The notes under the pieces were generated by a model. It made no database searches. It saw nothing but the letters and a program-made list of their open reading frames with translations, and was not told the DNA's origin. Shown piece after piece: positions 1 through 64,000 of a stretch of 64,000 nucleotides of DNA. The stretch lies in NCBI GenBank assembly GCA_963706595.1, contig OY970166.1, positions 2,080,001 through 2,144,000 on the forward strand. Reading direction: 5' to 3'. The position numbers and the translations under genes are program-made. Each line of letters begins with the position of its first letter. Within the stretch, counting starts at the first letter, position 1. The DNA comes from an uncultured cyanobacterium. GTDB lineage: Bacteria > Cyanobacteriota > Cyanobacteriia > Cyanobacteriales > Nostocaceae.

Positions 1-706
1 GAGCATCGTATTGTTGGTACAAACTGATGAGTTTGAGTAGTTTCTGGCTGTAGTCCTTAGCGTGAACTAGATTACCAGAAATAAAATTAACTGGGTTGTT
101 GATTTCGTGAGCTACACCAGCAACTAATTGGCCTAAAGCCGCCATTTTTTCATTTTGTAGGAGTCTACTATAATTGTGCTGGAGGTCATGAAAACCTGCT
201 TTGGCTACTCTTGATTGTTCCTCCACACGTTGTAACTGACTCAGTGTTAAAGAATGAATTTGGGTATTAGCTAAGAGTAACTGGTGAAAATCAAGTAATC
301 CATGCTTTCCACCAGTTATGACGATAATTGGCTCATAAACAAGTTTAGGCGATCGCTCCAACGCTTTCTGGGTAGCTTCTACAATCGGTATATCCCCCAG
401 CAGTGTAAATATCTCTGGTCGGAGAAAGTTATAAAGATGTTGGATAGGTCGCTTAGAAAAAAGCCCAAAACTATAGGGACGGCTCATGTGTTCAAAGAAT
501 TTCGCTCGCGACACCATTCCCTCGTAGGAATTGTTTTTAGTCAAAATAATTCCTGGGAGTAAAGGCTCTTGCTGAAAAAGTTTAGTCAATTCATTAACTG
601 GGCTTGCTAGAGAAATCTGAGTATTCCACAGTGGTAACTCTTGCAAAATTGACTCTAATCGCAGATTTAACTCATTGGCATTTGTCATGCTACGCATAGC
701 CAGCAT
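1..706 (-). CDS. Sensor histidine kinase, 5' part (runs off the window edge)
   Basis: Manual minus-strand translation gives MLAMRSMTNANELNLRLESILQELPLW...LLQNEKMAALGQLVAGVAHEINNPVNFISGNL, which includes the HisKA H-box. It is absent from the ORF track because there is no stop in the window. The start is uncertain (AAAGGA lies upstream of the ATG at 706). Confidence 0.85.
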   Translation of the reverse strand, partial: MLAMRSMTNANELNLRLESILQELPLWNTQISLASPVNELTKLFQQEPLLPGIILTKNNSYEGMVSRAKFFEHMSRPYSFGLFSKRPIQHLYNFLRPEIFTLLGDIPIVEATQKALERSPKLVYEPIIVITGGKHGLLDFHQLLLANTQIHSLTLSQLQRVEEQSRVAKAGFHDLQHNYSRLLQNEKMAALGQLVAGVAHEINNPVNFISGNLVHAKDYSQKLLKLISLYQQYDA

Positions 707-1236
707 AATCGAAATCCTTTGCCCTTTAGGTAATATTATTTTGCTTTTCGCCCTGAACCGCCATTTTGATAGTTGTCCAGCATATTGCTACTTCTAGCAA
801 GATTGGCATATTTAGTATTCCCAAAATTAGATTACAAATTGATCCATTTTGTAATTTTTTTATTTACGGCTGATTAAGTTTTGGTTAAAAGTCCTGAATA
901 TCAGGTTTTCAAATAAAATTTATCCCAATGTGATATAGAACACAAATTCACATCTCAGAAAACAGTTTTTTGCGAATTAGGGCAATAACAAGTAGAAAAA
1001 CTCTAAATTTTTGTCTTCAAGGTATTATACCGGATTAGCTTATTCTGGCATCCATCAATAAATAATATCTATTTCGGATAATTGGCGACTAAATTATCAA
1101 AAAAGTCAAGCATAAATTATACTGTTAGAAAATTTATCCCAATTATCAGCTATGGTCATGGTTTTTATTTCTCACTCCTCACGATTAATTGCTTCATCTT
1201 GGTCTATCTGTACTTTTGAATCCTAGTCAATTATTT

Positions 1237-2136
1237 ATGCAATCTAAAATATGCCCTCCACCCCTAGAACCTGGTGATTTATTGAGAGTAATTGCTCCTA
1301 GTGGTGCGTTGCGAGAATTTGAAGCGTTTGAACGGAGTGTAGAAATTTGGCGATCGCGCGGTTATCGCATTCAGATTATGCCAAAATTAACTGATAAATG
1401 GGGATATTTAGCAGAAAAAGATGAGTTCCGTCGTCAACAACTCACCACAGCCTGGTCAGATCCAGATTGTCGCGGTATTCTCTGCACCAGGGGCGGATTT
1501 GGTAGCACCCGCATTTTAGAAAATTGGAGTTGGGACATACACTCAGCACCACCCAAATGGCTAATTGGGTTTTCTGACATTACAGCTTTGTTATGGAGTC
1601 TTTACACAGCAGGTATTACCAGCGTTCATGCTCCTGTACTGACGACTTTAGCCGATGAAACAGATTGGTCAATTGAGCGATTATTCGATTTTGTAGAAGG
1701 TCGCCCTATTGCGCCTCTTAAGGGTTGTGCTTGGGGCGGTGGAATTGCTACAGGTCTTTTACTTCCAGGTAATCTCACGGTGGCAACTCATCTTTTAGCT
1801 ACATCGATTATCCCAAATTTAGATGATGTCATTTTGGCATGGGAAGATGTCACAGAAGCACCCTACCGTATTGACCGAATGCTGACGCAGTGGCGTTTAA
1901 GTGGTGTTTTATCAAAAGTCCGTGGGATTGCATTAGGAAGTTTTAGTAAATGCGAACCACCGCCAAATGTTCCTAGCTTCAGTGTGGAAGAAGTTCTACG
2001 CGATCGCTTGGGTGATTTAGGCATTCCCATTGTATCCGATTTACCCTTTGGTCATGATAGCCCCAATGCAGCTTTACCAGTTGGTGTATTAGCCACATTA
2101 GACGCAGACCAGGGGATTTTGAGTATTAGTCATTAG
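1237..2136 (+). CDS. ldcA: LD-carboxypeptidase (peptidase S66 family)
   Basis: IAPSG, TRGGFG, IGFSDIT, GNL, EDVTE and FGH motifs. The ATG at 1237 is preferred over the TTG at 1189. Confidence 0.9.
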   Translation: MQSKICPPPLEPGDLLRVIAPSGALREFEAFERSVEIWRSRGYRIQIMPKLTDKWGYLAEKDEFRRQQLTTAWSDPDCRGILCTRGGFGSTRILENWSWDIHSAPPKWLIGFSDITALLWSLYTAGITSVHAPVLTTLADETDWSIERLFDFVEGRPIAPLKGCAWGGGIATGLLLPGNLTVATHLLATSIIPNLDDVILAWEDVTEAPYRIDRMLTQWRLSGVLSKVRGIALGSFSKCEPPPNVPSFSVEEVLRDRLGDLGIPIVSDLPFGHDSPNAALPVGVLATLDADQGILSISH

Positions 2137-2261
2137 TCATTAGTCATTGGTCATTAGTCATTAGTCATTAGTCATTGGGAAGTTACCGTCTTCTCCCCCC
2201 TGCTCCCTTCTCCCCTGCCTCTTCCCCCTCCACTCCCCACTCCCCACTCCCCACTCCCCCA
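2125..2261. repeat. STRR-type heptamer tandem repeats: (ATTAGTC)n, then (CTCCCCA)n-like
   Basis: Tandem heptamers are directly visible between convergent genes. Such repeats are typical of heterocystous cyanobacteria. Confidence 0.9.
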
Positions 2262-2262
2262 T

Positions 2263-3861
2263 CTAACTCAACTGGGCGACAAGTTGATTTTCTAAAAGCG
2301 TGTCATTGGTTAACAAGTCTTCAACAGTGATGCGTAAAAAACGTTGTTCGTCCACTTGAAACAAAATTTTAATGCGATCGCTTCCCGGAAATCCTGGTGG
2401 TGTGAGTTGGGCGATGGTTCTCGCACCGGCTTGATCATTCAGGGGTTTAACAGTGGTTGCACCTTCTTCCATGCGACGAGTAATTAAGCGATCGCCATCA
2501 AAATAAACTTCGGTGCTAGCTGTTTCTGATCCCAATTCCCCCATAATTAATTCAATGCTGGGTTGATTTTCTAAAGATGCGCCTAAAACTAATTCCACTG
2601 GCTCACTCATGGGGTAAGCCTGTCCAGTTTTAATAATAGAATGCCAATTGTGGCGCTGATTGCGACGATCCCAATAGCGCACACCGTAACTATGATAGAG
2701 AAAATCCTTGATTTCCATGCCTTGGGCTAACTGTAATGCACCTTGAGCGATCGCTTCAAAAGGACGTTCACAGCGAATTTTTTCCGGCTGAAAATACTGT
2801 TTTACCCATGTCTGCACTGCGGGTAATTGCACAGTCCCACCAACTAACAACACGGCGTTAATATCTGCAACTTCTATCCCCTGTCGTCGCGCTTGCTGTA
2901 ATAGACTGCGTCATCGACTCATCTAATTGGGCAAAAAATCCCTGTTCTTTGAGGATATTGTCTAAAACTTCGCGGTTGAGTGACAATTCATAGCTTTCAA
3001 AATGTCTCATCATCAAAATAAACTTCACTAGCTTGGTTTTGGGTTGATAGCTGAATTTTGACCCGTTCAGCTAATCTTGTTGTCAAGGGAGTTACCGCTA
3101 GTCCTTGAGTTTTAGCAAAGTAATCTACTAACCAATCATCAATATCAGTACCGCCTAGATTTTGCCCTGCTTTAGCCAGTACACGGGCTGTTTTAGCTTT
3201 TTGTCGTGAATCTGTCAGCCAGAGATTTATTACCCCATTTGAGGAGAAATCCCACAGGCTTTTGATTCTGCACACTTTGATCCAAACGTACCAGGGATAA
3301 GTCTAAAGTCCCACCGCCAAAGTCAATCACCAAGAGAATTTCTTGGTCTGCTAAACCATAACCCAAAGCGGCGGCTGTGGGTTCATCTAGCATCTGCACC
3401 TTTCCACAGGAAGGGCTTGGCAAACTTTGCTTAACCAGTGACGATAAGCTTCAAAGCTGTCTACGGGTACTGTTAATACTAGAGAATCTAAACCGCCTTG
3501 CATAGGGATAAGTTTTTCAATTACCTTGAGTGAGGAATAATTGCCCTACTTGCTCAAAGGTGATATTTTCTCCATCTATTTCTGGTAGAAAACCTTGAAT
3601 ATCCGCACCAATTCCCCGTTTGAAGCTGCGGAAAAATCGCGTGTCATTCTTGAGGTCAAAACCGCGATCGCGTACTTCTTGCCCTACTAAAACTTTACCC
3701 TGTGTTGCATCTTCTACATACACTAGGCTGGGAATTAGTGGCGGGTTGAGGCTTTGCTGAATTGATAAACCCGGTATAGTCAGGGTTTCAGGTTGCTGGG
3801 TGACGGGGTTCCAGCGAGCAATGACTGTGTTGCTTGTACCAAAATCGATAGCGATCGCCAT
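2263..3861 (-). pseudogene. Hsp70/DnaK-like family protein, interrupted by about 5 single-base frameshifts (pseudogene or sequencing errors)
   Basis: Fragments carry AIDFGTSNT, DEPTAAALGYG, IDFGGGTLD, GGTDIDDWL and LVGG in order across frames. Indels lie near 3524, 3401, 3210, 3000 and 2908. Confidence 0.85.
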
Positions 3862-3939
3862 ATTGGTTTAATTATCTCACGCATTAGCGAAGCGAAGTAC
3901 GAAGTACGTTAGGCGCAAAGGCGCAAAGTGTTTTTAAGA

Positions 3940-4887
3940 TTATTGTCCCATAAGCCACCAAGAGCGCAAATGAGCGATCGCTTCTTCTTTGTGTTTGGCT
4001 TCGACTTCTATCCAGGGGGCTTGGTGGTAAACTTGGGGCATAGCGGTGATTAAATTACTGTGCTTTCTGTCGTTAAAAGCGGTGTCACCATTGGAAATGT
4101 GAACTAATTGCCAATCTGGGTTTGCCCAAGTTTCTCGCGCTGCGTAAAACATAGCGGCTACACTGGGATGATCGTAGCTATCTAATTTTTCATGGCAAAT
4201 TTGGTGATGGGCATCGAATACCATGGGGATGCCTGTCTGCTCACACACTGCTAAAATTTCTTCAGAACTATAAGCGTATTCATCGTTTTCTAGAGTTAAA
4301 CGATTTTTAATTGCTTCTGGCAATTCTGAGATTACCTGAATTAGTTCGGCTGGGCGTTGAGATTTTCCGCCGTGAATATTCATCAATGACCAAGGTGAAC
4401 GAGGTAAGCCTAATAAGTCCAGTGTCCGGGCGTGTCGTTCTAAAATTTTAATACTTGTTTTGACAATTTCGGTAGAATCAGAACTCAGTACTACATATTG
4501 GTCTGGGTGCAGCACCATTCTAATATCCAATGCTTGCGCCTTTTGACCAATTTTACTTAAATTTTCGGTCATTTCCTCTAATATATTCGCTCCGATATCG
4601 TCTTCCATGTCACTCATGGGAAATAAAGCCGAAGTCATGCGATACAGCCGAATATTATTTTCTTGACAAAAAGACAATGCTGCATCTAAGCGCTGCAAGT
4701 TATCTTGATAGAGTTCTCTGAGAACAGTTTCGCGATCGCTCAGAGAAAGTTTCAAGTAACGCGTGCGTGTTATAGTCCGAAAACGCACCTGCTTGGATAC
4801 AGTAATACAAACCAGCCCTAAATATGGTGGAGATGGTTTTTGTGCTGGCTCTAGATGCGGTTGATTTTGAAATTGGATTGCAGTCAT
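3940..4887 (-). CDS. uvsE: UV DNA damage repair endonuclease
   Basis: LGLVC, RLYRMTS, HPDQYVVL, IHGG, LENDE, FDAHH and EVEAKHKE motifs. Confidence 0.92.
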   Translation of the reverse strand: MTAIQFQNQPHLEPAQKPSPPYLGLVCITVSKQVRFRTITRTRYLKLSLSDRETVLRELYQDNLQRLDAALSFCQENNIRLYRMTSALFPMSDMEDDIGANILEEMTENLSKIGQKAQALDIRMVLHPDQYVVLSSDSTEIVKTSIKILERHARTLDLLGLPRSPWSLMNIHGGKSQRPAELIQVISELPEAIKNRLTLENDEYAYSSEEILAVCEQTGIPMVFDAHHQICHEKLDSYDHPSVAAMFYAARETWANPDWQLVHISNGDTAFNDRKHSNLITAMPQVYHQAPWIEVEAKHKEEAIAHLRSWWLMGQ

Positions 4888-4918
4888 TAACTAAAATTAA
4901 TAAATAAATTATCCATAT

Positions 4919-5102
4919 TGTGGGGTGGGCATACTTCGACAAGCTCAGTACAAGTCTTGCCCGCCCTGATTAAGGGACGGGTGGGGACACAATTGATTCT
5001 ATCCCCCTAAATCCCCCTTAAAAAGGGGGACTTCAATAAATTTCCCCCCCTGCTCCCTGCTCCCTGCTCCCCTGCCTCTTCTCCCTGCTCCCTTGCCTCT
5101 TT
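4919..5102. repeat. Cluster of dispersed palindromic and STRR repeats
   Basis: GTGGGGTGGGCAT...CTTGCCCGCCC with a nested ACTTCGACAAGCTCAGTACAAGT, a TCCCCCTTAAAAAGGGGGA hairpin, and (CTCCCTG)n. Confidence 0.75.
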
Positions 5103-5103
5103 C

Positions 5104-5829
5104 TCACGCTTCTGGTTCAATACCCAAAGCACGCAATTGTGCTGTTAAGCGTTCAGCCCTTTGGCGCTCCTGTTCTGCTCTTTCTTCACCAGTCAACAAC
5201 AAATTACCTTGCAAATCCCAGCAGCGCAGCCAGGGTAATTCCATATTGTGATATGAGTCCTGCCATATACCTAACTCAACACCTAAATGAGGTATGGGAT
5301 AATGCCCACGCTCATTTGCTGGTAATGGCTGATACTGTCCCTCAATTAAGTGATAAACTTCTACACTGGCTTTATTCACTTCATAAATGCCATAGAAGGG
5401 AGGACGAATCACCTGCTCATAAATCCAAAATTTTCCCTTCCAAGGAGTTTTGTCTCGCTCCTCGCTACCATCTCCAGAGACAAATTCTAAAACAATCAAA
5501 GGGGCAATAAATTCTCGCCACAGCACGTAAGAGCGTCGTGTTTGTCCATCCAGTAAGGGCGGTACATTCGGGACATAAAACCAGTCGGGAGCTTCTGCGC
5601 CTTTTTCTGGGGGGTCAGTCATGCGCCAGTAAATACCGCTATCTTGACCAATACAGTACTGCCCATCGGGGTGAAGTTTTTGCAGTATTGGTTTAATAGA
5701 ATCGGTTAGTAGAATGCTTTGAGGATGTTCCTGGAAGTTTTTCACAAATGTGCCATCAGACTCTGGTAGCTGAGTATGGTCAGGAAAAGGGGTGAGTTCT
5801 TCAGTGGCTGGATTGGTTGCAGAGGTCAT
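5104..5829 (-). CDS. Uma2 family endonuclease
   Basis: PDHTQLPESDG, APDWFYVP and VLEFVS motifs, plus a C-terminal RAEQERQRAERL tail. Confidence 0.9.
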   Translation of the reverse strand: MTSATNPATEELTPFPDHTQLPESDGTFVKNFQEHPQSILLTDSIKPILQKLHPDGQYCIGQDSGIYWRMTDPPEKGAEAPDWFYVPNVPPLLDGQTRRSYVLWREFIAPLIVLEFVSGDGSEERDKTPWKGKFWIYEQVIRPPFYGIYEVNKASVEVYHLIEGQYQPLPANERGHYPIPHLGVELGIWQDSYHNMELPWLRCWDLQGNLLLTGEERAEQERQRAERLTAQLRALGIEPEA

Positions 5830-5961
5830 AAAGCTACCTTTGCTTAGGAGTGAGGGTTGTATTTAGTCTAGCAATAAACATTAATTAGATTTTTGGTCAG
5901 CTTACTAAGGGGAGATGAAGTAGTGGGTAAAGATAAGTCGCAAATTGTGGAACCCGTGTTT

Positions 5962-6351
5962 CTAACCCTCTTTCATCTGTAATCCCACTGACACGGAATC
6001 AAAATTCTGGGGAAAATGCGTGCTGCGATCGCAATCGGCTTTTTCCAGTTTCGCTCCCTGAAGATTAGCTTGACGCAGATCAGCCGAAAACAACAAAGCT
6101 CCCCGAAGATCAGCATCTTGTAAATTAGCTTGACTGAGATTGGCAAAGCTGAGATCACAGCCTCTGAGATTAGCACCATTAAGATTAGCTTCACTCAAGT
6201 CAGAGTAGCTGAAGTCAGAACCTTTGAGATCCACACCTTGCAAGTCAGCATTACTCAAGTTAACTTCACTAAAATTGCGTTTCCCTTCTGCATAGCTTTC
6301 TAGGAGAGTCACAGCAGTATTAATGATCTGTTGAGAGTTTGTTTCAGACAT
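5962..6351 (-). CDS. Pentapeptide repeat protein
   Basis: Tandem A(D/N)LxX pentapeptides. Confidence 0.9.
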   Translation of the reverse strand: MSETNSQQIINTAVTLLESYAEGKRNFSEVNLSNADLQGVDLKGSDFSYSDLSEANLNGANLRGCDLSFANLSQANLQDADLRGALLFSADLRQANLQGAKLEKADCDRSTHFPQNFDSVSVGLQMKEG

Positions 6352-6510
6352 ATAACCGCCTCACAGCTTGTCTCAGGATTACTGTACACCACACTCATTC
6401 ATCATAAGACTGCTGATGCCCAAATCGGCAGATCATCAAAAATTGGGCGATCGCCTCCTCTAGGTGCGCTCCGGGCGATCGCTTGTTTTTTTACAGTATT
6501 TTCCACAGAA

Positions 6511-7044
6511 TCAGTCATCAGCATCAGTATCATTTATGTCCTGTAACCGATGGTCAGCCTTAATCGCATTCGCACACATCCAATCACTGGGCGTAATTGC
6601 TGGCCATCCCCTTCGCACAGCTTCGGGACAAATAGTATAAATTGTTAGCTGACAGTCGATTAACTCTAACCCCGATTTATCCACCTGTTTCAATGCTTGC
6701 TTAAAGATAGAATTATTCTCAAATTCGATAGTCATATTGCATTGGGCGCAAACCATGTGATGATGATGATGAGGAGAAGCTGTATTTAGTTCATAGTGTT
6801 TATGTACTTCTGCCAACTCCAACTCCCGGAGAATACCCATGCGTGACATCAGTTTCAGCGTCCGGTAAATTGTCGATAGACTAATATTTTCTCCCCGCTT
6901 TCCCAGCAAATCGAAGACATCTTCAGCACTCAAATGTTTACCACGCGTCAGATTCTGAAACACTTGTAAAATTATTTCCCTTTGGGGAGTTAGCCTCCAA
7001 CCCTTGGCATTGAGTTCAGCTTTTAAAGAATTTGCAGTATACAT
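6511..7044 (-). CDS. fur: Fur family transcriptional regulator (FurA-like)
   Basis: SLKAELNAKGWRLTPQRE, HLSAED, SLSTIYRTL and HHHHHMVCAQC motifs. The likely start is the ATG at 7044. Confidence 0.9.
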   Translation of the reverse strand: MYTANSLKAELNAKGWRLTPQREIILQVFQNLTRGKHLSAEDVFDLLGKRGENISLSTIYRTLKLMSRMGILRELELAEVHKHYELNTASPHHHHHMVCAQCNMTIEFENNSIFKQALKQVDKSGLELIDCQLTIYTICPEAVRRGWPAITPSDWMCANAIKADHRLQDINDTDADD

Positions 7045-7077
7045 AGCTACAGCCAGATTTTTTTGATCGGTGCTTTC

Positions 7078-7096
7078 GAGAATGATAATCTCTATT
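7078..7096. promoter_or_regulatory. Fur-box-like operator upstream of fur
   Basis: GAGAATGATAATCTCTATT matches the 19-bp Fur consensus GATAATGATAATCATTATC at 15/19. Further TGAGAAT half-sites lie near 7143 and 7307. Confidence 0.6.
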
Positions 7097-7421
7097 TTAG
7101 AGTCTCTTTTCTCAGAAAAGTAAATTATTGAGCAGAATTTATTGAGAATAATATCATATAACTTCACAATAGCAAGTTGTGATTTTTTGGTAATTTTTTC
7201 TGTCTAACTCTTCGCATTCAAAGCATTGAGCCATTAGCAATTAGCTATATTATAGAGAATTTTTATAAGTAATACTTTTCGGCTCTGGCGTTACTTTTAT
7301 GGTAATTGAGAATTTATCATCACAAAACCTTTACGTGGCAAGGTTTCTAAAGAATTATCCTCTTTTTTAAAATAAACAGCCCACAGAGTAAGGCTTTCAA
7401 TGATTTTGAGCCAGGTTTTTC

Positions 7422-7535
7422 ATACAGCAAGTTCCAGGTATATGAGGTACAAAAGCAATAGTGAAAATATTGTGGGGTGGGCATCCTGCATCCTGCCCGC
7501 CTTTGTGTACCTCACCAAAATGAAATGTGCTGTAT
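7422..7535. repeat. MITE/REP-like element with nested inverted repeats
   Basis: ATACAGCA...TGAGGTACA and TGTACCTCA...TGCTGTAT inverted ends surround a GTGGGGTGGGCATCCTG...CCCGCC core. Confidence 0.65.
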
Positions 7536-7697
7536 ATCAATTTCTGTATTTTTGCCTCCCAAAAAGAAAAAATTATTGGGACTGTTGATTAAACCAAAGC
7601 CGCAACATCATGTCAATCAGAGGATGTCAACCCAATTCGCAATTACTAATAGAGCCTCCGCCAAGCTACGCGAACTGCGAATTGTTTTAGTCAATCT

Positions 7698-9893
7698 TCA
7701 CACGGCTGAATCATAATAACTGTTTGAATTATGCTTATCACCATTAGCAACTACACCTAAAAGATTAATAGGAGCTATTTTCAAATCAGCTATTACCCTC
7801 TCCAACACAGAACGATCAGTTTTATCTATTCTTGCTACCACCAAAAGACCATCTGTTTGCGAACCTACCAAAGTAGTATCAGCTAGTCCCACTAAAGGAG
7901 GAACATCATAAATAACCAAGTCAAAGTTGTTTTGAAAATCTGCCATCAGTCGCTTCATTTTTTCCGACGAGAGCAACTTTGCACAATCAGGTGGGGTCGG
8001 ACCAGAAGTAATTATAGATAATTCGTTCATAGAAGGTAGTCGTTTTATTACCTGCTCAACTGGCAAATTTGAACTAATTAAATTACTCAATCCCCATAGG
8101 TTATTTAAACTTGCTAAGGTATGAATCTTGGGTCGGCGCATATCAGCATCTACAAGTAATACTCGCTGCCCCATCTCTGTCGCTATTTGAGCCAGATGAA
8201 AAGCAATTGTAGATTTGCCGTCACCTTGCATCGGTGAAGTAATAGTAATAGACCTGATTTGACTATCAGAATTTAACAATTGAATATTTGTATAAAGCAT
8301 CCGGACAGCTTCTACAAAGTTGCTGGAATAGTCGTTATAGCCTGCTAGATATTCTATATTACTTGCTTCAGTAATAGCTTCAGGAACTGAATCTGAGAAC
8401 TGAAGCACGGCATTTTGTGATTTAATTATTTTCGGTTGCTCGATTTCCAATTCGCAATTGAAGGGAATATTGCCTAATAAAGGAGTTTTTACCCTTTCTT
8501 TAATACTCCAGGCGTTGTGATAGGTATGATCAAGCTTTTCTATGAGTAACGCTGCACCAATACCCAAGAAGGTACTTGTGGCTAATCCTAGAATAATATC
8601 ACGGATAATACCTGAAGACACCACAGGATTTGTTGGCTGGCTGGGTGCTTGAATCAATTGCCAACCTATTTCTGTCTGAGAATTTTGAATTTGCAAATTT
8701 TCGCGGCTAGATAAAAACCGATTCAGACTTTCAGTGGCAATTGTTAATCTACCTTGTATTTCGGTATGTTGTCGGATTAATTCTGGTAATTGTGTGCTTT
8801 GTTGTAGCAATATTTGTTGGTTTCTTTCCAGTTCTTGCCTGTTAAGCTCTAAAGACTGAAGTGTAGAAGCTGCTTCTGCTCGCAGAGTTCGTATATATCG
8901 TTCCGATTCTTCCTCTATTAATGGGATGAGGTTATCCCGTTTCTCCTTTAATGTGATGATATTGGGATTTTCGTCTCGAAAAATAGTGGATGTAGTGGCA
9001 ATTTGAATAACTAATTGACGCAATTCAGTATTTAACTCCTGATACACAGGATACCTATCCAGCAGTGCTTTTTCGCCCTCTTCACTTTGTAAAAAAGCGA
9101 AATTAGCACGAGCTTTCGCTAGCTGTAGCTCAAGTTCTTGCTTTTGTTGAGTGAAGTTAACAGTTTGTGTAGCAATTTGACTGGCAACGGATTCTGGGCT
9201 AAGAAAATTATATCTTTGTTGAAAAATTTGCAATTCTCTCTGAACCTGATCTACTCGATTTTGTAGAGATGGTAGTTCTCTATTAATGTATTGCAATCCT
9301 TGACCTAGTGAAGCTTCCCGTTGCTCCTTACTGTATTCTAAATAGTCTTGAGCAATTTGCTCTAATACTTGCTTCGATTCTAATGGATCTTGACTCCGAT
9401 AGCGCACTTCTAAAATCTTGGTTTGACCTAAACGGGCAATATTTAAAGAAGTGATCAGATAGTTATAGTTAATGTATGGATAGGTAGCTTGTAACTGCTT
9501 AATGCTATTATTAATCAGATCAGGACTCTTGAGGACTAGAATTTGACTTTCATAATCTAAACTAGATTGATTAGATGACCTCAATGGGCTAATTTGACTG
9601 ACAATATCACTGACTTTATTATCGTATGATACAGGTTCAATAAGCATCTGAAACCTGCTTTCGTATTGTAGTGGTTTGGGATTTAATATCAAGTTGATAA
9701 CAACACCTGTCATCACAGTTGTTGTTACCCCTATAATGAGTACCATTCGACGCTTTAACACATCAATAAATTGTTTATGGTCCCATTCTTCACCTTGCTC
9801 TTCATTGCCCAAAATGTTTTGATTTTGAAAAAATGAAATTATGGATTTGCTATTATATGCGTGATTTGAAGGATTGTTTTCTTGGTTATTCAT
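7698..9893 (-). CDS. wzc: Polysaccharide co-polymerase/tyrosine autokinase (Wzc/GumC)
   Basis: Two TM segments flank a coiled coil. The BY-kinase domain has TSPMQGDGKST, LVDADMRRP and YDVPP, followed by a Tyr-containing tail. Confidence 0.9.
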   Translation of the reverse strand: MNNQENNPSNHAYNSKSIISFFQNQNILGNEEQGEEWDHKQFIDVLKRRMVLIIGVTTTVMTGVVINLILNPKPLQYESRFQMLIEPVSYDNKVSDIVSQISPLRSSNQSSLDYESQILVLKSPDLINNSIKQLQATYPYINYNYLITSLNIARLGQTKILEVRYRSQDPLESKQVLEQIAQDYLEYSKEQREASLGQGLQYINRELPSLQNRVDQVQRELQIFQQRYNFLSPESVASQIATQTVNFTQQKQELELQLAKARANFAFLQSEEGEKALLDRYPVYQELNTELRQLVIQIATTSTIFRDENPNIITLKEKRDNLIPLIEEESERYIRTLRAEAASTLQSLELNRQELERNQQILLQQSTQLPELIRQHTEIQGRLTIATESLNRFLSSRENLQIQNSQTEIGWQLIQAPSQPTNPVVSSGIIRDIILGLATSTFLGIGAALLIEKLDHTYHNAWSIKERVKTPLLGNIPFNCELEIEQPKIIKSQNAVLQFSDSVPEAITEASNIEYLAGYNDYSSNFVEAVRMLYTNIQLLNSDSQIRSITITSPMQGDGKSTIAFHLAQIATEMGQRVLLVDADMRRPKIHTLASLNNLWGLSNLISSNLPVEQVIKRLPSMNELSIITSGPTPPDCAKLLSSEKMKRLMADFQNNFDLVIYDVPPLVGLADTTLVGSQTDGLLVVARIDKTDRSVLERVIADLKIAPINLLGVVANGDKHNSNSYYDSAV

Positions 9894-11389
9894 ATATTGA
9901 TGTAGTAGTGATGAATTTTGGTAGTAGTCTATCAGTATTAATTGCAGGTAAATCAATCAATATTCGCTTTTACTTAAGCATCAATTCTATATGTTTTTAG
10001 CCACTTATGTACAAACAAATTCTGTTATTTGAATAGCTAATTTTGTCTCTTGATATTTCTGAATATTTATGTGTAATTGCTACCTTAGCACTAGCCATTT
10101 GATTCATATTCTTTACTTAAACTCAGTTATTCATAATTTACTTATACATTTTGACCATGTCAACATATAAAGATCAAGAAAATCAAAAACTCAGGTTATT
10201 TTGGCTAGAAAATTGCAACATTTGACCGATCTTATCTTTACCGATATTGCATGGTAACTTTCAGCCAGAGATTCTAAATCTCGAAGTGTTAGCGTTAGCA
10301 ACTTGATTTAAGTATCCGCGATAAGTCTTAACTTGACTGGATGCTTAAGCCCTTAATTAGTCTACCCTGTGGAATGTGGCACGGAAATTCCCTGCTTGTT
10401 AACGCAGCTTCTCTGGTAAAGTTACCAGCAGCGCAATTGTGTTGCTGTTTTTCATGGGTTTTCGGCATTTTTTTATCCCCTGTTTCAGTAGAAAAAATAG
10501 CATTATTTGGTATTAAAAAGCAGATCATTATATGTTTAGCTTGGTCTGTGTATAAGTAGATAAGTGTCAGGCTTGCCGGCAAGATGTCTGCACTACATTT
10601 TATATTTAATTCAAACTACCTAAGAGATGGGCGCGAAAATTTATAACTATTGTAACTCCTGTATTTAATGGTATGGATAAAAAGCATACGCTATTTCATG
10701 CTCAAATTTAAATTAATTTATACAGAAAGTTAAAGTATACTATATTACAACCTTAGTATAGCACTCTATATCAGGTAGTTCTGTGTAAGTTAGACGCTTT
10801 GATGATTGCGTAAAAAATTATATCGCGAACATACGCTCAAAAAGTGACTGACAAATTAATTAAGTAAATCTTAAGAAATTGAACGATCAGTGTATGAATG
10901 TTAAAGTCATAGCGTAAGTCATAACTACCCTTGTATCTCAACAAAAACACGTAATGGTTTCCAAGCTGGGGATTACAGCCCAATATGTCAAACGTAGAAT
11001 TACTTAATTTTATATAAAGTAAAATTATGGCAGAGAAAATTAACTGTGGAATATACTGAATTAATTTTTTTTTGATTTAGATATATTTTGTTATGTAAAG
11101 TTTTCGACTAGCAATACGGTGAAAGATATAAAACATAGTATGGTTAGTACCCATGAATTTTGTCAAGCCAGATTACGTAGCTGAATCAGAAATTATTCAG
11201 TAGTGGGCATTATCAAAAATAACAGTTAACTTTAAGGGGGAATGAAATTTAGTACAACACTCTAGTCAACTTTATCAAGATATCAGGGAACAAGAATGGA
11301 ACCTCATTTACCCATGCGATGCACTAATTACTTAAGTTTTTAAGTTGTATTGCCAAGAAAATTTGTTAAATCTAGAAATATGATGATCA

Positions 11390-12716
11390 ATGAAACTCAA
11401 CAAATGGATTAATCAAAAGGTAATATCGCCATCCATTGCTATTGAATCAGCATCTGAATATGAACATACTCTCAAAGTGCAGCAATCAATTAAGTTATCT
11501 GTTGTCACACAGTATTTTCCTCCTGACTATGCTGCGACAGGACAATTGATAGAGGAACTGGTAAAGCAATTAGAACAGCAAGGGTTAAATATTGAAGTTT
11601 TTACCAGTCAGCCTGGATATGCCTTTAGCCTAAGTAAAGCACCATGTTTAGAAAAGGTTGATAAAATTAAGATCCAGCGATCGCGTAGCGCTCAACTTTT
11701 TCCTGGGAGAATTCGTGGTAAGCTCCTCAATGGTGTCTTATATACCTTTCGTGCTTTAATATATTTGCTGGCCGCTTGGCGGCGTAACGATGTATTATTA
11801 GTAACTACAGCCCCGCCATTTTTGCCAATTGTGGGTTATATAGCTAATGTCCTCTTCAAACTGCCCTATGTCTGCATAATATATGATCTCTACCCAGATA
11901 TTGTCATATCCTTGGGTGTAGTGTCTAAAAACCACTGGGTAGCAAAACTTTGGCTGGCGATTAATCAGCGAGTTTGGCTCAAGTCTAAAGCGATTGTAGT
12001 TCTGAGTCCGGAGATGAAACAACGCGTTTTAGAACATTGTCCGCAAGTGGCACATAAAGTTTCTGTCATTCATAGCTGGGCTAACCCGGAATTCATCGTA
12101 CCCATTGCCAAAAAAGAAAACTGGTTTGCTTGGAAGTACGACTTAGTGAATAAATTCACTGTGCTTTACTCTGGCAATATGGGTCGATGCCATGACATTG
12201 ACACCTTATTAAAGGCTGCTATAGAACTGCAAAATGAGCCAGTGCAGTTTGTGTGTATTGGTGGAGGAGTCAAACGTGAAGAATTAATTGCACAAGTCAA
12301 TAAATTAGGGCTAAATAATTTCACATTCTTACCTTATCAAGATAAAAAAGATTTGCCCTATTCTCTCACAGCTAGCGATTTGTCCTTGGTGAGTATTAAC
12401 CCCTCTAGCGAAAGTTTAGTTTTACCTAGCAAGCTGTACTCAGCATTAGCCACCGGGAGGCCGCTGGCAGTAGTTTGTTCGCCCTACTCAAGTTTAAGAA
12501 AACTAGTTGCTGAAGCCAACTGTGGTGAAGCATTTGATCATGGTGATGGTCATGGACTGGCTCAATTTATCCGCTTGCTTCAACGTAACCAACAAATGGG
12601 GAAGCAGATGGGTAAAGCAGACTCGTCAATATCTACAATCAAATTTTACGCCTAAAATAATTGCTCAACAATACCTTGATATTTTGCGTCAGGGGTTGAA
12701 AATTAAAAAGATTTAA
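11390..12716 (+). CDS. GT4 glycosyltransferase (WcaI/WbuB-like) with a frameshift near 12620
   Basis: TQYFPPDYAATGQ, YDLYPD, YSGNMGRCH and PSKLYSALA motifs. The C-terminus RQYLQSNFTPKIIAQQY lies in another frame. Confidence 0.85.
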
Positions 12717-12897
12717 GCTTCTCTCTCTTAGCATCGAATAGGAGTTGGGCAGAGTTGCTCAATACTTCAAATAAGTTGGTGTGTCGGATGCATCTATTTG
12801 TGCTATAAGTTGTTCAGGAAAAACAAAATCAAAAAATACAAACGTAGATTGGTGACTAATTTAGTCTCAAGAGATTAAAAATCACATTTTAGTTAAA

Positions 12898-12938
12898 AAG
12901 TATTGACAAACATTCAATACTTACTCTAAACATAGAGT
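12898..12938 (+). promoter_or_regulatory. Putative promoter (TTGACA) overlapped by a perfect 9-bp inverted repeat
   Basis: AAGTATTGA-CAAACAT-TCAATACTT contains TTGACA at 12903 and is followed by ACTCTA-AACA-TAGAGT. Confidence 0.5.
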
Positions 12939-13029
12939 GCTAGTTTTTAGGAGTTGGGCTTCGATGGTCTAATTGATCTCAGTCCCTCCCAACGTAACCT
13001 TCCTATCTTATATATATTAGGAGGTCGAA

Positions 13030-13455
13030 TTGCAGAGAAGGTGTGACCGAAATCGGAAACGTTCCAAACGGAGAGCTATCTATTGTCCTATTCATGGCTC
13101 CTATCTGGATAGTGTGAGTAAAAAATATCGACTTTTTGCTGACAAAGCAGGTCAGTTAGAGCAACGGGGTTTAAGCCGGCGGGCTGCATCGTTGTCAATA
13201 GCCAATCACACAGCCGTTCCTATACAAGGAGAGTGGTTAGAGGCTTTTTGGTGTGAACAGTGCCAGCAAAAAAAGTGGTATTATGTGCGTCAGTCTGACG
13301 ATGGCATATATAACATTTCCTTAGCACCGAGGGAATTATGGCAGCAGGTAACAGGGGTGATTGATCCTCATGGAAATCCTTCTGTGGGCGAGTTTACGCG
13401 GACGAATGCCAAACAGCTTAGTTGTCATACTGTAAATTCTTTTTATTGTCTATGA
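13030..13455 (+). CDS. Hypothetical protein, putative Zn-ribbon (CPIH...CEQC), at the head of the wzm operon
   Basis: A strong AGGAGG RBS precedes the TTG start. The N-terminus is basic, and the stop overlaps the wzm ATG (ATGA). Confidence 0.75.
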   Translation: MQRRCDRNRKRSKRRAIYCPIHGSYLDSVSKKYRLFADKAGQLEQRGLSRRAASLSIANHTAVPIQGEWLEAFWCEQCQQKKWYYVRQSDDGIYNISLAPRELWQQVTGVIDPHGNPSVGEFTRTNAKQLSCHTVNSFYCL

Positions 13456-14294
13456 ATAGTCCAAAAAGTGTTCCGCAGCAAGAGTTAATAATTGAAGCTG
13501 GACGCACAGAGCAACAGTATTGGCAAGATTTATGGCGCTATAGAGAATTATTTTATTTTCTGGCTTGGCGTGACATTTTAGTGAGATATAAGCAGACAGC
13601 AATTGGTATTGTTTGGGCATTAATTCGACCATTTCTGACGATGGTAGTGTTTACAGTCATATTTGGTCGGATAGCAAATTTACCATCAGAGGGTGCGCCT
13701 TATCCTATTCTCGTATTTTCAGCGATGTTACCTTGGCAGTTTTTCGCTAATTCCCTGTCAGAGTGCAGCAATAGTCTAATCAGTAATGCTAATTTAATTT
13801 CTAAGGTATACTTTCCTCGCTTGATAGTGCCGACAAGTGCTGTGGTAGTCAGCTTTGTAGACTTTATGATTTCTGGCATAATTTTATTAGCTTTAATGGC
13901 ATGGTATAACTTTGTTCCTAGTTGGCGAATCTTGACTTTACCCTTATTCATTGCGATCGCCTTTGCTGCTTCAATAGGGGCAGGATTATGGTTAGCTTCT
14001 TTGAATGTCCAATACCGGGATTTTCGGTTTATTGTCCCGTTTATTGTGCAGTTTGGTTTGTATATCTCTCCTGTGGGGTTTAGTAGTAGTGTGGTTCCCC
14101 AAGAATGGAGATTTATTTATTCACTAAATCCAATTGTCGGGGTAATTGATGGTTTCCGTTGGGCAATATTGGGCGGTGAGTCCCATTTATATTTACCAGG
14201 GTTTTTGCTATCTTTGGGATTTGTAGCTTTACTCTTAATTAGTGGTATTTGGTATTTCCGCAAAATGGAAAGAAAGTTTGCAGATGTGATTTAG
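13452..14294 (+). CDS. wzm: Polysaccharide ABC transporter permease
   Basis: RDILVRYKQTAIG, NANLISKVYFPR, YRDFRFIVPF and LNP motifs, with multiple TM helices. Confidence 0.93.
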   Translation: MNSPKSVPQQELIIEAGRTEQQYWQDLWRYRELFYFLAWRDILVRYKQTAIGIVWALIRPFLTMVVFTVIFGRIANLPSEGAPYPILVFSAMLPWQFFANSLSECSNSLISNANLISKVYFPRLIVPTSAVVVSFVDFMISGIILLALMAWYNFVPSWRILTLPLFIAIAFAASIGAGLWLASLNVQYRDFRFIVPFIVQFGLYISPVGFSSSVVPQEWRFIYSLNPIVGVIDGFRWAILGGESHLYLPGFLLSLGFVALLLISGIWYFRKMERKFADVI

Positions 14295-14582
14295 GAGGTT
14301 TAAATATAATCTAGTGTAATTAAAAGGATTGCGAAAATTTATCTCTGAGTCATCTCTTTACAAAACATACTTCGTAGGTTAGATAAATCAGCAGTAGTTA
14401 GCATTAGACAGTCTAGATTTAACAGTATTAAACTTAAAAATCTGGCTGAAGAATTAGATTCTACGGGAATTATAAAAAAAATTGAGTTAAAAAACCGCTT
14501 AGTAGCTTTTTGCTAGCTTTACTAGCTAATTTACTCAAGTGGTAACATCAGCCTCGAAACCGTTCTATGAAAGAATTGAAAA

Positions 14583-15137
14583 ATGACAGATATTGGAGCA
14601 ACAATTTGGTTTACAGGATTAAGTGGTGCTGGCAAAACTACTATCAGTACTGAAGTCGCGAAAATATTACGTAAGCGTGGACTCAAAGTAGAGGTTTTAG
14701 ATGGAGATATTGTGCGCCAAAATCTCACCAAAGATTTGGGGTTTAGTAGAGCAGATAGAGACGAAAATATTCGCCGAATTGGTTTTGTCGCCCAGTTATT
14801 AACACGTAATGGTGTGGTGGTATTAGTTTCTGCTATTTCCCCATACGGGGATGTGCGGCAAGAGGTACGCCAAAAAATTGGTACGAATTTTATTGAAGTT
14901 TATGTCAATGCGCCCTTAGCTACTTGTGAAGAGCGTGATGTTAAAGGCTTGTATAAACGAGCGCGTCAAGGGGAAATTAAGTTTTTCACAGGAATTGATG
15001 ACCCTTATGAACCTCCTTTAAAAGCAGAAGTTGAATGTTTAACTAGTCAAGAAGAGCTTGAAGAAAGTGTAGCAAAAGTTATAGAACAGTTCGATGTTTT
15101 ATTTAGCAATTTAGCTGTATCTTCTGCTTGTTTGTAA
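14583..15137 (+). CDS. cysC: Adenylyl-sulfate kinase
   Basis: WFTGLSGAGKTT, LDGD, RDVKGLY and FTGIDDPYEPP motifs. Confidence 0.95.
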   Translation: MTDIGATIWFTGLSGAGKTTISTEVAKILRKRGLKVEVLDGDIVRQNLTKDLGFSRADRDENIRRIGFVAQLLTRNGVVVLVSAISPYGDVRQEVRQKIGTNFIEVYVNAPLATCEERDVKGLYKRARQGEIKFFTGIDDPYEPPLKAEVECLTSQEELEESVAKVIEQFDVLFSNLAVSSACL

Positions 15138-15221
15138 TTCGCTCATTTAGATCATTAATAATTATGAGAGGAGCATTAATTCTGAGTATGGTTAATGTCT
15201 CTTCCCACCAAATTTGTACCT

Positions 15222-16488
15222 ATGTCAGACACAGTTATTCGCGTTGAAAATTTGAGTAAAAAATATATTATTGGACACCAAAAGGAGGAAAATTATTCTA
15301 CTCTTCGGGATGTGATAAGTAATAAAGTTAAGTCTCTTGGTAGTCTCATTAATTCTAAAGTCAAAGTTGAAAATCCTGCTTTTGAAGAATTTTGGGCTTT
15401 AAAGGATGTATCTTTTGAAATTAAGCAAGGCGATAGGGTTGGGATTATTGGTCGTAATGGTGCAGGTAAGTCAACTTTATTAAAGATTTTAAGTAGAATT
15501 ACAGAACCAACTACAGGAAGCATCAAAATCAAGGGGAGAGTAGCGAGTTTATTGGAAGTTGGTACAGGGTTTCATCCAGAGTTGACAGGAAGAGAGAATA
15601 TATTTCTCAATGGGGCAATTCTGGGGATGGGTAAGGAGGAGATTAAGCGGAAGTTTGATGAAATTGTGGCTTTTGCAGAGGTTGAGAAGTTTTTAGATAC
15701 ACCAGTGAAGCGGTATTCTTCAGGGATGTATGTGCGGTTGGCGTTTGCTGTGGCGGCGCATTTGGAACCGGAGATTTTGATTGTGGATGAAGTGTTAGCA
15801 GTGGGGGATGCACAATTTCAAAAGAAGTGTTTAGGGAAGATGGAAGATGTAGGCAAGGAAGGAAGAACAGTTTTGTTTGTTAGTCATAATATGGCTACTG
15901 TGACAACTCTATGCGAAAGAGCTATTTGGTTGGTTAATGGTCAAGTTAATTTGGCGGGGGATGCCGAGCAAATAACCAGTAAGTATTTAACTTACGGTGC
16001 CGAGCATTCTGGGGAGATAATTCTTAGCAAGCAATCTCAAGAATCAGCGATTTTGGTTTAATAAAGTTTCTTTAGTAGATGCAAAAGCAAATGTTAGCTC
16101 TGTTTTTGATGTACGAGAGCCAATTAAAATTCACATAGAGTATGAAGCTGCACAAACTATTAATGGATTAGAAATTGGTTTTAAGGTGATTAACTCTTCT
16201 GGAATTCCAATTTTTGTTGTGAATAGGTCATTTCATTTGTATTCTGAACTTTCAAGAGGAACTTACTTGGCTCAAATTGAGATTCCTGCTCAATTTCTAT
16301 CTCCTGGTTGTTATAGTATTGATGTAGCATCTCATATTCCTAACGTTGAAATACTGTCTCTTCATCAGTCACTGCTCAGTTTTGAAATTGAAGAAACTGG
16401 TAGCCGTATGGCTTTGTATAAAGGTCGTCCCTTTGGAGTAGTGCTTGTAGATTTTCCTTGGAAAGAATTATCTATAGATAGATCATAA
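15222..16488 (+). CDS. wzt: Polysaccharide ABC transporter ATPase with a C-terminal Wzt_C domain, frameshifted near 16052
   Basis: GRNGAGKST, YSSGM and IVDEVLAVGD motifs. Removing one T from the ATTTT run restores read-through (WFNKVSLVD...) into the 16186-16488 ORF. Confidence 0.88.
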
Positions 16489-16646
16489 TTATAAATATAT
16501 ATATTGACTTATAGGACTATATTCAGTGAGTTAGAAGTTTTAATGAAATTAACAAAAATCTTTTTCAATTTCATCTGCCAAAAATATAATTAAAAACATT
16601 AAAAACCTTCATTCATTTTCAAATCTTACTTTTGAGGAATTAAAAC

Positions 16647-17741
16647 ATGAGCAGTCAGATAAATAATTTTCCTAAAGTTGCTGTGTGGGGATCATATCTA
16701 TGGGGTAATTTTGGCGATGATGTGATGGCAATAATTATAAGTCGCCATTTGAAAGAAAAAGGTTTCCATCCAGTTGTGTATAAACTAGATTCTAAGTTGG
16801 CAAACTATTACGGGATATCCTCGGAGTCGGATGTCGATGTTCTGTTATCCGGTTCAGTTGCTTGTATTGTTGGGGGAGGAGGTCTTTTATGCTCATCTAA
16901 TATAATGGACGATGAGTGGAAAACTTTTTATTTTGCTCTTTTACGGAATCCAATTCCCGTTCATTTCTGTAGTATTGGTGGAGATGGAAATTCGTCACTT
17001 CCTATGCTTACTTTGTATGTTACAAAAGTCTTGATGCTTCCAAATATAAAATCAGCAACAGTTAGGCTAGAATCAGATATGCAAATATTTAAGGAAATTA
17101 AAGTTCCCTGTGAATTTCACCCCGATATTATTTTATCAAGTCCTAAATTTTTTCCTATAAAATCTAAAAAATATACCACAGATATTGACAAAAAGAATCG
17201 CAAACTGTCATTTATTATCAACTTACCGAAGTGTAGGAGATTTAGCATTTTCTCAAAATTAATAAATTTAGCTTCTGGATTATTTAATATTGAAGTGACA
17301 TATTTGAGAACGCATCTATCATGGCTCCAAACCTCTGAACCTCCTTTTCTAGATTACGAATATATTCCTTCCGTATCGCATGAGCAGACTCTTGTATATG
17401 AAAATGTAGAGCAAGTTAGAGATGCTTTGCTTAATTCTGATTTAATTATATCGAGTAAATTGCACGCTGGAGTTTTTGCATTGTCTTATGGAGTCCCTTT
17501 TATATCGATTAATGGTGCTAAGAAAACAAAATCTTTCCTTGATCAAGCAGAAATCAATTCTTCTTTAACAATTGGACGATTCTACTTATTAAAGTTGTTT
17601 TTACTGATTGTGAATAGACAACAAATAATATTTTTGATCGATGCAACCAAACAAAATTCTAGGCTCGTCAGCCTAATGCATGAATGCTTTGGTCACTTCA
17701 ATTTCCTTGATCGATTTTTGTCAGAACATTTGGCAAGATAA
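16647..17741 (+). CDS. Polysaccharide pyruvyl transferase family protein
   Basis: GNFGDD, VGGGGL, VRL, PD and SSKLHAGVFALSYGVP motifs. Confidence 0.75.
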   Translation: MSSQINNFPKVAVWGSYLWGNFGDDVMAIIISRHLKEKGFHPVVYKLDSKLANYYGISSESDVDVLLSGSVACIVGGGGLLCSSNIMDDEWKTFYFALLRNPIPVHFCSIGGDGNSSLPMLTLYVTKVLMLPNIKSATVRLESDMQIFKEIKVPCEFHPDIILSSPKFFPIKSKKYTTDIDKKNRKLSFIINLPKCRRFSIFSKLINLASGLFNIEVTYLRTHLSWLQTSEPPFLDYEYIPSVSHEQTLVYENVEQVRDALLNSDLIISSKLHAGVFALSYGVPFISINGAKKTKSFLDQAEINSSLTIGRFYLLKLFLLIVNRQQIIFLIDATKQNSRLVSLMHECFGHFNFLDRFLSEHLAR

Positions 17742-17886
17742 GCTTGCTACAAATTATATTTCTGGCTGAACTAACTTTAGCTTTAATTTAATTTAGATAT
17801 TGAATCTGATGCTTTTATCTATAAACCGAATACTTTGTACATAGAAGCTGTAAAACCAGTTTTGTAAAAATTTTATATAAATTTAT

Positions 17887-19122
17887 ATGAAAATATTACA
17901 TATTAACCAATCGGATATTATTGGAGGGGCAGGTATAGCAGGCTACCGCCTTCATCAAGGATTATTAAACCAAAACATTGACTCAAAACTGCTAGTTGGA
18001 ATCGCTAAAACTGATAGCGATCGCATAGCGGCTATTCCTCGTAAATTTCGGCTGGAAAACCAACTCCATCGTTTTACAAAGCGTTTTGGACTCAACCATA
18101 TTCATCTACTTAGTAGCTTTGATATTCTTAACCACCAATTTTATCAAAATGCAGATATAATAAATTTTCACAACCTTCATGATAGTTATTTTAACTACTT
18201 AGCTATTTCCAAATTAACGGCAAATAAACCTGGTATTTTTACTCTTCATGATATGTGGAGCTTTACTGGACAGTGTGCTTATAGCTTTGAGTGCGATCGC
18301 TGGAAAACTGGCTGTAGTAGATGTCCTTGTCGCAATGCCTATCCAGTTATTGACTTTGACAGTACGCACTTAGAATGGAAACTAAAAGATTGGGTTTACA
18401 GCAAGTCAAATTTGACTATTGTAACTCCCAGTCGTTGGTTAACAGAGCAAGCTAAAGCAAGTATGCTCAGTCGCTTTCCCATTTACCATATCCCCTATGG
18501 TATTGATACAACGGCCTATCAACCATTAGACCGCCTATTATGTAAAACTGTACTAGATATTCCTGCAAATAAAAAAGTTCTGCTTTTTGGCGCAGCAAAT
18601 CTTAAATATAACCGCAAAGGTGGAGATTTACTTTTAAAAGCTCTGCAAAAATTGCCTCAATCGCTGAAAGCAGAAACAATACTCCTGACTTTTGGTGATG
18701 GATCTGAAACAATCACATCTGAAGTAGGAATTTCTACTGTCAGTTTAGGCTATATTAGTAGCGAGCGCTTAAAGTCTGTTGCTTACTCTGCGGCTGATTT
18801 GTTTATCTTGCCTACCCGTGGTGATAATTTGCCCCTAGTGTTACAAGAAAGTATGGCTTGTGGCACACCAATGGTATCTTTTAAAATAGGTGGTGTACCT
18901 GACTTAGTGCGTCATAATGTCACTGGTTATTTGGCACAACCGGAAGATGCAGAAGATTTTTGTAACGGTATTGTAACGCTTCTAGAAGATGAACAATTAC
19001 GAACAAAAATGAGTGAAAATTGTCGAGCGATAGCCGTCAGTGAGTATAGCCTAGAACTGCAAGCCAAACAGTATATTAAACTATATGAACAAGTGCTGCA
19101 ATCACAATCTTTGTCATGTTGA
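17887..19122 (+). CDS. GT4 glycosyltransferase (WcaC-like)
   Basis: GGAGIAGYRLH, TLHDMWSFTG and DNLPLVLQESMACGTP motifs. Confidence 0.9.
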   Translation: MKILHINQSDIIGGAGIAGYRLHQGLLNQNIDSKLLVGIAKTDSDRIAAIPRKFRLENQLHRFTKRFGLNHIHLLSSFDILNHQFYQNADIINFHNLHDSYFNYLAISKLTANKPGIFTLHDMWSFTGQCAYSFECDRWKTGCSRCPCRNAYPVIDFDSTHLEWKLKDWVYSKSNLTIVTPSRWLTEQAKASMLSRFPIYHIPYGIDTTAYQPLDRLLCKTVLDIPANKKVLLFGAANLKYNRKGGDLLLKALQKLPQSLKAETILLTFGDGSETITSEVGISTVSLGYISSERLKSVAYSAADLFILPTRGDNLPLVLQESMACGTPMVSFKIGGVPDLVRHNVTGYLAQPEDAEDFCNGIVTLLEDEQLRTKMSENCRAIAVSEYSLELQAKQYIKLYEQVLQSQSLSC

Positions 19123-20144
19123 ATGAATTACTATCCAAACTACCTACACCACCACATGAAAAAACTGGATTTCCCTGGAATGACGAAACAGGAAATTTAT
19201 CTATTGTAAATGCTGATAAAACTGTCTATCCAAAAATTAGTATTATTACTCCTTCTTACAACCAAGGACAATTTTTAGAAGAGACAATTCGCTCTGTTCT
19301 GCTACAAAATTATCCCAACTTAGAATATATCATTATTGATGGTGGTAGCACAGATAATACTGTGGACATTATCAAGCAATATGAACCTTGGATATCATAT
19401 TGGGTAAGTGAACGAGATAATGGACAAGCTCATGCTATTAATAAAGGACTTGAAAAAGCAACAGGTGAAATTATAGCTTATTTGAATAGTGATGACTATT
19501 ATCTACCAGGAACGCTATTTAAGGTTGCTGAATATTTTCGCCAATTTCCTCAAACTGATTTGTTGCATGGAATATGTCGTTATGTCAATCAGGAAGGGGA
19601 AAAAATTGGTGAGCAATTTGGTAATATCCAAAAATTAGAGGAGATTTTAGATTTATGGGATGTATGGTGGAAAAAACGGCAATTTGTGCAGCCTGAAGTT
19701 TTTTGGACAAGACGTATTACTGATAAAGTTGGTTTATTTAAAGAAGAACTTAACTATGTTATGGATTATGATTATTGGTTGAGAATATTAGAGGCAGAAG
19801 GTACGGTTGGGAGTGTCAATAGTGAATTTTCTTGCTTCCGATTTACATCTTATCAAAAATCAAACCAAAGTGAAAAAGTAGCAGAAGAATTACTTCAAGT
19901 TGTACATCCAATCCTTTGGAATGTGTCCATTAAAATTCCGTTCAAGAGGAGATTGCTGCTACAAGGAAATTGGTTATACCAAAATGTATTTTTACAACAA
20001 ATTGAAATATCTCTTCAAGCAAAAGATAGTAAATTAACACGATATCTAAAATTATTCAAAATTATTTTCAACTATCCTCAGATTTTATTAACGTCAGCCT
20101 TTAGTAAACGGATAAAATCTGTTTTAGATATAATTCCTGAGTAA
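19116..20144 (+). CDS. GT2 glycosyltransferase
   Basis: ITPSYNQ, IDGGSTD and YLNSDD motifs. Confidence 0.9.
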   Translation: MLNELLSKLPTPPHEKTGFPWNDETGNLSIVNADKTVYPKISIITPSYNQGQFLEETIRSVLLQNYPNLEYIIIDGGSTDNTVDIIKQYEPWISYWVSERDNGQAHAINKGLEKATGEIIAYLNSDDYYLPGTLFKVAEYFRQFPQTDLLHGICRYVNQEGEKIGEQFGNIQKLEEILDLWDVWWKKRQFVQPEVFWTRRITDKVGLFKEELNYVMDYDYWLRILEAEGTVGSVNSEFSCFRFTSYQKSNQSEKVAEELLQVVHPILWNVSIKIPFKRRLLLQGNWLYQNVFLQQIEISLQAKDSKLTRYLKLFKIIFNYPQILLTSAFSKRIKSVLDIIPE

Positions 20145-20183
20145 ATTTAATTCCTACTTTTTGAGAAAGATTAATTTAAGAAA

Positions 20184-21215
20184 ATGTGTGATGGATTACT
20201 TTCCCAGCTTCCTCTACCACCTGATGCTAAAAAAGGATTTCCTTGGACTGAGCAAACAGAAAATTTATCTATTTTAAATGCTGATAAAACTGTCTATCCA
20301 AAAATTAGTATTGTTACACCTTCTTACAACCAAGGTAAATTTTTAGAAGAAACTATTCGTTCTGTATTGCTACAAAATTATCCCAATTTAGAATATATCA
20401 TCATTGATGGAGGTAGTACCGACAATAGTAGAGAAATAATTCAAAAGTATGCTAATTATCTAACTTACTGGGTAAGTGAAAAAGATAATGGTCAAAGTGA
20501 TGCTATCAACAAAGGCTTAAAAAAAATCTCAGGAAATATATGGGCATATATAAATAGCGACGACATATATGAAAAAGGAACATTTTACAAAGTCGCTGCT
20601 GAATTGCAGCAAGATCAAAACACTTACTGGGTTACTGGTTATGGAGAATATATTGATGAAAAAGGTGGTTTTTTGGAAAGACTAATTCCTGCTCCATTTA
20701 CAGGAATGAAAGAAACTCTAATCCGTTGGGAAGGACCCAGAACAGTTGCCATTCAAGTTTCCAATTTTATGTCATCCAAAGTTCTAAATGAATATGGGTT
20801 CTTTGATGAATCTTTACATTATTCTATGGATGCGGAATTTGGTATGCGCTTATTAGTAGATGGAATTACACCGAAAATATTACCAGATGTTTTAGCCAAA
20901 GCGAGATTACACAATCAAAGCAAAACTGTTTCTAAAGGTAGTCTGGGATCTTTTAGAGAAGAAGACTTAAAAATTATCCCTCGATTTATTCCCAAATTAC
21001 CTACAAAAGATCAGATTTATGTACAAAAAAAGATCGCTGAGTGTCAGTATTTTATGGATTTAAGCAAGGTTGCTAATCTTTATGAAACTGGACGGATAGG
21101 TGACTTTATTTCTGCAACATTGAATATGCTGATTGAACATCCATCATATTTATTATATAGAGCAACATGGGGAATGTTTCGCAAAGCTCTAGGTTTGAGT
21201 AAAACAAAGGATTAG
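20184..21215 (+). CDS. GT2 glycosyltransferase (paralog of the upstream gene)
   Basis: VTPSYNQ, IDGGSTD and YINSDD motifs. Confidence 0.9.
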   Translation: MCDGLLSQLPLPPDAKKGFPWTEQTENLSILNADKTVYPKISIVTPSYNQGKFLEETIRSVLLQNYPNLEYIIIDGGSTDNSREIIQKYANYLTYWVSEKDNGQSDAINKGLKKISGNIWAYINSDDIYEKGTFYKVAAELQQDQNTYWVTGYGEYIDEKGGFLERLIPAPFTGMKETLIRWEGPRTVAIQVSNFMSSKVLNEYGFFDESLHYSMDAEFGMRLLVDGITPKILPDVLAKARLHNQSKTVSKGSLGSFREEDLKIIPRFIPKLPTKDQIYVQKKIAECQYFMDLSKVANLYETGRIGDFISATLNMLIEHPSYLLYRATWGMFRKALGLSKTKD

Positions 21216-21217
21216 TT

Positions 21218-22120
21218 ATGTCGATTGGTTCTATTGGACTGAAAATTAAACAAAAATATCAACATGGTTTCGGTACGGCTTATTACCGAGATAGTGTCAG
21301 ATATCGTATTCTCAAGACTAAACCTATTCTCAACGCAAATGATCTAACTTGTGAAATTCATGTTCTGACTTCTGCAAATGATTGGTTAAATTTAGTTTGG
21401 ACTTTAAAATCTTTCTATCATTTTTCCCAGCGTCAATATGCTTTATGTATTCATGATGATGGAACTTTAACTCAAGAAAGTATTACTACTTTGCAAGATC
21501 ATTTTCCAGATGCCCAAATTATTGACAGAAAACAAGCTGATGAAAAGATATTACCATTATTAGAATCCTATCCTCACTGTTTAGAGTTTCGCAAAACTAA
21601 TCACCTTTCACCTAAAGTATTTGATTTTGCTGCATATTTGCAGAGCGATCGCCTATTGCTACTAGACAGCGACATCTTATTTTTTCAATCACCCACCGAA
21701 CTACTCAACCGCATCGAAAACCCAGACTATCAACTCAATACACTTAACGCTGACGTTACCAGTTCCTACACTGTAGAACCAGAAGTAGTAAAAACCCATT
21801 TAGGCTTTGATTTAGCTGAAAGAGTAAATTCCGGGTTGGGACTAATTCACAAGCGATCGCTATCTTTCGATTGGATAGAAGAATTTCTCAGTCTTCCTGA
21901 TATTATTGGACACTTCTGGCGAATTGAGCAGACAATTTATGCTTTATGCAGTTCCCGCTTTGGCGTAGAACTGTTACCCCCAGCTTACGATGTTCACTTA
22001 GAAGGCAGTATTAACGGTTCTCCCTCGCGCCATTATGTTGGCAAAATCAGGCACTTGATGTATAGCGAAGGTATTCGGCATCTCGTACAGAATAAATTCC
22101 TGAAGGAGTTGCAAAAATGA
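21218..22120 (+). CDS. Putative GT-A fold glycosyltransferase
   Basis: IHDDG, LLDSDILFF (DxD), NSG and EQT motifs, within the operon. Confidence 0.6.
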   Translation: MSIGSIGLKIKQKYQHGFGTAYYRDSVRYRILKTKPILNANDLTCEIHVLTSANDWLNLVWTLKSFYHFSQRQYALCIHDDGTLTQESITTLQDHFPDAQIIDRKQADEKILPLLESYPHCLEFRKTNHLSPKVFDFAAYLQSDRLLLLDSDILFFQSPTELLNRIENPDYQLNTLNADVTSSYTVEPEVVKTHLGFDLAERVNSGLGLIHKRSLSFDWIEEFLSLPDIIGHFWRIEQTIYALCSSRFGVELLPPAYDVHLEGSINGSPSRHYVGKIRHLMYSEGIRHLVQNKFLKELQK

Positions 22121-23223
22121 TTAATAATACTCCTTCATCAGAAAATTTAAGAGTTTTGATCATGCCCGATTATCGAATTGATAACCCCTATCAAATACTT
22201 TTAGCTAAATCTTTAGAGAGCCAAGGAGTAGAAGTATTATTCCCTTTTGGTTATCGTCGAGTATTTCCAATATTTAGAGCTATTAAAAGTCTCAAAAAAA
22301 TAGATATTTTCCATCTTCACTGGATAAATCCCTATTTTAAAGGTGACAATATAATAATTAAATTAATTTATGCCATCAAATTTCTGATAGATATTATTTT
22401 AACTAAATGGATAGGTGTGAAAATAGTTTGGACTATTCATAATTACATTTCCCATGACTCCCAATTTCCGATTTTGGAACAGTGGCTGCAACAAATTTTA
22501 TTTAACTTAGCAGATAAAATTATTGTTCATCATTCTTTAGCCATAAAAGATATTTCCCAAAATTATAAATTTGCAAAATCAAAAGCTGAGATTATTCCTC
22601 ACGGACACTATCGAGAAATTTATGCCGGTGCAATTTCTCCAGGTGAAGCCAAAAAAGCTTTAGGAATACCCACATCTGGAACAGTATACCTCAACTTGGG
22701 TATGCTGCGTCCTTACAAGGGACTTGAACACTTACTAAAAGTTTGGAAAGCGAATCAGCAACTTCTCAAAGAAAGCACCTTATTGATAGCAGGAAAAGCA
22801 ATAGATGAATCTTATTTGCAAAAGTTAACTCAACTAGCTTCTGATACAAAGGGAGTTATTCTCTATGCAGATTTTGTAGAAGATAGTAAAATACATCTTT
22901 TTTTTAGTGCTGCTGATGTTGTCGTGCTTCCTTTTGAAAAGATTTTGACTTCAGGTAGTCTAATTTTAGCAATGTCCTACAATAAACCTATTATTGCCCC
23001 GCGCACTGGAGGTATATCTGAAACTTTAGGTACAGCAGATTGGTTACTTTATGATGATCAAGATAGTCAAGGATTATTCCAATCTTTGAAAGATAGCACT
23101 CAGGTGAATTTAAATAAACTAAGTCAGTTAGTTAGCAATGAGTGCGACAAATTAGATTGGGGTGGTATTGGCATAAAAACATACCATGTTTACGAAACAC
23201 TATTAAAGAATAGCAAAAAATAA
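22117..23223 (+). CDS. GT4 glycosyltransferase
   Basis: NPYQ, HLHW, WTIHN, GMLRPYKG and TSGSLILAMS motifs. Confidence 0.88.
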   Translation: MINNTPSSENLRVLIMPDYRIDNPYQILLAKSLESQGVEVLFPFGYRRVFPIFRAIKSLKKIDIFHLHWINPYFKGDNIIIKLIYAIKFLIDIILTKWIGVKIVWTIHNYISHDSQFPILEQWLQQILFNLADKIIVHHSLAIKDISQNYKFAKSKAEIIPHGHYREIYAGAISPGEAKKALGIPTSGTVYLNLGMLRPYKGLEHLLKVWKANQQLLKESTLLIAGKAIDESYLQKLTQLASDTKGVILYADFVEDSKIHLFFSAADVVVLPFEKILTSGSLILAMSYNKPIIAPRTGGISETLGTADWLLYDDQDSQGLFQSLKDSTQVNLNKLSQLVSNECDKLDWGGIGIKTYHVYETLLKNSKK

Positions 23224-23247
23224 TTTGTGCGGTAATTTTATAATTAC

Positions 23248-24219
23248 ATGATTAATCCAAAAGTCAGTATTCTTATTCCTTGTTATAACACAGAGCAATG
23301 GATTGCACAAGCTATCGAAAGTGCCTTAAATCAAACTTATTTTAACAAAGAAGTAATTGTTGTTGATGATGGTTCTACAGATAGAAGTTTAGAAGTAATT
23401 AAAAGTTTTGGAAATTCCATTCATTGGGAAACAGGAGAAAATCGTGGAGGTAACGCTGCACGTAATCGTTTATTAGAACTAAGTACAGGAGAATGGTTAC
23501 AATATTTAGATGCAGATGATTACTTACTTCCCAGCAAAATCGAAAAGCAAATCAAATTTCTCTCTCAACATCCCGATCCAGATATAATTTATAGCCCTAC
23601 TATTCTTGAGTATTGGGAAACAGAAATGGTGAAACAAGAAATTTTGCCTATTCCTGAACCTCATGATCCTTGGATTTTATTAGCTCGTTGGTACTTACCA
23701 CAAACAGGTAGTCCCCTCTGGAAAAAACAGGCTATTTTAGATGTGGGAGGATGGAAAGCAAATCAACCTTGTTGTCAAGAACATGAGTTGTATTTACGAC
23801 TTCTGAAAGCCAGAAAAAGATTTATATATTGCCATGATTCTGGTTCTGTTTATAGACAGTGGAGTGAATCAACAGTTTGTAAAAAAGATAAGTCAGAAAC
23901 TTATTTTAGACGATTAGATATTATTGATCAGCTAGAAACATTTATTAAATCTATTGGAAAATTAACAGATGAACGACAGTCAGCAATTAATCAAGCTCGG
24001 TTTGAATGCGCTCGAATTATTTGGTTATCTAATCCAGATTGGGCAAATCAACTGATTAATAAAATTAAACAAACACAACCACACTTTATCCCGCAAGGTG
24101 ATTATGCCCCGCAAATTTATCAGCTAAGTTATAAATTTTTTGGCTTTTCTCTGGCTGAAAATATGGCTTTCCTGAAGAGGAAATTACAAAATATACAAAT
24201 AGGTAAAGTATCTAGATAA
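23248..24219 (+). CDS. GT2 glycosyltransferase
   Basis: IPCYN, VDDGSTD and YLDADD motifs. Confidence 0.9.
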   Translation: MINPKVSILIPCYNTEQWIAQAIESALNQTYFNKEVIVVDDGSTDRSLEVIKSFGNSIHWETGENRGGNAARNRLLELSTGEWLQYLDADDYLLPSKIEKQIKFLSQHPDPDIIYSPTILEYWETEMVKQEILPIPEPHDPWILLARWYLPQTGSPLWKKQAILDVGGWKANQPCCQEHELYLRLLKARKRFIYCHDSGSVYRQWSESTVCKKDKSETYFRRLDIIDQLETFIKSIGKLTDERQSAINQARFECARIIWLSNPDWANQLINKIKQTQPHFIPQGDYAPQIYQLSYKFFGFSLAENMAFLKRKLQNIQIGKVSR

Positions 24220-24247
24220 ATTTAAATTTATTTATCCTGAAATAAAC

Positions 24248-25156
24248 ATGGTATTTTTTTCCGTTATTATCCCCAGTTTTAATAGAGAGAATTTAATTAA
24301 AGCTACACTTGACTCTGTATTTAGTCAAAAATTTGACGATTTTGAAGTTATTGTTATTGATGATGGCTCAACTGATAACACTATCAATATTTTAAAAGAA
24401 TATGGCAATAAGATAACAATCTGTCAACAAGAAAATCAAGGACCTGGTGCGGCTAGAAATTACGGAATTAGACTCGCTCAGGGAAAGTATATTATTTTTC
24501 TTGATAGCGATGATCTTTGGTTTCCCTGGACTCTTACCACCTTCCACCAAGTCATTACACAGCAAAATTTTCCAGAATTTGTAGCCGGAAAATCTATTCC
24601 ATTTGTCCGTGACGATGAACTTACTACTATTCAACATTTACCATTATCCATGCAGGTTTTTAATGATTACTACTCTTCTAGTCAAGAAAATATCTGTATT
24701 CCCAATGTCGGTGTTTCTCTAAACACAGATATATTGCGAAAAGTTGGCGGATTTACTCAACAATGGATAAATGCTGAAGACTGTGATTTGTGGTTAAGAT
24801 TGGGAACTACTCAGGGTTTTGTATTCATATCATCGCCTTTTGTCCTCGGTTATCGTCAGCATATTAATACTGCTATTTCTGATAAAAATAAAACTTTTGA
24901 AGGTATTAGTTATCTAATCCAACAAGAGAGAAAAAATCAATACCCAGGTGGAACAAATCGAAAGATAGAAAGGCTGAAAATATTAACAAGACACATTAGA
25001 CCTGTAAGCCTAGATTGTCTACGTAGAAGTGAAATTAAACAAGGTTGGATGTTGTATAATCAATCTTTGCAATGGCATCTTTTGTTAGGTCGATTTCGTT
25101 ATCTCATAGGGTTTTTATGGCTGATGTGCCTAGCAATAATTAAGTTATACAAGTAG
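24248..25156 (+). CDS. GT2 glycosyltransferase
   Basis: IPSFN, DDGSTD, GAARN and FLDSDD motifs. Confidence 0.9.
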   Translation: MVFFSVIIPSFNRENLIKATLDSVFSQKFDDFEVIVIDDGSTDNTINILKEYGNKITICQQENQGPGAARNYGIRLAQGKYIIFLDSDDLWFPWTLTTFHQVITQQNFPEFVAGKSIPFVRDDELTTIQHLPLSMQVFNDYYSSSQENICIPNVGVSLNTDILRKVGGFTQQWINAEDCDLWLRLGTTQGFVFISSPFVLGYRQHINTAISDKNKTFEGISYLIQQERKNQYPGGTNRKIERLKILTRHIRPVSLDCLRRSEIKQGWMLYNQSLQWHLLLGRFRYLIGFLWLMCLAIIKLYK

Positions 25157-25226
25157 CTAGTAGATGGATATAGCAAGGCAGAAAAGAGTCAAGGAAGATA
25201 AGATTAGCTGCGAACTGGCATTTTTA

Positions 25227-26399
25227 CTAAAAATTCCTGTCTGAATCCCAAAATCGTTGGCAAATAATTTCAGCATTCTTATCCCAAGAATTATCTTGTT
25301 CATACTGTTCCCATTGAGGCGTGTCAATTCCATTTAACCATTGTTGGATGCCATCAGAGATAGCTTGCCAATCATCTGGTTGCACAAATACTCCCAGGTT
25401 ATACTTCTGAACAACGCTACGCAAATTTCCATCGCCAGCCGAGGCAATACAAGGCCGCTGATAATTAACTGCAAGATTTAGAACGCTACTAGCGGAATGA
25501 AAACTACCACTATAAGTTAATAAAGCAGCATCACAAGCATTAAAAAGATCACCTACTTGCTGTTCAGAAAGAAAATCAATTAGCCAACGACATCGTTCAG
25601 CAATGCCAAGACTCTGGGCTAAGTCTTGATAATAAGTTACAGGTCGTTGAGTAGATGAGACAACTTTGCCTGCGATCGCTAGATAAACGTTGGGGAAATG
25701 GGCGATCGCCTTTAATGCCAGATCCAGATTTTTGCCATCTCGAATATGACCAAAAGACAGTAGCAACTTAGCCTCTTGGGGAATGTTTAATTTTGTCCTC
25801 ACTTTTTCTCTGCTATTCTCAGCCTTGGGGAAATAATAAAGACCACAGGGAATGACCGTAGTTTGCAGTTGCGGCATGGGCTTGACTGTATCTAGTTCAA
25901 TGGCTTCATGAACAAAAGCCTCCCTCAGAAACGAGTACCCACATGCAATTGACCAGCGATGCCACCACAATGGCCCTACTACATATTCTCTAACTGGGTC
26001 ATGAATAATCGATCCAAAGGTTACACCCTTTTTTGCCAGTTTACGCAAAGGAGCCACCCAAACAGGAGCTAGATATTCTACATAAGAGCCGAATAAAACG
26101 TACTCAAAACCTTCATTTTCAATAGTCTGAGCAAGATTAGCGTAATTTTGAAGTATATTAGCTGCTAAGACTGCCTTTTTCACTAGAGAGATAGGAAAAT
26201 TAAATGTCCCTGTAGTGACTAGAGTGTTTTTAATATTATATAAATTAGTCTTTTCTTTTTTGTACGCGGGAGAAGTTAGTAAGGTAACTTCAATCCCCCT
26301 ACGTCCAAAAGCTTGCGCCTGTTCATGGGCATAGTCAGCTAATCCCCCTGTCCATGCTGGAGAGAAATAAAGTAACCTATGGCTTGAGTGGAAATTCAT
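25227..26399 (-). CDS. GT4 glycosyltransferase (inverted within the cluster)
   Basis: GGLADY, FGHIRDGKNL and SASSVL motifs in a GT-B layout. Confidence 0.82.
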   Translation of the reverse strand: MNFHSSHRLLYFSPAWTGGLADYAHEQAQAFGRRGIEVTLLTSPAYKKEKTNLYNIKNTLVTTGTFNFPISLVKKAVLAANILQNYANLAQTIENEGFEYVLFGSYVEYLAPVWVAPLRKLAKKGVTFGSIIHDPVREYVVGPLWWHRWSIACGYSFLREAFVHEAIELDTVKPMPQLQTTVIPCGLYYFPKAENSREKVRTKLNIPQEAKLLLSFGHIRDGKNLDLALKAIAHFPNVYLAIAGKVVSSTQRPVTYYQDLAQSLGIAERCRWLIDFLSEQQVGDLFNACDAALLTYSGSFHSASSVLNLAVNYQRPCIASAGDGNLRSVVQKYNLGVFVQPDDWQAISDGIQQWLNGIDTPQWEQYEQDNSWDKNAEIICQRFWDSDRNF

Positions 26400-26484
26400 A
26401 TTGATACTAGGAATCTTTGAGTCGTGGACTTTTAGATAATAATATAGGCATCCGGTTTAATTTCTGAACGGTATTTTTTTTAAC

Positions 26485-26684
26485 GTACCGCAGAGACACA
26501 GAGATCACAGAGGAAGAGAAAAAAGATAAATGTTCACATTTTATCAGGACTTACGCACAAAACCGTACCCTTCGGGAAGCTTCGCTAACGGCTGACGCTC
26601 ACTGCGAAGCCTCTCAAAATCTCATTCCTCCGTGTCCTCTGTGCCTCTGTGGTTCGTTTTTCCGTGACTTGTGCGTAAGTCCTA
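26485..26684. repeat. MITE-like dispersed repeat with 15-bp terminal inverted repeats, plus an overlapping ACAGAG-rich inverted repeat
   Basis: AGGACTTACGCACAA at 26546 pairs with TTGTGCGTAAGTCCT ending at 26683. ACCGCAGAG.CACAGAG pairs with CTCTGTG.CTCTGTGGT. Confidence 0.75.
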
Positions 26685-27153
26685 TTTATTTAGAAGGTCT
26701 ATATTTTGTATTAAACCACCTCTGGGATGAAAACCTGAGTTTTTCTTGATCTGGATCTAAGTAATTTTTCACCCATAAATTGATCAACGGGAAAAATCTT
26801 GACTATTCCTTAGCATAGTTTAGTTATTATTACGTAGCTACTAATTTTATTTTTTCAGAGTAATAAAATAGCGATAGTAACCTGATACCAATTTAATATA
26901 AAGCTGCATAGAAAGAACCCCACCGCCTACTTACCTCCCTTACTAAAGGGAGGTAAGTAGGTTTGGCTAAAAATAATGTTTAGCCTTACAAAGAATTTAT
27001 ATGAGCTTCTCAATCAAGAAATGTGAGATGATAATTTTTAGTTTTCGTAAAGATATGATTTGATCCTAGACAAAGGAGATTAAGTTGAGTTAGCTTGTGG
27101 ATTGTATCTCTGTGCATATAAAAATTAAAAAACATTAAGAAGAGTTGACAAAT

Positions 27154-28738
27154 ATGGCAATTATTGTTGGTACAAGTCTGGATGATATCTTAAATGGTAC
27201 GGCAGGCAATGATCTGATTAGAGGACTTGCGGGTAACGATGTTCTGAATGGAGGCGATGGAAACGACGAGCTGGATGGCGGTAGTGGTGCAGATATAATG
27301 AATGGTGGTGCTGGAAATGATATATATTACGTTGATAATCCCGGTGATGTCGTAAATAATGATGGTGGTTCTGCAACAATCAATACTACTATCAATTTTA
27401 ATTTGAGTTCAGTGCAGGGAACATCAACAAAATTGAATCTATTCCTGCGTACTAATGGGATTACGGGAACTGGCTCGTCAGGGGACGACTTGATTTTGAG
27501 TTACGCCAATAACACCACTCTCATCGGTGGTGATGGTAGTGATGTTTTAAAAGGGGGAACTGGATCGACTCTCCGGGGTGGAAACGGTAATGATATTTTA
27601 GAGATTACTAATGGGAATACAGGTGTTTTGAGAGGAGGTGCTGGAAATGATACTTACAACGTTTTTAATACCAATGGGAATTTAGTTATAGACGAATATA
27701 TTGATGGTGGTGGTATCGATACGGTTTTTTCCCATGTTGACTTTAGTTTGTCAGATGGTCAACCAGGAGTCGATTTTGTTGCTTCCAATTTGATTGAGAA
27801 CCTGACTCTCGCTGTCCTAGATGGTGTGATACCTGGGGATAAATTGGGAGGTCCCATCACAGGTACAGGTAATATCGCTAACAATCAAATCATCGGTAAT
27901 CGTCGCGACAATTTTTTATATGGACTTGCTGGTAACGATACCATTTACGCTTCCTTTGGTGACGATTACATTGATGGCGGCTCTGGTAATGATAGTTTGT
28001 ACGGCGAAGTGGGAAATGATACGTTAGTTGGTGGTACTGGCGCTGACTACATGGAAGGTGGTATTGGAAATGACACTTACTTTGTTGACAATGCTGGTGA
28101 TTTAGTAGTTGAAGCTCTGGAAGAAGGCACGGATACTGTTTTTGTAAGTGCTACATGGAGTACAGACGCGGAAGTTGAAAACATTAATGTCACTGGAACG
28201 AATATTGTTAACATCACACTAACTAACACTGTTGGGACTGTTATTGACATAGATTCTAGTAATACTCGTAATAATATATTCATAGGTGGGTCTGGAGATG
28301 ACACTATGAATGGAAAAGTGGGTATTGACAGTCTCACTGGTGGCCTTGGTGCTGATACTTTTGAATTTGGTGGTGCAGGTTTAAGCGTCGCCAGGCTCTG
28401 GAAGTACTTCTATCAGACAGGATACAATTACAGACTTCAGTGGTTCTGCTGGACAAGGAGATCAGATTAAACTTCTATTATCTACTTTTGGGGCAGTATC
28501 ATTTACTGGTTCAGATTTGAATGCTACTGATTTTGTCGCAAGCAACTTTGGTAATCAAAATCTTGGTATGGGTGCTAGAAGTGAACGCATTGTTTACAAT
28601 ACATTTAATGGTTTCTTGTATTACAATGAAAACGGTAGCACTGCTGGCTCAGGAGCTAATGGTGGCTTCTTCGCAACAGTTCTTAGTGGAGGTTCACCAG
28701 TTGCTAGCCTAACAGCAGCAGACTTTATTGTTGCTTAA
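27154..28738 (+). CDS. RTX/hemolysin-type Ca-binding secreted protein with a frameshift near 28392
   Basis: Many GGxGxDxLx nonapeptides. Removing one base gives GSGSTSIRQDTITDFS... through to ...LTAADFIVA, a T1SS-type C-terminus. Confidence 0.85.
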
Positions 28739-28821
28739 TCGTAGTATGAATGATCATAATCTAATGGTTATAGTAGACCGATAGATAGGCTTCAAAATTA
28801 AACGTCGATATTCACTTTTCA

Positions 28822-28853
28822 AATCCCCGACTTCGTGAAGAAGTCAGGGATTT
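28822..28853 (+). terminator. Inverted repeat (terminator or REP-like) after the RTX gene
   Basis: AAATCCCCGACTTC-GTGAA-GAAGTCAGGGATTT followed by a T run. Confidence 0.55.
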
Positions 28854-28875
28854 TTAGCTAAATTCCTGAGCAATA

Positions 28876-30096
28876 ATGGCTATAGCACCTTATCATTGGA
28901 TATCCTGTCAAATTGGAGCGCGTGAAAATTACACTATCCCTAGAGCTTTACACCAGCAAGGACAACTGGCTCACTTCATTACAGATGCGTGGGTATCGCC
29001 TCAGTCTACACTGAATTTTTTGCCTAAGTCTGTCTTAGCTAATTTACGAGAAAGATACCACCCAGATTTAGAACAAGCATCTGTTCACGCTTTCAATGTT
29101 TCTTTAATTCAGTTTGAACTAACTCAAATTCTGCAAAAAAATACAGGTTGGGAACGAGTTATTGCTCGTAATCAATGGTTTCAAAAACAGACAATTAAGA
29201 CTTTAGCATCACTGGCTGACCAGTTGACAAAACCTGTGGCTGTATTTTCCTACAGCTATGCTGCTTTAGAGTTATTTAAGTTTGCTAAACAACAGGGCTG
29301 GTATACTGTTCTAGGACAAATTGATCCAGGACTTCAAGAGGAAATAATTGTCTCTCAAGAGTATGAGCGATACCCCCAATATCGTGGAAATTGGCAACCA
29401 GTAACTATTGAATATTGGCAAAAGTGGCAGGAAGAATGTAATATAGCTGATGCGATTGTGGTAAATTCTGAGTGGTCACGTCAACTTTTAGCAAAAACTG
29501 GTGTTGATTCTCAAAAGATTCATCTCATTCCCTTGGTATATACTCCACCAGAAGCAGCTAATAAATTTATCCGTACTTATCCAGAATCATTTTCTCAAGA
29601 GCGTCCTTTGAGGGTATTATTTTTAGGACAGGTGATTTTAAGAAAAGGAATTGCCGCTTTATTAGATGCAGTTCGACTGCTGGAAGGCTACCCTGTTGAA
29701 TTTTGGATAGTTGGAACTCAACAAATTAAGATTCCACCTCATTTACAAACCCATCCTCAAATTCATTGGGTAGGTCATGTTAACCGCAGTCAAACAGCCC
29801 AATATTATCAACAAGCTGATGTATTTTTATTCCCCACACTTTCTGATGGCTTTGGGTTAACGCAACTGGAAGCACAAGCATGGAAATTACCTATTATTGC
29901 TTCTCGTTGCTGTGGGAAAGTAGTTACAGATGCTGTGAATGGTTGGGTTTTGGATGAAGTTAGTGGGGAAGAAATTACTCATTTAATTAAGTCTATTTTG
30001 ATCAATCCGGGACAATTGTCATCCCTGTCTGATAGATTAGCTTCAACATGGCGGTGGAATCTTGCTAATCTATTTCAATCATTAGATAATATCTGA
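28876..30096 (+). CDS. GT4 glycosyltransferase
   Basis: FLGQVILRKG and PTLSDGFGLTQLEA motifs. Confidence 0.88.
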   Translation: MAIAPYHWISCQIGARENYTIPRALHQQGQLAHFITDAWVSPQSTLNFLPKSVLANLRERYHPDLEQASVHAFNVSLIQFELTQILQKNTGWERVIARNQWFQKQTIKTLASLADQLTKPVAVFSYSYAALELFKFAKQQGWYTVLGQIDPGLQEEIIVSQEYERYPQYRGNWQPVTIEYWQKWQEECNIADAIVVNSEWSRQLLAKTGVDSQKIHLIPLVYTPPEAANKFIRTYPESFSQERPLRVLFLGQVILRKGIAALLDAVRLLEGYPVEFWIVGTQQIKIPPHLQTHPQIHWVGHVNRSQTAQYYQQADVFLFPTLSDGFGLTQLEAQAWKLPIIASRCCGKVVTDAVNGWVLDEVSGEEITHLIKSILINPGQLSSLSDRLASTWRWNLANLFQSLDNI

Positions 30097-30422
30097 GAAT
30101 TGAAAAAATCATTCTGTGCTTTGCCAATCCTATATTCATTATTTCATAAATTCACTGAAAACGTAGGATTTTTTCTTCCTATATGTAGAAATTGAAAATA
30201 ATTAAATTGATTCCCTAAAAAAATATATTCTATATAAAACCCAATAAAAAAATTAAATCCAACTATAGGGCATACTTGATGTAATTGAGGCAAACAATGG
30301 CGGGCTTTTTTACGCAAACTACAGGATTTATCATATTCAGATGCGTGCTTCATTTATTTACAGATTGCTGTAAATTCCCAGCGATAAGGCATTTATTCTG
30401 AGTTTCACAAACTAATAAATTT

Positions 30423-31505
30423 ATGAAGACGTTAAACATTACTTTCTATTCTATTCTTCCTTCTCCCTATCAAATAGACCTTTTCTATGCTCTATCCCAA
30501 GTTCCTAATGTCAAGCTGAATGTATACTATCTTGAGGCAGCATATACTATTTACCCCTGGCCTAAAAAACCACTATATCCATACGAAAAAATCCTGCCAG
30601 GGTTTAATCTTAATTGGGGAACATCTAGATTTCATGTTAACTGGCATTTACCTAAAATCGAGCAATCAGACGTAGTTGTGATCAATGGCTACATGAATTT
30701 AACGGCTCAATTGCTGTTGAGATTGCAAGCTAAACAGGTTCCTTGTGTGTTTTGGGGTGAAAAGATAGTAGGTTCTGCTGGTGGCTTGAAAAGTAAACTA
30801 CAGAGGATATTAGCGCAAAGTTTGAAAGAATGCCAGGCGATCGCAGCCATCGGTTCACTAGCTGAAGCCGATTATCGCCAAAGATATCCTGGTAAGCTGA
30901 TTGTGAATATTCCCTATTACTGTGATCTCAGTACCTTTAGTCACAATCTACCTCAGCGCCCCCGCACACCTATGACAATCTTATTCTGTGGGCAAATGAT
31001 AGCTCGTAAGGGAGTTGATATTCTGCTGCAAGCTTTTCATCGCTTACTCGCATACGGTTTACAGGTGAGATTGCTTCTAGTAGGACAAGAAGCAGAACTA
31101 CCTCAAATGCTAGAATCACTACCAGAACAAACACGGCAAAATATTGAATATGCAGGCTTTCAAGCACCTGAAAATCTACCTGAATTTTTTCGCCAAGCAG
31201 ATTTGTTTGTATTACCCAGTCGTTATGATGGTTGGGGTGTGGTAGTAAACCAAGCGATTGGATCTGGTTTACCTATTGTTTGTTCAGATACAGTCGGTGC
31301 GGCCTATGATTTGATCAAACCCGGTAAAAATGGTTATTTATTTCCCTGTGGAAATGTTGATGCTTTGGTAGAAATTTTGAAAATTTATGTGCAGCACCCA
31401 AATAAAATTCAAACTGCCAGTGCAGCTTCAATTCAAACATCAGCATTAATTTCACCGACGGTTGGTGCTAAACTTTGGGTTGATCTGCTTCATAAATTAA
31501 GTTAA
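30423..31505 (+). CDS. GT4 glycosyltransferase
   Basis: PSPYQ, CGQMIARKG and PSRYDGWGVVVNQA motifs. Confidence 0.88.
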   Translation: MKTLNITFYSILPSPYQIDLFYALSQVPNVKLNVYYLEAAYTIYPWPKKPLYPYEKILPGFNLNWGTSRFHVNWHLPKIEQSDVVVINGYMNLTAQLLLRLQAKQVPCVFWGEKIVGSAGGLKSKLQRILAQSLKECQAIAAIGSLAEADYRQRYPGKLIVNIPYYCDLSTFSHNLPQRPRTPMTILFCGQMIARKGVDILLQAFHRLLAYGLQVRLLLVGQEAELPQMLESLPEQTRQNIEYAGFQAPENLPEFFRQADLFVLPSRYDGWGVVVNQAIGSGLPIVCSDTVGAAYDLIKPGKNGYLFPCGNVDALVEILKIYVQHPNKIQTASAASIQTSALISPTVGAKLWVDLLHKLS

Positions 31506-31547
31506 ATATTTTCCTGAATTTCTTGCTAAATAACTATATCTTTACTG

Positions 31548-33005
31548 ATGAATATTCCCACTAATTTACATTATCCCGAACCCAGACCACGATTAAATAA
31601 AATACGCGTAGCCAAACCAACATTTTCAGGAACATTGGCCTTGCTCTCTGGCTTGTTGATCGGATTCGTCAACATAAGTATAGACCAAATCCCCAGCCTT
31701 ATGGCGCGTCAAGTTGCCATTTTCGTAGCGATAGGAATTGGTATTAACATCTTCTTTGATAGTAAACGGGGATGGAAAAATTTATTTCGAGCCGATTTAG
31801 CTTGTATAGTAGCGCTGTATTTCTTAACATTAATTGAATTTTTATATCCACAAACAAATTTTAATCAACTTTTGACTCCTGAGCAAACTCAGCAGGCTCT
31901 AGACGTGCTATTGATAGGTTTTGGCGGTTTAGCAATTGGTCGTCATATCAACTTATTTAAGGCAACACCACCACAATGGTTAGATTTTGGTAACATCCCT
32001 GATAAAGCTTTATTTAGATTCGTCCTCATATCAGCTTTCCTGGCTTACTTCTATATACTGATGTCAGTTGATTTCAATCTTGAAAAACTGATAGAAGCTT
32101 TATTAGGTCCACGATTTTCTGTACCTTGGGGGCGGGGACAGTTGGGTGACTGGCGAGTATTTTTGTCGGAATTAAAATTGTTCTCCTATGTTATACCTCC
32201 CCTGGCAGGTATTATCTGGAATCGTCGTCAATCTTTTCGCGGTTGGCAGGTATTTATAGTGATGTTGATCTTTGCATTCACTTTGTTTGAAGGATTTGCA
32301 GGAGGTACACGCAATGTGTTTGCTTCCTACATTGCCACGTTTTTGGGGGGATATTTACTAACATTAAAACGGTTTAATCTTTTCAATGTTTGTCTTCCTC
32401 TTGGAGTCTTGGGTTATGTGATGGTGTTTGCTACCCGTCATATGCTGGGGTTTAGAGACATGGGGATAACTCAATATTTAGCAATTGCGGCTTACGCTAC
32501 TCCAAAAGTCCAAGCAACGCTATCAGTTGACTACAACCTTTGGAGTATGGGTTTATTGGTAGATGCCTTTCCTAATAAACATGATTTTTTAGGACTGGAA
32601 CTTTTGTTTGTATTCTTTACAAAACCCATACCTAGAGTGCTATGGCCAAATAAACCAGAAGGGTTGAGTACATCCATCGAAGAAGTTGTCGGTGCAGAGG
32701 GTTGGACTGTGGCGGCAACTTATGTTGGTGAAAGCTATATGATCGGTGGGATATTGGCAGTAATTTTAATATCCCTTTGTTTAGGAATTTTGGCTAACTG
32801 GTGGTCTCGCACGGCGGCTTTTCATACTACCGGATATGGTATAGTCGTCAATGCACTTGGCTTTTTTACAGCTGTGATTTCTATGCGTAGTCTGATCGTC
32901 TTTACAACATCAATGTTACCTATTTTGGGGTTAATCTTTATTGCTAAAACTTTTCCCGGTTTATTGGGGAGTAAACGTTTACGTCCGCAGTACCTGCGAA
33001 GATAA
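31548..33005 (+). CDS. Wzy-like oligosaccharide repeat-unit polymerase
   Basis: About 10-12 hydrophobic segments and GGTR and PIPRVLWPNKP motifs, located within the GT cluster. Confidence 0.7.
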   Translation: MNIPTNLHYPEPRPRLNKIRVAKPTFSGTLALLSGLLIGFVNISIDQIPSLMARQVAIFVAIGIGINIFFDSKRGWKNLFRADLACIVALYFLTLIEFLYPQTNFNQLLTPEQTQQALDVLLIGFGGLAIGRHINLFKATPPQWLDFGNIPDKALFRFVLISAFLAYFYILMSVDFNLEKLIEALLGPRFSVPWGRGQLGDWRVFLSELKLFSYVIPPLAGIIWNRRQSFRGWQVFIVMLIFAFTLFEGFAGGTRNVFASYIATFLGGYLLTLKRFNLFNVCLPLGVLGYVMVFATRHMLGFRDMGITQYLAIAAYATPKVQATLSVDYNLWSMGLLVDAFPNKHDFLGLELLFVFFTKPIPRVLWPNKPEGLSTSIEEVVGAEGWTVAATYVGESYMIGGILAVILISLCLGILANWWSRTAAFHTTGYGIVVNALGFFTAVISMRSLIVFTTSMLPILGLIFIAKTFPGLLGSKRLRPQYLRR

Positions 33006-33029
33006 ATATTATTTTGAGTATTCTATAAA

Positions 33030-34196
33030 ATGAAAGTTTTACACATAATTCCTTCCATCAGCCCTAAGCTCGGCGGTCCAACTCAGGTAGTGTTGAATTT
33101 GGTAAGGGCTTTAAGAACAGAGGGAATTGATGTAGAAATTGCCACTACTAATGATGATGACGGATTATTGCTAGATGTACCGCTATCAGAACTGATAGAA
33201 TATCAAGGATTACCAGTTTGGTTTTTTCCCCGTGTAGCTAGGATAAAAGCATTTTTACCTTCTTGGGCATTTACACGCTGGCTGTGGCAAAATATCAAAA
33301 ATTACGATATTTTAGATAATCACTATTTATTTTCCTATCTTCCTACCTGTGCTGCTATAGTTGCCCAGTGGCAACAAGTTCCATACACGGTGAGAATTAT
33401 GGGACAATTAACCCCTTGGGCATTGGCACAAAGTCAGTTAAAAAAGCAAGTTTATAGCTATTTAATTGAGCGACGCAATTTAAATAATGCTGCGGCTATT
33501 CACTGTACGTCTTCAGGTGAGCTTGAGGATGCCATCAGATTTGACGTGAAGCCGGCTAAAATCGTTTTACCTCTGGGAGTTAATGCTCCCAAATTGATTC
33601 CTGATGCTAAATCTAAATTGCGACATCACTACAATATTTCTCAGGAAATTCCGGTTGTGCTTTTTCTCTCTCGTCTGCACTATAAAAAACGTCCTGAACT
33701 GTTGATTCAAACATTAGGTGAGTTAGGAAAACAGCAACAACAGTTTCACTTGATTCTAGCTGGTTCTGGAGATGATCTATATGTTCAATCTTTACATAAA
33801 ATGGTGGAAGATGTCAACATAACCAACCAAACTTCCTTTGTGGGGTTTGTGAGTGGATATGAGAAAGATTTGCTATTACAAGGTGCTGACTTGTTTGTGT
33901 TACCAACTTATTCGGAAAATTTCGGCATTGCTTTAGCAGAAGCGATGGTGTCTGGTTTACCAATTATCACAACCCCAGGTGTGCAAATTGCCCCAGAAAT
34001 CGCACAAGCCAAAGCCGGAATCATTGTAGAAGGAGAAATAGAACCATTACAAGCAGCGATTGCTCATCTTCTCAACTCACCCCAGTTACGCTATGAATTG
34101 GGTAACAATGGTCGGCTATTTGCTCTAGAACACTACTCATGGCCAGCGATCGCTAAGAAATTAGCTTCAGTTTACCAAGCCATTCTCAATGTATAG
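33030..34196 (+). CDS. GT4 glycosyltransferase
   Basis: GGPT, FLSRLHYKK and PTYSENFGIALAEAM motifs. Confidence 0.9.
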   Translation: MKVLHIIPSISPKLGGPTQVVLNLVRALRTEGIDVEIATTNDDDGLLLDVPLSELIEYQGLPVWFFPRVARIKAFLPSWAFTRWLWQNIKNYDILDNHYLFSYLPTCAAIVAQWQQVPYTVRIMGQLTPWALAQSQLKKQVYSYLIERRNLNNAAAIHCTSSGELEDAIRFDVKPAKIVLPLGVNAPKLIPDAKSKLRHHYNISQEIPVVLFLSRLHYKKRPELLIQTLGELGKQQQQFHLILAGSGDDLYVQSLHKMVEDVNITNQTSFVGFVSGYEKDLLLQGADLFVLPTYSENFGIALAEAMVSGLPIITTPGVQIAPEIAQAKAGIIVEGEIEPLQAAIAHLLNSPQLRYELGNNGRLFALEHYSWPAIAKKLASVYQAILNV

Positions 34197-34233
34197 AATA
34201 CAGTAGAATGAAAAACTAATTTCAGTTGCTGCC

Positions 34234-34821
34234 ATGTTGAAGCTGAACAAAAAATATGGGTTTGTAATTATAGCAGGTTTTATACTAGGATTATTGAGCA
34301 TAATTCCCGTCCGACTAGCGATCGCCTCTTACCAGTCTCCCCATCCCCAAGCTATCCTTACCCTTGGTGGCGGTCCAGATCGAGAAGAATTTACGGCTCA
34401 ATTTGCCCAAAAATATCCCCAGTTAGATATCTGGGTTTCTAGCGGTAGCCCTCCAGAAAAAGCCCTGGACATCTTCCAAAATGCAGATATTGCTAACGAC
34501 CGCTTTCACCTCGATTACCGTGCTGTTGACACTGTTACCAACTTCACAACCCTAGTTGATGATTTTAAGCACGAGAACATTCAGCACATATATTTAATTA
34601 CTTCGAGCTTTCATATGCCCAGAGCCAAAGCCATAGCCACCATAGTTCTGGGTAGTCAAGGCATAACTTTTACCCCCATATCTATCCCCTCCTCAAAACC
34701 TAGAGAATCAATAGTTCGCATTGTCAGGGATAGTGGACGTTCCCTACTGTGGATTGTATCAGGTCGGACTGGAGCCAGCTTTAACCCTCGTTTTCGTGAG
34801 CCATCTTATGCGGCTAGATAA
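34234..34821 (+). CDS. YdcF/DUF218 family protein
   Basis: N-terminal TM segment, plus TLGGG, DTVTNF and ITSSFHMPRA motifs. Confidence 0.88.
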   Translation: MLKLNKKYGFVIIAGFILGLLSIIPVRLAIASYQSPHPQAILTLGGGPDREEFTAQFAQKYPQLDIWVSSGSPPEKALDIFQNADIANDRFHLDYRAVDTVTNFTTLVDDFKHENIQHIYLITSSFHMPRAKAIATIVLGSQGITFTPISIPSSKPRESIVRIVRDSGRSLLWIVSGRTGASFNPRFREPSYAAR

Positions 34822-35350
34822 ATATACCCTGGGCAGTTATACCCCTGGCGCACCCTACTGGAAACAGCTTTTGTGGTACTTCCTGGGATCTCCCTTAGTT
34901 GAGAGTCCTTGGCTTCCCATCTCATCTGTGAAGGTGGGGATATTACGGATTTTTGGCGCTAGTATTGGTCAGGGTGTTCGCATTAAGCCAGGAATGCGGG
35001 TGAAGTTTCCTTGGCGGTTAACTTTAGGCGATTATGTTTGGATTGGTGAAGATACTTGGATAGATAACCTCGCTGATGTGACTATAGAAAGTCATGTTTG
35101 CATATCTCAAGGTGTGTATCTCTGCACAGGGAATCATAATTGGAGTCACCCTAATTTTGAGTTGAAAACTGCCCCCATTTATATTCAAGAAAGTAGTTGG
35201 ATTGCCGCTAAGTCAGTCATTGGTCCTGGCGTTACTGTTGGGAAAGGTGCTGTGTTGACTTTAGGTGGAGTTGCTGCTAAATCATTGGCATCGATGACTA
35301 TTTATGCAGGAAATCCGGCAGAACCAATTAAGGAAAGAAAGATGCTCTAG
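34808..35350 (+). CDS. wcaF: WcaF-family polysaccharide O-acetyltransferase
   Basis: Hexapeptide repeats, VKFPW, LCTGNH and YAGNPA. The ATG is at 34808. Confidence 0.88.
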   Translation: MRLDKYTLGSYTPGAPYWKQLLWYFLGSPLVESPWLPISSVKVGILRIFGASIGQGVRIKPGMRVKFPWRLTLGDYVWIGEDTWIDNLADVTIESHVCISQGVYLCTGNHNWSHPNFELKTAPIYIQESSWIAAKSVIGPGVTVGKGAVLTLGGVAAKSLASMTIYAGNPAEPIKERKML

Positions 35351-35428
35351 CATTTCTGAGTCAAGGAAGGATTTGAGGAAGGAGCAATTGATGAATTTAT
35401 CGGAAATTTCAGCCAACAAGAATGGAAA

Positions 35429-35890
35429 TTACTCTCTTGATGTCCAAGACCTGAGTTTGCTAATTACGGGTTTGTCAGGTTTAGATAAATTGAGTCGATA
35501 TTGGGTGATTGGTACATAAGAGCCATTACCATCACGGACGGTAACGAGAAAGGCGGTTTTATTACGTGGATCTTTGCGAATATTATCGATGTAACCAGAT
35601 TGTATTTGTGGGATATTTAAAAGCTTTGCTTGTTTAAATCCTGGTCGGGAAATACAGGTAATGGGAGAACCATCTATATATTGACCTGAATAAAACCAAT
35701 AAGTTTGTCCTTGGGTTTGAAATTCAAATTTGGACATCACCGTAAATCTGTCAAACTCGTCTAATTGCTGATTTTGTTGGCAGGTATTGTCAATATATAT
35801 TTCTTGAGCATGGGCAGGAGTGCTGGTAAATAACCCCAACATGAAACTAATTGCTAATCCAGTTGTTAGTGTGATTTTAGACTTAATCAT
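35429..35890 (-). CDS. Hypothetical secreted protein
   Basis: 153-aa ORF with a signal peptide ending in AHA. Confidence 0.7.
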   Translation of the reverse strand: MIKSKITLTTGLAISFMLGLFTSTPAHAQEIYIDNTCQQNQQLDEFDRFTVMSKFEFQTQGQTYWFYSGQYIDGSPITCISRPGFKQAKLLNIPQIQSGYIDNIRKDPRNKTAFLVTVRDGNGSYVPITQYRLNLSKPDKPVISKLRSWTSRE

Positions 35891-36028
35891 CAGTTGATTC
35901 CCAAAATTTGGTGAGCGATGGCTCGCTTGCAGATGATAGGCTATTGGGACTGCTCACAGTTTGATGATTCCGCCCTAAAAAACCTAAAATAATTGAGTGC
36001 GATTGAAAGCTTAAGGAATCATTTTATC

Positions 36029-36514
36029 ATGTCCCATCTACTAACAGTCTTCACACAGCGACTCCGGCGGATGATCACTTTTGTCATCTTCCTCACTCTG
36101 GTCAGTAGTTTAATACTTCCTGCCCCTAGTTGGGCTTCTGGTTTGGGAGTTGAAAATGGTCATCTGAGTTCTTGTCCAGCTTCAGATAACTGTGTTGTCA
36201 GCCAAGACGCTGATGCTAAACACGCCATTGACCCCATTACCTATCATGTAGACCGCGATGCAGCACGAGCAACTTTACTGAAAGTTCTCGGTGTTGTTCC
36301 CCGCACAGAGGTGATAGAACAAACAGATAATTACATTCATGCTCTATCTAAAAGCCGCATCTTTAAATTTGTGGATGATGTAGAGTTTTATTTACCTGCC
36401 AATGAGCCTGTGATTCATACCCGTTCGGCATCTCGCATAGGAGAATCGGATCTGGGAGTCAATCGCAGGCGTGTAGAGCAAATTCGCCTAGCTTTGCGCG
36501 ATTTAAACATTTAA
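36029..36514 (+). CDS. DUF1499 family protein
   Basis: CPASDNCVVSQ, FVDDVEF and SASRIGESDLGVNRRR motifs. Confidence 0.88.
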   Translation: MSHLLTVFTQRLRRMITFVIFLTLVSSLILPAPSWASGLGVENGHLSSCPASDNCVVSQDADAKHAIDPITYHVDRDAARATLLKVLGVVPRTEVIEQTDNYIHALSKSRIFKFVDDVEFYLPANEPVIHTRSASRIGESDLGVNRRRVEQIRLALRDLNI

Positions 36515-36632
36515 TTGCCAAATATCGCCCGTTGTGTTAATTCGCGGTGTGCTACACCTGTGGATATGCGGCGGGATTAATGCTACTGTTTGAGCGATCG
36601 CTTTATTGATATTTTTACGCAAGGATTTTGTT

Positions 36633-37025
36633 ATGCTGCCCTGGACTGGTCTAATCACTGCTCTGACACTTTTATTATATTTGGTCATCACCATTAATGT
36701 TGGTCGAGCCAGAGCCAAATACAAAGTCTTACCTCCCCAAATGACCGGAAACCAAGACTTTGAAAGAGTGGTGCGTGTGCAACAAAATACTCTAGAGCAA
36801 ATGGTTTTCTTCCTTCCCGCTTTATGGTTATTTTCTTTATACCTCAGCCAATTCTGGGGGGCGGGTATTGGTGCAGTTTGGGTTCTGGGTCGCATTGTTT
36901 ACGCTTGGGGATATTATCAAGCCGCCGAAAAACGCATGATTGGCTTCGGTATCAGTTCTCTGAGTAGTATGGTGCTACTTTTAGGTTCCCTGATTGGCAT
37001 CATCCTATCTTTGGTGCAATCATAG
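36633..37025 (+). CDS. MAPEG family membrane protein
   Basis: VGRARAKY, FERVVRVQQNTLEQ and GRIVYAWGY motifs. Confidence 0.9.
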   Translation: MLPWTGLITALTLLLYLVITINVGRARAKYKVLPPQMTGNQDFERVVRVQQNTLEQMVFFLPALWLFSLYLSQFWGAGIGAVWVLGRIVYAWGYYQAAEKRMIGFGISSLSSMVLLLGSLIGIILSLVQS

Positions 37026-37075
37026 AAATAGTTATAGTTAGGATTAAGTTTTTTTCCCCAATAAATATTAATTCT

Positions 37076-37597
37076 ATGTGTCACCTGAAGCGCAAAATTG
37101 GGCAAAATTTGTGGCGTTGCACCCTAATAATTCTGATGGCCTTGACATTTGGTGGATGGGGTATGGAATCAGCACAGGCGTTACTGCGGCAACATCATGA
37201 TTCCCCTGGTGTTTTGCGCTACCATTCCCAAGTATCTCTCAAAGATGAGAAAGGGTACGCTTGGCAAGTGCTGCTGTTCAAACAAAATGACAACAGTCCA
37301 GTCCAAAACTTCAGGTTACGTGTGGTGGGTTTTCCTGGTATCGCTGAAATTGCCCACCCCCAACCATTAGAAATTGAGGCAGCATCAGGAAAATTGCTCA
37401 GTGCATCTGATGCTTATGCTTTAGCTGCACCCGCCCCCAATGTAGGTGAATATGAATTCACTAACATTTTACCCCAATTGCCAACCACCGATGCGCTCAA
37501 ACTTTATGTGCCTACTCAAAACGGCAAGCCATTAGTTCTCAAAATCCCCAACAATGTAGTTACAGAGTGGCAATGGCTAGTCACAGAAATTCATTGA
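37076..37597 (+). CDS. DUF3122 family protein
   Basis: Signal peptide, plus WQVLLFK, RVVGFPG, HPQPL and NVGEY motifs. Confidence 0.75.
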   Translation: MCHLKRKIGQNLWRCTLIILMALTFGGWGMESAQALLRQHHDSPGVLRYHSQVSLKDEKGYAWQVLLFKQNDNSPVQNFRLRVVGFPGIAEIAHPQPLEIEAASGKLLSASDAYALAAPAPNVGEYEFTNILPQLPTTDALKLYVPTQNGKPLVLKIPNNVVTEWQWLVTEIH

Positions 37598-37676
37598 TTT
37601 TAATAGTTAACTAGCGCTACAAGCGGGGTGCAGTGCAATGATTTTGATCATGGTAATTAATTAACTGCGATTGATT

Positions 37677-38441
37677 TTATTTCTGGTTGATAAACTCAAT
37701 TTGTGATGCTGAAATTTGCTTCACATTCGCTTCGATCATTAGTGTAATACTTTCCTGTTCAACTTCCATATTTATAATCCGAAATGCTATATCTTCCCAC
37801 TTCAAAAAAGGTAGATTTGCTAGTTCTTTTACCTTCTGCATAAATGCTGAAATTAGTTCTACAGAAATTCCTTCTCCTTCAGTACAAGTGACACTTGACA
37901 GCAAGATGGGTTGGGAATTAGTCCGGGGGATAAAAGTCAATGTCACACCTAATAAACGCGTATTTTCCTCTGATTTTAGCAGCCCTGTGGCATTGAACCC
38001 GATTTTGCCATCTCCAGGTAAAAATATATCAGTATGTTGCGGCTCAAAACTGATAATTTCGCCGTCTACATTTAACGGAAAGTTGGCTACCAAACTACGA
38101 ATTAAGTCTGAGGTCAAAGCGAGATTAATATCTGTTTTTGTGAGGACAATACGCGCCACCGCATTTACAGGTTCATTCAGTTCAATTTGACCGAAAATAG
38201 CACTTAAAGGATTTATGGAAATATTATCTGTTTGCAGTTTTATTTCCTGCACCCGGATATTTTCTTGTATTACTAATCCTTGACCTGCAACAGAAACTTT
38301 CTCGGCTTTTCCCTGGACAATTTTTACCACATCAGTGTCTACATTTATATCAATTTGTTCAGATGCATCTAGTTTTTCAGATACTCTTTGTTCTGCTTGA
38401 TGTGATATAAATTGTTCTTCTAAACGTTGGTTTTCTGGCAT
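37677..38441 (-). CDS. DUF2993/LmeA family protein
   Basis: INPLSAIFGQIEL and ARIVLTKTDINLAL patterns. Confidence 0.75.
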   Translation of the reverse strand: MPENQRLEEQFISHQAEQRVSEKLDASEQIDINVDTDVVKIVQGKAEKVSVAGQGLVIQENIRVQEIKLQTDNISINPLSAIFGQIELNEPVNAVARIVLTKTDINLALTSDLIRSLVANFPLNVDGEIISFEPQHTDIFLPGDGKIGFNATGLLKSEENTRLLGVTLTFIPRTNSQPILLSSVTCTEGEGISVELISAFMQKVKELANLPFLKWEDIAFRIINMEVEQESITLMIEANVKQISASQIEFINQK

Positions 38442-38739
38442 CAAATTTTGCGCTCCTAAGTTCCATATACTGGTTACTTTAAACTTTAAATACTCAGGAA
38501 GGTATCTACAATAAGATATATGCAAATGTGAGTATATTAGAAAAGTGTAATTTTTCTGTTTAAAGCAGTAATACTACTTAAATTCACTAAAAATAATTCA
38601 GTGTTTGTTGGACAACTATTTAAAGTCCTTATCCTCACCTTGCGAAAATGCAATAAGTTCTGACTACCTCAAAGATGTAAAATTTTTGTTAAATTCATCA
38701 AGCATCTAGAATTTGTCCTCTTTTTATAAGGTTCTCAGC

Positions 38740-40944
38740 ATGACATCAAAAGCATCTTCCGCCCTACCTAATTTTTGTGAAGGGATTCAATATTTTGGTG
38801 AGGCGTTACCAAATTTTGAAAAATATGGTATAATGCCAGCTATAGAGTCTGGCAAGAAGGCGATCGCAGACCCTACAGATGCCGCAGCCGTCTATCAAAC
38901 TTTACTTGCTGCTGATGCCCTGCGCTACCTGACGCTGCAAGTTACAGCTAGTAAAGCATCTGGACACCCAGGCGGTTTTGCCAGTCAAGCAGAAGCTTAT
39001 GCAGCCCTAGTAATGCTGGGTCATAAGAATATTATCACCGAAGTGGGACACCACGCCCCTGGATTCTATAGTGCCATGTTTTTGGATCGTTCCTTGGAAG
39101 ACATGGGCATTTCTACAGTACAGCAATTGCGCGATCGCTTCCGCGAAAAGCACGGACTCTTAGGACACCTTTCCGGTTTCATTCCTGGCATTCTCGCACC
39201 GGCTGGACCACTAGGACAAGGACAACACTTTGCTATGTCCGCCGCCTTGCTGCATCAAGATAAATTATTCCCCTTTACTGTGGGTGATGGTGGATTGGGT
39301 GAGCCTTATATTGTCAGTGCGATCGCCCACTTTAACACAGCATATCCTAGCGTCACCAACTTCTTACCCGTCATGGTGTGGAATGGTTACAGCCAAGAAC
39401 ATCATAGTATGGTTTCCCTGAAAACCAACGCCGAAATGAAAGCCTACTGGCAAGGAAACGGTTTTGCGGAAGTCGTATTAGTGGATGCGAAAGACTTTGA
39501 CGACCAAAACCAACCAGGGGATTATGTAGATAGTACCGTCTTTTCCTTCGAGCAGCGCCTAGCCTTCACCAAAGCCGTACTTTTGGGAATAGATAAAGCC
39601 GCCCATTCTGCGATGAATGGACAGTTAACGGTATTCATCATTAAACAACTCAAAGGCGCAGGAGTTCACGCCCTGGGTTCCCAATCTCACAACCTTTATC
39701 CGAAAGATACCCTAGACGCGCCGCACATTATCAGTGCATTAAAAACCCGTGCTTTATCAGTAGAAGCTTGGGAATTAGTCCGCACAAATGCCGAACGCGC
39801 CGGAGGAGGTCCCGCAGCGAAAACAGTAGTTACAGAATTTGAATTACCCTTAGCAGATTTAGGACAATTACCATTAGAAGAATATACAGTAGGTGGAGAT
39901 CCCAAAGTTGCCACAACCGTAATGGGTAAATTAGTGGGATATGTGGGTAAAAAAGATAGTAACTTCTTAGTCACCAACGCCGACGGAAACGCCGCATCAG
40001 GAATTGGTAACATTAATGAAGCATTAAAAATCATTCACCCCACAACCGATGATTTATATAACCAAGCACCAAACGGACAAGTTTATGAACCATTGAGTGA
40101 AGATGCTTGTGCAGGTTTAGCGGCTGGTTTAGCCTTAATGGGTGCGAGAACATTATGGTGTTCTTATGAATCTTTTGCCATCAACGGTGTACCAATTTGG
40201 CAAACAGTCATCCAAGCAATGGCAGAATTGCGCCGTCAAACACCGTCTAGCATAACATTATTTACAGCCGGAGCATTAGAGCAAGGGCGCAACGGTTGGA
40301 CACACCAACGCCCGGAAATTGAAGCTTACTTTGCGTCACTGATGCGGAATGGAAATGTCTTCCCATTATTTCCCCCTGATGCTAACAGTATCCAAGGCTG
40401 TTATGACTGGGCTTTGCAAACAAAGAATAAGGGAATTGTGATTACAGCCAGTAAGTCACCGTTACCAATTCGCACAACTTTAGAACAAACTCGGCAAGGT
40501 TTAGAAGATGGTGCCATCTTATTACAAGAAGTCCCAGGAGATAAACAAGTTGTGTTTGCAGTCATTGGCGATATGACATTAATTCCTGTGTTTGAAGCGG
40601 CGGCTTTCTTAGAAACTGAAGGTATTGGAGTGAAGATTATTTCTATTATCAACCCTCGCCGTTTGTATCGTCCTAATGATACAGCTTGGGAAACTTGTTC
40701 AGAAGCCGATGGTGGTTTTATGGATGATGCCAAATTTGCCGAATTATTTGATGGAAGTGCCTTAATTGGTGTAACTGGTGGTGCTGCGGCGATGCTGGAA
40801 CCAATTATGTTACGCAGTAATTGCAAGCGTGATACTTTTGCCTGGAAGCGTGGGGAAACTACCGCCAGTGCGGGAGAGTTGATGGCGTTTAATGGCTTGA
40901 CTGCGGAAGCGTTGACTAAGCGTGCTATTGAGTTAGTGCATTAA
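38740..40944 (+). CDS. Phosphoketolase/transketolase-family TPP enzyme
   Basis: SGHPGG, TPP-binding GDG...N, EPLSE, SYESFA and RNGWTHQ motifs. Confidence 0.85.
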   Translation: MTSKASSALPNFCEGIQYFGEALPNFEKYGIMPAIESGKKAIADPTDAAAVYQTLLAADALRYLTLQVTASKASGHPGGFASQAEAYAALVMLGHKNIITEVGHHAPGFYSAMFLDRSLEDMGISTVQQLRDRFREKHGLLGHLSGFIPGILAPAGPLGQGQHFAMSAALLHQDKLFPFTVGDGGLGEPYIVSAIAHFNTAYPSVTNFLPVMVWNGYSQEHHSMVSLKTNAEMKAYWQGNGFAEVVLVDAKDFDDQNQPGDYVDSTVFSFEQRLAFTKAVLLGIDKAAHSAMNGQLTVFIIKQLKGAGVHALGSQSHNLYPKDTLDAPHIISALKTRALSVEAWELVRTNAERAGGGPAAKTVVTEFELPLADLGQLPLEEYTVGGDPKVATTVMGKLVGYVGKKDSNFLVTNADGNAASGIGNINEALKIIHPTTDDLYNQAPNGQVYEPLSEDACAGLAAGLALMGARTLWCSYESFAINGVPIWQTVIQAMAELRRQTPSSITLFTAGALEQGRNGWTHQRPEIEAYFASLMRNGNVFPLFPPDANSIQGCYDWALQTKNKGIVITASKSPLPIRTTLEQTRQGLEDGAILLQEVPGDKQVVFAVIGDMTLIPVFEAAAFLETEGIGVKIISIINPRRLYRPNDTAWETCSEADGGFMDDAKFAELFDGSALIGVTGGAAAMLEPIMLRSNCKRDTFAWKRGETTASAGELMAFNGLTAEALTKRAIELVH

Positions 40945-40968
40945 GGATTTTTAAATCAGTAACTTTCA

Positions 40969-41017
40969 CGTAAATACACGCATAAAAGACTAAAAGCTTT
41001 AATTGCGTGTATTTACG
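40969..41017 (+). terminator. Long inverted repeat at the left boundary of the defence/TA island
   Basis: CGTAAATACACGCA and TGCGTGTATTTACG form perfect 14-bp arms with a loop of about 21 nt. Confidence 0.55.
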
Positions 41018-41092
41018 CTTCCTAATGTTAAATGTAGTTGGTATTAGTTAAAATACGGGTACTTAAAAAGTAAGATACTATTACAAAAAGCA

Positions 41093-41806
41093 ATGAAGAA
41101 GATAATATTTGTTACTGGTGTTACAAGAATGAGAGAAGGATTTGTATGTGTGAGTGGGATAGACGAGCAAGGGAACTTTGTAAGACCACAGATTCACTAT
41201 CCTGAAAGACCAGGTATCAAGCAGGAATTTCTTTACGTTGAAGGACAAGCAGTAATAAAACCTCTCGCTAAAGTAGAACTAGAGTTCTTAAACCCTGTTG
41301 CTAAGTCAGCATTTCATACGGAAGATTGGGAAATTGATGGTGAAGTTCAACCCAGATTAGTAGGTATACCGAATGATAGTGAAAAATTAGTTATCCTTAA
41401 TCAAAAAACTGATTTTTCATTAGAACAGGCATTAGCTGAACAATCACGTTCAATTGTTATTGTCAAAAGCCGTGAAGTTCCTGAGATTGAAGTTAGAACA
41501 TGGGACGATCAGTTAAAATGTCACTTGTCATTTTATGATGAGTTTGGTGATTATCACCCACACTTACCAGTAACAGATGCAAACTGGTTAGCCGTTTGTA
41601 AGTTTCTTTGGCAAACAGATAGAACAAATTTACAACCAAGATTGACTAAAGCATTGCAAGGTAAAGATATATTTATTAGAATTGGTATAACAAGAGAGTG
41701 GAAAGGTCAAAAATGGCGGCAAATTTCAGGTGTTTTCTCAGTACCAGACTGGTTACAAGGAAAATGTTTTGCTGATTTAGATTATGATTTTAGCGACTAT
41801 GTATGA
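41093..41806 (+). CDS. Dual OB-fold (DuOB-like) domain protein
   Basis: N-terminal VTRMxxGxVCVSGID...FVRP, plus HTED and LPVTD motifs, recognised as resembling the dual-OB family. It sits next to DUF488 genes. Confidence 0.65.
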   Translation: MKKIIFVTGVTRMREGFVCVSGIDEQGNFVRPQIHYPERPGIKQEFLYVEGQAVIKPLAKVELEFLNPVAKSAFHTEDWEIDGEVQPRLVGIPNDSEKLVILNQKTDFSLEQALAEQSRSIVIVKSREVPEIEVRTWDDQLKCHLSFYDEFGDYHPHLPVTDANWLAVCKFLWQTDRTNLQPRLTKALQGKDIFIRIGITREWKGQKWRQISGVFSVPDWLQGKCFADLDYDFSDYV

Positions 41807-41818
41807 GAGAAATAAACC

Positions 41819-42367
41819 ATGAATAATGATAAAGACTTAATTAAAAATAACAATCAATTAACCTTATTTACTATTGGTCATTCCAACCACTGCATTAATA
41901 AATTTATAGAGCTTTTGAAAGCTAACAATGTTTTGTGTATTGTTGATGTGAGAAGTATTCCCTATAGTAAATACAACCAAAGTTTTACTAAAGAAAAACT
42001 ATCTTCAGAATTGCTCCAACATGGAATTGACTATATTTGGATGGGAAATACTTTGGGAGGACGTAGAGATGAATTAGAAAATTCTAGAGGATTTAGGCAA
42101 GATGATAAGTATGATTCAGACCAGGAATATAATACTGGAATTTTAGAACTTATGAGTGTAGCATTTTCCAAAAGAACTGCAATAATGTGTAGTGAAGAAG
42201 ATCCTCGTGACTGTCATCGGCACAAAATTATAGCTAATACTTTATTGCGAAACTTACCAAAAGATTATAAAATTAATAATGCAAAAATTACTCACATTCG
42301 AGCTAGTGGTAAACTAGAAGATGCTTCATTAGTTCAGATTTACTTTCAATTATCATTATTTGGCTAG
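41819..42367 (+). CDS. DUF488 family protein
   Basis: FTIGHSN, VDVRSIPYS, LGGR and MCSEEDPRDCHR motifs. Confidence 0.88.
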   Translation: MNNDKDLIKNNNQLTLFTIGHSNHCINKFIELLKANNVLCIVDVRSIPYSKYNQSFTKEKLSSELLQHGIDYIWMGNTLGGRRDELENSRGFRQDDKYDSDQEYNTGILELMSVAFSKRTAIMCSEEDPRDCHRHKIIANTLLRNLPKDYKINNAKITHIRASGKLEDASLVQIYFQLSLFG

Positions 42368-42376
42368 TTACACAAT

Positions 42377-42814
42377 ATGGGAATTATATACACTATCGGA
42401 TTTACCAAAAAATCGGCAAAAGATTTTTTTGAATTATTAAAAAAAGAAAAAATTGATTTAGTTGCTGATGTCCGTCTTAATAATACTGGTCAGTTAGCAG
42501 GGTTTACGAAAAAAAAAGATTTAGAGTATTTTCTTGACCTTGTAGAAATAAAATACGAGCATTGGAATAATTTTGCTCCGACTAAAGAGATGCGTGATAA
42601 ATATCATGCTACTTGGAACTGGGAAGAGTATGAATCTTCATATCGAAGTCTTCTCAAAGGTCGAAATGCTTTAGAAAAGTTAAATAAACCAATCTTAACT
42701 AATCAAAAAGTATGCTTATTGTGTTCTGAACATACACCTGAAAAATGTCATCGAAGAATAGCATCAGAGATGTTATCTAATATAGTAGGTGGTACAAAGA
42801 TAGTTCATCTTTAG
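42377..42814 (+). CDS. DUF488 family protein (second subtype)
   Basis: YTIGFTKK, DVRLNN, QLAGF, APT and LCSEHTPEKCHRR motifs. Confidence 0.88.
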   Translation: MGIIYTIGFTKKSAKDFFELLKKEKIDLVADVRLNNTGQLAGFTKKKDLEYFLDLVEIKYEHWNNFAPTKEMRDKYHATWNWEEYESSYRSLLKGRNALEKLNKPILTNQKVCLLCSEHTPEKCHRRIASEMLSNIVGGTKIVHL

Positions 42815-42833
42815 TTTTAGATTAGGTTAGCTA

Positions 42834-43020
42834 GTAGGGTGGGTTAGCGACAGCGTAACCCACCAAACCAATAACCTAAACTAAAATGGTGGGTTAGGTT
42901 GCAAACAAAAATCTTCACGTTGAACATATTATTCTCTGCGCCTAACCCACCCTACATCCTTTGTGTCTTTAGGTTGCAAAGGTCAATCATCATGTTTACC
43001 AGATTATCCGGTGCGCCTCA
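42834..43020. repeat. GTAG-type REP/REPIN composite repeat, copy 1
   Basis: GTAGGGTGGGTTAGCG..GCGTAACCCACC ... CCTAACCCACCCTAC, followed by AGGTTGCAAAGG...CCGGTGCGCCTCA. Confidence 0.85.
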
Positions 43021-43065
43021 GTTATAATAAAATAATACCGAAAATTTTACTCAATATAGGAGTTA

Positions 43066-43356
43066 ATGATGGTAACAAAAATTGAAGAAATATATAGAAA
43101 TATTGATACTTTACCAGAAGAAGCTCAAAGCTTACTACTTGATTTTATTCAGTTACTCAAAAAGCATTACCCAAAACCAGAAAATCAACACATAGAAAAT
43201 GAGAAAACTTTCTCATCTACCCAAAAACAAAAACCACATCCACTAGACACATTTATAGAAAAACATGGTGCTTGGGAAGATGAACGCACAGCAGAAGAAA
43301 TAGTCAAAGAAATTTATGATAGTCGGACTATTTCTAACTATGATATTAGCTTATGA
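43066..43356 (+). CDS. DUF2281-like antitoxin
   Basis: IDTLPEEAQSLLLDFIQLL motif. The stop overlaps the start of a PIN gene. Confidence 0.75.
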   Translation: MMVTKIEEIYRNIDTLPEEAQSLLLDFIQLLKKHYPKPENQHIENEKTFSSTQKQKPHPLDTFIEKHGAWEDERTAEEIVKEIYDSRTISNYDISL

Positions 43357-43754
43357 CTTATTTATTAGATACTGACACTTGCATTTACTGGATTAAAAAC
43401 ATTAATTCAGTTAGAGATAAAATTAAACAAATAGGATGGGAGCAAATTTGTATTTGCAACATTACCGTTGCGGAATTATATTTTGGTGCTTATAATTCTC
43501 AACGAGTCACAGAAAATTTAACTCGTGCAGAAAAATTCATTCAAGATATTGAAGTTATAAATTTAGATAATAATGCTGTAAAAAAGTTTGGAGAATTAAA
43601 AGCTGAACTTCGCAAAATAGGACAACCAGTTGCAGATTTTGATTTACTAATTGCTAGTGTTGCACTGACGAAAAGCTATATTTTAGTAACTAATAACACT
43701 CGTCATTATAGCCGAATTTCTAAGTTGAAATTAGAAAACTGGATTTCAGCTTAA
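43353..43754 (+). CDS. vapC: VapC PIN-domain toxin
   Basis: YLLDTD, TVAELYFG, FDLLIAS and LVTNN motifs. Confidence 0.92.
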   Translation: MTYLLDTDTCIYWIKNINSVRDKIKQIGWEQICICNITVAELYFGAYNSQRVTENLTRAEKFIQDIEVINLDNNAVKKFGELKAELRKIGQPVADFDLLIASVALTKSYILVTNNTRHYSRISKLKLENWISA

Positions 43755-43842
43755 AATATTTTTGTAGAAGTAGGTTAGAGCAAATAGCAAAAAATGACAA
43801 AATTTGCCATAGTATAAAAAAGTATATTCAGGAAATCACCTT

Positions 43843-44106
43843 ATGAAAAGTATGAATATTTCCTTACCTGATACTATGCGAACTTATATAGAAGAACAGG
43901 TAGCTCAAGGTGCTTACAGCAGCGTCAGTGAATATTTTCGGGAATTAGTGCGACAAGATCAAAAACAGAAAGCAAATGAACGTCTACAAACCATGCTCTT
44001 AGAAGGATTAAACTCTGGAAATGCAACAGAAATGACTGCTCAAGATTGGGAAGATATCCGTCAAACAGTCAGTGAAAGAATTAACAAACGTCAAAGCGCA
44101 AATTAG
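43843..44106 (+). CDS. ParD-like ribbon-helix-helix antitoxin (orphan)
   Basis: MNISLP, GAYSSVSEYFRELVR and LLEGLNSG motifs. No ParE follows. Confidence 0.85.
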   Translation: MKSMNISLPDTMRTYIEEQVAQGAYSSVSEYFRELVRQDQKQKANERLQTMLLEGLNSGNATEMTAQDWEDIRQTVSERINKRQSAN

Positions 44107-44149
44107 CAGTGATGTATTAAATTTAAAAAAGACCTCCAAAAAAAACGCT

Positions 44150-44368
44150 ATGAAATTTCAAGTAATTTTCACTTATGATTCAGAATATCTAGGTTACGTT
44201 GCTGAAGTACCAGAACTTCCTGGTTGTGTCAGTCAAGGTAAAACCTTAGATGAAGCAATTGAAAATATCAAAGATGCAATAAAAGGCTATCTTCACGTAT
44301 TAGAAAAACATGGTAAACCGTATGTACCTAAAGAGTCTCAATCTTTTGTAGGAGAAGTATTAGTATAA
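44150..44368 (+). CDS. hicB: HicB family antitoxin (short form)
   Basis: YVAEVPELPGCVSQGKTLDEAIENIKDAI. Confidence 0.9.
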   Translation: MKFQVIFTYDSEYLGYVAEVPELPGCVSQGKTLDEAIENIKDAIKGYLHVLEKHGKPYVPKESQSFVGEVLV

Positions 44369-44587
44369 ATGGGACGTTTATCCAATATTTCCGGTAAACA
44401 AACAATCAAAATTTTTGAAAAATTTGGCTATGCTGTAGATCATCAAACCGGAAGTCATATCATACTTTGGCACGAATCAAAACCCATTTTATCAGTTCCC
44501 AATCATAAAGAACTAGCACCAGGGTTACTCAGAAGTTTAATTAGACAAGCAGAAATTACAGTAGATGAATTTTTAGGAAATAAGTAA
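44369..44587 (+). CDS. hicA: HicA family toxin
   Basis: QTGSH, VPNHKEL and GLLRSLIRQA motifs. Confidence 0.9.
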   Translation: MGRLSNISGKQTIKIFEKFGYAVDHQTGSHIILWHESKPILSVPNHKELAPGLLRSLIRQAEITVDEFLGNK

Positions 44588-44595
44588 TACCTTTA

Positions 44596-44777
44596 GTGGG
44601 TAATCGCGTAACCCACCAAACCAATAACCTAAACTAAAATGGTGGGTTAGGTTGCAAACAAAAATCTTCACGTTGAACATACTATCTCTGCGCCTAACCC
44701 ACCCTAAATCCTTTGTTTCTTTAGGTTGCAAAGGTGAATGATCATGTTTACCAGATTATCCGGTGCGCCTCACCCAC
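44596..44777. repeat. REP/REPIN composite repeat, copy 2
   Basis: Near-identical to 42839-43020. Confidence 0.88.
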
Positions 44778-44860
44778 TTAGTTATGTTAATTACCTAGAG
44801 GATAAATAGGGTGTAATATAAGTTAAAACTTCAACAGCTTACCACACCCCAAATGTAATC

Positions 44861-45412
44861 ATGACCACAGATGCAGAATATCAAGGAAGAATTACCAGCT
44901 ATGACTGGGATGATTTAATGAGATTATGGTCAGAAATTAAAGCAAAAAATACTTCCAATTTTTGGGATGCAGATAAAGCATTAGAATATTTAGTTTTACG
45001 CGCATTTCAACTCGATGGTGCTGAAGTAGCTTGGCCTGATAGTGTAAAAATTAAAGGAAAAATAGTAGAACAAATTGACGGCGTGGTATACACAGACAGC
45101 CTAGCTTGCCTGATAGAATGTAAAGATACCACAGAAGAGGTTAATATTGAACCAATAGCAAAGCTACGAAATCAACTACTACGAAGACCAGCCACAGCTA
45201 TTGGTAGCGTGTTTAGTCGCACTGGATTTACAGAAGCCACCGTAACATTAACTGGGTTTGTTGCTCCTCAAACTATTCTATTGTGGGGAGGAGAAGAAAT
45301 TGAATATTCACTACAACATAAATTTATATGTAAATCCCTAGTCAAGAAATATCGTGTTTGTGTTCATAAAGGTATCCCTAACTACGACATTATAACGGAG
45401 AGTTTTTCATGA
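44861..45412 (+). CDS. Mrr-like PD-(D/E)xK restriction endonuclease domain protein
   Basis: LEYLV, EQIDG, LIECKD and GFTEA motifs. Confidence 0.78.
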   Translation: MTTDAEYQGRITSYDWDDLMRLWSEIKAKNTSNFWDADKALEYLVLRAFQLDGAEVAWPDSVKIKGKIVEQIDGVVYTDSLACLIECKDTTEEVNIEPIAKLRNQLLRRPATAIGSVFSRTGFTEATVTLTGFVAPQTILLWGGEEIEYSLQHKFICKSLVKKYRVCVHKGIPNYDIITESFS

Positions 45413-45963
45413 CACTAGCATATATGATTGCAGAAAGTGAAACAAATATAGAGATTTTACAGAAATTACTGCCAAAAAATCTGATTCAAGATATCCAATT
45501 TATAGCAGGTGAAAGTTCTTACAGAGCGCGTTCTTTAGCTACTTCACTTCTAGCGACTCGAAAAATACCAGTTGCTCTTGTCATCGATGCAGATACAGAT
45601 CACGAATCTCAAGTATTTGAAAAGCAAGATTTAATTAATTATGTATTAAATCAAGCATCTTCTGGTACTCCATTTCAATTATTTTTGGCTGTTCCTCAAT
45701 TAGAAATTTTATTGTTAGAAGATAAATCATTAATTGAGAAAATGGCACAAAGGAAATTTAATGATTTAGAATGGCAATTTGCCCAAAGTAAACCTAAAAA
45801 ATTTTTAGAGACAGTCTTAGGAAAAGAACAGTCAATAAACGAGAGAATATTTAGTAATATCAATGAGCAAGAAATTAAGATATTACGACAACACCCATTA
45901 ATACAACAAATGATAGTTTTCTTATCATCTCTGACCTCAGACGTGATGATAACACAGCGATGA
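45409..45963 (+). CDS. Hypothetical protein, possibly with a TOPRIM-like fold, coupled to the REase gene
   Basis: ATGA overlap with the upstream gene. It has an N-terminal strand with E (IAESE), LVIDAD and PQLE. Confidence 0.6.
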   Translation: MTLAYMIAESETNIEILQKLLPKNLIQDIQFIAGESSYRARSLATSLLATRKIPVALVIDADTDHESQVFEKQDLINYVLNQASSGTPFQLFLAVPQLEILLLEDKSLIEKMAQRKFNDLEWQFAQSKPKKFLETVLGKEQSINERIFSNINEQEIKILRQHPLIQQMIVFLSSLTSDVMITQR

Positions 45964-45964
45964 C

Positions 45965-46027
45965 GGGTTAGCGATCGCGTAACCCACCAAAGCAATAACC
46001 CAAGTGTAAATACTGGCTGAGGTTGCA
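45965..46027. repeat. REP repeat, copy 3 (truncated)
   Basis: GGGTTAGCGATCGCGTAACCCACC...GTGTAAATACTGGCTGAGGTTGCA. Confidence 0.85.
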
Positions 46028-46071
46028 CGTCGCCAAATTGGTAGCGAAGCCGCACGTAAATTGATAAAAAC

Positions 46072-46332
46072 CTATTTTTTATACACCTCTCGCCGATGCT
46101 TACATTGAATGAGTAAAATAATTAATTCTTGATCTTGAATTTCATAACGTAAGCGATAGTCTCCAATTCTAATTCGATATTCATTTTCATAACCTTTCAG
46201 TTTTACTACTCCATTAGGACGAGGTTCGTCTGCAAGCTGGCAAATCTTTTCATATACACGCTCTTTGAGATTATTAGGAAGATTATCTAATTGTTTTTGA
46301 ATAGATTTAGTTATAATAATTTGGTACGTCAT
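46072..46332 (-). CDS. relE: RelE/ParE family toxin
   Basis: PRPNGVVKLKG, YRIRIGDYRLRY and HRREVY motifs. Confidence 0.92.
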   Translation of the reverse strand: MTYQIIITKSIQKQLDNLPNNLKERVYEKICQLADEPRPNGVVKLKGYENEYRIRIGDYRLRYEIQDQELIILLIQCKHRREVYKK

Positions 46333-46337
46333 AGTAT

Positions 46338-46580
46338 CTATTTACGCTGATTGCTTAGATACTGCTCAAAAGTAGTATATTCACCATTGGCGTATTCATC
46401 ACGTACTAACTGAATCTCTCTTGCAGTTGCTTCATCTTCTTCCCAACTTTCTTCTTCAGCTTCAGCAATAGCTTGATCAAGAATCTCCCAAAGTAGCTTT
46501 TTTTCTGATAGATTTAGCCCACTTAAGGAGTTGATGAGTAACTCCATAGGAATGAATAAATTTAGTCCTGCTTGTGACAT
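46338..46580 (-). CDS. Putative antitoxin for RelE
   Basis: Acidic 80-aa ORF directly upstream of relE, with a GEYTTFEQY tail. Confidence 0.75.
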   Translation of the reverse strand: MSQAGLNLFIPMELLINSLSGLNLSEKKLLWEILDQAIAEAEEESWEEDEATAREIQLVRDEYANGEYTTFEQYLSNQRK

Positions 46581-46676
46581 TGCTTTGATTATCCTAATGT
46601 CTATCTTTATATTTTATCAGATAACTATTAGTTGATAGCACAAAATCGTGTTTTTGAATAGATTAAGTTATAGTAT

Positions 46677-46788
46677 GTAGGCTGAGTTAGCGATCGCATA
46701 ACCCACCAAACCAGTAACCCAAGTGTAAATACTGGCTGAGGTTGCAAAGGTGAATCATCATATTTACCAGATTATCCGGTGCGCCTCA
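46677..46788. repeat. REP repeat, copy 4
   Basis: GTAGGCTGAGTTAGCGATCGCATAACCCACC...GGCTGAGGTTGCAAAGG...CCGGTGCGCCTCA. Confidence 0.85.
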
Positions 46789-46833
46789 GTTATAATAAAA
46801 TAATACCGAAAATTTTACTCAACGTAGGAGTTA

Positions 46834-47103
46834 ATGATGGTAATAAAAATTGAAGAAATATATAGAGATATTGATACTTTACCAGAAGAAGCTCAAACCT
46901 TACTACTTGATTTTATTCAGTTACTCAAAAAGCGTTACCCACAAACAGAATTAGAAAATAATACTTCTATTTCTCCTCTCCAAAGCCTAGAATCTTTATC
47001 TGAACTTGACCCCTGGACACAAAGCCTAATAGGTGTAATTCCCTTAGAATCACAAAATCCAGAAGAAATTTATGTTAATTACCTAGAGGAGAAATATAGT
47101 TGA
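46834..47103 (+). CDS. DUF2281-like antitoxin (chimeric paralog of the 43066 gene)
   Basis: The first 36 aa are nearly identical to the 43066 ORF. The C-terminus (PWTQSLIGVI...YLEEKYS) is unrelated. Confidence 0.78.
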   Translation: MMVIKIEEIYRDIDTLPEEAQTLLLDFIQLLKKRYPQTELENNTSISPLQSLESLSELDPWTQSLIGVIPLESQNPEEIYVNYLEEKYS

Positions 47104-47516
47104 AACGGGTATTATTTGACAGCGATGTTTTGCTGGATATTTTAGCAGAGCGTCAACCGTTTGTTGTCGCCTCAGCACAAGCATTAAATACAGTCATCAA
47201 AAAACAGGTACAAGGCTTTGTTTCAGGACACGCTGTTACTAATATTTTCTATATTTTACGTCGCCAAATCGGTAGCGAAGCAGCACGTAAATTAATAGAA
47301 ACCTTATTGCAACACATTCAAATTGCCAGCGTTACAGATGAAGTAATTCACCAAGCTTTGCAAAGTCCAATTAAAGATTTTGAAGATGCGGTGACAAGTG
47401 CAGCAGCAATGGCTGCAAGTTTAGAAATAATTGTGACACGAAATACATCCGATTTTGTAGCTTCTTCAGTCCCAGCAGTGTTACCAGAAGAGTTCTTAAA
47501 AATTGTTTCTGATTAA
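47100..47516 (+). CDS. PIN-domain toxin
   Basis: VLFDSDVLLD, DFEDAV and IVTRN motifs. Confidence 0.88.
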   Translation: MKRVLFDSDVLLDILAERQPFVVASAQALNTVIKKQVQGFVSGHAVTNIFYILRRQIGSEAARKLIETLLQHIQIASVTDEVIHQALQSPIKDFEDAVTSAAAMAASLEIIVTRNTSDFVASSVPAVLPEEFLKIVSD

Positions 47517-47536
47517 GTTAGTATAAATAAAGATAG

Positions 47537-47765
47537 GACTACACAAGTAAACCCCTTTCACATGGCAAAACCATACAAATTATGATTCTCGAACCAAGCG
47601 AATCTACTCAAAAAATAGATTCTGAAGAATCCAAAATACAGCAATTTTTAGCACGAGTTAATAACTACTCCTTCCCACTCCCCCCAGACTACAAATTCAA
47701 TCGAGAAAAAATCTATGACAGATAAAATATTTCTCGATACCAATCTCTGGATTTATCTCTATGCT
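47537..47765 (+). pseudogene. Remnant TA pair: 5'-truncated antitoxin plus the first 18 codons of a PIN toxin
   Basis: ...LPPDYKFNREKIYDR* (stop at 47725) overlaps the ATG at 47715 of MTDKIFLDTNLWIYLYAK, which then breaks off. Confidence 0.7.
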
Positions 47766-47983
47766 AAAAAATTTTTATTGCTAGACAAATCATTTGCTGC
47801 TTCCACACAACCAATGTATTCTTGAGCCATAGTTAAAGCCGAAATACCTGATTTTTGGGGTTGATTTGATAACCCTTGTTTGTGGATTTTCGCTAGTAAA
47901 AATTCTACAAAATCCAGCGCCTCTTGTTGCCTATCAGGAGGTAATATCCTTACCTTGTCTATAATAATTTCTTCAATACTCAT
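47759..47983 (-). CDS. DUF2281-like antitoxin (orphan, probably 3'-truncated)
   Basis: LPPDRQQEALDFVEFLL and GCVEAANDLSSNK motifs. No toxin follows. Confidence 0.72.
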   Translation of the reverse strand: MSIEEIIIDKVRILPPDRQQEALDFVEFLLAKIHKQGLSNQPQKSGISALTMAQEYIGCVEAANDLSSNKNFLA

Positions 47984-48050
47984 TTTATTTGTCCTCTGGG
48001 AGAAATAAATATAGTTTAAATTTTATCACATAACACTATAATTAGCTAAT

Positions 48051-48098
48051 AGTGTAAATAGTGGCTGAGGTTGCAAAGGACAATCATCATGTTTACCA
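48051..48098. repeat. REP repeat, copy 5 (internal fragment)
   Basis: AGTGTAAATAGTGGCTGAGGTTGCAAAGGACAATCATCATGTTTACCA. Confidence 0.8.
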
Positions 48099-48148
48099 AA
48101 AAATATCAAAATAATATATACTACTGATAGTATGACTGTGGGTAGGAT

Positions 48149-48370
48149 ATGGCTAAAATCTCAATTTCATTGCCAGATGAACTACTAAATTACATTGACC
48201 AAAAAGTTGAAAACCGTAGTGCATTGATTGAAAATCTCTTGAAACAATGGCAAGAAAAACAACAAGATGAAGCACTAGCGGCCGCTTGCGCCTTGGTTGA
48301 TGAATTAGAATTAGGTTGGGAAAGTGAATGGCAAAATATAGCGATTACCGAATGGGAAGCATCTGGATAG
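48149..48370 (+). CDS. CopG/RHH antitoxin
   Basis: KISISLPDELLNYID and NRSALIE motifs. Confidence 0.82.
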   Translation: MAKISISLPDELLNYIDQKVENRSALIENLLKQWQEKQQDEALAAACALVDELELGWESEWQNIAITEWEASG

Positions 48371-48705
48371 TAACATTTGATTTCTCTGTAGGTACAGAAA
48401 TTCAAAAAACTCGTCCAGCACTCATAGTTTCTGGGACTTTGTTTAACAACCAACGCAGCAAAGTCACAGTTTTACCTTTTACTTCCGCCAAACCTAATAA
48501 TCCTCGTATTTCACCTGCGGTAGTTGCAGTACCTTCATCATCACAAAATGGACTTTCTGTAGACAGTCTTTTGATATGCGTTGAACCGATGACATTTGAC
48601 AAAATTCGTTTAACTCAACAACTAGGTGAATTAGAAACAGAATTACTAGAAAAAACCCAAAATATTCTGCGTAGATACCTGAGTTTAAGCAACTATCAAT
48701 CGTAA
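48328..48705 (+). CDS. mazF: PemK/MazF family toxin
   Basis: VGTEIQKTRPALIVS, VLPFTS and NGL..DS motifs. Confidence 0.9.
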   Translation: MAKYSDYRMGSIWIVTFDFSVGTEIQKTRPALIVSGTLFNNQRSKVTVLPFTSAKPNNPRISPAVVAVPSSSQNGLSVDSLLICVEPMTFDKIRLTQQLGELETELLEKTQNILRRYLSLSNYQS

Positions 48706-48708
48706 TTT

Positions 48709-48761
48709 GTAGGTTGGGTTACACAATTTGCAACCCAACTCTCAACGAAAGTTCCTCAGCC
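48709..48761. repeat. Degenerate GTAG REP, copy 6, at the right boundary of the island
   Basis: GTAGGTTGGGTT...AACCCAAC...CCTCAGCC. Confidence 0.65.
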
Positions 48762-48776
48762 ACATTATATAAATGC

Positions 48777-48926
48777 TTATGGCATAGGGTGAAAGAGAAG
48801 GTCAGGGAAAATGTAATTAAAGATTGCCCAAGTAGAGAACGCAACTATAACTGAAGCGACTGCAAGAACAGGTGCAGTGGAAAGATACTGAAGAAAATAT
48901 TCTTTTTCCTGATTTTGTTTTTTCAT
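48777..48926 (-). CDS. psaJ: Photosystem I subunit IX (stand-alone paralog, 49 aa, not in the ORF track)
   Basis: Manual translation: MKKQNQEKEYFLQYLSTAPVLAVASVIVAFSTWAIFNYIFPDLLFHPMP. It has the YLSTAPVL and NxxFPDLLFHP signatures. Confidence 0.9.
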   Translation of the reverse strand: MKKQNQEKEYFLQYLSTAPVLAVASVIVAFSTWAIFNYIFPDLLFHPMP

Positions 48927-49145
48927 AGAATTATTTCCTATCCTCGTTAACTCAATTATATCCTAAAAAAATATATTAACTATAAATCTAGCTGAAGTAA
49001 CATTCATAAAATTCACATTTAGTCCTATTTATATAGTCCATTGGATAGCAGAAGCACCTCAAATAATAGTGACAAACAATAACTTATTTTGAGTTAAATT
49101 AGAATATGAAAGATTAAATTTAGTTTTTTTATAAATATTATCAAA

Positions 49146-50021
49146 ATGAAGTTTATAGACTGGGCTACTAGAGTATTACTGATTTCCCTGATGTTGACCA
49201 CACTAATGATAGTTTTGTCCCTGGGAAGAATACAAAGCAATAAAATAACTTCTCATTCCGAAATTGCCGATATAACTACAGACTGGAGTCAATATCCACA
49301 AGCAGAATTACAATCATCAAACAGCCCAGAGGATGAGCCACCAGAAGATTTACCCGCGCCTTCAGTCACCACTAATCAAAGTGCTGGGAGATACAAAACT
49401 ACAGAAGCTTTTGCCAAGTACACACCCCGATATGAAATCGCCTCAGTACACCCCAGCAACTATGGAGAACGCTATTCTCAAGACGTTAATGGCTTACCTC
49501 TGAACAATCAACCAATTATTGTGCTTCATGAAACAGCAGAATCTGCTGATAGTGCTGTGAATTTTTTTAACACACTCAACGAAGATGATAGTGTGCAAGC
49601 AAGTTATCATGCTTTAATTAAACTAGATGGCACAATTGTTTATTTAGTCCCCCCAGATAAACGAGCTTATGGGGCAGCTAATTCGGTTTTTGCTAGTCCC
49701 AATGGTGTTGAAACTGTGACTACTAATCCTAATTTAGCATCCTCTGTGAATAATTTTGCTTATCACGTTTCTTTAGAAACACCACCAGACGGACGGGGAA
49801 ATAATTTTCTTAAGTCTCATAGTGGTTATACAGAGGTACAATACAATTCTCTAGCTTGGTTAATTGCTCAAAGTCAAGTTCCAGACTATCGCATTACTAC
49901 CCATCAAGCTGTAGATCGTTCTGGTCAAAAAATTGACCCCATTAGTTTTGATGGTAATAAATTTTTACGCTTACTTCATACCTATCGTCAGATTAATCCC
50001 AGCTATGAGGCTCAAAATTAA
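49146..50021 (+). CDS. N-acetylmuramoyl-L-alanine amidase (Amidase_2/PGRP family)
   Basis: N-terminal TM segment, plus IVLHET, ASYH, VSLE and TTH..VD...KIDP motifs. Confidence 0.85.
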   Translation: MKFIDWATRVLLISLMLTTLMIVLSLGRIQSNKITSHSEIADITTDWSQYPQAELQSSNSPEDEPPEDLPAPSVTTNQSAGRYKTTEAFAKYTPRYEIASVHPSNYGERYSQDVNGLPLNNQPIIVLHETAESADSAVNFFNTLNEDDSVQASYHALIKLDGTIVYLVPPDKRAYGAANSVFASPNGVETVTTNPNLASSVNNFAYHVSLETPPDGRGNNFLKSHSGYTEVQYNSLAWLIAQSQVPDYRITTHQAVDRSGQKIDPISFDGNKFLRLLHTYRQINPSYEAQN

Positions 50022-50041
50022 AAGCGCTTTTGTGCAATCGT

Positions 50042-50096
50042 TGTAGAGAGGTTCCATGGAACGTCTCTACATTCTTTGACTTTTGAATTTTGACTT
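50042..50096. repeat. GTAG REP palindrome plus STRR
   Basis: TGTAGAGAGGTTCCATGGAACGTCTCTACA, then (TTTTGAC)-like heptamers. Confidence 0.75.
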
Positions 50097-50109
50097 CCGC
50101 ACAGCGCCG

Positions 50110-51882
50110 CTAGCCCCTGGTAAAGCTATAAATTTGCTGAGTTTCTAAGCGATCGCATATCGTCGAAGGTACAATATCCAAAGAAAAATTCTGTCTGTCT
50201 AGTTGAACCTGCAAGTTACTCAAGGGGTCACTACCAGGAGAAATCAGAAATTCTAACTTCTCAACATCAGGTAAAGTTACCAGATGATCGAGAATTTGGA
50301 AAATTGCTTGCAGGTAAGGATGACCATTCTGTTTATACCAATCACTATCAGCAACATTTGCTTGATCAAAACCCAAGTGTACTGTTAATGATGGTTGAGC
50401 AAACAAAGCCAACCCCAAGGGACGCGCTTCTTCTTGTAGCAATAAATGATTATTTTTAGCTAAATTCCGTAATTTCTCTAAACGTTCATAGCGTTGGGTG
50501 ACTAATTCCGGCTCCTCTTGCCAATTAATTGCTACAGTAACCAAGTAAGTCTGTAACAGCATGTGACCTAGCTTTTGGGCTTTGGTTGCTAAATAATAAG
50601 AATTGTAATCGTTAGCTTCAATTAATAACGGTAAGCGGTCAACTACTTCTAAACCATAACCCTTGAGTCCGGCTATTTTACGAGGATTATTCGTAATTAG
50701 GCGAATTTTTTTTACACCCAAATCCATGAGCATTTGCGCCCCCATACCATAATCGCGCAAGTCTGCCGGAAATCCTAAGCGCTCGTTAGCCTCTACCGTA
50801 TCTAGTCCCATATCCTGCAAAGAATAGGCTTTGAGTTTATTAATTAAGCCGATTCCCCGCCCTTCTTGACGCAGATACACTACGACACCTTGACCCGCAG
50901 CTTCAATCATTTTTAATGCTGATGTTAGCTGCATCCGACAGTCGCAACGCAAAGAACCCAAAGCGTCACCAGTTAAACATTCGGAGTGCATCCGCACCAT
51001 CACCGGCTCATCTTTAAAATTAGCCGGATCACCCTTGACAATGGCAACGTGTTCTGTATTATCCAGAGTATGGCGATAGCCGTAAATATTAAACTGACCA
51101 AACTGGCTAGGTAGCTTGGTGACTATCTCACGATAGATCAAGCGGTCATGTTGCAGACGATAACTAATTAAATCGGCAATACTAATAATTTTAAGATTGT
51201 GATGTTGAGCATACAAGATTAATTCGGGCAACCGCGCCATTGAACCATTGGGGTTTTGAATTTCACAAATTACCCCGGCTGGATATAGCCCTGCTAATCG
51301 CGATAAATCAACAGCCGCTTCTGTATGTCCCGCCCGTTTGAGTACGCCTCCCAACCTGGCACGAATCGGGAAAATATGACCAGGACGACGTAAATCTGTA
51401 GGTTTTGTCGCTGGGTTGAGGGTAACTTGAATAGTGCGGGCGCGGTCTTCGGCAGAAATTCCCGTAGAAACACCCAACTCAGGTCCAGCATCAATACTAA
51501 CTGTAAATGCAGTTTGGTTAGTATCGGTGATGTTAGTCACCATTAATGGTAAATCTAATTCATCCAAGCGATCGCCTGTCATCGCCAGACAAATTAGCCC
51601 TCTAGCTTGCACCGCCATGAAATTAATCATATCCGGTGTGGCAAACTGGGCAGCACAGATTAAATCGCCTTCATTTTCTCGATTTTCATCATCTACCACC
51701 ACAATGACACGACCCGCTTTTAAGTCTGCCAAAGCAGCATCAATAGAATCAAATTTAAAGGCTGGGGTTGAGGAGGCAGCGCTATCAGTTTTTTCCCCTA
51801 CGGTCGGAGTTACACCCGTGCGGGTGTCTTCCCCATTCCAGGGAGTAGATTCAGACTGTCGTGTAGGCTTAGGCTTTGACAC
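50110..51882 (-). CDS. ribBA: Bifunctional DHBP synthase/GTP cyclohydrolase II
   Basis: DDENRENEGD, RPGHIFP, GHTEA, HSECLTGD..GSLRCDC and RQEGRGIGL motifs. Confidence 0.95.
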   Translation of the reverse strand: MSKPKPTRQSESTPWNGEDTRTGVTPTVGEKTDSAASSTPAFKFDSIDAALADLKAGRVIVVVDDENRENEGDLICAAQFATPDMINFMAVQARGLICLAMTGDRLDELDLPLMVTNITDTNQTAFTVSIDAGPELGVSTGISAEDRARTIQVTLNPATKPTDLRRPGHIFPIRARLGGVLKRAGHTEAAVDLSRLAGLYPAGVICEIQNPNGSMARLPELILYAQHHNLKIISIADLISYRLQHDRLIYREIVTKLPSQFGQFNIYGYRHTLDNTEHVAIVKGDPANFKDEPVMVRMHSECLTGDALGSLRCDCRMQLTSALKMIEAAGQGVVVYLRQEGRGIGLINKLKAYSLQDMGLDTVEANERLGFPADLRDYGMGAQMLMDLGVKKIRLITNNPRKIAGLKGYGLEVVDRLPLLIEANDYNSYYLATKAQKLGHMLLQTYLVTVAINWQEEPELVTQRYERLEKLRNLAKNNHLLLQEEARPLGLALFAQPSLTVHLGFDQANVADSDWYKQNGHPYLQAIFQILDHLVTLPDVEKLEFLISPGSDPLSNLQVQLDRQNFSLDIVPSTICDRLETQQIYSFTRG

Positions 51883-52224
51883 AGAAAATTTCCAGCTACC
51901 AAAAGTTAATTTTTTTTACAATTTCTTATTTTAAATTGTAGCTCGTTTATGTAAGACAGAAGTAGACTAACATTGATTTGATCAGTTAACTGCAACACCG
52001 AAAGGCTCAAATCCCCGAATTATCCCCAAAGTTAGGGATTTATGGGGGAAAATTTCCCCAGGAATGCGGATTTAATAAAATACACTAACCTGTATGATTA
52101 GCAACCACCAGGGGATATTTAGACGCAATTTAATGGTGGGGTGAGGTTAAAAACCAAAATTTGTATGTTATTTAAATCATATTCCCAACTCAATTAACCA
52201 AAAACGGATAAGGATTTCATAACT

Positions 52225-53283
52225 ATGGGTGATTTTAGACGCGTACCAGTTGGAATTGTTGGCGCGTCAGGCTATGGCGGAGTGCAACTAGTTAGATTAC
52301 TGATGGAACATCCAGAAGTTGAACTAGTTTATTTAGGCGGTGAGAGTAGTGCAGGTAAATCCTTTGGAGACCTCTACCCTCATCTGGCTCATCTCGTTAA
52401 TTTGCCAATCGAAGCAGTAGATGCAGAAGTAATTGCTCACCGTTGTGAAGTAGTATTTCTCTCGCTACCAAATGGGCTGGCTTGCCAAATTGCCCCGATA
52501 TTGTGTGAAAAAGGCTGTAAAGTCCTCGATTTGAGTGCCGACTATCGATTTAGCGATTTGACGACTTACACTAATTGGTATGGTACTCAAAGAAGCGATC
52601 GCACAACCGCCGCTACAGCAGTATATGGTTTACCGGAATTGTACCGCGATCGCATTGCCGAAGCCCAGTTAGTGGGCTGTCCTGGTTGTTACCCCACCGC
52701 CAGCCTTTTAGCCCTTTCGCCCCTACTTAAGCAAGGCTTAATCGTCCCCGAAACCGCCATTATCGATGCCAAATCAGGCACATCAGGCGGCGGAAGACAA
52801 GGCAAAGTTAACTTATTACTAGCAGAGGCTGATAACTCATTAGGAGCTTATGGTGTTAGTCGTCACCGACACACCCCGGAAATTGAGCAGATTTGTAGTG
52901 ATTTAGCCGGACACGAAGTCACAGTTCAATTTACCCCCCATCTGATTCCAATGGTGCGGGGGATTTTAGCCACAGTATATGCCACACTCCGCGATCCCGG
53001 ATTAGTGCGAGATGACTTAATTACAATTTATTCAGCCTTCTATCGCCACGCCCCTTGGGTGAGAATCTGCAACAGTGGCATTTATCCTCAAACCAAGTGG
53101 GCGTGTGGTAGTAATCTTTGTTACATCGGTGTAGAAGTTGACCCGCGCACAGGTCGAGTCATAGTCATGTCAGCCATTGACAACCTGATTAAAGGACAGG
53201 CGGGACAAGCAATACAATGTTTGAACCTGATGATGGGCTGGGATGAAACCTTGGGTTTACCCAAAGTCGGATTTTATCCATAA
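52225..53283 (+). CDS. argC: N-acetyl-gamma-glutamyl-phosphate reductase
   Basis: [33 protein letters not shown] and [11 protein letters not shown] motifs. Confidence 0.96.
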
Positions 53284-53354
53284 TCGGAGAATGGGGACTG
53301 GGTACTGGAAAAATACTTCCCCCCTGCTCCCTGCTCCCTGCCCCCCTGCCTCTT

Positions 53355-54695
<1,341 letters not shown>

Positions 54696-54882
54696 TTAGT
54701 CATAACCCAATCGTTAGTTTATGTGTTTCCGGCGCTAAATCGCCTGAGATTAAAGAAGATTTCCAATAGATGACGGTGGAAGTTGCTTGACTGGGTAAGA
54801 AGTAAAACACAGATGACTATGGGCTACATCTGCTATAAAAGCTATTTACGTTATAATTTCCTTAAAATCCGAGAGATTATTT

Positions 54883-55113
54883 ATGAACAAAGAAAGTATT
54901 ACAGCCATAATTCATACGGGTGATGATTTTGGTTATGTGGCTGAATGTATAGAAATTTCTGTTGTTACTCAAGGGGATAGTTTGGATGAAGTTGTGAAAA
55001 ATTGTACTGATGCAGTTTTTCTGCATTTGGAAGGGGAAAATCCCGAAGATTTTGGATTAATTGAGCATCCCGCTATTCGCTTTGTTTTTGAACTCCAGCC
55101 GACTTATGCCTAA
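54883..55113 (+). CDS. hicB: HicB family antitoxin (short form)
   Basis: GYVAEC and VVTQGDSLDE...AVFLHLE motifs. Confidence 0.82.
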   Translation: MNKESITAIIHTGDDFGYVAECIEISVVTQGDSLDEVVKNCTDAVFLHLEGENPEDFGLIEHPAIRFVFELQPTYA

Positions 55114-55345
55114 GTTAAGAAGATTATCAGCACAGGAAGTAATTGATATTTTAAATCAATTTGGTTTTGAGATTATTAGCCAAAAAGGCAGTCATATTAA
55201 ATTGCGGAGATTAAGCGAAACAGGAAAAGAAACATTAACAATACCTAATCATAAACAATTAGATTTAGGGACTTGTCGGGCCATTTTTCGCCAAGCTAGT
55301 AAATATATTCCTGAATCAGATTTATATGCTCATTTTTATGAATAA
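55106..55345 (+). CDS. hicA: HicA family toxin
   Basis: MPKLRRLS, QKGSHIKLRR and IPNHKQL..GT..AI.RQA motifs. Confidence 0.88.
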   Translation: MPKLRRLSAQEVIDILNQFGFEIISQKGSHIKLRRLSETGKETLTIPNHKQLDLGTCRAIFRQASKYIPESDLYAHFYE

Positions 55346-55391
55346 GAGATATATTTATGTTATGATTTCCTGGAAATTCTAGGGATTATTT

Positions 55392-55475
55392 ATGAATACA
55401 TTAGAAATTCGGCAACAAATTCAAGAATATGTTGATCAACTGTCACCAGAAAAATTATTAGTTGCTGTTGATTAA
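55392..55475 (+). pseudogene. Truncated antitoxin-like ORF (27 aa)
   Basis: MNTLEIRQQIQEYVDQLSPEKLLVAVD*, preceded by a copy of the hicB leader. Confidence 0.55.
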
Positions 55476-55527
55476 ATCCCAGAAATTATTGCTTAATACA
55501 GTAGAAATTTGTCTTGTCTGGCGCAGC

Positions 55528-56868
55528 TTATCTAATTCTCAAATACTCTCTAAACACAGGAGATAAATTAAACAAAACTTTGTCTTTTACAGTTGTTGTC
55601 AGTAAATAACGTTGTTTTAAAGATTGCAAACCATTAATTAATTCCATTGATGATATGTCTAAGTTTTGTTTCATCTCTTCTCTTGACACAGGTTGATTAA
55701 ATTTACTTAATTCTAAAACAATTTGTTGTTCTATGGATGATAATCTGTTAAATAATTGACTAAAATAAAGTTGCATATTTTTGGTAACAACTAGGTTATT
55801 TTCAGCTAAGAAGTCATTAACATAACCATCAAAGATATCTTTTATTAAAAAAGCAATATCTTTTAAATAAATAGGATTACTTTCATATAAATCACTCAAA
55901 TTTAACCAGCTATCCTCATTTCTCAAACCCAGAGTTTTTAAAATTTCAACATTCTGTAAACCGGATAATTCTAAATATTTAATCGGAGATAATTCTTCAT
56001 CAGCAAATTCCATGTCTGCACATTTTTCTTGACTGATTAAAATCAAACTACTTTGATGTTCTATTTCTGTTATCATGGTAAAAAGGTTTTGATAATTTTT
56101 ATATTCAGTTTGATAACTTCCGGCAAATTTACCACTAGCAAAAATATTTTCCAGATCATCAATAATAATTAAACATTTTTTTTCAGTCAGAAAATCTAAT
56201 AATTGTCTTAATTTATCATCTGTGCTTTCTTTGCTTTCTTGTTCAGCAATCTTTAATAAATCATCAATGAATAAATCTAGCGACTTAGGTAATTTTAAAC
56301 TTCTCCAGATAATTACCTCAAATTGTTTTAAGTTTAAATCAATAAATTTTTTAACTAAAGTAGTTTTACCAATTCCATTTAATCCTAATACTGAGACTAT
56401 ACGCGTATTTTTATTTAATATCCAATTATCTAAAATTTCTAATTCTTTTTCTCTTTCGTAAAAACGAATAATTTGAGGAGATGATTTTAGATCATGTTTA
56501 AAGGATTCTTGATTATTATTTGGTTTCTCATTTTTATTCACTTGCGGATATGATGGACAAAAATTCAAATTAATATTCTTATTTTGTTGAATAACAATAG
56601 GTGAAGATGTTAGCTTTAATCGTGACAAAGTAGAGCGAAAATTATTTTTATGAATATCTTGATCTAAATGGTTAGAAAAAATGCGCCAAAGTTTATAACC
56701 TATATTCCTAATATGACTTTCACTACAATGAGAGTTATCAGCAATTTTATCATAGGTTTTACCCTCCCATACTCCCTTAATTACTGTTTCCTGAATATCA
56801 TCTAAATGCTTTCCCGTGTCCGCAAATACCAAATTATCAGCAATCTCTAAAACTTCTGTTATATCCAT
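55528..56868 (-). CDS. NB-ARC/STAND-type ATPase with N-terminal HTH and C-terminal winged helix, lacking repeat sensor domain
   Basis: Walker A GLNGIGKT, Walker B IIIDD and NPIYL. The N-terminus GKTYDKIA...GYKLW is HTH-like. Confidence 0.85.
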   Translation of the reverse strand: MDITEVLEIADNLVFADTGKHLDDIQETVIKGVWEGKTYDKIADNSHCSESHIRNIGYKLWRIFSNHLDQDIHKNNFRSTLSRLKLTSSPIVIQQNKNINLNFCPSYPQVNKNEKPNNNQESFKHDLKSSPQIIRFYEREKELEILDNWILNKNTRIVSVLGLNGIGKTTLVKKFIDLNLKQFEVIIWRSLKLPKSLDLFIDDLLKIAEQESKESTDDKLRQLLDFLTEKKCLIIIDDLENIFASGKFAGSYQTEYKNYQNLFTMITEIEHQSSLILISQEKCADMEFADEELSPIKYLELSGLQNVEILKTLGLRNEDSWLNLSDLYESNPIYLKDIAFLIKDIFDGYVNDFLAENNLVVTKNMQLYFSQLFNRLSSIEQQIVLELSKFNQPVSREEMKQNLDISSMELINGLQSLKQRYLLTTTVKDKVLFNLSPVFREYLRIR

Positions 56869-57100
56869 AAAAATATATATGATGAGAATTAAGTTATCAA
56901 TTGTATCAAATTTCTTAAATAAAATCCTACATTTTATGACAATTTATTTTAAATTGCATTAAAAAAATTAAAGATAAAATAAGATATTTTTAGATCACTT
57001 AGTATTTAAGATTTCGTTATAATTTAGACACCGTAGTAAAATATGTCAAATTTTGAGTGAACAAATAAACATATTTTCTAAATAATGCAAATTTAACTTC

Positions 57101-57137
57101 TGGAGATGTCTGATAATTTTACTATCTGACATCTCCT
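57101..57137 (+). promoter_or_regulatory. Inverted repeat 27 bp upstream of the SHOCT operon
   Basis: GGAGATGTC-TGATA...TATCT-GACATCTCC. Confidence 0.45.
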
Positions 57138-57163
57138 AATATTTCGTGAGTTAATCTCTATTT

Positions 57164-57667
57164 ATGAACAAGGAAAATTTATCTGTTTGGAATCCATTTA
57201 TACCCACTGAAAGAGATATAACTCGTAATAGTGAATTAGCTCAAAAAAATGAAATTATAGCAGGAGTTTTAAGTTTTATATTCTTTCCTGCTGGATTAAT
57301 TTATTTAAACAGAGCAATTAATCCACTTAAAATTTTCGGTTATACCATTATTTTGGGTGTTTTAGTTAATGTGGGTTCATCTTCAAATACTGAAGAAAAT
57401 TCTACTAATTTTATTTCCCTTTTAGGTATAAGTGCGATTACAGCAGAACAAGTAATTGCTGTCAAGTCTGCACGTCAAAGACTAGGAGGAAAAACAACAT
57501 CATTACCAAATTCTAATTTTGATAATTCAGTTCCATCTGCTTTGAGTTATAAAACAGATGACAAAGCAGTTAAATTGCTTAAAGAACTGAAGGAAAAATA
57601 TGAAGCAAATGAAATTTCTGAAGAAGAATTTAAACTTCAGAAACAAAAAATTCTTGATTCTCTCTAG
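57164..57667 (+). CDS. Membrane protein with C-terminal SHOCT domain
   Basis: Two to three hydrophobic segments and LKELKEKYEANEISEEEFKLQKQKIL. Confidence 0.72.
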   Translation: MNKENLSVWNPFIPTERDITRNSELAQKNEIIAGVLSFIFFPAGLIYLNRAINPLKIFGYTIILGVLVNVGSSSNTEENSTNFISLLGISAITAEQVIAVKSARQRLGGKTTSLPNSNFDNSVPSALSYKTDDKAVKLLKELKEKYEANEISEEEFKLQKQKILDSL

Positions 57668-57705
57668 TACATAGCAAAAAAATTAATTATCAGGAGACTC
57701 TAATC

Positions 57706-58248
57706 ATGGCTAACTTTTTTAAAAATCTTACTCAAACTCTTGGTGAAGGACTAGCTGAAGCTTCAACTAAAAGCTCTGTTGATTCTCAGAGACAAAGCGA
57801 AATTAATAACTTAGAAACTCAAATCAAAGCAATTGAAATTAAGTTGGAAAAACAATATACTTTACTAGGTCAATTAGTAGCAGATAATTTGCGTAAAGCT
57901 GAATCCATTAGTAATGAAGCTGTAGCAAAATTATTCAATCCGATTAAAAAACTAGATGGAGAGAAATTGGAAACTTTAGAAAAAATTAAGGAATTAAAAG
58001 CTAAACAAGCTGAACAAGATAAAGCAGAGGATTTATTGCGGATAAAGAAAGAAGTTGAAGCGGGATTGAAGAAGTTAGAGGAACTTAAATCTTTAGAAGT
58101 TATTGATGAGGAAGAGTTTGAAATTGCTCAAGTTAAATTAAATAAAAAAGTCAATAATTTTGAGAAATTGTATAATTTGAAAATTGCCCGTGAGCGGGGT
58201 TTAATTAATGAACCAGAGTATACTCAAAGAAAAGCTTCACTTGAGTAG
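57706..58248 (+). CDS. Coiled-coil protein with two SHOCT-like motifs
   Basis: LKKLEELKSLEVIDEEEF and LKIARERGLINEPEY motifs. Confidence 0.68.
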   Translation: MANFFKNLTQTLGEGLAEASTKSSVDSQRQSEINNLETQIKAIEIKLEKQYTLLGQLVADNLRKAESISNEAVAKLFNPIKKLDGEKLETLEKIKELKAKQAEQDKAEDLLRIKKEVEAGLKKLEELKSLEVIDEEEFEIAQVKLNKKVNNFEKLYNLKIARERGLINEPEYTQRKASLE

Positions 58249-58480
58249 ATTAGCCGTGTAAGCTACATTAAAGTTTTAAGTTTTAAGTAGGGGGTTAGCA
58301 TTTTTAAACCCCTATTTTGACATTTATTACCCAAAATGCAGGATAAAATTGGCAAATTGTATAAATTAATAGTTTATGATAGGCTTGTTAGTTAGAGCAA
58401 TTACTGGCTTTATGCAGAGCGATCGCTGAAAGCAAAAATTTTTAATGGCATCAATTATTTATTTTCAATAAAAAAGTATC

Positions 58481-58816
58481 TCAAGCTACAGAAAAATCTG
58501 TAAATTGCCGATATTCAGGACGAAGAAATCCTAAAATAATATCATCCTTTTCTACTCCTAATTCCAATAACTCCTCAGTTATCCCTCTTTCTGTACCATC
58601 CCATTCAATGCAGATTTTACCATCAATAATTCGCAGATGAAATACAACTGCATGAACCCTATCCGTTGTATCCCAACCTGTATCCATTAATAAATAATTA
58701 TCAGATTCTTGATCACAAATACATAAACCCTCAATCTTACCATGACTAGGTTTATATTGAGCGTGTTTTTTTACAATGCTAACTAGAATTTGTCTGTATT
58801 GTTCTAATTTATCCAT
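58481..58816 (-). CDS. xisI: XisI family protein
   Basis: MDKLEQYR, YLLMDTGW, KICIEWDGTE.GI and GV.K.DI.LGF motifs. Confidence 0.92.
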   Translation of the reverse strand: MDKLEQYRQILVSIVKKHAQYKPSHGKIEGLCICDQESDNYLLMDTGWDTTDRVHAVVFHLRIIDGKICIEWDGTERGITEELLELGVEKDDIILGFLRPEYRQFTDFSVA

Positions 58817-58873
58817 TGTAGAATTACCTCCTCAATTGGATCGAAAATCATGTAATTAATCTGTTGTTGGTAA
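58804..58873 (-). pseudogene. xisH: 3' remnant of xisH
   Basis: Manual translation YQQQINYMIFDPIEEVILQWIN* overlaps the xisI start, as XisH C-termini do. The rest of the gene is absent. Confidence 0.7.
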
Positions 58874-59001
58874 CTCAAAATATGTTCTAACTTTTACAAA
58901 CAGAATTCGCAATAGTTAAGCAGATAGAAGCACACCTAGACGCTGTTGATGTGTAAATCGCTGATGGGAGATAAAATAGAATAATTAAAGAGAAGGTGAA
59001 T

Positions 59002-59436
59002 ATGCGATTACTACATACCATGCTACGGGTCGGCAACTTGGACGAGTCTTTAAAATTTTACTGTGATGTCCTGGGGATGAAATTATTGCGGAGAAAAGAC
59101 TATCCAGGTGGAGAATTTACCTTGGCGTTTATCGGCTATGGTGACGAAAGTGATCACAGCGTGATCGAACTAACTTATAACTGGGGAGTTGAAAAATACG
59201 ACTTGGGTAACGCTTACGGTCATATTGCCCTTGGTGTTGATGATATTTATACCACCTGTGCAGAAATTACAAAGCTGGGTGGTAAAGTGACGCGGGAACC
59301 AGGTCCAATGAAACACGGTTCGACAGTCATTGCTTTTGTGGAAGATCCAGATGGGTATAAAGTGGAACTGATTCAACTGAAAAATCAAAGTTCAGCAGCA
59401 AAACCAGAATCAGCAGAACAACTGGTCAACAAATAA
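59002..59436 (+). CDS. gloA: Lactoylglutathione lyase (glyoxalase I)
   Basis: [22 protein letters not shown] and [11 protein letters not shown] motifs. Confidence 0.96.
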
Positions 59437-59789
59437 GATATCTGACAAGATTACCAGACTTGATGATTTCCTTGTGGAACAGGCATCTTGCCTGTTCTGG
59501 GAAGTCCAGAAGGAAGAACTACATCCAATCTGGCAAAGTTCCCGCATAACGATATTTTAGTTCTAAATTAGATATATGAACAATCCCACATTGCCACCGC
59601 AGATACAAGCTGATACATATTGTTAATCTTTGGATAATGTTTTGGAGGGTGGATACTGGCAAAATACCAAAATGAGCTAAAACTATTCTCATCTGCACCT
59701 AGTGACAGGATCGCGTCTGATATTTCTACGTGATTCCCATCCTCATCCTGGCAACTTTTCTAAAAATCCTAAATCTAAAATCCTTAAAA

Positions 59790-62444
59790 ATGCAGCCTAC
59801 AGATCCCAATAAATTTACTGATACAGCCTGGGAAGCAATTGTTAAATCTCAGGATATAGTCCGCGCCTATCAACAGCAGCAACTAGATGTGGAACATCTA
59901 ATTATTGCCCTTTTACAAGAACCTACAAGTTTAGCTGTCCGGATTTTCGCTCGCGCTGAAGTTGATCCCGTACGCTTACAACAGCAATTAGAAGCTTTTA
60001 CCCAGCGTCAGCCGAAAGTCGGTAAAAGTGATCAGCTTTATCTGGGGCGTAACTTAGATGTGTTACTGGATAAGGCTGAAGAAGTTAAGGTGAGGATGCA
60101 GGATGCCTACATCTCAGTAGAACATATAATTTTGGCTTTCGCTGAAGATGAACGGATTGGACGGCGGGTAATGAAGGCTTTTAAGGCGGATAGCGCCAAG
60201 TTAGAAGCGAATATCAAAAGTGTGCGCGGTAGCCAAAAAGTGACAGACCAAAACCCAGAATCTCGTTATGAAGCTTTGCAAAAATTTGGCAGAGATTTAA
60301 CAGAACAAGCTAAAGCCGGGAAGTTAGACCCAGTAATTGGGCGGGATGACGAAATTCGCCGGGTAATTCAAGTCTTATCTCGCCGGAGTAAGAATAACCC
60401 TGTGCTGATTGGTGAACCTGGGGTGGGTAAAACTGCGATCGCGGAAGCTCTAGCACAGCGTATGGTAAATGGAGATGTCCCAGAATCTCTGAAAAATCGC
60501 CAGTTGATTTCCTTAGATATCGGGAGTTTAATTGCTGGGGCGAAATTGCGGGGGGAATTTGAAGAACGCCTGAAAGCAGTTCTCAGGGAAGTCACAGAAT
60601 CCAACGGTCAAATTGTCCTATTTATTGATGAACTCCACACCGTTGTGGGGACTGGTTCCAGTCAACAAGGGGCGATGGATGCGGGAAATTTACTTAAACC
60701 CATGCTAGCGCGGGGCGAATTGCGGTGTATTGGCGCGACAACACTGGATGAATACCGCAAACACATTGAAAAAGATGCGGCTTTAGAACGCCGTTTTCAG
60801 CAAGTATTTGTCGATCAGCCTAGTGTAGAAAATACCATTTCTATTCTACGGGGATTAAAGGAACGCTACGAAGTTCACCACAATGTGAAAATTTCTGATT
60901 CGGCTTTAGTCGCCGCCGCTACATTGTCCGCCCGTTATATTGCTGACCGCTTTTTACCAGATAAAGCCATTGACTTGGTAGATGAAGCCGCCGCCCAGTT
61001 GAAAATGGAGATTACCTCTAAACCCGCAGAATTGGAAACCATTGACCGCCGCTTGATGCAGCTAGAAATGGAAAAGCTATCCTTGGCTGGGGAAGAAAAG
61101 GAAACTGCACCAGCTAGGGAGCGTTTTGAGCGCATTGAGGCAGAAATTGCCACTTTGACGGTAAAACAGCAGGAATTTAATGAACAATGGCAAGGTGAGA
61201 AACAGCTTTTAGAGGCGATTAGTACTTTAAAGAAAGAAGAAGATGGCTTGCGGGTGCAAATTGAGCAGGCAGAACGGGCTTATGATTTGAATAAAGCTGC
61301 CCAATTGAAGTATGGTAAGTTGGAAGGTGTGCAGCGCGATCGCGAAGCCAAAGAAGCCCAACTATTAGAAATTCAAAACCAAGGTTCTACTCTGCTGCGA
61401 GAACAAGTCACAGAGTCCGATATTGCCGAAATTGTCGCCAAATGGACTGGTATACCCGTAAATCGGCTTTTGGCATCAGAACGCCACAAATTACTGCAAC
61501 TAGAAACTCATTTACATCAACGAGTCATCGGACAACATGAAGCCGTAGCCGCAGTATCCGCCGCCATTCGTCGCGCCCGTGCGGGGATGAAAGACCCCAG
61601 TCGTCCCATTGGTTCATTTTTGTTTATGGGACCCACAGGCGTAGGTAAAACCGAATTAGCCCGTGCTTTGGCGCAGTTTCTCTTTGATTCTGATGATGCT
61701 TTGATCCGTTTGGATATGTCTGAGTATATGGAAAAACACTCGGTTTCCCGTTTAGTGGGTGCGCCTCCGGGATATGTGGGTTATGAAGAAGGTGGTCAAC
61801 TTTCCCAAGCTGTGCGCCGTCATCCTTATTCGGTGGTGCTATTCGATGAGGTAGAAAAGGCACACCCAGATGTGTTTAATATTTTATTGCAGGTGTTAGA
61901 TGATGGCAGAATTACTGACTCACAGGGTAGGGCAGTAGACTTCCGTAACACAGTTATAGTCATGACTAGCAACATCGGTAGCGAATATATATTAGATGTT
62001 TCTGGTGATGATACTAAGTATGATATGATGCAAACAAGGGTGACAGATTCCCTGCGATCGCACTTCCGCCCCGAATTTCTCAACCGGGTAGATGATATCA
62101 TTATCTTCCATGCCCTCAGCCGTACCGAGATGCGCCACATCATCCGCATCCAACTCAAGCGGGTAGAAAAACTGCTGCGAGACCAAAAAATCTCCTTTGA
62201 AATCTCCGCCGCCGCCTGTGATTACTTAGTAGAAGCAGGCTATGATCCAGTTTACGGCGCACGTCCCCTGAAGCGGGCAATTCAGCGAGAAGTAGAAAAC
62301 CCCCTCGCCACCAAATTATTAGAGAATACCTTTATCCCTGGAGACACAATTTTCATCGAAAAAGAAGACCAGGGTTTAACCTTCAGTAAAACCATGCCGG
62401 TTAAAGTCACCGTTTCACCATCTTCTGTAAAAGTGTTGGAATAA
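59790..62444 (+). CDS. clpB: ATP-dependent chaperone ClpB
   Basis: Two AAA+ modules (GEPGVGKT and GPTGVGKT), a coiled-coil middle domain and YGARPL. Confidence 0.96.
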
Positions 62445-62551
62445 AAACGCTCGTAGTGAGGGCTTTAGCCCTCTCTATTTCAACTTGCGTTTTCATCATT
62501 ACTATTGTCGGCTGGTATTACTTCCGCTAGCCATTGAACTATGGTCAGCCA

Positions 62552-63571
62552 TTAATCTGACCAGCGATGTCCCTCACCTTCTCTTTCCAAAAATTCTTTG
62601 AGTTTGTTCCTGTGTAGTTGTTGATATTCATCCAAACTCAACTGATTAACAATAATGCCAGAATCAATAGCAGGATCTAAATTTTTACCCTCAAGAAATG
62701 TTGCGATCTCGTCATGTACCCTTGGGTAATAGTGACTACCATCATAGGTGTTATCAGTACGCGTAGTTATTTCTGAAGGAAGAGAAAAGTCATAAGTTAT
62801 ATCAAAGCTTTTTGCAGCTTCATAAATGCCCTGTAGTTGACAGTTTAAAACGCCACGGGCGTAGATATCATTAAATGTTGTCCAGACAGAAACTGGGGAT
62901 ATATAACCAACTATCTCAGCATCGGGGAATATGCCACGTATTTGTTTGTAATAAACAGTGCGGGAAAAATTACATTTTTCGTTAGTTTTTTTATTGGAAA
63001 ATTTAGGCTTATATTTAGGGATGTGTGCAAAAACTTTTCCTTGAAAATTTTGATCATAAAATCTAGAATCTGGTAATTCACCCCTAATTATTCTTAGGGA
63101 AAATCTCAAAGTGTCTAACGATAAAAAGTAGGGCTGATACAAAGGAACTGGTTTTTTAATTTCAACATTACGCTTAAATGGTGTCGCCTTAATGTTTGAG
63201 GGAATAAAGTTAAATCCATCAATACCCACATATACTTTTTTAGGGTAAATTCCAATTGATTTGACATATTCTCCATATACAATGAATTCTTCAGCAGTTC
63301 CTGCACTAAAAGAGTAATTAAAACAGGTATTTTTTTTTAAGGATTTATTGTCTAATAAAGTTAATCGTGAGCTACCTAAAATTAGGCAATCATATTCTTT
63401 ATCACTGTTTAACAGTAAGTTGGTTTTAGTCAACCGTTCATTGAAAATAGAATTAACTTTTGTTAATTTGTTGCCTTTTCCGTACCAAAGTGGATCAATA
63501 GCAAGGTTAATTGAGCCAACAATTGATAAGAGCAAACCGACAAAACCAAAATATATTTTTAAATACCCCAT
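62552..63571 (-). CDS. Membrane-anchored SGNH-like partner of the MBOAT acyltransferase
   Basis: N-terminal TM segment with IDP, ILGSSR and YDGSHY motifs. It lies directly downstream of the MBOAT gene. Confidence 0.6.
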   Translation of the reverse strand: MGYLKIYFGFVGLLLSIVGSINLAIDPLWYGKGNKLTKVNSIFNERLTKTNLLLNSDKEYDCLILGSSRLTLLDNKSLKKNTCFNYSFSAGTAEEFIVYGEYVKSIGIYPKKVYVGIDGFNFIPSNIKATPFKRNVEIKKPVPLYQPYFLSLDTLRFSLRIIRGELPDSRFYDQNFQGKVFAHIPKYKPKFSNKKTNEKCNFSRTVYYKQIRGIFPDAEIVGYISPVSVWTTFNDIYARGVLNCQLQGIYEAAKSFDITYDFSLPSEITTRTDNTYDGSHYYPRVHDEIATFLEGKNLDPAIDSGIIVNQLSLDEYQQLHRNKLKEFLEREGEGHRWSD

Positions 63572-63582
63572 AATACTTGTCC

Positions 63583-64000
63583 TTAAAACTGAAAATATAA
63601 GAACTCGCCAACTTTGGTTAGGTGTAAAAGTGAAATTGCGGTTAAAATGGCTGTCACCACAGCGTAAAAGCCGTTAGGATACCACTGCAACTTAGACCAA
63701 AACAGATGATTGGATGATAATTTCTGGAGCTTCTCATAGTGCAGAACAGGAGCATATCTGCTCATCCACTCTTGAGTATTGGGCGTAAACCAAGTAATTG
63801 CAAGCAAGATAAAAGACTCAATAATGGCTGTTTTGATACTTGATTTAATAATTGTCGGACTTGATAATAAACCGTTAAAACCGAGCATACCCTTAACAAT
63901 AACAAAGGCTGTACCCATGTTTTCCGCCCTGAAAAATACCCACCCAAACACAACCGCTATAAACGTTATCAGCCAAGCAATTTTTAGACTTAGCCAATTA
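63583..64000 (-). CDS. MBOAT family O-acyltransferase (AlgI-like), 3' part
   Basis: GWVFFRAE, PNTQE and the terminal EFLYFQF. Confidence 0.88.
   Translation of the reverse strand, partial: NWLSLKIAWLITFIAVVFGWVFFRAENMGTAFVIVKGMLGFNGLLSSPTIIKSSIKTAIIESFILLAITWFTPNTQEWMSRYAPVLHYEKLQKLSSNHLFWSKLQWYPNGFYAVVTAILTAISLLHLTKVGEFLYFQF

Follow-up and report, generated by a model that had tools for sequence, protein, structure and literature searches.

Burroughs and Aravind are reported to have predicted in 2023 that DuOB and DUF488 proteins process DNA ends in conflict systems. The locus in this report shares with those systems the Pfam DuOB and DUF488 families and, as a possible common feature, a PTP-like fold with RapZ-C among the structure matches, but it is without a DarT, DarG or SLOG partner. 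The same three components make up PDC-M45, a candidate system in PADLOC in which A is a DuOB protein and B and C are DUF488 proteins. The PDC systems were predicted from genes that lie inside BREX, DISARM or type I RM systems, and one embedded case suffices for listing (Payne et al., bioRxiv 10.1101/2024.01.29.577857). Our literature search found no test of PDC-M45 and no paper naming it, and a search of titles found no functional test of a DUF488 module; an earlier reading of this DNA, made from the sequence only, had likewise known of no experimental characterisation of the three-gene form.

The window, i.e., the whole 64,000-nucleotide stretch of cyanobacterial DNA that was analysed, carries ORF1 (DuOB), ORF2 and ORF3 (both DUF488) on the same strand, with gaps of 12 bp between ORF1 and ORF2 and 9 bp between ORF2 and ORF3 (Table 1). 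In the PADLOC run, the B and C models of PDC-M45 matched the adjacent ORF2 and ORF3, and the PDC-M45A models gave no match to ORF1 at E <= 0.1 nor at 0.01. Canonical DuOB proteins do match PDC-M45A, and one ORF1 homologue, P0013, is marginal (E 0.0096). Because the A models miss the divergent ORF1, we treat the window trio as a distinct subtype. It differs from PDC-M45 also in its gene order, DuOB-B-C, which is found at 3/28 cyanobacterial loci, and its ORF2 lacks the C-terminal helices and ends at the putative clamp motif described below. The trio is a divergent variant of the catalogued candidate module PDC-M45.

Table 1. Features of the trio and its surroundings, in positions of the window.
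Feature	Position	Strand	Basis
Phosphoketolase-family gene; fixed left anchor of a variable slot, context rather than part of the system	38713..40944	+	Pfam; congener comparison
Perfect 14-bp inverted repeat, 3' side of the phosphoketolase gene	40969..41017 (arms 40969-40982 / 41004-41017)		z -5.1
ORF1, dual-OB protein (DuOB), 237 aa; predicted ssDNA binder	41093..41806	+	PF22557; AF2 model; Foldseek
ORF2, TIGHS-type DUF488, PDC-M45B-like, 182 aa	41819..42367	+	PF04343; PDC-M45B, 127 bits
ORF2 predicted active-site motif CSEEDPRDCHR	42188..42220	+	Sequence; CxE-x5-CHR in 116/116 ORF2-type sequences
QLSLF, predicted beta-sliding-clamp binding motif, ORF2 residues 177-181	42347..42361	+	Motif conservation; consensus in PMC11139829
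ORF3, TIGFT-type DUF488, PDC-M45C-like, without clamp motif, 145 aa	42377..42814	+	PF04343, PF22751; PDC-M45C, 160 bits; AF2 model
ORF3 predicted active-site motif CSEHTPEKCHR	42722..42754	+	Sequence; alignment; AF2 model
REP-like double hairpin starting the shuffled toxin-antitoxin array	42815..42960 (repeat 42834-42955)		z -7.5

The trio has a GC content of 32.6%, compared to 41.3% for the source genome (5.57 Mb, 94% complete), and falls in the lowest 1.7% of 1722-bp genome windows; the description of three tightly packed, co-oriented and AT-rich genes is confirmed. Many cyanobacterial genomes are rich in HIP1 sites, and this one has 4341. The trio was said to contain none, and it does contain none (1.34 expected), but the absence carries no weight, since 30% of 20,000 random windows of the same length also have none, and we reject it as a sign of foreign origin. 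ORF2 and ORF3 are the only two DUF488 genes of the genome. An NCBIfam search gave no match. The promoter scan found 9 promoter-like sites, compared to 9.6 in shuffles, and the terminator scan found none. Contigs from one of four RNA runs examined (22 listed) cover parts of the three genes, although such contigs cannot show transcription.

ORF1 matches the DuOB family PF22557 with E 8.4e-9 and 36.2 bits (curated cut-off 27), and in the Atlas its neighbours, at 0.96-0.97, are clusters of DuOB proteins. The AlphaFold2 (AF2) model, calculated with a 32-sequence alignment, has a pLDDT of 90.4 and consists of two domains, OB1 at residues ~1-100 and OB2 at ~101-219. Foldseek matched this model to LEF-3 (E 1.8e-5), Teb1-AB, p202 HIN and RPA70. 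The two halves of the predicted model also align separately to single OB folds, residues 1-102 to the TEBP alpha OB (Z 8.7, rmsd 2.3, 86 aligned) and residues 101-217 to Teb1 OB-C (Z 6.5, rmsd 3.4, 105 aligned), so that the dual OB fold proposed for the first protein is supported. ORF1 is predicted from its model to be an ssDNA binder with tandem OB folds, like RPA70, Teb1, POT1/TEBP and baculovirus LEF-3; identity to these proteins is, however, ~10% or less with TM-scores <=0.42, and nothing marks ORF1 as a general SSB. The SSB that the genome separately encodes ends in DDIPF. The subtype of ORF1 has a conserved acidic-aromatic tail resembling YDFxDxV (YDFSDYV here; window 41783-41803), in which Y231, F233 and D235 are invariant in the 32 aligned sequences and which is absent from canonical DuOB proteins. 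We do not accept it as an SSB-like tail, as it is without the terminal PF of the genome's SSB; among canonical DuOB proteins, 1/28 ends in PF.

ORF2 matches PF04343 with E 6e-21, and ORF3 matches PF04343 with E 3.4e-25 and PF22751 with E 1.1e-11. Both paralogs keep an intact cysteine motif and, as first read, differ in subtype: CSEEDPRDCHR is accompanied by TIGHS in ORF2, and CSEHTPEKCHR by TIGFTKK and QLAGF in ORF3. Seven residues of ORF2 (D43, R45, C124, E126, C132, H133 and R134) are invariant in 61 aligned sequences. The pattern CxE-x5-CHR, general among ORF2-type proteins (Table 1), is also present in 148/148 ORF3-type sequences, and an Asp-x-Arg is likewise invariant in the alignments of both. 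From these motifs, ORF2 and ORF3 are predicted to be cysteine-motif enzymes.

A sequence search found no solved structure related to the DUF488 proteins. The AF2 model of ORF3 has a pLDDT of 93.3 and places C116 at the end of a strand, with H125-R126 beginning the next helix and a motif loop four residues longer than the PTP loop. Foldseek gave no match to this model at E <= 0.001. A wider structure search listed tetrapyrrole-methylase-type domains (Z 8.4 and 7.9), PTP and dual-specificity phosphatases (DSPs; Z 7.7 and 7.5) and RapZ-C (Z 5.6); in the PTP/DSP entry 2dxp, 112 residues align (Z 7.7, rmsd 3.1). Many PTP/DSP rows at Z 5.5-7.7 are tied with methyltransferases, which also occupy the first two VIA rows. 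The assignment of these proteins to the Cys-based rhodanese/phosphatase fold thus finds support for ORF3 at middling Z, with methyltransferase folds ranking level, and the modelled structure fits that assignment to a middling degree. The C-x5-R spacing of PTPs is present in ORF2 and in 19/19 members of its subtype but in only 22/116 ORF2-type sequences; ORF3 lacks it, with Glu at +6 and the family-invariant Arg at +10.

Rhodanese-type folds also carry out sulfur transfer. This activity, the invariance of two Cys, Glu and His in the DUF488s and the longer motif loop of the ORF3 model would all suit a site, formed by C, E, C and H, that is structural or transfers thiols, in proteins that have no role as phosphoesterases. 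We consider such a metal or redox function improbable: the Arg after the His and the DVR are invariant too, as would be expected for anion binding.

The C-terminus of ORF2 reads QLSLFG. A review of beta-clamp partners gives QL(S/D)LF as the consensus clamp-binding motif, which occurs in natural partners with a length of five or six residues and in tails or loops (PMC11139829). ORF2 shares this consensus, its terminal or loop placement and its two lengths with the clients Pol II, Pol IV, Pol III alpha and Hda, and differs from them in being a cysteine protein, predicted to have the PTP fold, from a mobile accessory trio; "DUF" occurs nowhere in the main text of that review. A single match is close to chance level (5 QL[SD]LF in the source proteome, compared to 4.0 expected). 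With patterns that relax position 2, clamp forms end 19/19 of the closest ORF2 homologues (QxxLF in 13 and six-residue QxxLx[FLI] in 6, the six being not independent, since all four that the tree includes group together). The same terminal forms end 0/120 ORF3 homologues, 0/32 ORF1 homologues and 15/3501 genome ORFs. The canonical cyanobacterial counterparts of ORF2, separated from the window subtype by a long branch (support 100/100), have QLSLF in 24/28 cases and QxxLF in 26/28, as a conserved island within a linker of variable length and sequence. QxxLF lies within the last 45 residues of 47/88 ORF2 search matches.

Conservation is looser elsewhere. Among 15 canonical ORF2-type proteins from outside the cyanobacteria, Qxx[LI]F is found in 3 and most keep only xxLF at that place, a remnant that could be a packing element, and three further copies, from plasmids or viruses, carry QLSID, KDMF and QLSIF. 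The metal or redox explanation includes such a packing role for the tail of ORF2 itself; against this, the window subtype keeps the tail at its extreme end after loss of the downstream helix. From the motif, we predict that ORF2 uses its terminal QLSLF to dock on the beta clamp. In the source genome, the C-terminal part of DnaE carries QGNLF and MutS has no convincing motif. The same genome encodes a 1112-aa protein without a Pfam match (L139; G000:C1:3333169-3336507) that has QLSLF at residue 13, in an acidic N-terminus, and is a possible further clamp client.

DUF488 genes are widespread: one search gave 5711 relatives of ORF3, and 113 plasmid records have matches. PF22557 matches are present in at least 49/401 genomes of the phylum, a lower bound because the genome search with PF22557 misses the copy in the source genome itself. 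From these, 28/49 cyanobacterial DuOB loci were fetched, chosen for spread and contig room, and both DUF488 genes are adjacent and co-oriented at all 28, in the order B-C-DuOB at 25 and DuOB-B-C at 3, so the trio is indeed conserved elsewhere. The window subtype is rarer (0/10 congeners; 3/151 genomes of the family at full strength), with relatives in Latescibacterota, Verrucomicrobiota, Desulfobacula and metagenomes. The subtype likewise sits after the phosphoketolase gene at L039 and in Scytonema (L004), with 77% and 74% nucleotide identity. An internal stop interrupts the DuOB gene of L004, and a stub of 36 residues is left in L008. The trio is dispensable, being absent from 10/10 congeners and broken in L004 and L008. 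In the ORF2 tree, the window protein, three named cyanobacterial proteins and one more protein form one group (99/95) among the subtype members. Given this group, the same-site copies and the broken ones, the subtype probably reached the site long ago and was often lost or replaced. Vertical and lateral origin at this site were compared through differences at fourfold sites (0.38-0.67 for the trio and 0.52-0.63 for the phosphoketolase gene), which overlap in range and are near saturation.

The trio was also described as bounded by repeats. Both repeats exist, but the left one is not specific to the trio: a hairpin aligning with it follows the phosphoketolase gene in 5/10 same-genus genomes that lack the trio, so it is no cassette boundary, and we reject it as the end of a mobile element. 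The right repeat, presumably a GTAG-type REP, is a genome-wide element whose arm has 18 exact copies. Toxin-antitoxin (TA) genes identified by Pfam follow, which places the trio at the head of a TA island, as proposed.

Nearly all of 11 same-genus genomes have their own order of the TA modules after the phosphoketolase gene (window 42815-48720; L011-L020). The modules are never inverted (406/406 alignments >=250 nt on the same strand); many are set apart by REP-like repeats and shared leaders, and strain-specific genes come first. It looks like an array shuffled by recombination between direct repeats. An integron was rejected, as no TIGR02249 integrase exceeded the cut-off and the break points are scattered, many inside repeats; none of 6 Y1 transposase matches lies within the window. 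Within the array (window 44861-45963), a gene with a weak match to Mrr-like nucleases (E 4.9e-4) is coupled to one of 184 aa that matches no family; this partner recurs in five congener arrays and the pair in two. There are also an orphan ParD-like antitoxin without a toxin (43843-44106) and the remnant that a deletion has left of an antitoxin-PIN pair, intact in congeners (47515-47765). The trio slot itself is occupied in congeners by PARIS AriAB (L014:10300-12003, - strand; 644 bits), a methyltransferase and 2OG-Fe(II) oxygenase pair (L019:744-2524), PD-(D/E)XK and GIY-YIG genes (first genes of L013/L017) or an AIG1-type GTPase (L015:790-1719).

Most of the 28 cyanobacterial loci sit between housekeeping genes. 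Among the 100 neighbour proteins scanned, defence-type genes flank 2/28, and TA or Uma2-type genes 11/28, so the suggested defence context is borne out at few cyanobacterial loci, although copies in prophages and in a CBASS island do exist. Phage packaging genes adjoin or flank copies at L025 and L029, a trio copy lies beside CBASS on an Agrobacterium plasmid, and others are beside GmrSD (L042, L083) or between pieces of a type IIG RM system (L092). On viral contig L032, ORF2 and ORF3 types lie between DnaB and a family B polymerase; a search of phage records with a canonical ORF2-type query found no match. L132 encodes a RecQ-DuOB fusion. Lone ORF3-type genes are found beside uvrA/uvrB and formaldehyde-detoxification genes on 2/3 plasmids opened, of the 113: a TIGFT-type gene beside uvrA on an IncHI2 plasmid (L144:1652-5566) and one beside uvrB on a Comamonas plasmid (L145:4495-9423). 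These two contexts may share one origin, being 62% identical. Many of the 113 plasmid matches score identically and may represent one uvr/formaldehyde element. SOS control in cyanobacteria was not supported: an exact LexA box was present in 0/32 upstream regions and a one-mismatch box in 1/32, compared to 2.1 in shuffles, a weak test because the recA control itself shows no better than a one-mismatch site.

These neighbourhoods bear on an anti-phage role, in which ORF1 would detect phage ssDNA or replication intermediates. The DUF488 proteins, brought to clamp-loaded DNA, would then act by damaging the DNA of the phage or by stalling the replisome of the host in abortive infection. The copies beside phage packaging genes, CBASS, GmrSD and type IIG RM argue for it, as do the contents of the slot in congeners (PARIS in one, nuclease genes in two others), the patchy occurrence in the phylum and the PADLOC listing. 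We regard this role as unlikely, though a serious contender, since defence-type neighbours are so few in cyanobacteria, a PDC listing is a prediction that one embedded case can support, lone ORF3-type genes accompany uvr genes, and a Pfam search found no nuclease, NADase or membrane effector within the trio. The literature search found no report joining a clamp-binding motif with an anti-phage function.

A stand-alone antidote that strips ADP-ribose or phosphoribose left on ssDNA by DarT-type toxins has a substitution in its favour: at 5/10 viral loci read, the ORF2 type is replaced by an mSLOG-DUF4326 protein (L025, L027, L028, L030 and L031; DuOB is upstream in 4/5, and terminase-like genes are next to 3). 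DUF4326 has been proposed to process phosphates on ADP-ribose (PMC9503650). The distribution of DarT makes this antidote a long shot. DarT matches are found in 48/401 genomes but not in the source genome; 10/49 DuOB genomes have DarT, which lies on a different contig from the trio in 8 of them and no closer than 1 Mb in the other 2. No DarT or macrodomain was detected among 100 neighbour proteins scanned (96 of the 125 listed plus 4 added; the 29 left out were short, overlapping, duplicate or already scanned). The statement that the locus has no DarT or DarG is supported.

The clamp motif, the RecQ fusions and the uvrA/uvrB neighbours together lead us to favour clamp-tethered processing of blocked, adducted or damaged ssDNA at replication forks and gaps, a reading that we hold at an even chance. 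The three products, as a conserved unit, would act together on ssDNA beside a loaded sliding clamp. ORF2 would dock on the beta clamp through its tail and ORF1 would hold the exposed strand with its two OB folds, while the cysteine sites of ORF2 and ORF3 would clear a blocking phosphate, phospho-sugar or adduct, perhaps through a covalent cysteine intermediate by analogy with PTP-fold enzymes, so that synthesis or repair resumes. Clamp binding, ssDNA binding, complex formation, the intermediate and the substrate are all inferred. Such damage might be genotoxic in origin or arise from conflicts with phages and toxins, which would account for a distribution that is patchy and mobile; a role in repair need not exclude one in defence. 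The clamp-binding consensus favours the DNA-processing half of the sequence-only reading, which had inferred an anti-phage or end-processing system. More tentatively, and with doubt outweighing confidence, we suggest a mobile, replisome-coupled pathway spread by plasmids and prophages, in which an RPA-like ssDNA binder and a clamp-docked cysteine pair reverse DNA adducts or blocked ends (e.g., aldehyde or phospho-sugar).

The DUF488 proteins are a widespread group for which neither a solved relative nor a functional test was found, and the module is under-counted, since the PADLOC A models miss the window subtype. The conserved putative clamp tail points to where in the cell the substrate should be sought, and it could separate repair from defence as readings of the trio. 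Should the trio restrict phage as well, it would amount to a defence system that reaches its target by way of the sliding clamp of the host.

What the first reader, a model, noticed from the sequence alone, without database searches (positions are those of the whole stretch)
42834..48761. REP-punctuated cassette array of TA/defence modules, with no integrase in view
Seen in the sequence: six full or partial copies of one composite GTAG-palindrome element, in the same orientation, at 42834, 44596, 45965, 46677, 48051 and 48709. They separate [DuOB-DUF488x2] | [antitoxin-VapC, ParD, HicBA] | [REase + partner] | [RelE pair, inverted] | [antitoxin-PIN, remnants] | [RHH-MazF]. That is five intact TA pairs of four toxin folds in under 6 kb. 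Established: GTAG-type REPs are substrates of RAYT (TnpA-REP) HUH enzymes. Inference: the repeats act as recombination or insertion sites that accumulate and exchange small cargo, like an integron but built on REPINs, using an enzyme in trans or homologous recombination.
Basis: partly seen in the sequence, partly recalled or inferred. Interest (0 to 1): 0.8.

Follow-up and report, generated by a model that had tools for sequence, protein, structure and literature searches.

The report
Repeat-shuffled toxin-antitoxin array behind phosphoketolase
Behind one conserved metabolic gene, many filamentous cyanobacteria keep a train of toxin-antitoxin modules separated by short palindrome-headed repeats; related genomes carry the same modules in different orders but never flipped, likely because ordinary recombination between the repeats, not an integron integrase, duplicates, drops and reorders them.

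Summary
Five of the six listed repeats are pieces of one array-specific, REPIN-derived element; the sixth is a sister REP. In 11 congeneric genomes the same modules follow the phosphoketolase gene (xfp) in shuffled order: 31 of 45 genome pairs conflict, none inverted. 28 of 48 distinct module joins lie at repeats, which cover 9.6% of the DNA. In other Nostocaceae genera the same modules follow xfp, split by different array-specific repeats that also start with a GTAG REP; 138 of 138 module hits keep their orientation; one array spans about 24 kb. It is not an integron: the family's own attC sites are absent. The REPs are RAYT-cognate, but crossovers fall in disjoint windows, duplicated modules and microhomology deletions abound, and the exact RAYT is in 1 of 11 genomes. 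Best reading: homology-driven duplication, loss and exchange, with toxin-antitoxin selection; a weak junction signal leaves RAYT nicking open. psaJ is not the conserved flank. The scan earlier noted xfp 3'-end scars in integron arrays of another genome, not this array. Not found in 10 literature searches.

The parts
38713..40944 (+).
   Evidence: present in 41 of 41 genomes; array directly downstream in congeners; its last 200 nt match twice or more in 19 of 147 family genomes
41093..42814 (+). Strain-specific first module: DuOB + two DUF488 genes, resembling PADLOC candidate system PDC-M45
   Evidence: not found at this place in the 10 congeners, which carry other first modules
42834..43020 (+). 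Repeat 1, full composite: type-a REPIN (42834-42955; GTAG REP, spacer, inverted long-loop REP ending CTAC) plus a type-b tail
43021..43182 (+). Shared 'head': promoter-like region (inferred) and 5' end of DUF2281 antitoxins, 95% identical to 46789-46950; extends the homology
   Evidence: (D2)
43066..43754 (+). DUF2281 antitoxin + VapC (PIN) toxin
43843..44106 (+). Orphan ParD; its ParE partner is deleted here but whole in G009, G024, G087, G115
44153..44587 (+). HicB + HicA
44603..44777 (+). Repeat 2, 5'-truncated type a + b tail (no GTAG)
44861..45963 (+). Restriction-endonuclease-like ORF (weak Mrr_cat, below cut-off) + partner ORF without family
45965..46027 (+). Repeat 3, type b truncated on both sides; followed by a 47-nt scrap of the PIN_3 gene (46027-46073)
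   Evidence: (D7)
46072..46580 (-). RelE/ParE-fold toxin + putative antitoxin, on the minus strand in every genome
46677..46788 (+). Repeat 4, full type b
46834..47516 (+). DUF2281 antitoxin (shared head, different tail) + PIN_3 toxin
47567..47770 (+). Remnant of another antitoxin-PIN module, whole in G005-G008
47759..47983 (-). Orphan DUF2281 antitoxin; its PIN toxin was lost at a 5-nt microhomology join
48051..48098 (+). Repeat 5, internal piece of type b
48149..48705 (+). RHH/MazE-like antitoxin + MazF toxin
48709..48742 (+). Sister REP (GTAGGTTGGGTT); the genome-specific rearrangement that brought psaJ here breaks inside it
48777..48926 (-). psaJ; flank in this genome only

Best explanation
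This is one member of a family-wide cassette array anchored at the 3' end of xfp, in which toxin-antitoxin and defence-type modules separated by REP-headed direct repeats stand in different orders in different genomes, likely through homology-driven unequal recombination (duplication, loss, exchange between strains) rather than a site-specific recombinase. Shown: shuffled order, fixed orientation, flank reassortment across repeats, duplicated modules, microhomology deletions, toxin-first decay, xfp 3'-end scars, absence of attC. Inferred: (1) new cargo likely enters next to xfp by recombination on its 3' end, pushing older cargo downstream and sometimes leaving a second xfp end; (2) RAYT-spread REPs land in the gaps and, once duplicated with neighbouring promoter and antitoxin 5' DNA, become 20-350 nt direct homologies; (3) crossovers anywhere in these homologies duplicate, delete or swap whole modules, and duplication followed by random loss would permute order without inverting anything; crossovers in the shared head would make chimeric antitoxins; (4) toxicity likely keeps the array from collapsing, since losing an antitoxin or a whole pair is costly and losing a toxin is not.
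For: Order conflict in 31 of 45 congeneric pairs, 121 of 320 module pairs (orders curated by hand); 0 inverted matches of 60 nt or more among 10 arrays; 138 of 138 module hits in one orientation over 41 loci. 28 of 48 distinct adjacencies at repeats that cover 9.6% of 43,805 nt (kin are not independent, so the binomial p overstates). Crossover windows are disjoint: one flank switches between types a and b within positions 22-45, another starts at position 51 and exchanges right flanks within 51-70. Duplicated modules in G006 (two modules twice), G066 (ParD piece four times), G093, G160; doubled repeat in G007. Direct joins show 0-15 nt overlaps, and by my reading 15 of 20 break a module. Different lineages use different repeats at the same locus: a 220-nt repeat headed by the sister REP is confined to the array in G107 (8 of 8 hits), G087 (3 of 3), G041 (3 of 3), G115 (32 of 33). 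Antitoxin intact/toxin lost 21 cases, the reverse 1, of 62 module-genome cases (not independent, one ParE loss counts several times). VapC module or its head lies within 15 kb downstream of xfp on the same strand in 38 of 49 non-congeneric genomes for which both places were listed; 2 far, 9 on other contigs. Established parallels: REPs at microhomology duplication joints in E. coli (PMC1428787, passages); anchor-gene displacement arrays (PMC5361080, passages).
Against: No crossover was observed in action, and RecA dependence was not tested. Repeat copies are not significantly more alike within than between genomes (p 0.07, 0.14, 0.10, 0.86), so gene conversion among copies is not shown. Some exchange windows are only 20-25 nt, short for RecA (recalled). 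Right-hand truncation points of the repeat fall at A|G (C|T on the other strand, the RAYT cut) in 5 of 8 modules (p 0.0016) or 3 of 6 distinct sites (p 0.043). The ParD module starts at the same base in several unrelated left contexts, which plain homology does not explain. The 20 extra family loci were picked for xfp-end duplication (15) or closeness (5), not at random.
Confidence: 0.6

Rival explanations
1. RAYT-driven cassette system: a REP-associated HUH tyrosine transposase encoded elsewhere nicks single-stranded repeat DNA at C|T and ligates the enzyme-linked end to foreign 3' ends, creating module boundaries and excising or reinserting modules in one orientation; homology only assists.
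For: The array REP flanks an intact RAYT in G009; the sister REP heading the other genera's repeat flanks RAYTs in G001, G006, G107, G087; this genome has a RAYT at C1:4904619 (180 bits) with a third, closely related REP. A|G excess at right edges, as expected if the Tyr-linked end is kept. RAYTs cut at C|T 5' or 3' of a REP and perform strand transfer in vitro (PMC8266576, passages). All three repeat types seen start with a GTAG REP.
Against: Exact cognate RAYT in 1 of 11 congeners; G007 and G008 (draft assemblies) have no hit over cut-off; G115, with the longest array, has only sub-cut-off hits. Three of five copies in the window lack GTAG. Left edges 1 of 5 at A|G, none at C|T; sites were curated by hand after seeing the data. 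No TA enrichment beside REPs genome-wide.
Confidence: 0.25
2. Passive punctuation: an old accessory hotspot behind xfp is shuffled by generic illegitimate recombination and strain exchange; REPs merely land in the gaps and play no special part.
For: REPs are common (560 GTAG hairpins in the genome); the modules are older than this repeat; 20 of 48 joins avoid repeats.
Against: The composite repeats are array-specific and multi-copy, with module-fixed truncation points and reassorted flanks; by my reading joins between intact modules are 28 at repeats against 5 elsewhere.
Confidence: 0.08
3. Integron-derived array (CALIN) or an unknown tyrosine recombinase acting in trans on a cryptic site.
For: IntI over cut-off in 11 of 201 Nostocaceae genomes; fixed orientation and a most-variable first position resemble integrons; the type-b arm shares about 12 nt with the loop of some family attC sites; earlier scan notes tie xfp 3'-end scars to integron arrays in another genome.
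Against: An HMM and a covariance model built from 9 family attC sites recover further attC sites in IntI-linked arrays but none in the window or in xfp loci (41 loci; window + 27 loci). No convincing attI (2 partial hits in 41 loci). No IntI in this genome (31 bits against cut-off 265). No single crossover site.
Confidence: 0.07

Closest known systems
Sedentary chromosomal integrons / CALIN with TA cassettes (Cury et al. 2016, PMC4889954, passages seen)
   Same: Array of small modules split by related repeats, fixed orientation, reordering between strains, TA modules among the cargo, no integrase beside the array, most variable module first
   Different: No attC, attI or IntI; repeats are REP-headed and truncated at module-specific points; crossovers scattered; modules carry their own promoter-like heads; cargo is almost only TA/defence-type
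REPs, REPINs and RAYT/REPtrons (PMC3116915, PMC3733652, PMC8266576, passages seen)
   Same: GTAG-tagged palindromes, inverted doublet forming a long hairpin, cognate RAYT flanked by the same REP in relatives, tandem REPIN clusters with flanking DNA
   Different: In the passages seen REPINs move themselves; here REP-headed repeats delimit gene modules that change order across a family. Assignment to GTAG-12, -15 or -16 was not possible (consensus figure not held; 4 supplement files without a match)
Vibrio cholerae T6SS effector-immunity arrays (Kirchberger et al. 2017, PMC5361080, passages seen)
   Same: Integrase-free array beside a conserved anchor, built by homologous and homology-facilitated illegitimate recombination; toxins lost, immunity genes kept; constant 5' part with variable 3' part
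   Different: Here intracellular type II TA pairs, dedicated non-coding repeats between modules, and full permutation of order rather than sequential displacement
REP- and microhomology-joined tandem duplication/amplification in E. coli (PMC1428787, passages seen)
   Same: Short-homology joints, some in REPs, followed by recombination between repeats
   Different: Transient amplification of one segment, not a heritable multi-module array

Membership tests
Integron / CALIN | attC sites between cassettes | tested here: not met
   family-specific HMM and covariance model: hits in IntI-linked arrays, 0 in window and xfp loci
Integron / CALIN | IntI integrase and attI | tested here: not met
   best TIGR02249 score 31 of 265 bits in this genome; no family attI motif in the genome at 2 mismatches or fewer
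Integron / CALIN | single crossover point (G|TT) | tested here: not met
   disjoint exchange windows
REP / REPIN | GTAG tag followed by a palindrome, many extragenic copies | tested here: met
   13 exact-start and 54 sister hairpins in the genome
REP / REPIN | inverted doublet folding as one hairpin | tested here: met
   42834-42955, z -6.1 and -5.7 on the two strands; type-b copies do not fold better than shuffles
REP / REPIN | cognate RAYT flanked by the same REP | tested here: met
   G009, L066; in this genome only a RAYT with a sister REP
RAYT-mobilised gene cassette system (proposed) | module boundaries at C|T cuts | tested here: inconclusive
   5 of 8 right edges, 3 of 6 sites, 1 of 5 left edges
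RAYT-mobilised gene cassette system (proposed) | rearrangement depends on RAYT; circular intermediates | not testable with these tools
   only assembled contigs of relatives were available
Shufflon / invertible system | segments invert between inverted sites | tested here: not met
   0 of 138 module hits inverted; 0 inverted matches
Type II toxin-antitoxin modules | adjacent antitoxin and toxin-family ORFs | tested here: met
   Pfam/NCBIfam; the antitoxin of the RelE pair has no family hit over cut-off
Type II toxin-antitoxin modules | toxicity neutralised by the cognate antitoxin | not testable with these tools
   indirect only: toxin-first decay 21 against 1
Core-gene-anchored accessory/defence hotspot | fixed core anchor with variable conflict-type cargo across taxa | tested here: met

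The most novel reading that the evidence does not exclude
Nostocaceae have an integron analogue built on HUH chemistry: domesticated RAYTs in trans nick REP-headed repeats to capture and reorder toxin-antitoxin and defence cassettes behind xfp, with the repeat alphabet switching (three REP-headed types seen) as RAYT-REP pairs turn over. It would be a host function for RAYTs and a second natural gene-cassette system.
Probability: 0.2. Interest if true: 0.9.

Novelty: new variant of a known kind. Interest (0 to 1): 0.66.

Why it matters
It shows an integron-like outcome (a long, reorderable, orientation-locked cassette train of up to about 24 kb) reached without integron parts, at one locus across many genera of bloom-forming and nitrogen-fixing cyanobacteria. 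Even on the conservative reading it is a compact natural test bed for how direct repeats plus addiction build and keep TA arrays, and how chimeric antitoxins arise from a shared head. It also makes an open question directly testable: whether RAYTs do anything for the host beyond spreading REPs, because the substrate, a cognate enzyme and predicted cut positions are all in hand.

Tried and rejected
xfp-psaJ as a conserved interval: rejected. TA enrichment beside REPs genome-wide: none for six GTAG families, all together 7 of 39 against 23%. PF01797 missed the true RAYT of this genome; NF047646 found it. Integron/CALIN: rejected; one solo attC lies elsewhere in the genome. Rfam: 0 matches in 3 loci. 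Concerted evolution of repeat copies: not significant in 4 of 4 tests. The first dinucleotide test (8 of 16) was discarded because two edges were misplaced, some were duplicates and the null ignored chance extension; one search replaces it. The xfp tree of congeners is unresolved (2 of 10 inner branches supported), so order changes could not be mapped on a phylogeny. Sequencing runs: none holds half of the stretch (best share 0.33); three isolate-type runs and two metagenomes share the main joints of one arrangement and show no alternative joints within the isolate runs, but contigs drop rare variants, so this neither shows nor excludes ongoing shuffling; RNA-library contigs cover the modules but cannot show expression. 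A 19-nt pattern scan of genome contigs gave 26 stretches; the cyanobacterial ones are this same locus in records titled Nodularia or Anabaena, the others are single matches taken as chance and not examined. Literature: 10 searches returned no description of this array; the library lacks most subscription papers, and a recalled paper on small dispersed repeats of cyanobacteria was not held, so it is unchecked.
Full report
Observation. The window is from a Nostocaceae genome (G000, one contig). Of 44 PIN, ParE, HicA and MazF hits in the genome (one 371-aa PIN hit dropped and two pieces of one gene merged) this is the only cluster of three or more. Five repeat copies are pieces of one composite; the sixth (48709) aligns over 13 nt only and is a sister REP. 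The composite has two forms that share a 5' GTAG REP: type a, a REP doublet folding as a 122-nt hairpin (z about -6), and type b. The palindrome is a genome-wide REP family, the composite is confined to the array.

Congeners. All 10 other genomes of the genus have the array behind xfp (in G009 a contig break separates xfp from the array). The right flank is a 71-aa ORF plus an S-layer-like gene in 6 of 10; psaJ sits elsewhere, and the break that joined it here lies inside the sister REP. The first module after xfp differs between nearly all genomes (GTPase, GIY-YIG, 2OG-Fe(II) oxygenase and unknowns). The TA modules are shared at 92-100% identity but in different orders: 31 of 45 genome pairs conflict, 121 of 320 module pairs are discordant (orders curated by hand), with no inverted match. 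43 repeat copies in 10 arrays have 21 left and 13 right flank classes in 36 combinations, cycle rank 6: flanks reassort across the repeats. 28 of 48 distinct adjacencies are at a repeat (3 of them at the sister REP) although repeats cover 9.6% of 43,805 nt. The other 20 are direct joins with 0-15 nt overlaps; by my reading 15 of them break a module. Each module keeps its own truncation point in the repeat, and the windows in which exchange must have happened do not overlap (22-45 against 51-70), so there is no single crossover site. Three DUF2281 antitoxins share a 162-nt head and differ in their tails; one tail matches an antitoxin with another N-terminus in G013, so chimeric antitoxins are inferred. 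Decay is toxin-first: 21 antitoxin-only cases against 1 toxin-only of 62 (not independent).

Family. The locus is older than this repeat. The VapC module or its head matches in 70 of 200 family genomes; for 49 non-congeners with both places listed it lies within 15 kb downstream of xfp on the same strand in 38, far away in 2, on another contig in 9. Of 30 non-congeneric xfp loci examined (10 from the relatives list, 20 chosen for xfp-end duplication or closeness), 13 carry two or more of the modules, 18 of 36 pairs conflict in order, all 138 module hits over 41 loci keep their orientation, and none has the composite. Instead they carry other array-specific direct repeats that also begin with a GTAG REP: a 220-nt repeat in G107, G087, G041, G115, G133, G069, and a shorter one running into the ParD promoter in G066, G093, G136, G146. 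The 220-nt repeat is confined to the array in four near-complete genomes of four genera (8 of 8, 3 of 3, 3 of 3, 32 of 33 hits), and scraps of it survive in congeners of the window. The G115 array spans about 24 kb. Module identity mostly tracks xfp identity, with a few outliers that suggest transfer. The last 200 nt of xfp match twice or more in 19 of 147 genomes; in those fetched the second piece mostly lies 0.3-6 kb downstream in the same direction, with cargo between, which fits loading at the xfp 3' end.

Enzymes. No IntI in this genome. IntI occurs in 11 of 201 family genomes, with a recognisable attI and classic attC sites. Profiles built from 9 such sites find further attC sites in those arrays and none in the window or xfp loci. 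RAYTs over cut-off occur in 9 of 11 genus genomes. The exact array REP flanks an intact RAYT in G009 only; this genome's RAYT has a sister REP; the REP heading the other genera's repeat flanks RAYTs in G001, G006, G107 and G087. G115, with the longest array, has no RAYT hit over cut-off. Toxins outside the array are not enriched near REPs. Right truncation points of the repeat fall at A|G, the complement of the RAYT cut C|T (PMC8266576, passages), in 5 of 8 modules (p 0.0016) or 3 of 6 sites (p 0.043); left ones in 1 of 5. This is a hint from few, hand-curated sites.

Mechanism. The simplest account of scattered crossovers, duplicated modules (G006, G066, G093, G160), microhomology deletions, strict orientation and interchangeable repeat alphabets is unequal recombination among direct homologies, with duplication and random loss permuting the order, exchange between strains, loading at the xfp end, and TA toxicity filtering what survives (0.6). 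Passive punctuation (0.08) and an integron origin (0.07) fit poorly. Against the best reading: homogenisation of copies within genomes is not significant, some windows are only 20-25 nt, and no event was seen in reads (contigs only).

Known and new. It works like a sedentary integron or CALIN in outcome (PMC4889954, passages) but fails every membership test; it resembles anchor-gene displacement arrays of V. cholerae T6SS immunity genes in likely mechanism (PMC5361080, passages); its repeats are true REP/REPIN derivatives (PMC3116915, PMC3733652, passages; 4 supplement files of the latter searched without a match, its consensus figure is not held). Ten searches found no account of this array; most subscription papers, including a recalled study of cyanobacterial small dispersed repeats, could not be seen. 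Earlier scan notes on other genomes describe xfp 3'-end scars in integron-type arrays; they prompted the attC test, which was negative here. Verdict: real, family-wide, apparently undescribed; a new variant of integrase-free cassette arrays, interest 0.66, with a 0.2 chance of being a RAYT-driven cassette system.

Noticed in passing
G000:C1:4904619-4905071 (L068): Intact-looking RAYT (NF047646, 180 bits) flanked by three tandem and one inverted GTAGGGTGTGTT REPs; missed by PF01797. A second, more distant RAYT-like gene at C1:329267 is flanked by non-GTAG repeats.
   Followed up: partly
G000:C1:3956771-3956855: One solo attC-like site (E 1e-5) in a genome without IntI.
   Followed up: no
L114-L124, L136-L147: Nostocaceae integrons: IntI over cut-off in 11 of 201 genomes, shared attI ending TAATAAATAG|TT and 85-88 nt attC sites; L114 looks GC-rich and may be a contaminant contig.
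   Followed up: partly
window 48777 and L027-L036: The DNA beyond the psaJ stop differs in each congener printed (4 of 4); in G003 it encodes a TniB/TnsC-like ATPase piece (label recalled). The psaJ 3' end may be a second insertion hotspot.
   Followed up: no
L094:3991-4968 and L103:805-1206: HUH enzymes as cargo at the xfp hotspot: a Rep_1 rolling-circle protein after the xfp 3' duplicate in G115, and a Y1 transposase between xfp and its 3' duplicate in G140.
   Followed up: no
G000 genome-wide; G005 and G006 arrays (L010, L014): A ~105-nt GTAG-tagged element (about 97 sites in this genome, often tandem) inserts at the CTAC end of other REPs, including the array repeat.
   Followed up: partly
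G000:C1:1689950-1728000: After a tRNA-like gene lies a ~26-kb segment ending at the displaced right flank of the array, followed by a 3742-aa ORF; part of the rearrangement that moved psaJ.
   Followed up: no
L094:5500-9300 (G115): Dense tandem copies of a ~97-nt unit containing the HIP1 octamer inside the array's repeats.
   Followed up: no
window 42847-42854 region and 45970-45977, 46690-46697: The loop of the array REP often holds the HIP1 octamer GCGATCGC (name recalled), itself linked to recombination in cyanobacteria (recalled).
   Followed up: no
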